From NCBI GenBank assembly GCA_041739995.1, contig JBGSMV010000070.1:1-36071 (forward strand): a stretch of 36,071 nt of DNA, written 5' to 3'. Under the pieces are notes generated by a model. It was not told the DNA's origin. It did not search any database and saw only the letters and a program-made list of their open reading frames with translations. A program made the translations under genes and the position numbers. Each line of letters starts with the position of its first letter. Position 1 is the stretch's first letter. Shown here piece by piece: positions 1-36,071 of this stretch. The DNA comes from Bdellovibrionota bacterium. Lineage in GTDB: Bacteria > Bdellovibrionota_C > UBA2361 > JBGSMV01.

Positions 1-72
1 TACGGATACTCCCGACTCGGATTCCTGCAGGATCTTCACGATCTTTTCTTCGCTAAATCGACTCTTCTTCAT
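1..72 (-). CDS. IS3-family transposase OrfA, N-terminal 24 aa (partial)
   Basis: Translated by hand: MKKSRFSEEKIVKILQESESGVSV, the typical IS3/IS407 OrfA N-terminus. Strong RBS upstream. Not in the supplied ORF track. Confidence 0.85.
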   Translation of the reverse strand, partial: MKKSRFSEEKIVKILQESESGVSV

Positions 73-141
73 TTTTCCTCCTTAACACAGTTAATGAGGA
101 AAACTAACTTCAGACTGGTCTACATTTCAGGGGGGACGTCA
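1..141 (-). mobile_element. Left end of an IS3-family (IS407-group-like) insertion sequence, running off the window start
   Basis: Minus strand starts TGACGTCCCCCCTGAAATGTAGACC at 141 (IS3-type TG terminus), followed by RBS AAGGAGG and an OrfA start at 72. Confidence 0.8.
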
Positions 142-364
142 TAAACTCCCACACACTCATCTCGTAACACGTTTGTGCGGTTAGGGATGACACCAACTTT
201 GGTTCGCCAATCCGTTCTTCGACTTTAAAGATCACCCCCCAAATGACTTCGCTTTGCGATTCGAAGAAGTAGCTGTTATAGGGAGAGATTGATTTACTTA
301 GACATCAAACCAAGAGCATGTTGCCGGTCGCACGAGAATAAAAAGTATCGGAGGAGCGAGAGGG

Positions 365-1912
365 ATGAAGGAGGCAATTGTCGCGATTTTCGCGGGTGTC
401 TATTTTTTGCTTGCCCCATTAAGCGCCTTCGCCCAGTTCTCTGGGTGGGTTGACTCCGTTGGGCCCGATCAAGTCACTGGATGGGCGTGCGGAAACTCTG
501 ACGGTAGAGCAGTGTGGGTCCATCTTTATGAAAACTCGACTTATCGAATCTCAACGACTTCTAATCGAATCCCTCGGCCCGACGCCGCGCCGTTGTGTGC
601 GGGGCAATCCTACATCGGATTCTCGGTCTCGCTTCCCACCCCCTCCGCTGGCCCTCACACTATTAAAACTTACGTCTCGGACTCGCCAATACCTTCCGCC
701 AGCGTCTTACTACCAGGAGCTCAGACTTTCACAATGCCAAGTGCTGACTTCATCGGACCAAAGCCGTTTGGCGTGATTGAAGGACTGTCCGGACAGGGCG
801 TATCCGGCTGGGCATGCGACCCAGATGCACCATCGTCGCCTCTGGATCTGGATGTTTACATTCAATTCGACCGGCACGGGAGCCTGTACTATCTGACAAG
901 CGGGCAAACCGTTTATCCGCGGGTGATTCCTCCCTGCGGGGCCAACGCCACCACAGCATTCAATATTTCTTTCCCACCGCTTCCGGGTGGCACCCACAAT
1001 ATCGTGGTCCGAGCCAGAAACGTCGGCCCAGGGTATGATAATCTCCTCGAGAAGTTCTATGCGGTGCCCTATTTTACCGAAGTACCCTATGAACTGGCTT
1101 ACAATGGTGATGCAAATTTTTACTCCGCTCCGGGATGTTGGAGAACTCCGGGTTTCGAATGGGTGAATATGACAGGGTGCCCGTCGGGTGTAACCGACGC
1201 TCTCTGGCTAATGGTTATCTCAGACACGATAAACACAAACGGTATTCCTGAACCACAGTCCGGCTACATTGGTTCGCCAAGCCGCGTTCGCTACGATGCC
1301 CTCCCCGGGGATGGGATGGTCTTCAAATTGAATACCTATCATCTGAGCGCACCAGACATGTACCCCTGGGACTACAATTTTCAGGCAATGTCGACCAATC
1401 TTGGAGGTACAAGTTTAAGCTCAGTTAACGAGCTTGTAGTCGAGGCGAGGGTTGGTACTCGACTTCCGAACGACTTTTATTACTACAACCCCTCGTTGAA
1501 AGGACCGAAGCCAGGTATCGAGACGGGGAACATCCCATGGATCCATGCGATTATCGCAGCGAGTTACACAGATACCTCGGACGGCAATTTCTATTGGGTT
1601 GAGGTCGTGCCGTTCCATCGCGAGGCTCAGGGCGGAACCACCTTGGGCTTCATTGGTGGACCCCCGAATGCCTTGAACGCGAGACTCTCAATAACAGATT
1701 CTCGGCTCAGTAACTCTATCGAGATTCCATCCACGATGCTATTAGGGGAAAGTAGAACAATTCGTATCGACATGAAGAGGGCATTCCAAGACGTCTTCCC
1801 AACGGTCGACATCTCCAACGTGGTCTTCGGAAACACGTATATGGGGACAGAACAGTACGGGCGAAATAGGATCGCTTTGAACCTCGAGCGCCTTGCAGTC
1901 CTCCCATATTAA
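365..1912 (+). CDS. Secreted hypothetical protein with two tandem 'G.(V/I)(D/E)...V.GWAC' Ig-like repeats
   Basis: 515 aa ORF with GGAGG upstream, signal peptide ending AFA-Q, and repeats FSGWVDSVGPDQVTGWACG... and PFGVIEGLSGQGVSGWACD... Confidence 0.75.
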   Translation: MKEAIVAIFAGVYFLLAPLSAFAQFSGWVDSVGPDQVTGWACGNSDGRAVWVHLYENSTYRISTTSNRIPRPDAAPLCAGQSYIGFSVSLPTPSAGPHTIKTYVSDSPIPSASVLLPGAQTFTMPSADFIGPKPFGVIEGLSGQGVSGWACDPDAPSSPLDLDVYIQFDRHGSLYYLTSGQTVYPRVIPPCGANATTAFNISFPPLPGGTHNIVVRARNVGPGYDNLLEKFYAVPYFTEVPYELAYNGDANFYSAPGCWRTPGFEWVNMTGCPSGVTDALWLMVISDTINTNGIPEPQSGYIGSPSRVRYDALPGDGMVFKLNTYHLSAPDMYPWDYNFQAMSTNLGGTSLSSVNELVVEARVGTRLPNDFYYYNPSLKGPKPGIETGNIPWIHAIIAASYTDTSDGNFYWVEVVPFHREAQGGTTLGFIGGPPNALNARLSITDSRLSNSIEIPSTMLLGESRTIRIDMKRAFQDVFPTVDISNVVFGNTYMGTEQYGRNRIALNLERLAVLPY

Positions 1913-1939
1913 TCAGGATTACACTCGGGTTCCGGGGCT

Positions 1940-3628
1940 CTAGTCTCGAAAGCTATTCGCCCGCGCATTGTCTAGCAAAAAAACCGCAGGGCGAGGGCGG
2001 TCACAGATTTCGGAATACTGTAGCAACCTCGCACGGTACTCGGCAGTAAATGTTAGGGCATCGTTTGGGGGCACAATTACATAAGTAAGCTTAGCGTCAT
2101 CGACAGGGTCGACTGCAAACCGTAATGACGACCCACGAAGCTGAAAACGAGTGTAAGCGCGCGCGGCTGGTGCGAATGGGGCAAGACCGGGCAGATTTCC
2201 CTCAAGTGTGACTAGGTCAAACTCCCGGCTCACCGCCCACTCTGGGCCCAGGCGCCTAGCCGCATCCTCCTGGATCAGACTAATCGGGGTGACATATGGA
2301 GAGGAGCAGGGCTTGGTGCGAAGGATTTGGATATTCTCGTACCCCTGGAGCAAGCCAAAGACTACTGTTGGGAACCATATGAACCTGTGAAACCAGCCGG
2401 AACTGCCAACTCCCGACACGGCCGCGTAAAAGGCGCCGGCGGTGAGGAGCATGACCGGAAACATAGTGAAGCGGAGGTACGTTTTACTAATCGCCAGGGG
2501 ACCAAACAATTCAAGGGCCAACAGTGACAACACGGCTACACCGACGGCCGGGAAAGCAGGGCTTCTCCATTCTCTTCCGTTCAAGGAAACCATCCAAGCC
2601 ATTGCAGCACAAACGATCGCGCCAGTGAGCCATGGCATGAGGAAGGGATACTTAAAGACAAAGCCCCCTAACCGCCGCTCGGGGTCACTTGGATCAAACA
2701 GCCCACCAATCCAAGACGATGTCGGAGCAATGGTTTTGAGATGCCACTGCTGAATCACGCGCAGCTGCAGGAAAAAATCGCCGGAGACGAGGAATTCGAG
2801 AAACGAAAGCGCCACCATTCCACCAATTAGTCCGAGCCCGAACGCAACAATGTCCCTAAGCGGAAATGCCCTCCAAGGAAGCCCCCTGGACGAGCGCATC
2901 AAGACCAGAAAAATGGTACCAGGAATATAGAATAGCGCGACGAGGGACGCACTTAACGCCCCCGCCTGTGCGAGCCCCGCAAGGCCCCATGACATCAAAG
3001 AGCGGGACGCCGCCGCTCGCTCGACCAGAAGAAGTGTAAGCAAGGAAAGCACCGCAACCGGGGCCTCAGAAAGCACCCTTGGTTGCGCGAGGTGGAAAGA
3101 TAAAAAGGGGACTGAGGCGGCAGCAGCAAGGCTCGCTCTCCATCCCCCCCCCCATTTTCTGAAAAGCGCGAAGACGAGGATCATGCATGCAACATGGGGA
3201 CCTACTGCCGAGAACCAATAGGATAATTCACCCGGCCCAATGAGCTTAAACCACACCCCCACTGGCAAGATTACGGGCCAACGAAGATAGTGGTGGAATG
3301 GGTGATTCGCTGACGGTGGCGAGTACTGCCCGGTCGCAAGCCCATATCCCGCATCGAAATAAAATATCTCGTCATCCGCAGAGGGAAGATGGGGAAAGGC
3401 CAAGAGTAGGACAGTGGTACCCACCACTAAAAAGACAGCGGTCAGGAGACCGATCAACGCACGTCCCCAACCCCTCGGCGATACGCCTACGCGGAACTCA
3501 GATGTCGCAGTGTCCTGGCTCACAGAATCTTTGTTCACCACATTATTAATTCTGATTCCGCGCCTGAGGTGCCGTGTGGCCCGTGTGATGCCTAAGTTTC
3601 CAGCAGTGGAAACCTCGGTCCGCTGCAT
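1940..3628 (-). CDS. Polytopic GT-C fold glycosyltransferase (ArnT/PMT-like); true start may be downstream of the annotated ATG
   Basis: Many hydrophobic TM segments, acidic 'DDE..Y' motif after the first TM, 'SE' motif (RVLSEAP), 'RF..P' motif, C-terminal soluble domain. Confidence 0.7.
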   Translation of the reverse strand: MQRTEVSTAGNLGITRATRHLRRGIRINNVVNKDSVSQDTATSEFRVGVSPRGWGRALIGLLTAVFLVVGTTVLLLAFPHLPSADDEIFYFDAGYGLATGQYSPPSANHPFHHYLRWPVILPVGVWFKLIGPGELSYWFSAVGPHVACMILVFALFRKWGGGWRASLAAAASVPFLSFHLAQPRVLSEAPVAVLSLLTLLLVERAAASRSLMSWGLAGLAQAGALSASLVALFYIPGTIFLVLMRSSRGLPWRAFPLRDIVAFGLGLIGGMVALSFLEFLVSGDFFLQLRVIQQWHLKTIAPTSSWIGGLFDPSDPERRLGGFVFKYPFLMPWLTGAIVCAAMAWMVSLNGREWRSPAFPAVGVAVLSLLALELFGPLAISKTYLRFTMFPVMLLTAGAFYAAVSGVGSSGWFHRFIWFPTVVFGLLQGYENIQILRTKPCSSPYVTPISLIQEDAARRLGPEWAVSREFDLVTLEGNLPGLAPFAPAARAYTRFQLRGSSLRFAVDPVDDAKLTYVIVPPNDALTFTAEYRARLLQYSEICDRPRPAVFLLDNARANSFRD

Positions 3629-3685
3629 TCTTCAAGAACGACCAAACAAGTCCAAAAACCGAAAAAAGCGAACCAAAAAAAGAAA

Positions 3686-3761
3686 TGGCGCGGCAGACGA
3701 GACTCGAACTCGCAGCCCTCAGCTTGAAAGGCTGATGCTCTACCAACTGAGCTACTTGGAA
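3686..3761 (-). tRNA. tRNA-like gene with UUC (Glu) anticodon and a mispaired acceptor stem (chimeric or pseudo-tRNA)
   Basis: Minus strand: TTCCAAG TA GCTC AGTTGGTA GAGC A TCAGC CTTTCAA GCTGA GGGCT GCGAG TTCGAGT CTCGT CTGCCGC G CCA (76 nt). D, anticodon and T arms pair. Acceptor TTCCAAG/CTGCCGC has only 2 Watson-Crick pairs. Confidence 0.85.
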
Positions 3762-3772
3762 ACCCTCTAAGA

Positions 3773-3808
3773 GCGCCGGATTATGCCCAATCAGCCGAAC
3801 ATTGTAAA
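3773..3808 (-). promoter_or_regulatory. Sigma70-type stable-RNA promoter for the tRNA
   Basis: TTTACA (3808-3803), 17-nt spacer, CATAAT (3785-3780), then GC-rich discriminator CCGGCGC. The -10 element ends 18 nt upstream of tRNA position 1. Confidence 0.7.
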
Positions 3809-4153
3809 CCGCGCCCGAGAGGAAGAGTGGGGAGGCGCTCAGCGCATGGGACGGCACGGATCCGTTGCAGTCGGGGCAGCAAAAGAATACTTTCTGGCTA
3901 TGGTTAGGCGCTGGATGAGTGGGCAGCGGGCGAATCCCTCTCAAGTTTGGTATAGCCAGCCTTCGACAGTCTCGCAGCTCGCACTAGTCTGGACGGGACC
4001 ATACACATACCAACTCCTGCGAACCCCAAGCCGGCGGCCGTCTTCGGCGATGAATCTCTGCCTTGCCCGAGAGGTTATTGTAGGTAGTAGTGTTGTTTTG
4101 TAGTCAGCCGATGAGGATGGTGCCTACCCACGGCCATCAAGTTAAGCGAGGAT

Positions 4154-5462
4154 TTGCGATACTTCCTGAGTAAAAGGCATGAATTAGAAGACGAATTTTC
4201 GAGCAAACTTCCCGAAGGTACCAGTTTCCCCGAGCACCTACCGCGCCGAACGGAGATCCCCAATGAGGGTGAAGGTGAGGTGGCATTTGAGAAAGTCACC
4301 GAGCGCTTGGCTGCAGATAGGAGCCCCTTTTATGTGAAGCGCATAATCCGCCGCATTCGACGCAAAGCAGGGAGCCTCATATCACCTTCCGTTCCCCCTG
4401 TGGTGCTAGACGGCACCTCGGTGGATATATCCTTTTTGGTCTACGTACTGATGGCAAAGTACGTGTAGCATCTGCCGCTCGACCGCCAGGAGCAGATTTT
4501 GAAGGCACAGGGTATCAAAATCTCACGTGATACGTTGATTCGGTATGTGATCGCACTTTCTGACCTGCTTAAACCTATATACGTCGTGCTTGGAGTAACG
4601 CTTTTCTCCGGCAGCCACCTCTTTGGGGACGAAACCCCGGTTATGGTTGCCAAGCGCGACGCTCAGCGCAAGCGCTATAGCGAATCTTGGTTTTGGGCAT
4701 TTCTGGGGGGAAGCCGGCTGTGCATTTTTTCACGCTCCGTCACGCGCATTTAAAGAAGTAGCACCACTTCTCAACTCGTTTTCAGGATACTTACAGAGTG
4801 ATGGCTATAACGTCTATGAGAAGCTCGCTCGGCAGTATCCAGAGATTACGCTGGTCGGTTGTTGGGCACATGCACGGCGAAAGTTTGTCGATGCTGAGAA
4901 AGGCGGCAATACACCAAAGGCAAGTGAGGCGCTGCGTTATATTAGAGTGCTCTATCACGTTGAATCCCGCATTCGAGACGGAGAACTCAAGCCACCAGAA
5001 ATATTGCGCCTAAAGTCTCGGTTCTCAAGAACAATATTGGCGCTCTTTCATCACTGGCTGAGATCTCATACGCAGAGCCCGACGCGCCTTCCCAAATCTG
5101 TCTTCGGCACGGCGGTCGGCTATGCTCTCAAACGCTGGGAAGCTCTCTGTCGCTACACCGAAGATCCGATGCTGGCTATCGATTCCAATACCGTCGAGCG
5201 CGAAATTCGTCCGATCGCGCTCGGCGAAAAGAATTGGTTATTTTGCGCCAGTGAGGTAGGAACGCAAGCATCTGCCATTATCTATTCGCTGATCGCTTCG
5301 TGCCGTCTCGCTGACGTTGACCCAGCCGACTATCTTACTGATGTATTGGAGCGGATCTCAGAGCAACCTGCCTCTATGGTGCATCAGCTTATCCCGGTAA
5401 ATTGGAAACGCCTCCGCGAGGAAGAGAAAAAAACGGCGGCCAACGTACCACTGGCTGCTTAG
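4154..5462 (+). pseudogene. tnpC: IS66 transposase TnpC pseudogene
   Basis: KYV*HLPLDRQ with in-frame TAG at 4466-4468, DETP motif, frameshift at the G6 run 4705-4710, then SDGY, CWAHARRKF, ID.N..ER.IR, KNWLF and the C-terminal YL.DVL..I motif. Confidence 0.9.
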
Positions 5463-5494
5463 TCACGAAATAACGCCTCAGATGCGGCGCTTAC
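4154..5494 (+). mobile_element. Degenerate IS66-family element (right end intact; left end, tnpA and tnpB not found)
   Basis: TnpC motifs, plus terminal ...GATGCGGCGCTTAC ending at 5494 (reverse complement GTAAGCG, the IS66 terminus). Left boundary approximate. Confidence 0.8.
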
Positions 5495-5501
5495 ATTCCT
5501 G

Positions 5502-5510
5502 TGGTACGAT
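5502..5510 (+). promoter_or_regulatory. Possible extended -10 promoter (TGGTACGAT) giving a leaderless transcript
   Basis: TGn-TACGAT ends 6 nt before ATG 5517; no Shine-Dalgarno visible. Confidence 0.4.
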
Positions 5511-5516
5511 TGACCT

Positions 5517-6464
5517 ATGAGAATAGTATCCCTTGAACCCTATGTAACCGACATCGTGGTCCAGCTTGGACTCTCAGAGATGCTGGTCGGGGTTACGCAC
5601 CAGTGCCAAGAGACCCATGCCTTGAGCGGCGCTCAGGTAGTGACCCGCCCCTTGAGTCCCGACGAGAACCTTAAGGAGATGCCCGCGCGGGTGGGTAGCT
5701 TTTTTGCACTTTTCGATAAGGTCAAAGCTCTTAAACCGACTCATGTGTTACTCGGACTGCCACTTTCCGATCGGCCTAGCTTTGACGTGATTGGTTCTTC
5801 AGACACCACCGCTCTGCTTGAAGAGATTCACCATTTCCTTGCCGACAGCAGCGGGGCAGGGCCACTCGTGCATACCTATGCGCCCTCGACGCTGCATCAA
5901 ATATTCGAAACCTTTGAACAACTGGGGAAAGACCTTGGCTGCAAAGAGAAGGCGCGCGACTTCGCTCAGCGCATGCGCGCTCAAATCATGGACTGGGGTG
6001 ATAATTTCTACGATCGCATGAAGAACAAGCGAGTCACGATTCTTTTTGGCGTAGCACCCCTAAAACTTGCCGGACGTTGGATTCCCGACATGATTAATCT
6101 GGCGTCCTGCCTCTCACAAGAGCCAGTGGCCGGCGGCCCTCATCGAGAGGTGGCATGGAGTGACATTGTGCAGTTTAGGCCCGACGTGTTGCTGATCGCT
6201 CCGCTAGGAATGTCTCATGATCAGTCGCTCGCAACTTTCAAGGTGCTTGAGAAGATTCCAAACTGGGAAAGTGTACCGGCAGTGAAACGCGGAGAGGTGT
6301 TTTTCTTTCAAGGTGAGCACTTGCTGCATCGACCAGGTCCTTCGCTGTTGGACGGCATGGGGGTTTTAGTATCTTCAATTGCCGGCATAGAGAGCGGATA
6401 CATAACTAAGCGCGATAGTTTTGTGCGGCTTCGGTACCTGGAGATGCAGAGACATAGGTTCTAG
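5517..6464 (+). CDS. BtuF/FepB-like (cobalamin/siderophore) substrate-binding-fold protein lacking a signal peptide
   Basis: MRIVSL.P..T.IV..LG...LVGVTH.C N-terminus; AG.W.P.MI, PDV, W..VPAVK.G.V and RPGP motifs. Confidence 0.75.
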   Translation: MRIVSLEPYVTDIVVQLGLSEMLVGVTHQCQETHALSGAQVVTRPLSPDENLKEMPARVGSFFALFDKVKALKPTHVLLGLPLSDRPSFDVIGSSDTTALLEEIHHFLADSSGAGPLVHTYAPSTLHQIFETFEQLGKDLGCKEKARDFAQRMRAQIMDWGDNFYDRMKNKRVTILFGVAPLKLAGRWIPDMINLASCLSQEPVAGGPHREVAWSDIVQFRPDVLLIAPLGMSHDQSLATFKVLEKIPNWESVPAVKRGEVFFFQGEHLLHRPGPSLLDGMGVLVSSIAGIESGYITKRDSFVRLRYLEMQRHRF

Positions 6465-6583
6465 TGGACTCTCCCTCTTACCAGTGCGGTCGATGACTAA
6501 TACGAGCACGTGAAACGGGCATTTTTAGAAGTTGAGATAGAATTCGGAGGAGGTGAACCTCTCCCGAATCTATTAAGGTCACT

Positions 6584-7087
6584 ATGCTATTTCGAATTTT
6601 CACTATCCTGCTCACTCTGATGGTTTTTCACCTATCGGCTAGTGCTGCCTCTTCGGACAGAGGTCAGGTTCCCCATCATAGCTCGGACACCTCGGAGATT
6701 CTTGAATCGCTGGAGCATCGGAAAATATTTGGGAGCGTGGAGTCAAGGGAATTCAATCAGGGTGACACCCGTTTGTTCTTGGGGATCATTCGGTGCTCGC
6801 ACTCTGGTAGTAACTTTGGGAAAATTTTTATTTATAGATACAGCGAAAACAGTTGGTGGCTCGTCAAGGACGTTGAAGTAGTGGGAGGGTGCTTTATGTA
6901 TGATTTCTCCTTCGATCCTTCACTGGGTAAGCTGCTCTTTGACGTCAAGGAAATGTCAGGCGTGCAGGGCGGAAAGAGATCTGTGGACGTTCCTTCTAGC
7001 GAAAAGATCGGCACCCTAGTTTCGGAACGCCTAGACGGGCAAGGGGCTAGCAATCTAGACGTGCCTGACTTGTCGCCCCCCGATTGA
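6584..7087 (+). CDS. Small exported hypothetical protein
   Basis: 167 aa ORF, hydrophobic N-terminus ending in ASA; no family recognised. Confidence 0.55.
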   Translation: MLFRIFTILLTLMVFHLSASAASSDRGQVPHHSSDTSEILESLEHRKIFGSVESREFNQGDTRLFLGIIRCSHSGSNFGKIFIYRYSENSWWLVKDVEVVGGCFMYDFSFDPSLGKLLFDVKEMSGVQGGKRSVDVPSSEKIGTLVSERLDGQGASNLDVPDLSPPD

Positions 7088-7404
7088 AGAACATTGAAAG
7101 CTTCCGATTTTTTCGAGTATATCGACTATGTTACTTGACGGGTCTAGTCTCCGTCTCGCAGGCATTGTGGCCATACGAAACTTCCCTCTGCCCGATGAAA
7201 AGTCGCCCCCATCTCTCTTCAACGCCGTTCTATTGGCAACACCCAACAAACCTCAAAAGTTCTATAGAACACTCGGCTAACTATCCAATATCACTACAAT
7301 AGCCTTCCCCCTCGTGCTTGACCCCACATCGTATGATATCCTCCGCCGCTCCCTCCATTGGTGGGCAATTACATTTACCTAAACGAATAGATGGGCCTGT
7401 GCAT

Positions 7405-8601
7405 ATGGCGAACAGGGTTGTGGGGATCTCCCAAGATGGCGCTCGGACGGTGTCAAACCAGCTGAACCAGTCTTTTTCTAATCAGCACCCCGGCGGTGAT
7501 GACACGGAGTACAGTGCTCCGTTCGGTTTATCCGCGATCGTTCCTCTGTACAACGAAGAGGACAATGTAGTGAAGGTTTATGAAGAACTAAGCGCGGTTC
7601 TCAAAGACCTACAACATCGCCTAAGCCTTCAGTCGTCTGGTTCGGGCGAGACCAGTCCACAGCAAGCTTCTGCCTTCGACTACGAGATGATCTTTGTCGA
7701 CGACGGATCTCGTGACGAAACAGTCCAGAGACTTGTGGCCATAAGCGCCTCCGACCCGCACGTACGCATCGTCGAATTTCGTCGAAACTTCGGTCAGACC
7801 GCCGCCATGGCAGCCGGACTCGACCAAGCACGCTTCAGTATGGTCGCAACCCTAGACGGTGACTTACAAAACGATCCGCGAGAACTCCCTAAAATGGTTG
7901 AGAAGCTTTTCGAAGGCTTCGACTTGGTCGCGGGCTGGCGTAAGGATCGAAAGGACGCTTTCGTTACGCGAAAGTTTCCAAGCATGCTCGCCAATTGGCT
8001 AATTTCAAAGTCAACTCGCGTGCGCCTGCATGATTACGGATGCACGCTCAAACTAATGACCTACGATATTGCCAAAGGCATCAAGCTCTACGGAGAAATG
8101 CACCGCTTCATTCCGGCACTCGCTGACGAAATGGGTGCGCGCATTGCTGAAGTTCCCGTCAATCACCGAGCAAGACAGTTCGGCACATCAAAATATGGCA
8201 TCTCAAGAACGTTCCGAGTTATTCTGGACCTTGTGACCGTAAAGTTCTTGTTGAGCTACTCGAAGCGACCGATTCATTTGTTCGGCTCTATCGGACTCGG
8301 GTCCGCCACGATTGGTCTGGGCATGCTCGCAATAATGCTTTATCAGCGCACGTTCCTGGACATACCAATGGGCAACCGCCCACTGTTGGCGCTATCCATC
8401 ATGATGGTCATCATCGGCTTACAGTTCCTAGTGTTCGGACTTCTCGGTGAAGTGCTGGCGCGTACCTACTACGAGTCCCAAGGCAAGAAAGTCTATATGA
8501 TTCGTCGCATTCACCAGGTTCTTGGGCGCACTCCTCCAGAAGGATTGGAGCCAACATCAAACCCTGGAGGAGACACTCGTTTCCGCAAGGTTGCCAATTG
8601 A
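7405..8601 (+). CDS. GT2 polyprenol-phosphate glycosyltransferase (ArnC/GtrB/DPM-like); start uncertain (ORF open from 7318)
   Basis: VPLYNEE, VDDGSRD, RNFGQTAA, DGDLQNDP, DYGC, GEMHRFIP, two C-terminal TM helices. Confidence 0.92.
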   Translation: MANRVVGISQDGARTVSNQLNQSFSNQHPGGDDTEYSAPFGLSAIVPLYNEEDNVVKVYEELSAVLKDLQHRLSLQSSGSGETSPQQASAFDYEMIFVDDGSRDETVQRLVAISASDPHVRIVEFRRNFGQTAAMAAGLDQARFSMVATLDGDLQNDPRELPKMVEKLFEGFDLVAGWRKDRKDAFVTRKFPSMLANWLISKSTRVRLHDYGCTLKLMTYDIAKGIKLYGEMHRFIPALADEMGARIAEVPVNHRARQFGTSKYGISRTFRVILDLVTVKFLLSYSKRPIHLFGSIGLGSATIGLGMLAIMLYQRTFLDIPMGNRPLLALSIMMVIIGLQFLVFGLLGEVLARTYYESQGKKVYMIRRIHQVLGRTPPEGLEPTSNPGGDTRFRKVAN

Positions 8602-10007
8602 AGCATTCACCCTCGGGCGGATTCCGCGTTCTGATCGACGGGCGAAAGCTTGGCGATGGAGGTATCGGTGTCTACATCGATAACCTGGTGCGCGGACTAC
8701 TCGCTTTGCGCCATGCATCGGTACGAGTGCAGATGGCGGCAGGGGACAGGTCTTGGCCCACGCCCTCAGTTGAACGGCTGGCCGAGCGAATTCACATTGG
8801 CATAGTCACTCACCATATACGCGGCGAAAACGGCAAGAATCCCTTACAGAACTACGCGTGGCATTCCCAAGTAGAAGTTATAGAAGATGCATCTCCACAC
8901 TACTCGTGGGATGAGCTGGTTCGGCTTCCACGCAGACTTCCCTGGAAAGACTACGACCTGTTTCACGCACCGCACTTTATGCTGCCATTCGCCGTACCAC
9001 TTCCCACGGTGGTGACACTTCACGATCTCATTCACTTGCAGCATCCAGAGCGCCCTTATTACCCCGTAGTCGCGCAGTTTCTTATTCGTTCGGCGCTAAG
9101 ACGCGCTACCCGAGTCATCACCGTCAGCCAATCTACCTATCATGACATTCGTAAGTTAGTGGGCGAGTCCTCTAAGGTTCTTAGAAACGTCCAGGTGGTC
9201 AGTAACGCCGTGGACCCATTCTTCCTCGAGCCTCCACTCGATCGTGCCTCCATGGCACTTGCGAACTCCAAGCGCCCATATTTCTTTTCGGTACTTTCCA
9301 ATGCAAAGCCTCACAAGGGCTTAGAAGATCTGCTCGATGCCTGGGACCTCTTTAAGCGCGATCTGCTTTCACGAACCAGCGAAGCGCGTATCACTCGCAG
9401 TCTCGCCGCATGTTCTCGTGTTGGTCCCAGACTGCTGATTGCCGGACTAGGCACCGATCGACTGGCAGAAAACGCAAATCTGCTCGCACGTGTTTCGGCG
9501 CGCGATGATGTTTTGTTGCTTGGCCCAGTCAGTAAAGATCAGTTGAGAGCCTGGTACCAGGCTGCTGACAGTGTGGTAGTGGCCTCTCGCGCCGAGGGCT
9601 TTGGACTTCCCGTGATTGAAGCCCATGCGTCCGGAGCTCCTGTAGTAATGCGACCGGTACCCGCGCTGCTCGAGCTGGTAATGCCTTGTGACCGCGTGGC
9701 GACCGATATGTCGGTGGATACTTTTGCAAAAGCGCTCGCCAATATGTGGGAGAGCGTTCGAGCCAACAACGCGAATGCATCAGGAGGCACACCCTCCGCT
9801 ACCGCTGCGCTCGGGAAATCAAATTCTGCACCGGACGAACAAAGTAACGTCGTCAATTTTCAAGCGCCTAACGAAGTCACGAAGCCGGCTTCGCTATGGG
9901 ACAAAGCCGCACTACAACAAGACACTGCGCGACGATTTGACATCGTCGATGTGGCTAGAGCCACTCTGCAGGTCTATCAAGACGCACTGGGTGAGATTCG
10001 AAAATGA
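8598..10007 (+). CDS. GT4 glycosyltransferase
   Basis: GGIG.Y, VVTLHDLI, TVS, KPHK, EGFGLPVIEA. TTG start overlaps the previous stop. Confidence 0.9.
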   Translation: MKHSPSGGFRVLIDGRKLGDGGIGVYIDNLVRGLLALRHASVRVQMAAGDRSWPTPSVERLAERIHIGIVTHHIRGENGKNPLQNYAWHSQVEVIEDASPHYSWDELVRLPRRLPWKDYDLFHAPHFMLPFAVPLPTVVTLHDLIHLQHPERPYYPVVAQFLIRSALRRATRVITVSQSTYHDIRKLVGESSKVLRNVQVVSNAVDPFFLEPPLDRASMALANSKRPYFFSVLSNAKPHKGLEDLLDAWDLFKRDLLSRTSEARITRSLAACSRVGPRLLIAGLGTDRLAENANLLARVSARDDVLLLGPVSKDQLRAWYQAADSVVVASRAEGFGLPVIEAHASGAPVVMRPVPALLELVMPCDRVATDMSVDTFAKALANMWESVRANNANASGGTPSATAALGKSNSAPDEQSNVVNFQAPNEVTKPASLWDKAALQQDTARRFDIVDVARATLQVYQDALGEIRK

Positions 10008-11260
10008 AAGTTGCGCTCGTTCACGACTGGCTAACTGGCCTGCGAGGAGGCGAGCGCTGCTTGCAGGCTTTCGTAGCCATGTATCCTCAGGCGGACATTT
10101 TTTGCCTGATTCATGTGCCTGGCTCCACGACTCCGCAGATTGACGCTCAAGTAAAGGGAACTTCTTTTCTTCAACGACTGCCAGGAGTCGCGAAATACTA
10201 TCGCGCACTACTTCCTCTGTACCCGCTTGCTGCGCACTCAATAGATCTCTCCAACTATGATTTGGTAATTTCAGTCAGCCACGCTGCCGCCAAAAACGTG
10301 CGCGTAGGAACTAAAACCGTGCACCTTTGCTACTGTCTGACACCGATGCGCTATGCGTGGGATCAGGCCCGTACCTATTTTGGCGCTGCCACTCCGGTAC
10401 TATCGCCGTTACTGCGACATCTAAGACAGTGGGACAAGCAAGGCAGTGCCTCAGTTGACCGCTTCATCGCAATTAGCCGATTTGTGGCGGCTCGGGTTCG
10501 AACTTTCTACGGTAGGCGAGCTGATGTTATTTTTCCGCCGATAGACCCTTTTTGGTTTGCGGGAACACTACCGACGGAGCAGGGAACAGAATTTCTCTAC
10601 GCGGGAGCGCTTGTTCCCTATAAGGGTGCTGAACTTGCGGTAGACGTGTGCACCCAGCGAGATTTACCACTCACGGTTGCAGGCTCTGGTCCATTGCTGG
10701 CACAGCTTCGCCGCCGCGCTGGACCACGGGTGCACTTCCTCGGTCGGGTAAGTGACCAAAAACTCCGCGAACTTTATCAGTCCTGTCGCGCGCTACTGTT
10801 TCCGGCGCGAGAAGACTTCGGAATGATCCCGCTGGAATGTATGGCTGCGGGGCGTCCTGTCATCGCCCCTTATAGCGGCGCTACTAAAGAGACCGTTTGC
10901 GGGCTCAAAGCCTGGTCCAGCGTGGCTTTACCGCCCGCCTCGAGAACAAGTGCTCCGGGGGCAGCCTCGGACTCCCTTGCCCCAACTCATCCAACCGGAG
11001 TATTTTTCAAGCACCCGAGGCAAGCCTCGCCCCGCGCGCGGGTGGAATTTTTGAGCGAAGCAATTTCTGCTTTCGAACAACATGAGGGCGCGTTTCAGCC
11101 CGCGGCGTGTAGGGCCAGGGCTACCAACTTTGGGCTTCGACGCTTTTTCGATCAATGGCAGGCGATTCCGGAGTTGCAACCATTTCGAGGAGAAGGTCAA
11201 AACACAGGTGACGCAGTTGTACGCCTGGGACTCTGGCACTCAGCTGAGGCCAGTCGATAA
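10004..11260 (+). CDS. GT4 glycosyltransferase (WbaZ-like)
   Basis: MKVALVHDWLTGLRGGER, CYCLTPMRYAWD, EDFGMIPLE. ATGA overlap with the previous gene. Confidence 0.9.
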   Translation: MKVALVHDWLTGLRGGERCLQAFVAMYPQADIFCLIHVPGSTTPQIDAQVKGTSFLQRLPGVAKYYRALLPLYPLAAHSIDLSNYDLVISVSHAAAKNVRVGTKTVHLCYCLTPMRYAWDQARTYFGAATPVLSPLLRHLRQWDKQGSASVDRFIAISRFVAARVRTFYGRRADVIFPPIDPFWFAGTLPTEQGTEFLYAGALVPYKGAELAVDVCTQRDLPLTVAGSGPLLAQLRRRAGPRVHFLGRVSDQKLRELYQSCRALLFPAREDFGMIPLECMAAGRPVIAPYSGATKETVCGLKAWSSVALPPASRTSAPGAASDSLAPTHPTGVFFKHPRQASPRARVEFLSEAISAFEQHEGAFQPAACRARATNFGLRRFFDQWQAIPELQPFRGEGQNTGDAVVRLGLWHSAEASR

Positions 11261-11300
11261 GGCAGAGAGGACTTGGGCGAGAGAAGGTCGAGTTAGCAGC

Positions 11301-12704
11301 ATGCTAAAGCAAAAACGTCAGTTATTCGAAATGCTCTTCATCGCTGCTGATCTTGCAGTGGTGTCCTGCGCCTGGGTGCTGGCGTATTGGCTTCGATTCT
11401 TTACTGAGTGGGTACCTGCCGACAAAGGTATTCCTCCGGTAACCAACTACCTCGCCATGTTGCTCTTCATCTGGCTGATCTGGGCCTTTGTCTTCAAGCG
11501 CATGGGACTCTATAAGCCGATGCGAGGTGTTCGTCGATCACGCGAACTTCTACTGCTCGTTCAGGCTAACCTAGCGGCACTTTTCTTGTTCATCGCAGTC
11601 ACCTATTTGTTTCGCGAGAAGAGCGCTCCGTTTTCACGTCTTGTGTTCGTGTATTTCGGTGCCCTCGCTATCGCACTGACGGCCATGGAACGTTCTGTCT
11701 TGCGATATTTCCTTAGAGAAATTCGACGTCGCGGCTTTAACGTGCGCTACCTTTTGGTGGTGGGGGCAGGGAACGTGGCTTCGGATGTAATTGCGCGCGT
11801 TCGTACTCAGCGTGAGCTTGGTATTCAAGTTATCGGGTGCCTCTCTAAAGATGCCCAAGAGCGCCGCGGGCCTCTACAAATTCCGGTACTCGGTAGGTAT
11901 TCGGATTTGCGTGACATCATGCTCAAAACCGATATCGATCAGTTAATTGTGGCGCTGCCCTGGGAAGACAACCATTTCATGCCTGAAATCATGCGCGCGT
12001 CCAAGGACACTTTGGTCGATATTAAGGTCGTGCCCGATCTGTACCAATTTGTAAGCGTCGGTGGTGCGATTGAAGAATTCGAGGGGCTACCAGTCATTAG
12101 CGTGCAAGGCTCGCCACTAGACAGCATGAACCTGTTTGCCAAACGTAGCTTCGACATTCTGGTGTCGTCGCTTATGATTCTCGTGCTAGCTCCGTTGATG
12201 CTCGCGATTGCGCTCCTGGTAAAGCTTACTTCGCGTGGGCCTGTTTTTTATCGCCAGGAACGCGTCAGTGTGGATGGTTCTCGATTTGCTATCGTGAAGT
12301 TCCGCACGATGCGGGCAGATGCTGAATCAGAGGGACCGCAATGGTCGCGCTCAGGGGACTCGCGGGTCACTTGGCTGGGCAAGTTCCTTAGAACATACAG
12401 TCTTGACGAGTTACCTCAGCTCTTTAACGTGCTTCGAGGCGACATGTCTCTGGTGGGTCCTCGACCGGAGCGTCCGGTCTTCATAGAAGAATTCAGGAAG
12501 CACGTGCCACGTTATATGCTCCGACATAAAGTTCCTGCAGGGCTGACCGGCTGGGCGCAAGTGAATGGCTGGCGGGGTGATACTTCGATTGATAAGCGAA
12601 TCGAGTTTGATCTCTACTATATCGAGCATTGGTCCCTGTTTTTGGACCTTAAAATCTTGGTGCTCACTGCGTTTCGAGGACTCCGGGACGAGAACGCGAC
12701 TTAA
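11301..12704 (+). CDS. wcaJ: Undecaprenyl-phosphate hexose-1-phosphate (glucose) phosphotransferase, WcaJ/WbaP family
   Basis: N-terminal TMs, KRSFD, KFRTM, LDELPQL.NVL.GDMSLVGPRPE, GLTGWAQVNG, DLYYI..WS. Probable start MLKQK at 11301. Confidence 0.92.
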   Translation: MLKQKRQLFEMLFIAADLAVVSCAWVLAYWLRFFTEWVPADKGIPPVTNYLAMLLFIWLIWAFVFKRMGLYKPMRGVRRSRELLLLVQANLAALFLFIAVTYLFREKSAPFSRLVFVYFGALAIALTAMERSVLRYFLREIRRRGFNVRYLLVVGAGNVASDVIARVRTQRELGIQVIGCLSKDAQERRGPLQIPVLGRYSDLRDIMLKTDIDQLIVALPWEDNHFMPEIMRASKDTLVDIKVVPDLYQFVSVGGAIEEFEGLPVISVQGSPLDSMNLFAKRSFDILVSSLMILVLAPLMLAIALLVKLTSRGPVFYRQERVSVDGSRFAIVKFRTMRADAESEGPQWSRSGDSRVTWLGKFLRTYSLDELPQLFNVLRGDMSLVGPRPERPVFIEEFRKHVPRYMLRHKVPAGLTGWAQVNGWRGDTSIDKRIEFDLYYIEHWSLFLDLKILVLTAFRGLRDENAT

Positions 12705-12975
12705 ATAGCTCAGAACCCCTCACTCCGCGGCTTACCGCTCCCGGCACTCGGGCCCTCTCGCGTTCTGGCACTTCCGCCGTGGCTCTATGTCGCTCGGCAT
12801 GGGCGCCGTTGCCCTACGGTGCGCGGTTTACGGATCTCAGAAAATGCGGTCTACTCAGCGCCACAAACGATAGGGTTTTAGGTCCGTACTTAGACTACGA
12901 TAAAGCTCCTGTCGCATACTTTTGATCTACGTTCGCGCGTTTTTATAGAGTTGTTACGAACATCACAGAGTTACT

Positions 12976-14307
12976 ATGAACATCACAATCGTTGGTTCTG
13001 GATATGTAGGGTTAGTTGCAGGTGCCTGTTTCGCAGACACGGGTAACGAGGTGCTATGCGTGGACTCTAACCCTGAGAAGATCAAATGCCTTCTCAACGG
13101 GGAAATTCCCATTTATGAACCGGGTCTTTCGGACATTATTCATCGCAACGTCAAAGAAAAGCGTCTCTCCTTTTCTACCTCGCTTGAAGAAGGGGTCGAT
13201 CGCTCGGAGGTCATTTTCATTGCAGTGGGAACTCCTCAGGATGAGGATGGGTCGGCCGACCTTACGCACGTACTGGCGGTGGCGACCGGCATCGGAAAAT
13301 TTATGAAGGGACCGAAGATCGTGGTCGATAAGTCCACGGTTCCAGTCGGCACCGCCCAGAAAGTACGCGCCGCGATTTCTGCGGTTTCAAAGCATCCGGT
13401 ACACGTGGTGAGCAACCCCGAATTTCTCAAAGAGGGCGCTGCCATTGATGATTTCATGAAGCCTGACCGAGTCGTAATTGGCGTTGATTCAGAGCATGCC
13501 GGCGCTGTCATGAAACAGCTTTATTCTCCATTCGTGCGCACTAATAATCCGATTCTGGTAATGGACATTCCTTCAGCGGAAATGACCAAGTACGCCGCCA
13601 ACGCCATGCTGGCCGCACGGGTGTCGTTCATGAACGAGATCTCTAACCTTTGTGAAAAAGTCGGTGCTGACGTTGATGCCGTAAGAGTGGGCATTGGTAC
13701 AGATTCTCGTATCGGCATGAGTTTCTTGTTTCCTGGCATTGGATACGGCGGTTCGTGTTTCCCCAAAGACGTGCAGGCACTGATTCGAACTGGTGCGGAC
13801 TTCGGAGTCTCGCTGACTCTCGCCAAGTCAGTAGAAGAAGTGAATCGCAATCAGAAGCAGGTCATGGTTCAGAAGTTGCTGGCACACTTCGGAACAGATC
13901 GCCTAAAAGGTGCCCACATCGCTATCTGGGGACTTGCATTCAAGCCAAAAACCGATGACGTCAGAGAGGCTCCCGCATTAGTAGTGTGCAAGGCGCTAGT
14001 CGAGGCGGGTGCAAAGCTTTCGCTTTTTGACCCCGAAGCGCGCGGCACGTTCGCTCAGAGCTTCGGCAACCATCCTTCAGTGACCTACACTGAAACCAAC
14101 TATGACGCGCTCGAAGGCGCAGATGCGCTCGTGATCTGCACTGAGTGGAACGAGTTTCGCCGACCAAATTACAAGCGCATGAAGGAACTGTTGCGCCAAC
14201 CGGTAATTTTTGACGGTCGTAATATTTTGGACCGCGCGACGCTCTCGGCTGAAGGCTTCACGTACTATTCTATTGGACGTCCTGAACTGAAGGCTGGTTC
14301 GCGATGA
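12976..14307 (+). CDS. ugd: UDP-glucose 6-dehydrogenase
   Basis: GSGYVG, IYEPG, KSTVPVGT, NPEFLKEG, GYGGSCFPKD, GLAFKP.TDD.RE. Confidence 0.97.
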   Translation: MNITIVGSGYVGLVAGACFADTGNEVLCVDSNPEKIKCLLNGEIPIYEPGLSDIIHRNVKEKRLSFSTSLEEGVDRSEVIFIAVGTPQDEDGSADLTHVLAVATGIGKFMKGPKIVVDKSTVPVGTAQKVRAAISAVSKHPVHVVSNPEFLKEGAAIDDFMKPDRVVIGVDSEHAGAVMKQLYSPFVRTNNPILVMDIPSAEMTKYAANAMLAARVSFMNEISNLCEKVGADVDAVRVGIGTDSRIGMSFLFPGIGYGGSCFPKDVQALIRTGADFGVSLTLAKSVEEVNRNQKQVMVQKLLAHFGTDRLKGAHIAIWGLAFKPKTDDVREAPALVVCKALVEAGAKLSLFDPEARGTFAQSFGNHPSVTYTETNYDALEGADALVICTEWNEFRRPNYKRMKELLRQPVIFDGRNILDRATLSAEGFTYYSIGRPELKAGSR

Positions 14308-14362
14308 ACTTCCTCGCCCCTAGAATTGCAACCAGCATAAACTTTTTTAAGGGAGACTGCGC

Positions 14363-15370
14363 GTGAGTAGCTCTAAGGTAAGTGAGAAATCACCCACAGG
14401 TTCGATAGTGCCGCAGCGAATCTTAGTTACCGGAGGTGCCGGCTTCATCGGTTCTCACTTGGTTGAAGTGCTGCTTAATCGCGGCCACGAGGTCATTGCG
14501 CTCGACAATCTATTCACGGGCTCGAAACGCAATATTGCGCACTTGCTTGGCAATCCACGATTTGAGTTCTTGCGTCACGACGTGATTGAGCCAGTGTTGC
14601 TTGAGATTGACCAGATTTACCACTTTGCTTGTCCCGCTTCGCCGGTCCATTACCAACACAATCCCGTGAAGACGGTGAAAACTTCAGTGCTGGGAACAAT
14701 CAATATGCTTGGACTCGCCAAGCGCGTAGGCGCGCGCCTACTTTTGGCCTCCACCTCTGAAGTGTATGGCGATCCTCTCGAGCATCCACAAACTGAAAGT
14801 TATTGGGGTAACGTCAACCCAATTGGACCGCGCAGCTGTTATGACGAAGGCAAGCGCGTCGCCGAGACACTGACCTACTGCTACCACGACAAAAACGGTG
14901 TCGACACGCGAACCGTTCGCATCTTCAACACGTATGGCCCACGCATGCTGTTTGACGACGGACGGGTAGTATCAAATTTCATCGTGCAAGCCTTGCTTGG
15001 TAAACCTATCACCGTGTACGGCGACGGCTCCCAGACCCGCTCTTTCTGCTTCGTTTCTGATTTGGTAGATGGCATTGTGCGACTGATGGATGCTGAGCCA
15101 AAATCTGCTTCGGTAGACCTATCTGGGCCAGTAAACCTCGGGAATCCTGAGGAAATGAACATCAAAGAACTTGCCCAGTTGGTGCTTGAACTCACCAAGT
15201 CCAAGTCTACCCTGATTCAGCAACCGCTGCCCCAAGACGATCCTACTCGTCGACGCCCTGATATTACGCGAGCGAGAGATTTGCTTAATTGGGAGCCGAA
15301 AATTCCCGTAAGACAGGGGCTCTCAATGGCTATTACCGAGTTCGCCGCACGGCTAAAGGCCTCCGCTTGA
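14363..15370 (+). CDS. uxs: UDP-glucuronate decarboxylase (UDP-xylose synthase)
   Basis: [63 protein letters not shown]. Confidence 0.93.
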
Positions 15371-15446
15371 CCTTCGCGGCAAACCTAAAGTCCACTTACC
15401 ATCAGCACCTCTTAATCCGGCCGATTTTCAAACGAACTAGAATCAC

Positions 15447-17309
15447 ATGTCACGTTCCAGAGACCACATTCGAAACTTCTGCATCATCGCCCACATCGAC
15501 CATGGTAAGTCCACGCTTGCTGACCGCATCCTGGAAACCACCGGAGCGCTCCAGAAGCGAGAAATGCAGTCACAATTTCTCGACAAACTAGATCTCGAGC
15601 GCGAGAGGGGTATTACCATTAAGGCTCAGACCGTAAGGCTTCCGTATACCGCCAAGGATGGTCGCCGCTATCAACTTCACCTGATTGACACTCCTGGACA
15701 CGTCGATTTCTCATATGAAGTTTCACGCAGCCTTTCGGCTTGCGAAGGAGCGCTACTGGTGGTTGACGCCAGCCAAGGCGTCGAAGCGCAGACGCTTGCC
15801 AACGTATATATGGCCATCGAGAACAATCTCGAAGTGGTTCCAGTGCTCAACAAAGTTGATCTCCCGAATTCTGATCCCGAGCGAGTGCGCAAAGAGATTG
15901 AAGAAATCATCGGCATCGATGCGTCTCAAGCGCTGATGATTAGCGCCAAGACTGGGCTAGGCGTCCCTGATTTGCTGGAAGCGATCGTTGCTAAAATCCC
16001 GCCGCCTACTCGCGGCTCCTCCGACAACAAATTACGGGCACTGGTCTACGACTCCTGGTTCGACCCATATCTGGGAGTCGTGGTCATGATTCGAGTTATC
16101 GACGGGATCATTAAGCCTGGCGACCACGTCACCTTTCACAGCTCTCGCGGTGAGTACGAGGTCTATAAAACCGGAGTTTTCGATCCGCACGTGAGCGAGG
16201 TGCCTGAAATCGTGAGTGGCGAAGTAGGGTATTTCGCCGCCTCAATCAAAAACATTCATGACGTGAAGATCGGAGACACCATTGTCTTCGCGAACGACAC
16301 TACTTCGGAGGCCTTGCCTGGGTACAAAGAAGTAAAGCCGATGGTGTTCGGCGGGCTATTTCCTGTAGACGCAGACGACTACCAGTCGCTTAGAACCGCG
16401 CTCGAGAAGTTAAGTCTGAATGATGCCTCGTTTACGTTTGAGGCCGAAACTTCTGCGGCGCTCGGTTTTGGCTTTCGCTGCGGATATCTTGGTCTCTTAC
16501 ACATGGAGATCATCCAGGAGCGTCTTGAGCGCGAATTTAACTTGGATCTTATTACTACCGCTCCGTCAGTTGTATACCGCGTAAATCTGCTGAACGGGAC
16601 TTCTCTCATGGTGGACAACCCCACCAAGCTTCCCGAAGTTCAGTTTATTGAAACCATCGAGGAACCAATCGTTGAGGTGACAATTCACTGCCCCCAGGCG
16701 TTTCTGGGTAACGTCCTTAAACTTTGCGAAGAGCGTCGCGGTATTCAACAAAGTTTGAGCATTCATAATTATGGTTCCGCTATTGGAGGCAAAGATGCCG
16801 GCAGTGGCGGGGACGAGCGTGCTCAAGGAAGAACGGTGGTGGTGTATGAATTACCGCTTAATGAAATTGTGTTGGACTTCCAGGATAAACTTAAAAGCTT
16901 CACTAAAGGCTACGCGTCTTTTGACTATGAGCTAAAAGGCTACAAAGTCTCCGACCTCGTGAAGCTCGACATTAAATTGAATGGCGAAAACGTCGACGCT
17001 CTCGGCATTATCGTGCATCGCGACAAAGCCTTTAACAAAGGTCGAGATCTTACGGATAAGTTGAAAGAGCTGTTAGATCGCCAAATGTTTGAGATTGCGA
17101 TTCAAGCAGCTATCGGGGCTAAGATTATCGCCCGCTCTACTGTAAAGGCCCTTAGGAAGAACGTGACGGCGAAGTGTTACGGTGGTGACATTACCCGAAA
17201 GAGAAAGCTGCTTGAGAAGCAAAAAGAAGGTAAGCGCCGCATGAAGCAAGTCGGCAAGGTCTCGATTTCTCAGGACGCCTTCCTCGCCGTTCTTAAACTT
17301 GATGGATAG
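15447..17309 (+). CDS. lepA: Elongation factor 4 (LepA)
   Basis: [58 protein letters not shown]. Confidence 0.99.
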
Positions 17310-17389
17310 CGAGATATGGCAGCCCAAGGCATGCTATTAACAGAATCTAAGCAATTGACCCGGTGGTGGGTCCAACCTCAAGTGACTCT

Positions 17390-18136
17390 ATGACGCGCTT
17401 TCGAGACATTTCGGAGCATAGCGGGAGGGTGTTCGCCGTCGGCGATATACATGGCTGCCGCGCAGAGCTCGAAGTGATGCTGACTGCTCTCACCCAGTCC
17501 GAGAAACTCACGCCAGCAGACATTGTGCTCTTCATCGGCGACTACGTCGACCGCGGCCCTGACTCAAAGGGCGTCATCGACTTACTCCTGGGCTTTGTGC
17601 AAAGGCACCCCCGAAGTATTTTTCTCAAAGGTAACCACGAGGACATGTTCTTGTCTTTCATGGGACTGCCTGGCCGTGACGGCATGGCGTACCTCATGAA
17701 CGGCGGTACTCAGTGCCTTAATAGTTACGGGCTGGCACTAGAGGATGGCCCCCCGCCGAACCCTGAAGAGGTGATGAAAGCCCTACCTCCTGAACACCTC
17801 GCGTTTCTGCAAGGACTCGATACCTACGTCATGCTTCCTGATTACATTTTCGCCCATGCCGGATTGAATCCGCTCAGAGACCTTCGATTGCAGGTTGAAG
17901 ACGACGTGCTCTGGATTCGAGACGAGTTCATTTCTAATAAGCACTATTTCGGACGCCCAATAATTTTTGGTCATACCCCATACGAAGACGTGCTGTTTAA
18001 TCTTCCGTTTAAAATCGGCATCGATACCGGCTGCGTGTACGGAAACAAACTAAGCTGCATCGAGACCAAGGAAGGCAAAATTCTGCAGGTCTCTTCTGGC
18101 TCCACGAAAGTACAGGTACGCGCCTTTCCGAAATAA
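17390..18136 (+). CDS. PPP-family Ser/Thr protein phosphatase / metallophosphoesterase (PphA-like); alternative start 17363
   Basis: GDIHG, GDYVDRG, GNHE, HAG, FGHTP, IDTG. Confidence 0.92.
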   Translation: MTRFRDISEHSGRVFAVGDIHGCRAELEVMLTALTQSEKLTPADIVLFIGDYVDRGPDSKGVIDLLLGFVQRHPRSIFLKGNHEDMFLSFMGLPGRDGMAYLMNGGTQCLNSYGLALEDGPPPNPEEVMKALPPEHLAFLQGLDTYVMLPDYIFAHAGLNPLRDLRLQVEDDVLWIRDEFISNKHYFGRPIIFGHTPYEDVLFNLPFKIGIDTGCVYGNKLSCIETKEGKILQVSSGSTKVQVRAFPK

Positions 18137-18166
18137 ACAGCCCGAATTAATCAGAAAAGCGGCGCG

Positions 18167-19696
18167 TCAGGCGAGCGACCCTTTGTTTCTACGACTCCAC
18201 ACCCATACCACTAGAGAAAGCGGCCATGCGCAAAGCGCCACGAGCACGGCAATACCCATACGCCTGAACAATCCTCCAGAACTTCTTGCGAAAACAAATC
18301 CCGTGCTCAGCAACCAGATGAGAAACAGAAGTACGCACGCTACAATCACCCCTGTGAAACGACGCACTTGCCGTGAATAGAACGAAGAAGACAACGCGAC
18401 ATCATCCCCGTACTCTTCCGCATGGGCTGCCAAAAATCGCTGGCGAGCCTGCGTCAACGTTTGACGCAAAGCAGCCAACTGGGAGCCCCCTTCAGGTTTC
18501 GTGATGGTTGAAAGATTTGGGTTCCCCCAAAGCTCCATGGAATACAAAGCCAACAATTCCCCAAATGCGGGCGCGTCTAAGGACAGCTGCCCGACCGGCT
18601 CCCAGTCCTGCGCCGACACCAAGCGCTGTTCCCCAAGTCGAGACAAGGCGCTGAAGAGAACTTCACCCGAAGTCGTCAGACTGCGCGGCTCTCGAAGAAG
18701 CGCTCTTTTCATGCGTTCGGTTCGCGAAAGGATATCGAGAGTATCAAGAAAACCAATCGACTTTCCTGGTGCAGCGCCTGCTGCAGAATAGCGCGACAAA
18801 AGAGCGAGGCTCTCGCGCTGCACTCTCTGCAACGTTGGCAGCTGCAACAACTGGACAACAACATCGAGGCGCGCCACGCTAACCTCAAAGTCACTTCCTC
18901 CCAATCGTTGCAGCAAGAACGGAATCGACGACGCGCTGCTGAGGCTACCTTGAGTCACCAACCCGATCAGCTTCCCCGCCTCAGACACTACAATACTGCC
19001 GCTGCCTCCAAGGTTCGTTCTCGCATCAACTAAGAAACTAGACTCTTCTACTGCAGTAATTTTCCCACGACGCACTTGCAGAGTTGAGCATCCGGGGAAA
19101 CCAATCACCCTCACCGCATCACCAATATGGGGAGTAGCGATCTCTTCGCTTGAGGACCGGGAGCCCGCCAAGGGGGCCTCTAAGATAATCTTGGCAATAT
19201 CAAGGGAGCCGAGCTCTGCACCTAGCTCAACCGAAGCCTCGACGGAACGAGGCGTTACTCCAAGCCCCTTGGCCACGGCAATGGATGCACCATTACAAGC
19301 GCTGGTCGGGCATAACGACCGAGCTACATGCGCGTTTGTCAGCACCGAATTCGCATCAATCGCAAACCCGGTCGCGCAGGTTGATGCACTTTGCGATTCG
19401 CCTTGGCCCACAATCGGCGTGCTTAGGCGCACCACACGCAAGAACACTTCGGCATCGCGATCGACCGCTTCCGAAAGATCCAGTTCTGAAGAACCTTCAG
19501 AGAGGGTGGTTTCAGAGAAGCAGACGCCAGGGAGCAGCGAAAGTAGGAGCAGTGTAGTCGGAAGAAGACCGAGCATCGGTACGTGGCATTTGGCAGCGCT
19601 TCTTCCGAGTGCCATCAAAGAGAATGGCATGCTCAGCCAAGCTTTCCTGTCACCAAAAAAACGCATTCGCCCTCCCGTGCCTAGGTGGCCTCTCAT
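18167..19696 (-). CDS. Exported trypsin-like (S1) serine protease with C-terminal membrane anchor
   Basis: RBS AAGGAGG, signal-like segment, TGF, VLTNAHV (His), LDIA (Asp), G.SGS (Ser), two C-terminal TM helices. Confidence 0.7.
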   Translation of the reverse strand: MRGHLGTGGRMRFFGDRKAWLSMPFSLMALGRSAAKCHVPMLGLLPTTLLLLSLLPGVCFSETTLSEGSSELDLSEAVDRDAEVFLRVVRLSTPIVGQGESQSASTCATGFAIDANSVLTNAHVARSLCPTSACNGASIAVAKGLGVTPRSVEASVELGAELGSLDIAKIILEAPLAGSRSSSEEIATPHIGDAVRVIGFPGCSTLQVRRGKITAVEESSFLVDARTNLGGSGSIVVSEAGKLIGLVTQGSLSSASSIPFLLQRLGGSDFEVSVARLDVVVQLLQLPTLQRVQRESLALLSRYSAAGAAPGKSIGFLDTLDILSRTERMKRALLREPRSLTTSGEVLFSALSRLGEQRLVSAQDWEPVGQLSLDAPAFGELLALYSMELWGNPNLSTITKPEGGSQLAALRQTLTQARQRFLAAHAEEYGDDVALSSSFYSRQVRRFTGVIVACVLLFLIWLLSTGFVFARSSGGLFRRMGIAVLVALCAWPLSLVVWVWSRRNKGSLA

Positions 19697-19951
19697 AGCC
19701 TCCTTGTAGAATATGCCCTAGACGGTTCTGGACCGTTAGGCCCAAAAACAGTTGATAGGGCGGTCGAAACACGCCACTATCTCACCTGATTTCGGATTCG
19801 CCACCATCTTATTAGAGGTGGCGCTCGCATACAGGCGGTTGGATTTGCTAATCGCCCCAGTAGTGCTTGAGAAGACTTGCTTAATTTAATACCGCGCAGT
19901 TTTGGTACAGTGCGGGTCGAATACAGCGCAGATTTGAAAAAAGGAGAATGC

Positions 19952-21367
19952 ATGAAGCCAAAAATTGGACTGATTGGTCTAGCAGTAATGGGGTCAAACC
20001 TTGCGCGTAATATTGAGAGTCGCGGGTACCCGATAGCGGTGTTTAACCGAAAGGGCGAGGTTACTGACAAGTTCATGGCTGACTTTGGGAAGACCGCCGG
20101 TAAAGCCGGAGGCTCTTTTGTTCCCTCAAAGACTTTGTCTGAATTCGTTCAATCAATGGAGTCGCCGCGTCAGATTATCATGCTGATTCAAGCAGGCCCG
20201 GCCGTTGACGAAGTTATCAATCAACTTACCCCCTTGCTGCAGAAAGGGGACATCATCATTGACGGCGGCAACTCGAATTTCAAAGATACCGAACGACGCG
20301 ACGCACAACTTCGCTCGGTAGGACTTTCTTTCATCGGCCTTGGAGTGTCCGGTGGAGAAGAGGGCGCTCTTAACGGGCCCAGCCTTATGCCAGGCGGTCC
20401 GCGTGATGCTTGGGAGAAGCTTGCTCCGATGCTTGAAAAGATCGCAGCTCAGGTTGATGGACCCTGCACTACGTACATCGGACCAGGAGGCTCAGGCCAC
20501 TTCGTGAAGACCGTGCACAATGGGATTGAGTACGGAGACATGCAGCTCATCGCGGAAGCCTATCATCTGCTTCGCGGCGTGCTCGGACTTGAACCTGAGC
20601 AGCTTGCAAATACTTTCGACAAATGGAACAGCGGAGTCCTTTCATCATTTCTGATTGAAATCACGGGAAAAGTCCTACGTCGCAAAGATGACATGGGTTC
20701 GGGCTACCTGGTTGATTCCATCTTGGATAAGGCGGGTCAAAAGGGCACTGGTCGCTGGACGGCGCTAGAAGCTCTCGATCTTGGGGTGCCAATTCCAACT
20801 CTCGCTGCCGCGGTGGACGCCAGAGTGTTGAGCTCTATGAAATCAGAGCGGCAATCTGCAGCCAAAGTATTTTCGCCACCAGCCGTGGGTCCATTCAAAG
20901 GTACGTCTGATGAATTCGTAAAGCTGGTTCACGACGCGTTGTATGCGTCGAAAATCATCGCCTACGCACAAGGAATGGCGCTCTTAGGCGCCGCTTCAAA
21001 GCAGTATAAGTGGGATCTGAAATTAGGTGCCATTGCCGCGATATGGAAGGGCGGTTGCATCATCCGCGCAAGGTTCCTGGACGAAATTCGAAAGGCATAC
21101 GGGGACAACCCAGAGCTCGCGAACCTAATCCTCGATCCGGGCATGAAGCGCGAAGTCGAAAACAGCATTCCTGCGCTAAGAAAGGTGCTTCAGATTGCCG
21201 CAGAGCGCGGAATTCCTGCGCCGGCTTTCTATTCGTCGCTCAGCTACTTTGACAGCTATCGTAGCGCGGACTTGCCTCAGAACTTGACTCAGGCCCAGAG
21301 AGACTTCTTTGGTGCGCATACGTTTGAGCGTAAAGATAAGCCAGGAACGTTTCATGCGCAGTGGTAG
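19952..21367 (+). CDS. gnd: 6-phosphogluconate dehydrogenase, NADP-dependent, decarboxylating
   Basis: GLAVMG.NLA.N, DGGNS, VSGGEEGA, HNGIEYGDMQ, QKGTG, QAQRDFFGAH. RBS AAGGAG before ATG 19952. Confidence 0.98.
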   Translation: MKPKIGLIGLAVMGSNLARNIESRGYPIAVFNRKGEVTDKFMADFGKTAGKAGGSFVPSKTLSEFVQSMESPRQIIMLIQAGPAVDEVINQLTPLLQKGDIIIDGGNSNFKDTERRDAQLRSVGLSFIGLGVSGGEEGALNGPSLMPGGPRDAWEKLAPMLEKIAAQVDGPCTTYIGPGGSGHFVKTVHNGIEYGDMQLIAEAYHLLRGVLGLEPEQLANTFDKWNSGVLSSFLIEITGKVLRRKDDMGSGYLVDSILDKAGQKGTGRWTALEALDLGVPIPTLAAAVDARVLSSMKSERQSAAKVFSPPAVGPFKGTSDEFVKLVHDALYASKIIAYAQGMALLGAASKQYKWDLKLGAIAAIWKGGCIIRARFLDEIRKAYGDNPELANLILDPGMKREVENSIPALRKVLQIAAERGIPAPAFYSSLSYFDSYRSADLPQNLTQAQRDFFGAHTFERKDKPGTFHAQW

Positions 21368-21394
21368 CCGTTCTCTGAGCTAGAAGTTCACTTA

Positions 21395-21480
21395 GGTAAC
21401 TTTCTCGCTGCTCTCGCTTAGCTCATTGTGTAATAGATTAGATATTCACAAAGAGGTCAGTGAGCGCAGCGAGAATTGCT
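21395..21480. other. Long imperfect hairpin downstream of gnd (possible terminator or stabiliser)
   Basis: TTCTCGCTGC (21402-21411) pairs perfectly with GCAGCGAGAA (21466-21475); pairing continues inward imperfectly via CTC-A-TTGTG-T-AATA / TATT-CACAA-A-GAG. Confidence 0.65.
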
Positions 21481-21873
21481 CACGAACCCCATACTCTGGG
21501 CTACTAACCTGGAGGCCCCGAGCGTCCTATCTCCTTGGGCTCTATCGTTGCCTGGCCTAGGAAACGCCGATTTGAGTCGTTTTTATTGGTACCCTTGAGG
21601 ACTGCTCCTAGATAGAGCCGCCTAGAGCGCACCTCCAACCTATGAAAATGTCGGATAAATCAGCTTAACTTGCCTCCGAGTGCCTTTAAGTGCTAGTAAT
21701 TGCTCGTCGATCCGCCCCCAAACGCAAGGGCGCTCCGAAAGCCGTTCCGCGCGATAAGTCCTTTGGTGACAGAGTCAGCGTACGAGCATTTCAGGGGTGC
21801 ACATTTCCTCTTTCTTGCGTTGGGACTTCCTCACACATTTTGTGTTTGGGTTGGCGCTCCGTTGGAGCGGTCG

Positions 21874-21914
21874 GTGAGAATCGCGCAGTGAGAATCGCGC
21901 AGTGAGAATCGCGC
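21874..21914 (+). repeat. 14-bp tandem repeat, about 3 copies (GTGAGAATCGCGCA)
   Basis: Copies at 21874, 21888 and 21902, directly upstream of rimP. Confidence 0.95.
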
Positions 21915-21953
21915 GGACGTGAGTGGCGCAGTTAAGCGGCACGGTCGCGTCGA

Positions 21954-22922
21954 ATGCAGAAATTGATGAGAACGATGAGTAACGCAGAGCCAGCAGAACA
22001 GGCCGTAGAATGGACCGCCAGCGAGGGTGATCCCTCAGCGCGGGTTACTTCTGGCGCACCAAGTGCGCGGGCTGGCGATCGACCTGCGAGCAGTGGTTCC
22101 AGGCGCGTGCGCCTATGGGACGTCTTTGCTGAGCAAGTCGCACTCTGTGGCTCTGAGCTATTTGATATTGAAGTGCCTTCTTCCATGAAGGGCACCATTC
22201 GCATTTTCATCGCTAAGCAGCCTGGGTCAGTATCGGCCAGTTCAACCAGTTCGAAGGATGGCAGTTCGAAGGATGTGAACCCACAAGATTCCTGTATTCC
22301 AGCGGAGCAGACCGACCAACCTGATGGCTGCCAACCAGAGGGCAGTCAACCACAGGGCAGTCAACTTGAGGGCAGTACCGAGAGTAGTGACACAAGCGAA
22401 GTATCTGCAGTAGAGGATCAGGACGTTCCTCAACAAGTATCGCAACAAGGCGTTTCCCTCCAAGATTGCACTCGCGTAAGCAAGCATCTTTCCGTTTTCA
22501 TGGACTCTGAGGAAGGAAAGCGACTTGGACTATCTACGGAACAATGGAATCTCGAAGTTTCAAGCCCTGGAATCAATCGGGTCCTCAAACGCCCAGAGCA
22601 TTTTGACAATGCAGTGGGCGAGCGACTTTCCGTTCGCTTTGCGGTTGAGACTGCCGAATTCACAGTCAATCTGCCTCCCGAAGGAGCAGGTCGAATTACC
22701 CCTAAAAAGCGCCCGAAGAAGCGCGGGAACAAACTTAGCCTTGAACAGAAGGCACAAAAGGAAATCGAGCGAATAAAGAAGAAGCAGGTTGCTACCGGAG
22801 TACTACAGCAGTGCACACCTGAGTTCCTGACTCTTGAATCAGACGATCTTAGTTTAATGGTAAAAATTCCTCGTAGTGCGGTAGCGCACGCACGGGTAGA
22901 TTTTTTGTTCGAGCAACGTTGA
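21954..22922 (+). CDS. rimP: Ribosome maturation factor RimP, enlarged by insertions (start uncertain)
   Basis: LFDIE, IRIFI, GVSLQDC..VS, LEVSSPGINR.L..P.HF...VG; position directly before nusA. Confidence 0.88.
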   Translation: MQKLMRTMSNAEPAEQAVEWTASEGDPSARVTSGAPSARAGDRPASSGSRRVRLWDVFAEQVALCGSELFDIEVPSSMKGTIRIFIAKQPGSVSASSTSSKDGSSKDVNPQDSCIPAEQTDQPDGCQPEGSQPQGSQLEGSTESSDTSEVSAVEDQDVPQQVSQQGVSLQDCTRVSKHLSVFMDSEEGKRLGLSTEQWNLEVSSPGINRVLKRPEHFDNAVGERLSVRFAVETAEFTVNLPPEGAGRITPKKRPKKRGNKLSLEQKAQKEIERIKKKQVATGVLQQCTPEFLTLESDDLSLMVKIPRSAVAHARVDFLFEQR

Positions 22923-22935
22923 GAGAATATCGCGT

Positions 22936-24489
22936 ATGTCAAATGCAATTGATCTGAATGCAATCTTGGGACAAATCGGTCGCGACAAGGGAATCGATCG
23001 CGCCATCCTGGTGGAAGCAATCGAGTCGGCCATGTTGTCGGCGGCGCGCAAGCACTTTGGACACAATCTAAACCTTGAAGCCTCGTTCAATGACGAGTCT
23101 GGCGAGATTGAAGTTGTTCAGTTCAAGACCGTTGTTGAAAAAGTTGAAGATTCAGCAGTTCAAGTATCCCTGGCCGAAGCCCGAGCATCCTTCGATCCAG
23201 ACGCGATTGTCGGGGATGAGCTTGGTAAGAAACTCGAGACCGAGCCGCTGGGGCGCATCGCCGCACAGACTGCCAAGCAAGTGATCATCCAAAAAGTTCG
23301 AGATGCCGAGCGCGGCGTTATCTTCGAAGAGTACAAGAACTCGAAAGGAGAACTCATTAACGGTATCGTGCAGCGTTATGATCGCGGCAACGTGATCGTG
23401 AACCTAGGACGAACGGAAGCCATTCTCCCGAAGCGCGAACAAATCATGCGTGAGCGTTATCGGCAGGGCGACCGCATTCGTGGCATGATTCTCGATATAG
23501 ACAGAACCGCACGCGGACCACAGATTGTGCTGACCCGCAGCCATCCTGATTTCCTCAAGAAGCTCTTCGGGCTTGAGGTACCAGAAATTTCAGAAAATAT
23601 CGTTGAGATCAAAGCCGTCGCCCGTGAACCAGGTGAGCGCGCTAAGATTGCAGTATATTCAAACGACACAAGCGTAGACCCCGTTGGCGCATGCGTCGGC
23701 ATCAAAGGCTCTCGCGTACAAGCGGTGGTTCAAGAACTGCGTGGCGAAAGAATTGATATCGTAACCTGGACTCAAGACGAACCTTCGTTTGTGGCCCGGT
23801 CACTCTCCCCAGCTGAAGTCAGCCGTGTGGTGGTGGATGAAGATGAACACGCAATCGAAGTTATCGTTCCGGACGATCAGCTCTCTCTTGCGATTGGTCG
23901 CCGTGGTCAAAACGTCAAGCTCGCAAGCAAGCTTACCGGCTGGCGCATTGATGTAAGAAGCGTCTCCGTGGCTGAAGATGAAACCAAGCGCGCGCGCACT
24001 TCTCTTGAAGCCATTCCGGGAATTTCTTTCGACCAAGTTGAGCTTCTTTTTCAACATGGATACCGCAGCATTCAACAAGTCGCAGAGACCGCGCTGGAAG
24101 AGCTTATGGAAGTTGAGGGACTTACCGCAGAGCTCGCTTCTGAGATGCTCCAGCACGCCAAGGAGCGCTCGGTTCAACTGGCTGAGGAGGAAGCAAAGGC
24201 TATTCTCGCCGCCGGTGGCAAAATTCCAACCGATCTTGATCGGCTTATGATTCCAGAAGAGCTGAAAGCCAAGCTTCTTGCCGGAGGCCTGGTTACCATT
24301 CAGAGCCTTGTTTCCGCAGAGAATGATGAGCTGCTAAAAGTTCCAGGAATAAATGACATCGATATTGACCTAGTGAAGTCTGCGACCGACGAATTCTTCA
24401 GAACGACAAATCGTTCTGGGCCGGATTCTGGTCGTGGAGAGAGAGGTGATTTTAGACCGAGCGATGCCCGCTCGTCTGAGCCGCGTTAG
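22936..24489 (+). CDS. nusA: Transcription termination/antitermination factor NusA
   Basis: GRIAAQTAKQVI.QK.R.AER, S1 and KH domains (DPVGACVG, AIGRRGQNVKLA), C-terminal acidic HhH-like repeats. Confidence 0.98.
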   Translation: MSNAIDLNAILGQIGRDKGIDRAILVEAIESAMLSAARKHFGHNLNLEASFNDESGEIEVVQFKTVVEKVEDSAVQVSLAEARASFDPDAIVGDELGKKLETEPLGRIAAQTAKQVIIQKVRDAERGVIFEEYKNSKGELINGIVQRYDRGNVIVNLGRTEAILPKREQIMRERYRQGDRIRGMILDIDRTARGPQIVLTRSHPDFLKKLFGLEVPEISENIVEIKAVAREPGERAKIAVYSNDTSVDPVGACVGIKGSRVQAVVQELRGERIDIVTWTQDEPSFVARSLSPAEVSRVVVDEDEHAIEVIVPDDQLSLAIGRRGQNVKLASKLTGWRIDVRSVSVAEDETKRARTSLEAIPGISFDQVELLFQHGYRSIQQVAETALEELMEVEGLTAELASEMLQHAKERSVQLAEEEAKAILAAGGKIPTDLDRLMIPEELKAKLLAGGLVTIQSLVSAENDELLKVPGINDIDIDLVKSATDEFFRTTNRSGPDSGRGERGDFRPSDARSSEPR

Positions 24490-24537
24490 CGGACTCGGAG
24501 ATGGAGCAGAGGCTTTTCGCACGAGAGAGGAACGAAA

Positions 24538-25350
24538 GTGAGCATGGCGCAGGAAGCTGCTACAGAACAGCGCGCACGAGAGCAGCGCACTCGAACTTGC
24601 ATTGGATGCAAGCAGCGCACTGATCCATCTTCGCTTGTACGCCTTTCCCTGGAAGTGCTGAACGATTCCGTCAAGACGGGGGCTCAAGCCTCGAATACAT
24701 CTTCAGTCGGTTCCCCCTCGACGGCTGCCATCTCAGAAACCACTTCGACCTGTGGTAGCGTGCCTGCTGGCTTTGCTTTGAGCTGGCCTCCTCGGCTAAC
24801 GCTCCTCGCTCCGGCACTCCTCGTTCCGGCGCCCCTCGATCCGGGTCTTCTCGATCCAGAAAGAGCGAAGCCAAAAGATGGGCTCGCCTTGGGACCGGTC
24901 CTCGGAAGAGGCGCCTACATACACCGCTCACTTGAATGTTTCTTAAAAGCACAGCGCGGCAACGCGCTAGAGCACGCTTTTCGACTTCCACGCGGAGCCT
25001 TGCGGGAAAACGGCGGGGCTTTGCGCGAATTCAGGGAAGCGCGAGCGGAGAATAAAGGGCAGAACTCCATTAGTTCTCGCGGCGGGCCATACGGCGGTCG
25101 TCACGCACTTTCGATACTCTGGGATAGTTTACTAAACGAAACTGGACTCGCCCCGGCGGTCAGCTCTCGCGCACCCGCAAGACATGGCTCTCACCAGAAA
25201 TCTGGTTCCGGATCAGCCGGGAGCCCGCTCGGCGCCATGCCGGGACGAAGTTTCGCAAAGTCTCAAACCCGCCCCAATGGAGGTTCGGGTACTCCCAATC
25301 GTGGGATAGATACTAAATTTCATAAAAGATTAACGAGCAAACCAGTATGA
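24538..25350 (+). CDS. ylxR: YlxR/RnpM (DUF448) family protein with large insertion and C-terminal extension
   Basis: RTCIGC...LVR, GRGAYI....C, L..AFR; located between nusA and infB. Confidence 0.8.
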   Translation: MSMAQEAATEQRAREQRTRTCIGCKQRTDPSSLVRLSLEVLNDSVKTGAQASNTSSVGSPSTAAISETTSTCGSVPAGFALSWPPRLTLLAPALLVPAPLDPGLLDPERAKPKDGLALGPVLGRGAYIHRSLECFLKAQRGNALEHAFRLPRGALRENGGALREFREARAENKGQNSISSRGGPYGGRHALSILWDSLLNETGLAPAVSSRAPARHGSHQKSGSGSAGSPLGAMPGRSFAKSQTRPNGGSGTPNRGIDTKFHKRLTSKPV

Positions 25351-28112
25351 GCAAAATTAGAATTTACGAGCTCGCCAGAGAGCTTGGACTAGAGAACAAG
25401 GCGATAATCGCAATGGCTGCCCAAGCGGGAGTCTCGGGGAAGCTTTCGCACTCAAGTTCCCTCGAGTCGGATGAGGCGGAACAGATTCGGCGCTCCGCTA
25501 TTCGTTCAACAGTTGGATCTGGCTCTGAGGAGTCAAACTCTTCCGAACAGAGCGAGACGGTCACCACTCGACTCGACAAGTCGACCGGCGAGACGCAAGC
25601 AGTCGTTGAACGTCGTACCGGAAATGTGATTCGTCGCCGACGCACCACAGATGCGGCCACCATCGCCTCCGCAGAAGACGGCACCGATCCTCAAGTATCA
25701 CCCGAGGCCTCTGAATCCTCGGAGGAGTCTGCGGTTGAAGCGTCGGCCGTGGAGGCATCCGCCGCAGAAGGCGCGCCAGCAGAGATAGCCGCTGAAGCCG
25801 CTTTCACTCAAGTCGAAGCCTCAGCAACGAACGTTGCTCAGGAGAGTTCCACAGCAGCGGGCTCGACGGTGGCGCCTGCTCGAGCAGGCCCGCGTGTGCT
25901 TGGACGCCTAGAGAAACCAGAGCCCGCTAAGCCCGTCCTTGCTAAATCAGGACTGAATGATGCTGCTCGTGAATTTTCCGCACGCCTCGGCGAGAGCGCT
26001 TCTGCGGTGGGCGTACATACAGTCGCCGCTTCCGAACCTAGAAAAGCTGCCGGTCCGCGTGTGCTCGGAAAGATTGAATTACCTCAGCCGCGCGTCGCTC
26101 CGACAAGCAGTCGCTCGGACTCTGGGCGCCCAATCGCGGGTAAGGTAGTGACTGCAGCCCGAGACGAGGAGGAAGAAGGTGGCAAAGGTAGTGGCGCCCG
26201 AAAGAAGGGCAGGAAGCGCGAGATTGACCGTCGCGAACTCGTTGATTACGAGGGTCGCGAACCGCGCCGAGCAGGCGGACGTCAGGGTCCTCGACGTAAA
26301 GAGGTGGATCCTGAGCGTCAAGCAGCAATTGAGGCCAGCAAACCGAAGGCTTCCAAGCGTGTAGTAAAACTTGATGAGTTCATCACCGTTGGCGAACTCG
26401 CCAAGCAAATGAGCTTAAAGGCTGGAGAGATCATCGCGAAGCTTATGCAGCTCGGAATAATGGCCACCATTAATCAGGCGATTGATGCGGACACCGCGAC
26501 TGTTATCGCGGAGGAGTTCGAGTTTCAGGTAGAGCGAACCACCTTCATTGAATCCGACATTCTTGAAGACACGACGCCCGAGGATCCCGGACAGCAGCTC
26601 CCACGAGCGCCAGTGGTAACGGTGATGGGACACGTGGATCACGGGAAGACCTCTTTGCTGGACGCGCTCCGTCAGACCACCGTTGCTGAACGCGAGCACG
26701 GCGGAATTACGCAACACATCGGTGCCTACCAAGTGCCGGTAGAAGGTCGCGGAATGGTGACCTTCATTGACACTCCGGGCCATGCCGCTTTCACCGCAAT
26801 GCGCGCACGTGGCGCAAAGGTTACCGACATCGTCATTTTGGTAGTCGCTGCCGATGATGGCGTAATGCCTCAGACACTCGAGGCCGTGAGCCATGCGAAG
26901 GCAGCAGCGGTACCGATCATTGTCGCGGTAAACAAGTGCGACAAGCAGGACGCCAACCCTGACCGTATTAAGCAGCAGCTTTCGGACCATGGTCTCTCCC
27001 CTGAAGATTGGGGTGGAGACACGATGTACTACAAAGTCTCCGCGCTAAAGAAGCAGGGTCTCAAGGAGTTGCTTGAGGGCATTATGCTTCAAGCCGAAGT
27101 AAAGGAACTCAAGGCCAATCCGGATCGACGTGCGCGTGGAACTCTAATCGAGTCACGCCAAGACAAAGGGCGCGGCACCGTAGCGACAGCTCTTATCCAA
27201 AACGGCACTCTGCGAGTTGGTGATGTGTTTATCGCCGGGGCCGAGTATGGACGAGTACGCTCGATGGTCGGCGCCGACGGCGCTGCCATGACAGAGGCTG
27301 GCCCTTCAGTACCAGTGGAGATTACTGGATTTACCGGAGTTCCAGAAGCAGGGGACGATTTCTTCGTAGTTGAATCTGAGGCCAAAGCACGCGAAGTATT
27401 TGACGAACGTCGCGCAAAGAAAACACTGAAGGATCAACGCTCCGCCGCTGGCCCTATAAGCCTCGAGGAATTCTCTCGTCGTGCAAATAGTATCGTGCAA
27501 GCAGAGCTCAATATCGTCTTAAAGGCTGACGTTCACGGATCGCTTGAGGCTGTAACAGACGCGATAGAGCAACTCAGCACGGAGAAGGTGAAGGTAAGAG
27601 TTCTTCACTCTGCCGTGGGTGGAATCACTGAGAACGACATACAGCTCGCGGTCGCATCAAGGGCCATTGTGGTCGGATTCGGTGTGCGCGCAGAAGCTCG
27701 CGCTCAAGCTGAGGCTGAAAGTATCGGCATTGAACTGCGTTTCTATCGCATTATTTACGAGCTCCTAGACGATGTGAAGAAGGCCATGGTCGGATTGCTG
27801 GCGCCAGTGAAGGAAGAGCACCGCACTGGGCGTGTGGAAGTACGTGAAACATTCAACGTTCCAAAAATGGGAACTGTTGCGGGTTGCTATGTACTCGACG
27901 GCATGGTTCGCCGAGGAGCATTCGTCAGACTATTACGTGACAGCAAAGTTGTGCACGAAGGAAAGATGGCCTCGCTACGTCGTTTTAAGGATGACGTACG
28001 TGAAGTGCAGAGCGGTTATGAGTGCGGTGTGATGCTAGAAAATTACAACGACGTTAAGCCGGGCGACCAGTTTGAAGTATTTGAAGTGAAGGAGGTAGCG
28101 GCTACTCTCTAG
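25347..28112 (+). CDS. infB: Translation initiation factor IF-2
   Basis: [53 protein letters not shown]. Confidence 0.99.
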
Positions 28113-28170
28113 TAGGCTAACGCGCCACTAGCCGGGCGCCGCCTACAAGTCGCAGTCGCTTTTAGTTGCC

Positions 28171-28554
28171 ATGACCGAACGTCGTCGTACTTTCAGGGTT
28201 TCCGAACGCATTAGAGAGCTTCTCGCCAACGAGTTGCAGCATCTTGCGGATCCGAGATTTTCACTTGTCACCATCACTAGCGTTATCACCAGTGCGGACT
28301 TGCGGCATGCCAAAGTCTATTGGGTGGTTTCAGATATCTCGGGCATTTCTTCCGAGGATAGGCGCGCAGAGGTTGCCAAGGCGTTCAGCAGTGCCGAAGG
28401 AACCCTGCGTCACCTACTGGCGAATGAACTCACCACCAGATTTGCTCCTGAGCTAAAGTTTTTCTATGACGACACATTTGATACCGTCGACCGAGTGGAG
28501 CAACTGCTTGCACGCGTAGCGGCGGAAGACCGTGTAAACGAGGATAAAAAGTAG
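28171..28554 (+). CDS. rbfA: Ribosome-binding factor A
   Basis: RV.E.I...L, DPR...VTIT.V..S.DL..AKVY, PELKF.YD; follows infB. Confidence 0.95.
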   Translation: MTERRRTFRVSERIRELLANELQHLADPRFSLVTITSVITSADLRHAKVYWVVSDISGISSEDRRAEVAKAFSSAEGTLRHLLANELTTRFAPELKFFYDDTFDTVDRVEQLLARVAAEDRVNEDKK

Positions 28555-28555
28555 A

Positions 28556-29557
28556 ATGGGAGATCGACCCGTCACCTCTCGTGCTTCCTTTCGCGCATCC
28601 TTGCCTCAAGCAACCGAAGCCATTCGGAAGGCCTCCTCTATCGCTATTTTAAGCCACTACAGCCCCGACCCAGATGCCTTCGGCTCGAGCTGTGGACTCG
28701 CGCTGGCCCTTCGTGCATCGGGTAAGACTGTTTCCATCATTAACCAGGACGGCCCTGTCGAGAAGCTCGCTTTCATTCCAGGAGCGAACACTATCTTGGC
28801 TTCGCTCAACGGCAATTTCGACCTTTTGATCGTGTGCGATTGCGGCGACATCAAGCGCGTCGGTGAATCTCTTGAAGATGCGGTGAAAGCACACCCGGCA
28901 GTCATCAATCTCGATCATCACGCTTCTAATGATTGTTTTGGTAATATTCATCTGCTCGATGAGACCGCCAGTTCGTCGGCCGAATTGGTACTCGAGCTGA
29001 TTGAGTTTCTGACAATCACTATAGATTCCTCGATAGCGACCGCGCTGCTATTTGGCATGGTGGCTGACACCGGAAGCTTTCGATATTCGAGCACCTCAGC
29101 GCACACACTCGAATCTGCCGCTCGCCTGGTGCGTCACGGTGCCAGTCTTCACAAAGTTTGTGATCAGCTTTTTTCTCAAGCCTCTCTCACTACTATTCGG
29201 CTGCATGCCGAGGTGCTCTCATCGCTGCGGCTGCTCGAAGACAGCAAGGTATGTGTACTAGTGGTGCCGCCGGAAATGGTTCAAAGACTTTCGGCCAGGT
29301 CAGAAGACTCTGAAGGCCTGGTGGAAAAGGGCAGGGACATTCAAGGTGTGCGCGTGAGTGCTCTCATTCGCTGGGTTGATGACCTCTGGCGCATAAGCCT
29401 GCGGTCAAGAGACCCGCGATGGGACGTTTCTGTCGTAGCGAAGGAGTTCGGTGGTGGAGGCCATAAGGCAGCGGCAGCATTTCGTTGGCGCAATTCTCTG
29501 CCTGAACTTGAAGCAAAGCTTTTGCCGCGGCTCTGCGAAGCAAGTAGGTCCGCGTGA
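28556..29557 (+). CDS. nrnA: DHH/DHHA1 phosphoesterase (NrnA-like oligoribonuclease/pAp phosphatase)
   Basis: H..PDPDA.GS, DCG, DHH, DTGSF, SLRS, GGGGH..AA. Confidence 0.92.
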   Translation: MGDRPVTSRASFRASLPQATEAIRKASSIAILSHYSPDPDAFGSSCGLALALRASGKTVSIINQDGPVEKLAFIPGANTILASLNGNFDLLIVCDCGDIKRVGESLEDAVKAHPAVINLDHHASNDCFGNIHLLDETASSSAELVLELIEFLTITIDSSIATALLFGMVADTGSFRYSSTSAHTLESAARLVRHGASLHKVCDQLFSQASLTTIRLHAEVLSSLRLLEDSKVCVLVVPPEMVQRLSARSEDSEGLVEKGRDIQGVRVSALIRWVDDLWRISLRSRDPRWDVSVVAKEFGGGGHKAAAAFRWRNSLPELEAKLLPRLCEASRSA

Positions 29558-30630
29558 GGCCCCAGATGGAAGAGTGCGCACAGAATGAAGCAGGCGGTGT
29601 TTCCACTCGATGCGAGACTGTTGACGTCGCACAGAACTCTTCAGCGCGACCGAGTTGCGGAGTCTTGGTAATTGATAAGCCTCCGCTCCTAAGCTCTGCG
29701 CAGGTCGTAGCCCGCGTTCGCAAGCTATTCCCAAAATCTATCAAAGTTGGCCACGCGGGGACTCTCGATCCTAATGCCACAGGACTCCTTGTCCTTCTGG
29801 TCGGCAAGGCCACGCGGCTGGCCTCGCACGCCGAGTCGGGAACCAAGGAGTACAAAATCGCGCTGCGTCTAGGCCAGACCACCACCACAGATGACGTTTG
29901 GGGCGAAACCCTCACCTACTCAGAAGCTCTTCCCATTGAACCTACAATCATTCTCCGCGCTCTGAAGTCATTCGAAGGGGTAATCAGTCAAACCCCACCT
30001 CAGGTCTCCGCTATTAAGGTTAACGGTGAGCGCGCATATAACAGGGTGCGGGAAGGCGAGACGGTCGTATTGCAACCAAGAACTGTCACCGTTCATGCCA
30101 TAGAGGACGTATCCATTCAGTGGCCTGAAGTCCGCATGACCTTGCGCTGCTCCAAGGGAACCTACATGCGCTCAATCGCTAGGGACCTTGGTCAACAACT
30201 CGGCTGCGGAGGGTGCATCAGCGAAATTCGTCGTAGCGCCAGCTGGCCTTTCTCGCTCGACCAGGCAGTAAAATTAGAGGACCTGAAGGTCGCCAACGTT
30301 CTCTCCTGGGACACTCTGTTCCCTAGCACTCCCCGCTTCAGCGTCGATGATGCCACCGCGGAAGCACTTGGTCGCGGTGACCTACGAGGGCTTGCGTTCG
30401 ACCGGTTAGATCACTGCTCCGATGCTGGCTGCGGCGCCTCGGGTGCCAAGAATGAGGGTGAAGGCGGTCTACCCTCGAACGTTCTAGTGTGTGTACGAGC
30501 TTCCGACAATCATCCTTGTGCTCTGCTTAAAAAAGAATCTCTGGACCACATCACCGCAACCGAGACTTCACCGCAAAACACGTCAAATTTTCGTTGGATA
30601 CTGGCAGCCAATATGAGCGTTGGGGAGTAA
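29554..30630 (+). CDS. truB: tRNA pseudouridine(55) synthase
   Basis: DKP...SS, KVGHAGTLDP.ATG.L, KEY, Q.PP..SAIKVNG.RAY, CSKGTY.RS.ARDLG. Confidence 0.96.
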   Translation: MRPQMEECAQNEAGGVSTRCETVDVAQNSSARPSCGVLVIDKPPLLSSAQVVARVRKLFPKSIKVGHAGTLDPNATGLLVLLVGKATRLASHAESGTKEYKIALRLGQTTTTDDVWGETLTYSEALPIEPTIILRALKSFEGVISQTPPQVSAIKVNGERAYNRVREGETVVLQPRTVTVHAIEDVSIQWPEVRMTLRCSKGTYMRSIARDLGQQLGCGGCISEIRRSASWPFSLDQAVKLEDLKVANVLSWDTLFPSTPRFSVDDATAEALGRGDLRGLAFDRLDHCSDAGCGASGAKNEGEGGLPSNVLVCVRASDNHPCALLKKESLDHITATETSPQNTSNFRWILAANMSVGE

Positions 30631-30633
30631 AAC

Positions 30634-31950
30634 ATGCCGTCAATTGTAATTACCGGAGCGCAGTGGGGTGACGAGGGAAAAGGGAAACTCGTTGATGCGC
30701 TATCACAATCCGCGCAAGTCGTGGTGAGATTTCAAGGTGGTCACAATGCCGGCCACACATTGGTGGTAGGGGGCGTAAAGACCAAGCTCCAGCTTACTCC
30801 GTGCGGAATTCTCAGACCAGAAACGACCTGCCTCATCGCTGCTGGAGTCGTAGCTAATCCCAGGACTGTACTTGCCGAGATTGAGACTTTGCGTTCTCGT
30901 GGAGTAGAAATTTCTCCAAGTCGACTTGTTATCGATAGAGACTGTCAGTTGGTGCTCGACTACCACCCCATTCTCGACAAGGCGCGAGAGGATTTACTCG
31001 GAGACGAAAAGATCGGCACCACGGGCCTTGGAATTGGACCTGCATACGAAGACCGTGCAGGCAGAAGGGGAGTGCGCTTCGGAGATCTCCTTGACTTAGA
31101 CTCCCTTCGCCCTCGTCTTGAAGTGCTCGTCGCTGAGAAGAACCTGATGTTAGAGCACGTGCTTTCTTCAAAGCTCCGAGTAGACTTTCCCAGTGTCTGG
31201 AGCACGGTAACTTTGGCGGCCGAGCAGCTGCTACCGTTCGTGGGTAACGCGAGCATCATGGTAACCAACGCGCTAAAGCGTGGCGAACGAGTGGTCTTCG
31301 AAGGCGCTCAAGCCACACTGCTCGACGTCACCTTTGGTACTGTTCCGTTCGTCACTAGCTCCTCGACCATTGCCGGCGCAGTACTAACCGGCTGCGGTAT
31401 TGGTCCGTCCGCCATCGACCACGTGCTTGGAGTCGCTAAGGCATATACCACTCGCGTAGGGAGCGGTCCGTTTCCCACTGAAATACATGATGCCATGGGC
31501 GAGCACATCCGCACTCGCGGCGGTGAGTTTGGAACGGTCACCGGTAGGCCGCGTCGTTGTGGCTGGCTTGATGCTTTCGCACTTCGCCGAGCAATACGCC
31601 TTAATGGGTATTCTTCGCTCGCTATCATGAAGCTAGACGTGCTGAGCGGCATTTCGCCGCTTAAGATCTGCACTGGTTACCGCATTGATGGGAAATTAAT
31701 AGAGGATTTTCCAGCACTTAACTCAGAGCTCGCAAAGATTGTACCTGAGTATGTAGAATGCCCCGGGTGGGAGGATGACCTGACAAACCTTCGCAAATTT
31801 GAAGATTTGCCGGCCAATGCTCAAAAGTATGTGCAATTGGTTGAGTCGATAGTCGAGTGCCCCGTCTCACTGGTAAGCGTGGGGCCCGACCGAATCGAGT
31901 CGATTCTCACTCCGAACGGACGCTATCTCCAACAATTTAGCGCTGCCTAA
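30634..31950 (+). CDS. purA: Adenylosuccinate synthetase
   Basis: GAQWGDEGKGK, GGHNAGHT, IGTTG.GIGPAY, YTTRVG.GPFPTE, TVTGRPRRCGWLD. Confidence 0.99.
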   Translation: MPSIVITGAQWGDEGKGKLVDALSQSAQVVVRFQGGHNAGHTLVVGGVKTKLQLTPCGILRPETTCLIAAGVVANPRTVLAEIETLRSRGVEISPSRLVIDRDCQLVLDYHPILDKAREDLLGDEKIGTTGLGIGPAYEDRAGRRGVRFGDLLDLDSLRPRLEVLVAEKNLMLEHVLSSKLRVDFPSVWSTVTLAAEQLLPFVGNASIMVTNALKRGERVVFEGAQATLLDVTFGTVPFVTSSSTIAGAVLTGCGIGPSAIDHVLGVAKAYTTRVGSGPFPTEIHDAMGEHIRTRGGEFGTVTGRPRRCGWLDAFALRRAIRLNGYSSLAIMKLDVLSGISPLKICTGYRIDGKLIEDFPALNSELAKIVPEYVECPGWEDDLTNLRKFEDLPANAQKYVQLVESIVECPVSLVSVGPDRIESILTPNGRYLQQFSAA

Positions 31951-31987
31951 TCACGCGAAAATGAGATTCTGAAGTAGGGATTACAAA

Positions 31988-33418
31988 GTGACCACACACA
32001 GCAGCCAGGTAGAAGAAATCCAAGCAGAAGCCGAGGTCTCCGCTAAATCCTCACGCACCAAGCAAAAGACTGAATCTGTTGCCTGCGTAGTCATAGTGGA
32101 TGACGAAGAGAGCATTCGTCGCACCGTCAGCGCCGTTCTTTCGGACGAGGGCTTCCAGGTTCAGCTCGCCAGCGACGGAGACTCTGGACTTGCCCTGCTC
32201 GAAGAGTTAGCGCAGCAAAATAAATTTCCGCGTGCCGTGATGTTAGATATCTGGATGCCGGGTAGAGACGGACTCGAAGTATTGGGCCTCATTAAACAGC
32301 GCTGGCCTGATCTTCCGGTCATCATGATGAGTGGGCATGCAACCATTGCCACTGCCGTTAAAGCAACACGACTGGGAGCCGTCGAGTTTCTAGAAAAGCC
32401 CCTCGATTTAAATCGCATCGTACAAACGCTAAAGAATGTTGGTGCGGACACGTTTCCAGTGACCGAGGAGGCACCTGCAATTCCAAGCCCCAATGCAACT
32501 ACTAGCCCGAGTCGGACCGATCGCAAGGCACTAAAGTCGCCCGCCTTCGCATCGACCCCATGGGCAGGCAAGCGCTTCCCCCAGAAGACGATACGCCATA
32601 GCGCCATCATGTACGGGCAGGGCCTGCATTCCGGACAAAAGAGTGGGCTGATTCTTGAGCCGCTGCCACCCCACTCAGGCATTCACTTCGCAAGCGTTTC
32701 AGAATCAAGTGTAGTTCCTGCCTATGTGGACTTCGTTGAATCTACTGGATTTGCCACCACCGTAAGACTTGAGCGCACCCATGCCGGCACAATTGAGCAC
32801 TTGATGTCTTCTCTGCATGCCTATGGAGTGAGCAACCTGCTTATTAAGTGTAACGGAGAAGTTCCTGTGCTGGACGGCTCTGCTCGTGAGTTCTGTGCGC
32901 TACTAGACGCAGTTGGCACCGTGGATCAGTCCATTGAAGATCCGACTGCTGACTGGTTTGCTATCCGTATTCAAGAGCCAATACGTATCGGCACCGAATC
33001 TGAATATTTGCTCCTGGAGCCCAGTGACAATTTCCATATTGATTACACTCTGCGCTACCCTGAGCCAATTGGAGAACAGTCCTTTTCATTTACGCTCGAG
33101 GACTCTCAATCCTTCTTAAGGGAAATCGCACCCGCACGAACATTTGGTTTCGTAAAAGACGTCGGCCTACTCCAGCAACAAGGGCTCGCTCTAGGAGGTC
33201 GCTTTGACAACTTCGTACTGCTTGGAGAAAGCGGAGCGATCAATACCGCCATGCGTTTTCCCGACGAGCCAGTACGGCACAAGATTTTAGATGCGATTGG
33301 GGACCTGTTTTTATTGGGTCGCCCGTTGCAGGCCAAGGTCACGGCTCACATGACTGGACATTCAGACAATGTGAAGATGGCTGCAAAAATCGCGGCACTT
33401 CTTCGTGGCAAGTCCTAA
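31988..33418 (+). CDS. lpxC: Fusion: N-terminal response-regulator receiver domain plus UDP-3-O-acyl-GlcNAc deacetylase LpxC
   Basis: REC aa ~33-151 (D38-D39-E40, D87 in LDIWMPG, S115, K137-P138); Pro/Ser/Thr linker; LpxC from Q199 (QKTI, GLHSG, TIEHL, EVPVLDGS, IAPARTFGF, RHKILDAIGDL, GH). Single uninterrupted frame. Confidence 0.95.
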   Translation: MTTHSSQVEEIQAEAEVSAKSSRTKQKTESVACVVIVDDEESIRRTVSAVLSDEGFQVQLASDGDSGLALLEELAQQNKFPRAVMLDIWMPGRDGLEVLGLIKQRWPDLPVIMMSGHATIATAVKATRLGAVEFLEKPLDLNRIVQTLKNVGADTFPVTEEAPAIPSPNATTSPSRTDRKALKSPAFASTPWAGKRFPQKTIRHSAIMYGQGLHSGQKSGLILEPLPPHSGIHFASVSESSVVPAYVDFVESTGFATTVRLERTHAGTIEHLMSSLHAYGVSNLLIKCNGEVPVLDGSAREFCALLDAVGTVDQSIEDPTADWFAIRIQEPIRIGTESEYLLLEPSDNFHIDYTLRYPEPIGEQSFSFTLEDSQSFLREIAPARTFGFVKDVGLLQQQGLALGGRFDNFVLLGESGAINTAMRFPDEPVRHKILDAIGDLFLLGRPLQAKVTAHMTGHSDNVKMAAKIAALLRGKS

Positions 33419-33436
33419 CGAGGAACCTTTGGTGGA

Positions 33437-34681
33437 TTGAGCGTGGCTTTTAATCACCTTTCCCCACCGAAACTAATTGTTTTACTGGCAACGCGGCTAA
33501 TACGCTCAATTGCTTCGTGCACCAGCTCGACCCTGAGACTTGTGCTCCTCGTTCTTTTATTCTTCTTTCTCATCCTTGATGCCTTCGCCCAGTCTCAATT
33601 AACAGCTTCTCCCCTCGGTAGCCCCTCATCAAGTCTTGCTGGCGAGCACGCTCCGTGGCGTATCGGCCTTGTGGCGAGCCTTACTGGGCCCGCCGGTGAA
33701 CAGGGGAAAAATTGGCTAAGCGGTGCAGAATTAGCTGCCGAGGAGATCAATCTGCGCTCAACTACCAATAGAGTGTCGCTGTCGGTGGAGGATGATCAAA
33801 CCTTACCTGCCAAAGCCGTGACGGCCATGCAAAAGCTCGTCCAAATTCAGCGCGTCCATGCGGTGATCGGCGGGACCTGGGACTTTATTGCAGAGGCGAT
33901 CTACCCCCTTGCCGCATCGGCGAAGATTCCACTGGTTACTCCTACGAATCCAACAGAGATTCTCTCCGACGCCGCGCAGCAGAACCCTTGGATATTTACC
34001 GCTGCGATTTCCCTTCGGGCCGTGCAGGCCGCGGCGCGGGAGTTCATTCAGAAAATGGGCATTCGCCGCATTGCCATCTTCGTTCCAAGTTTGCCTTTCG
34101 GCACAGTGCAAGCGGACATGATCACTCAAGTGGGAAAAGATTCTGAGATCCCAATCGTGTATCGTATGGACTTTCCACCCGACGGAGGATTTTCTGATAG
34201 TGTAAGGACCTTTGCCCTTCGAGTTCGATCTCTCAAGCCCGAGCTTGTGTTTGCCGTGGTAGACTATAACATTCTCGGCCTGCTGGTGGCCGAGTTCGAG
34301 CGAATTCGTTACATGCCTACTATTTTGACCACCCAACATCTTGATGCTGCCTTTGCGCTCGCTGACGAACCGAACAGATACCGCTCTTGCTACGGGATTT
34401 ACCCGTCATCCGTTCTCAATGATGTCTTTAGTGATAAGTACCATTCCCGTTACAAGAAAAGGCCCGGAGTATTCGCTGCTGAGGGGTATGATTCTTTACG
34501 TTTTCTGGTAGCGGCTCTCGATGCTGGCGTCACGTTCAATAAACCAGAGCGCCCGTTTTCTCTCCCCGGCATTCAGAGTACGTTTTCTTTGCCGCCTGCA
34601 TACAGCCGCTCGCTGAGTGATCAAAGCGCTGTTATCATGAGTACCAGCTCAGGACGTTTTATGCCCTGGAGTAGCGACTAG
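33437..34681 (+). CDS. Type I periplasmic binding protein (LivJ/LivK-like ABC substrate-binding family); start uncertain
   Basis: Signal peptide (AFA-Q), IG...SLTGP....G, GAELA.EEIN, EDDQ..P..AV.A..KL, AA.GYD. Confidence 0.85.
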   Translation: MSVAFNHLSPPKLIVLLATRLIRSIASCTSSTLRLVLLVLLFFFLILDAFAQSQLTASPLGSPSSSLAGEHAPWRIGLVASLTGPAGEQGKNWLSGAELAAEEINLRSTTNRVSLSVEDDQTLPAKAVTAMQKLVQIQRVHAVIGGTWDFIAEAIYPLAASAKIPLVTPTNPTEILSDAAQQNPWIFTAAISLRAVQAAAREFIQKMGIRRIAIFVPSLPFGTVQADMITQVGKDSEIPIVYRMDFPPDGGFSDSVRTFALRVRSLKPELVFAVVDYNILGLLVAEFERIRYMPTILTTQHLDAAFALADEPNRYRSCYGIYPSSVLNDVFSDKYHSRYKKRPGVFAAEGYDSLRFLVAALDAGVTFNKPERPFSLPGIQSTFSLPPAYSRSLSDQSAVIMSTSSGRFMPWSSD

Positions 34682-35820
34682 GCTTGGAGTCTGTGGTTTG
34701 ATTTTTCGCTTCGTGCGTGGGCAATCGCCGCTCGAAGATCATCGTCGGTGAGCCACATTCCGGTAAAGTGTCGACTGAGCAGCATAAGTGGAATATGCCC
34801 GTCACCAAAAGGAACAAGCAGTTTTGCCAGCGCTTCACGAAGAATGTTCATGCGCTTACTTTCTAGTTCGGCCTCCTGGCTGGCTTCGAGCTCGCCCTCG
34901 GCCTTCTCGCGCTGGCGCGCATTTCCGATTTCTTCGAGAACCTTTGAGATTGAATTAAGAGTTTCTGAAACGCCCTCGCGAGGTTCTTCTCCGAAGCGTG
35001 CGTTCCAGTTTTGTTGATTGTCGATGGGCCGCTTGGCTATTTCATACGAGGGAAGTTCAGGGGTAGAGGACTTCTGAAATAGCGGAGGAGGTAAGAGCGC
35101 TTCTCGGTTTTGCGCTCTCTGCACTATTTCTTTGAAAGAGCGCAGTGCTTTAACTACCAGGCCAGGAATGCGCTGCACCAAACGCAGACATTCAGAAGCG
35201 AAGCTGCTTAGCCCACACGAGAGCCGAGAAAACAGCGATCTGGATTGAACCGGAACTCCCTCACGCAATTCTTCTTCGTCCTCGTCCGTAGAAACGCGGG
35301 CAGGGCCTTCGCTCTCACGAATGACCTCTTCAAGCTGTTGGCCTCTACGATTGGGACCAAGAGTAGTTACGGGTCGTTCGCCACCCAGCGGCCCCCTCAA
35401 AGCGACCCGGATTGCTTCAAGAACATTTCCAGGCCCTCCAAGCTGTCTCTGAATTTCTCCGCGTTGCTGGAAGCCAAGTCCGGCAAGCACCTCACCAACG
35501 CTGAGCCCAATTAAATCTTTAAGCTGGGTATCGAGTCGGTGTTCGGCGCGCAGCTGCTTCACCGCGACCAGCCCGTCTGAGCTTTGATCGATAAGCGATG
35601 GTGTTCTGCCAATACGGTACGCTGAGGCTATTTCTTCGGGACTAGCTGAAATAGAGGAAGTACGGGCTTGCTCAACAGTGCGACCAGAAGCTTCGCGCCG
35701 TGCCATTTCTCTTGAGATTGAGCTGCCTTCACGAATTCCGAATCGCGCAGGGTCATGCGACACGCGTGCATCTGCACCGCGTTCGAAGTTTGAGGCCTGG
35801 ACGATTTCTTCTTTAGCCAT
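34678..35820 (-). CDS. Hypothetical protein (charged, probably helical)
   Basis: Long ORF (open from 35877; likely start MAKEE at 35820), convergent with the SBP gene; no family recognised. Confidence 0.65.
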   Translation of the reverse strand: MAKEEIVQASNFERGADARVSHDPARFGIREGSSISREMARREASGRTVEQARTSSISASPEEIASAYRIGRTPSLIDQSSDGLVAVKQLRAEHRLDTQLKDLIGLSVGEVLAGLGFQQRGEIQRQLGGPGNVLEAIRVALRGPLGGERPVTTLGPNRRGQQLEEVIRESEGPARVSTDEDEEELREGVPVQSRSLFSRLSCGLSSFASECLRLVQRIPGLVVKALRSFKEIVQRAQNREALLPPPLFQKSSTPELPSYEIAKRPIDNQQNWNARFGEEPREGVSETLNSISKVLEEIGNARQREKAEGELEASQEAELESKRMNILREALAKLLVPFGDGHIPLMLLSRHFTGMWLTDDDLRAAIAHARSEKSNHRLQA

Positions 35821-36071
35821 AGTCTCTGACAGCCTGTTCTCGCAAGATCGCGGCCACACGTGCAGAGCGTGCGGCAAAAGCGCATCAAATCACTCTTGTT
35901 ATGTGGATTCTGAGGCAGGAGTTATCCTAGCGGCGATAAGCCTCATAAAAAAGGTTACCAAAGAGAAGCTGTTTGAGTGGTTGAAGCCTCATAATTCCAG
36001 TTACCGAACTTTTATAAGGTTCTGGAAATATGAGAGAAATAGTAGGTTTTGACGAGTTAAAGCACCGCTAC

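Follow-up and report, generated by a model that had tools for sequence, protein, structure and literature searches.

What does a response-regulator receiver do at the front of LpxC? In the stretch of 36,071 nucleotides analysed here (the window), one gene joins a receiver (REC) domain to the lipid A deacetylase LpxC, and the questions are whether such a protein is real, whether both of its domains are intact, and which kinase might speak to it. The setting of LpxC activity is a central question in lipid A and outer-membrane regulation, and LpxC is an antibiotic target; it is known to be degraded through FtsH/LapB/YejM, activated by MurA and governed by broad transcriptional regulons. An earlier note on this DNA, which proposed a phospho-switch acting on LpxC, knew of no characterised REC–LpxC protein, and our literature searches found none either; the available text of a 2025 review of lipid A regulation mentions neither the fusion nor any phosphorylation- or fusion-based control of LpxC.

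The features of the gene and its surroundings are collected in Table 1. The reading frame, the D87 codon and the start of the LpxC domain lie where the earlier note had placed them, and all the motifs it had read (DDE, D87, S115, K137-P138, EH, RTFGF, HKxLD and GH) are present in the translation. The GTG is the sole ATG, GTG or TTG codon from the upstream in-frame stop to the first REC strand. Upstream lies a rimP–nusA–infB–rbfA–DHH–truB–purA run, of which purA is the final gene, and the order DHH–truB–purA–fusion recurs in related loci (L029, L032, L051, L059 and L062). The Peripla_BP_6 gene downstream is context and lies outside the REC–LpxC system, and no ntrY-type kinase gene adjoins the fusion in the gene neighbourhood inspected within the window.

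Table 1. Features of the REC–LpxC fusion gene, its neighbours and its candidate partner kinase (window positions unless a contig is given; conservation over 104 aligned homologues)
Feature	Position	Strand	Details
purA (adenylosuccinate synthetase)	30634..31950	+	37 nt upstream of fusion, same strand
Shine-Dalgarno-like AGGGA	31976..31980	+	7 nt 5' of GTG; read off sequence
REC–LpxC fusion gene	31988..33418	+	single ORF, 476 aa, GTG start
REC domain, NtrX type, residues 34–148	32087..32431	+	Pfam PF00072, E 2.8e-27
Acidic pocket D38 D39 E40	32099..32107	+	D38, D39 invariant; E40 at least 90% conserved
Phospho-acceptor D87 in LDIWMP motif	32246..32248	+	invariant, 104/104
Switch residue S115 in SGH motif	32330..32332	+	S115, G116, H117 invariant
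K137-P138, conserved receiver Lys and cis-proline	32396..32401	+	invariant
Linker, residues 149–198, ~50 aa	32432..32581	+	P/S/T/A-rich variable part, then conserved pre-LpxC segment
LpxC deacetylase domain, residues 199–469	32582..33394	+	Pfam PF03331, E 5.9e-78
E270-H271 (EH)	32795..32800	+	invariant; aligned to EH of solved LpxC chains
H431 K432 ... D435 (HKxLD)	33278..33292	+	invariant; aligned to solved LpxC chains
H458 (GH, residues 457–458)	33359..33361	+	H458 invariant
Periplasmic solute-binding protein (Peripla_BP_6)	33437..34681	+	downstream of fusion
NtrY-like kinase of window genome	G000:C23:78279-80567		HAMP, PAS, HisKA, HATPase_c all present

An assembly chimera of REC and LpxC was rejected, as contigs of other sequencing runs bridge the linker: one contig of run X2 (record 12, 32327–32957) and one of run X4 (record 20, 32374–32683) cross it with 0 differences. 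Contigs thus cover without a gap the interval 32430–32590, over which a lack of spanning reads would have spoken against the fusion; runs X1 and X3 gave no single contig across the whole linker, and all four runs (X1–X4) come from one study. The architecture is also widespread. LpxC was found in 119 of the 124 genomes of this small phylum, and in 112 of these 119 a single alignment runs through the REC–LpxC junction; at 75 of 80 related loci (59 of the window type, L012–L070, and 21 of the Binatia type, L071–L091) the alignment is continuous across both domains, and each of the best 120 database proteins has the Response_reg as well as the LpxC domain of Pfam. Homologues of this architecture, whose absence the earlier note would have counted against its proposal, are therefore abundant, and the fusion is also present in Binatia and further uncultured lineages. 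With a continuous frame, the bridging contigs and these counts, the chance that assembly or gene calling joined two separate genes is negligible.

It had been stated that LpxC is normally a single-domain protein or fused to FabZ. The FabZ form is indeed known, but the statement is incomplete, because the REC–LpxC fusion is the standard LpxC of the whole phylum and of the Binatia-type bacteria. In LpxC/FabZ (NF009667), the other known multidomain LpxC, the partner is a fatty-acid dehydratase at the C-terminus and not a signalling domain at the N-terminus; with this model the window protein reaches 174 bits (cut-off 465), and its LpxC part alone matches.

By profile, residues and fold the window protein is a full-length LpxC, and deacetylase activity is predicted for it. 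The match to PF03331 (262.5 bits, cut-off 27) covers profile positions 1–267 of 268, and the NCBIfam model TIGR00325 (lpxC) gives 226.9 bits (cut-off 187.25). Residues E270, H271, T385, F386, H431, K432, D435, D439 and H458 are invariant among 104 aligned homologues from several phyla, which are 43–71% identical to the window protein, and the substrate-site motif RTFGF occupies residues 384–388. Following the E. coli numbering (E78/H79), we take E270 to be the catalytic glutamate and H271 the first zinc histidine; HKxLD presumably supplies zinc ligands, and H458 is presumably the general-acid histidine. In the AF2 model the pLDDT of the domain is mostly above 90, and Foldseek aligns the model to the Aquifex aeolicus enzyme (1yh8) with a TM score of 0.95 and to the other LpxC chains listed with 0.81–0.95. 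The protein ends 7 residues past the aligned LpxC core, versus 29 further residues in E. coli LpxC (alignment up to position 276 of a 305-aa chain), and thus lacks a C-terminal tail of the E. coli type. A search of the window genome for LpxC, the question raised earlier, found the fusion and no other match, and LpxA and LpxB are also present, which lends indirect support to the predicted activity; a pseudogene or a second, cryptic lpxC was considered and rejected.

The receiver is equally complete: it combines a profile match (PF00072, 95.5 bits, cut-off 30.2) with the acidic pocket, the phospho-accepting aspartate, the Ser/Thr switch residue and the lysine of functional receivers, and its AF2 model has a pLDDT of ~95. 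Conservation of D87 among homologues, on which the earlier proposal depended, extends to every aligned sequence (Table 1). Profile, structure and motif comparisons identify the receiver as NtrX-type: the best REC-containing NCBIfam model for the protein is NtrX (NF051870, E 2.3e-30), NtrX receivers head the PDB matches of the REC domain (4d6x and 5m7n, E 1.1e-26), and the motifs LDIW and SGH..I.TAV are common to the window REC and the solved NtrX receivers. The SGH motif is absent from the other NtrC-type receivers of the window genome. The protein has neither the central sigma54-type AAA+ domain nor the C-terminal HTH in Pfam searches, and its whole-protein score against NF051870 is 105.9 bits for a cut-off of 600; it is therefore NtrX-derived but stands outside the NtrX family.

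Between the domains, the linker is predicted to be disordered (pLDDT below 50 at residues 155–177, with a short helix at 176–181), and its sequence drifts freely among homologues, while F187 and G194 of the pre-LpxC segment are invariant (alignment A1). The pTM of 0.76 for the whole AF2 model hints at a defined domain arrangement. The linker position is occupied by a partial sigma54-AAA module in a longer form of the fusion, found at locus L074 behind an NtrY-like kinase gene: this protein consists of REC, Sigma54_activat (profile positions 2–126 of 168), AAA_lid_14 and LpxC, and its best regulator model is NtrX (255 bits). We read the L074 protein as a surviving intermediate between an NtrX-type regulator and the short fusion.

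Genomic context links the fusion to one kinase family. An NtrY-like kinase gene lies directly upstream of it, on the same strand, at 18 of the 80 loci, all of them of the Binatia type (of the remaining Binatia-type loci, L072 and L073 are without the kinase and L089 has no upstream DNA). None of the 59 window-type loci has this kinase gene adjoining the fusion, and because the two are never adjacent in this phylum, their pairing there rests on orthology. The orthologue in the window genome (Table 1) is found with an E-value of 3.2e-124, as against 1.7e-18 for the next kinase, and is 37% identical to the L087 kinase over residues 54–737; NtrY_N reaches 18 bits on it, under the Pfam cut-off of 23.2, and scores 30.7–37.7 bits on the fusion-adjacent kinases of L082, L087, L090 and L084 and 24.2 on that of L074, each time exceeding it. 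At E ≤ 1e-40 the orthologue is present in 116 of the 124 phylum genomes and in all 73 high-quality ones. Kinase and fusion are both near-universal in the phylum, almost always as single matches; two small genomes of the f22 family (80% and 85% complete) carry a divergent fusion and no kinase match at this threshold.

The surroundings of the kinase gene are informative as well. No REC gene was found near the orthologous kinase in any of the 13 loci inspected, the kinase gene of the window genome likewise has no regulator gene in its vicinity, and the order ruvA–ruvB–kinase is common to the window genome and Binatia locus L076, where the fusion directly follows. At 10 of 12 loci inspected, the kinase gene is preceded on its 5' side by a DUF4390 gene. 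In the window genome the corresponding 190-aa ORF scores 15.7 bits against DUF4390, under the cut-off of 27; among orthologous ORFs, all 10 out of 10 have DUF4390 as their best family (four of them above the cut-off). In NtrYX-family systems the PlrP gene sits 5' of the kinase, according to the accessible part of one report (PMC13001219). The NtrY-like kinase is thus the likely cognate of REC–LpxC, as far as orthology and gene order can tell, and we infer that phosphotransfer would take place between the unlinked kinase and fusion of the window genome.

Several known systems resemble parts of this arrangement. CheB (REC-methylesterase), PleD/WspR (REC-GGDEF) and RpfG (REC-HD-GYP) likewise have an N-terminal REC, a flexible linker and a C-terminal enzyme, and in such enzyme-output regulators phosphorylation relieves or imposes inhibition or drives dimerisation, which is a likely logic here too. 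Their outputs are signalling enzymes, whereas that of the fusion is a lipid A biosynthetic enzyme, and the likeness concerns a possible working mode of a protein known from its sequence, not family membership. NtrY/NtrX of alphaproteobacteria (PlrS/PlrR with PlrP in Bordetella) has a similar REC; the candidate partner kinase of the fusion has the NtrY layout, with a putative DUF4390-type gene on its 5' side where NtrYX-family systems have PlrP. The NtrYX genes adjoin, whereas the window-genome kinase is unlinked to the fusion; NtrX binds DNA, has a large regulon and affects lpxC at the level of transcription, whereas the fusion is without sigma54-AAA and HTH domains and has LpxC itself as output. 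In Rhodobacter sphaeroides, deletion of ntrYX raised lpxC mRNA 8.8-fold and also raised LPS, an effect that the authors suggest is indirect (PMC7240162, available text), and NtrYX is also linked to lpxC and LPS in those parts of a review that we could draw on (PMC12444477). A two-component system dedicated to lpxC is described for Desulfovibrio vulgaris (DVU2931/DVU2934), with lpxC as the single mapped target of its NtrC-family regulator (PMC3333781, in the portion available). That regulator is a separate, unfused protein acting on the lpxC promoter, that is, by transcription, unlike the fusion of the window. FtsH/LapB/YejM in E. coli and MurA in Pseudomonas aeruginosa are a separate protease with adaptor and a separate activating enzyme, respectively, as against a fused receiver.

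Taken as a whole, we favour, with somewhat better than even confidence, the explanation that the window protein is an NtrX-derived regulator with LpxC as its output, tuned post-translationally through D87 by the NtrY-like kinase; the fusion would be the working LpxC of the organism, with the role of a response-regulator output. An ancestral NtrY/NtrX-type pair would have gained LpxC at the C-terminus of the regulator, and the short form would have arisen by loss of the AAA module from a REC–AAA–LpxC intermediate, leaving the linker of ~50 aa. The cognate sensor would be the single-copy membrane kinase (HAMP-PAS-HisKA-HATPase), immediately preceded by the PlrP-like DUF4390 gene. The kinase/phosphatase balance of this sensor would be set by a signal from the envelope or periplasm, phosphorylation of D87 would change the alpha4-beta5-alpha5 face of the receiver, and the output of LpxC would be altered through an intramolecular inhibition relieved or imposed (as in CheB), through dimerisation or through stability; lipid A flux would change accordingly. 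We put at about even the chances that a PlrP-like periplasmic protein and the NtrY-like kinase feed REC–LpxC and that D87 phosphorylation directly switches the enzyme. Phosphorylation would have an effect on LpxC in one direction or the other; inhibition is our guess, because NtrYX represses lpxC transcription in alphaproteobacteria. A sole LpxC with an intact receiver suggests that signals control outer-membrane synthesis directly, in a way not yet described.

If so, this would be the first two-component system with an essential envelope biosynthetic enzyme as its output, conserved, as the fusion is, across several uncultured phyla, with intermediate forms that would record its origin from an NtrX-type regulator. 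A transcriptional link (NtrX on lpxC) would have been hard-wired into a protein fusion, giving the shortest possible path from sensor to enzyme, specific to LpxC. It would also offer a way to ask what NtrY-family kinases sense, the readout being one simply assayed enzyme, not a regulon.

The switch could be genuine and its donor a different one, either another kinase or acetyl phosphate, with the NtrY-like kinase serving the regulator C26. Fusion and kinase are unlinked throughout the phylum, and C26 is an orphan NtrC/AtoC-type regulator (intact sigma54 domain and HTH_8, no kinase beside it) with a closely similar REC: REC-only queries score it at 87, 95, 80 and 96 bits versus 100, 104, 95 and 110 for the window REC, and with the REC of L074 as query C26 is the best match (98 vs 88 bits). 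A possible alternative kinase is seen at L017 and L024, where an HDOD gene and a PAS-HisKA-HATPase kinase gene lie upstream of the fusion in divergent orientation. We nevertheless consider another donor rather unlikely: the 18 loci of other lineages tie the NtrY-like kinase family to this REC family, LDIW and SGH are common to the window REC, the kinase-adjacent fusions and NtrX, whereas C26 has LDVLMP and TATNT in their place, and kinase and fusion are near-universal and almost always single in the phylum. A receiver that no longer signals, acting as a structural, dimerisation or localisation module independent of phosphorylation, would fit with the lack of an adjoining kinase in this phylum, and receivers that work without phosphorylation are known from other families. 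Degenerate receivers usually lose the residues of the phospho-chemistry, but D38, D39, D87, S115 and K137 are invariant in the 104 sequences while the linker drifts, and a kinase is adjacent at 18 loci, which makes a silent receiver quite improbable.

Phosphorylation might also act mainly on LpxC proteolysis, the receiver being a conditional degron or adaptor handle that replaces the FtsH/LapB route of E. coli, where the level of LpxC is the controlled variable (PMC12444477, accessible text). The missing E. coli-type tail is in keeping with this, as is the lack of a match to the LapB zinc ribbon (PF18073) in the window genome (91% complete), although that search is weak because its control was unspecific, giving matches in 11 of the 14 genomes tried, among them Gram-positives. 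Neither adaptor nor protease genes are linked to the fusion, and we regard control mainly through proteolysis as improbable; it would in any case be a sub-mechanism of the NtrY-like kinase acting through D87 and not a true alternative to it.

Among homologues of the LpxC region none of 834–2380 aa was found, and the 720-aa REC–AAA–LpxC form falls in the near-length range. The fusion ORF at locus L045 has 1067 aa, with Pfam matches only to REC and LpxC; the 640 aa at its N-terminus are probably an extension due to a start codon further upstream.

The receiver-LpxC fusion gene (REC-LpxC) carries the features that the earlier note had read from the sequence, and all residues and coordinates given there are correct. 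Its GTG is the sole possible start from the upstream in-frame stop to the first receiver strand, with an AGGGA motif 7 nt 5' of it, and the gap from the end of purA is 37 nt. The protein passes the NCBIfam lpxC equivalog cut-off (226.9 bits vs 187.25). Its AlphaFold2 model (104 sequences; mean pLDDT 85.3, pTM 0.76) has disorder confined to residues 1-28 and 155-177, and superposition of its LpxC domain on the A. aeolicus enzyme gives a TM of 0.95. E. coli LpxC has 29 residues past the aligned core, whereas the window chain stops 7 residues past it, without the E. coli-type C-terminal tail.

Features of the window and of the compared loci (L numbers); positions without a locus are those of the window
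Feature	Position	Strand	Remarks
REC-LpxC fusion ORF	31988-33418	+	single unbroken frame, 476 aa
Response_reg	residues 34-148		Pfam, E 2.8e-27
LpxC, full-length	residues 199-469		Pfam, E 5.9e-78
190-aa ORF directly 5' of NtrY-like kinase (window's genome, contig C23)	L097:10597-11169	-	best Pfam family of its orthologues: DUF4390
C26 regulator, 538 aa	L110:8043-9659	+	REC, intact Sigma54_activat, AAA lid, HTH_8
HDOD protein and PAS-HisKA-HATPase kinase	L017:5538-7843		divergent, just upstream of REC-LpxC
HDOD protein and PAS-HisKA-HATPase kinase	L024:5367-7636		divergent, just upstream of REC-LpxC
Open frame with REC-LpxC	L045:6084-9287		1067 aa
rimP ORF	21954-22922		322 aa
ylxR ORF	24538-25350		270 aa
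ORF convergent with solute-binding protein gene	34678-35877	-	399 aa

An artefactual join of the two domains is ruled out: contigs of two further runs of the same study, X2 (32327-32957) and X4 (32374-32683), bridge the whole linker with zero differences, and of 80 related loci in public data (the best 80 of at least 584), 75 have both domains under one alignment; a contig end truncates four of the remaining five, and L074, the last, has a longer form. The earlier note had left it to be checked whether this is the genome's only lpxC; one copy only was found (genome 91% complete, 81 contigs) and, since LpxA and LpxB are found there too, the fused LpxC is predicted to be the organism's working LpxC.

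The fusion is not rare, and homologues of this architecture, of which the earlier note knew no characterised example, proved plentiful in phylum genomes, a protein collection and a genome pattern scan. The window's phylum is small, with 124 species genomes in GTDB, which NCBI lists as MAGs of Bdellovibrionota, Deltaproteobacteria or Oligoflexia. LpxC is present in 119 of them (72 of the 73 high-quality ones), and in 112 of these 119 the alignment to the window protein is unbroken across the junction. Among the seven exceptions, a contig start truncates G064 and G038, the frames of G007 and G053 are 494 and 526 aa long (in G007, REC is a second match within the same frame as LpxC), and G116, G037 and G119 were left unassigned in this count. 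The best 120 matches in a collection of 5.8 billion proteins all have both Pfam domains and, where the sources name them, are called plain LpxC. The pattern scan (one genome per species) confirmed at least 584 of 600 stretches as fusions; the best 80 of these include MAGs labelled Binatia/Binataceae, Ca. Deferrimicrobium, Ca. Dadabacteria, Syntrophorhabdaceae and Thermodesulfobacteriota, and no cultured organisms were seen among them. The first 640 aa of the 1067-aa frame of L045 contain no Pfam domain and are probably an artefact of an in-frame start further 5', the alternative being an N-terminal extension. In family f22, the fusion of two small genomes, G041 (1.2 Mb, 80% complete) and G042 (1.8 Mb, 85% complete), has diverged strongly (35-37% identity; G041 has a single internal TAA), and a search for the NtrY-like kinase at E <= 1e-40 found none in either.

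D87, proposed as the phospho-acceptor, is invariant among 104 aligned fusions (43-71% identity to the window protein), as are D38, D39, S115, K137 and P138 of the receiver and E270, H271, T385, F386, H431, K432, D435, D439 and H458 of LpxC. The linker is free to vary, save for a short conserved pre-LpxC segment that includes F187 and G194 (35-sequence set). Both halves of the fusion thus look functional, and invariant residues beside a drifting linker are consistent with selection on phospho-signalling; the same pattern argues against a decayed receiver.

Genomic contexts differ among the fusions. In the window, rimP-nusA-ylxR-infB-rbfA-DHH-truB-purA lies 5' and a solute-binding protein gene 3', with no kinase gene in the window; the order DHH-truB-purA-fusion is seen again in related loci. 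In the Binatia-type clade, an NtrY-like sensor kinase (HAMP, PAS, HisKA and HATPase_c, with NtrY_N too in four of six scanned) lies directly upstream on the same strand. By tblastn such a kinase was found in 18 of the best 80 of at least 584 loci, all within the 21 Binatia-type loci L071-L091 (absent in L072 and L073; L089 has no upstream DNA), and in 0 of 59 window-type loci. The HDOD protein and PAS kinase of L017 and L024, next to which L024 also encodes a large hybrid PAS kinase, may provide the fusion with another input. Several relatives (L029, L046 and L062) have mreB and a gene for a 3-hydroxyacyl-CoA dehydrogenase 3' of REC-LpxC, which the window lacks.

The window's genome has one clear orthologue of the NtrY-like kinase, on contig C23 (37% identity over residues 54-737, E 3.2e-124; next-best kinase 1.7e-18), with HAMP-PAS-HisKA-HATPase domains and an NtrY_N match under the Pfam cut-off. 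At E <= 1e-40 an orthologue is found in 116 of the 124 phylum genomes (73 of 73 high-quality), nearly always as a single match; no receiver gene was found near the kinase in 13 loci, with flanks of ~8 kb inspected on either side in the window's genome and of ~1.5 kb in 11 relatives. Gene order on C23 is ruvA, ruvB, 190-aa ORF, kinase, FBPase, and in the Binatia locus L076 it is ruvA, ruvB, kinase, REC-LpxC; the shared ruvA-ruvB-kinase order suggests an ancestral kinase-fusion operon later split in the window's phylum. A small ORF lies 5' of the kinase in 10 of 12 loci examined, with DUF4390 as top Pfam family in all 10 (above the gathering cut-off in four; just 15.7 bits for the window genome's own ORF). 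PMC13001219 equates DUF4390 with PlrP, a periplasmic third component whose gene lies 5' of the NtrY-family kinase gene in beta-/gammaproteobacteria, and maps the family inside Proteobacteria (beta, gamma, Magnetococcia, zeta), a range that its presence in the window's phylum would extend.

The window receiver is, by its matches, NtrX-type: among NCBIfam models that contain a REC domain, the one for NtrX ranks first, and NtrX receivers 4d6x and 5m7n, which have the LDIW and SGH..I.TAV motifs in common with it, are the best PDB matches of a receiver-only query (E 1.1e-26). The product behind the kinase in L074 (720 aa) has REC, partial Sigma54_activat, AAA_lid_14 and LpxC, again with NtrX as best regulator model; this intermediate indicates descent of the short fusion from an NtrX-like regulator. 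A real alternative, or additional, candidate partner of the kinase is the C26 regulator, a complete NtrC/AtoC-type sigma54 regulator and an orphan with no kinase gene nearby. In receiver-only queries with five kinase-adjacent fusions, the window REC is the top match in its genome for four, by a narrow margin; the C26 receiver is the runner-up and ranks first for L074. The fusion is favoured as partner by the LDIW and SGH motifs, which are in all fusion receivers and NtrX and absent from the C26, C64 and C36 receivers. Genes for a TPR protein and an AIR-synthase-related protein neighbour the C26 regulator, and its contig also carries lpxA at a distance of ~19 kb.

We think it most likely, with moderate confidence, that the NtrY-like kinase and its PlrP-like partner govern whether D87 is phosphorylated, and that LpxC output is thereby altered after translation. 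The receiver might occlude the enzyme in a CheB-like manner, dimerise via its alpha4-beta5-alpha5 face, or alter LpxC stability. [quoted passage not shown] In D. vulgaris, lpxC is the single mapped target of an NtrC-family regulator (PMC3333781).

Response regulators with enzyme outputs are already known. No report of REC-LpxC or receiver-fused LpxC was found in full-text searches (subscription journals and Galperin's census outside their scope), and 'receiver', 'fusion' and 'fused' are absent from the 2025 review (PMC12444477). New with the window are a whole phylum where the kinase-fusion pair appears split into two orphans, the synteny of ruvAB and the kinase in common with Binatia, the kinase's DUF4390 neighbour and the competing NtrC-type orphan regulator. 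Elsewhere in the window, no Pfam family matches the 399-aa ORF, even with the threshold at E 0.05; the ORFs of rimP and ylxR are of unusual length, with Pfam domains distant from the N-terminus, and have either long N-terminal extensions or true starts further downstream.
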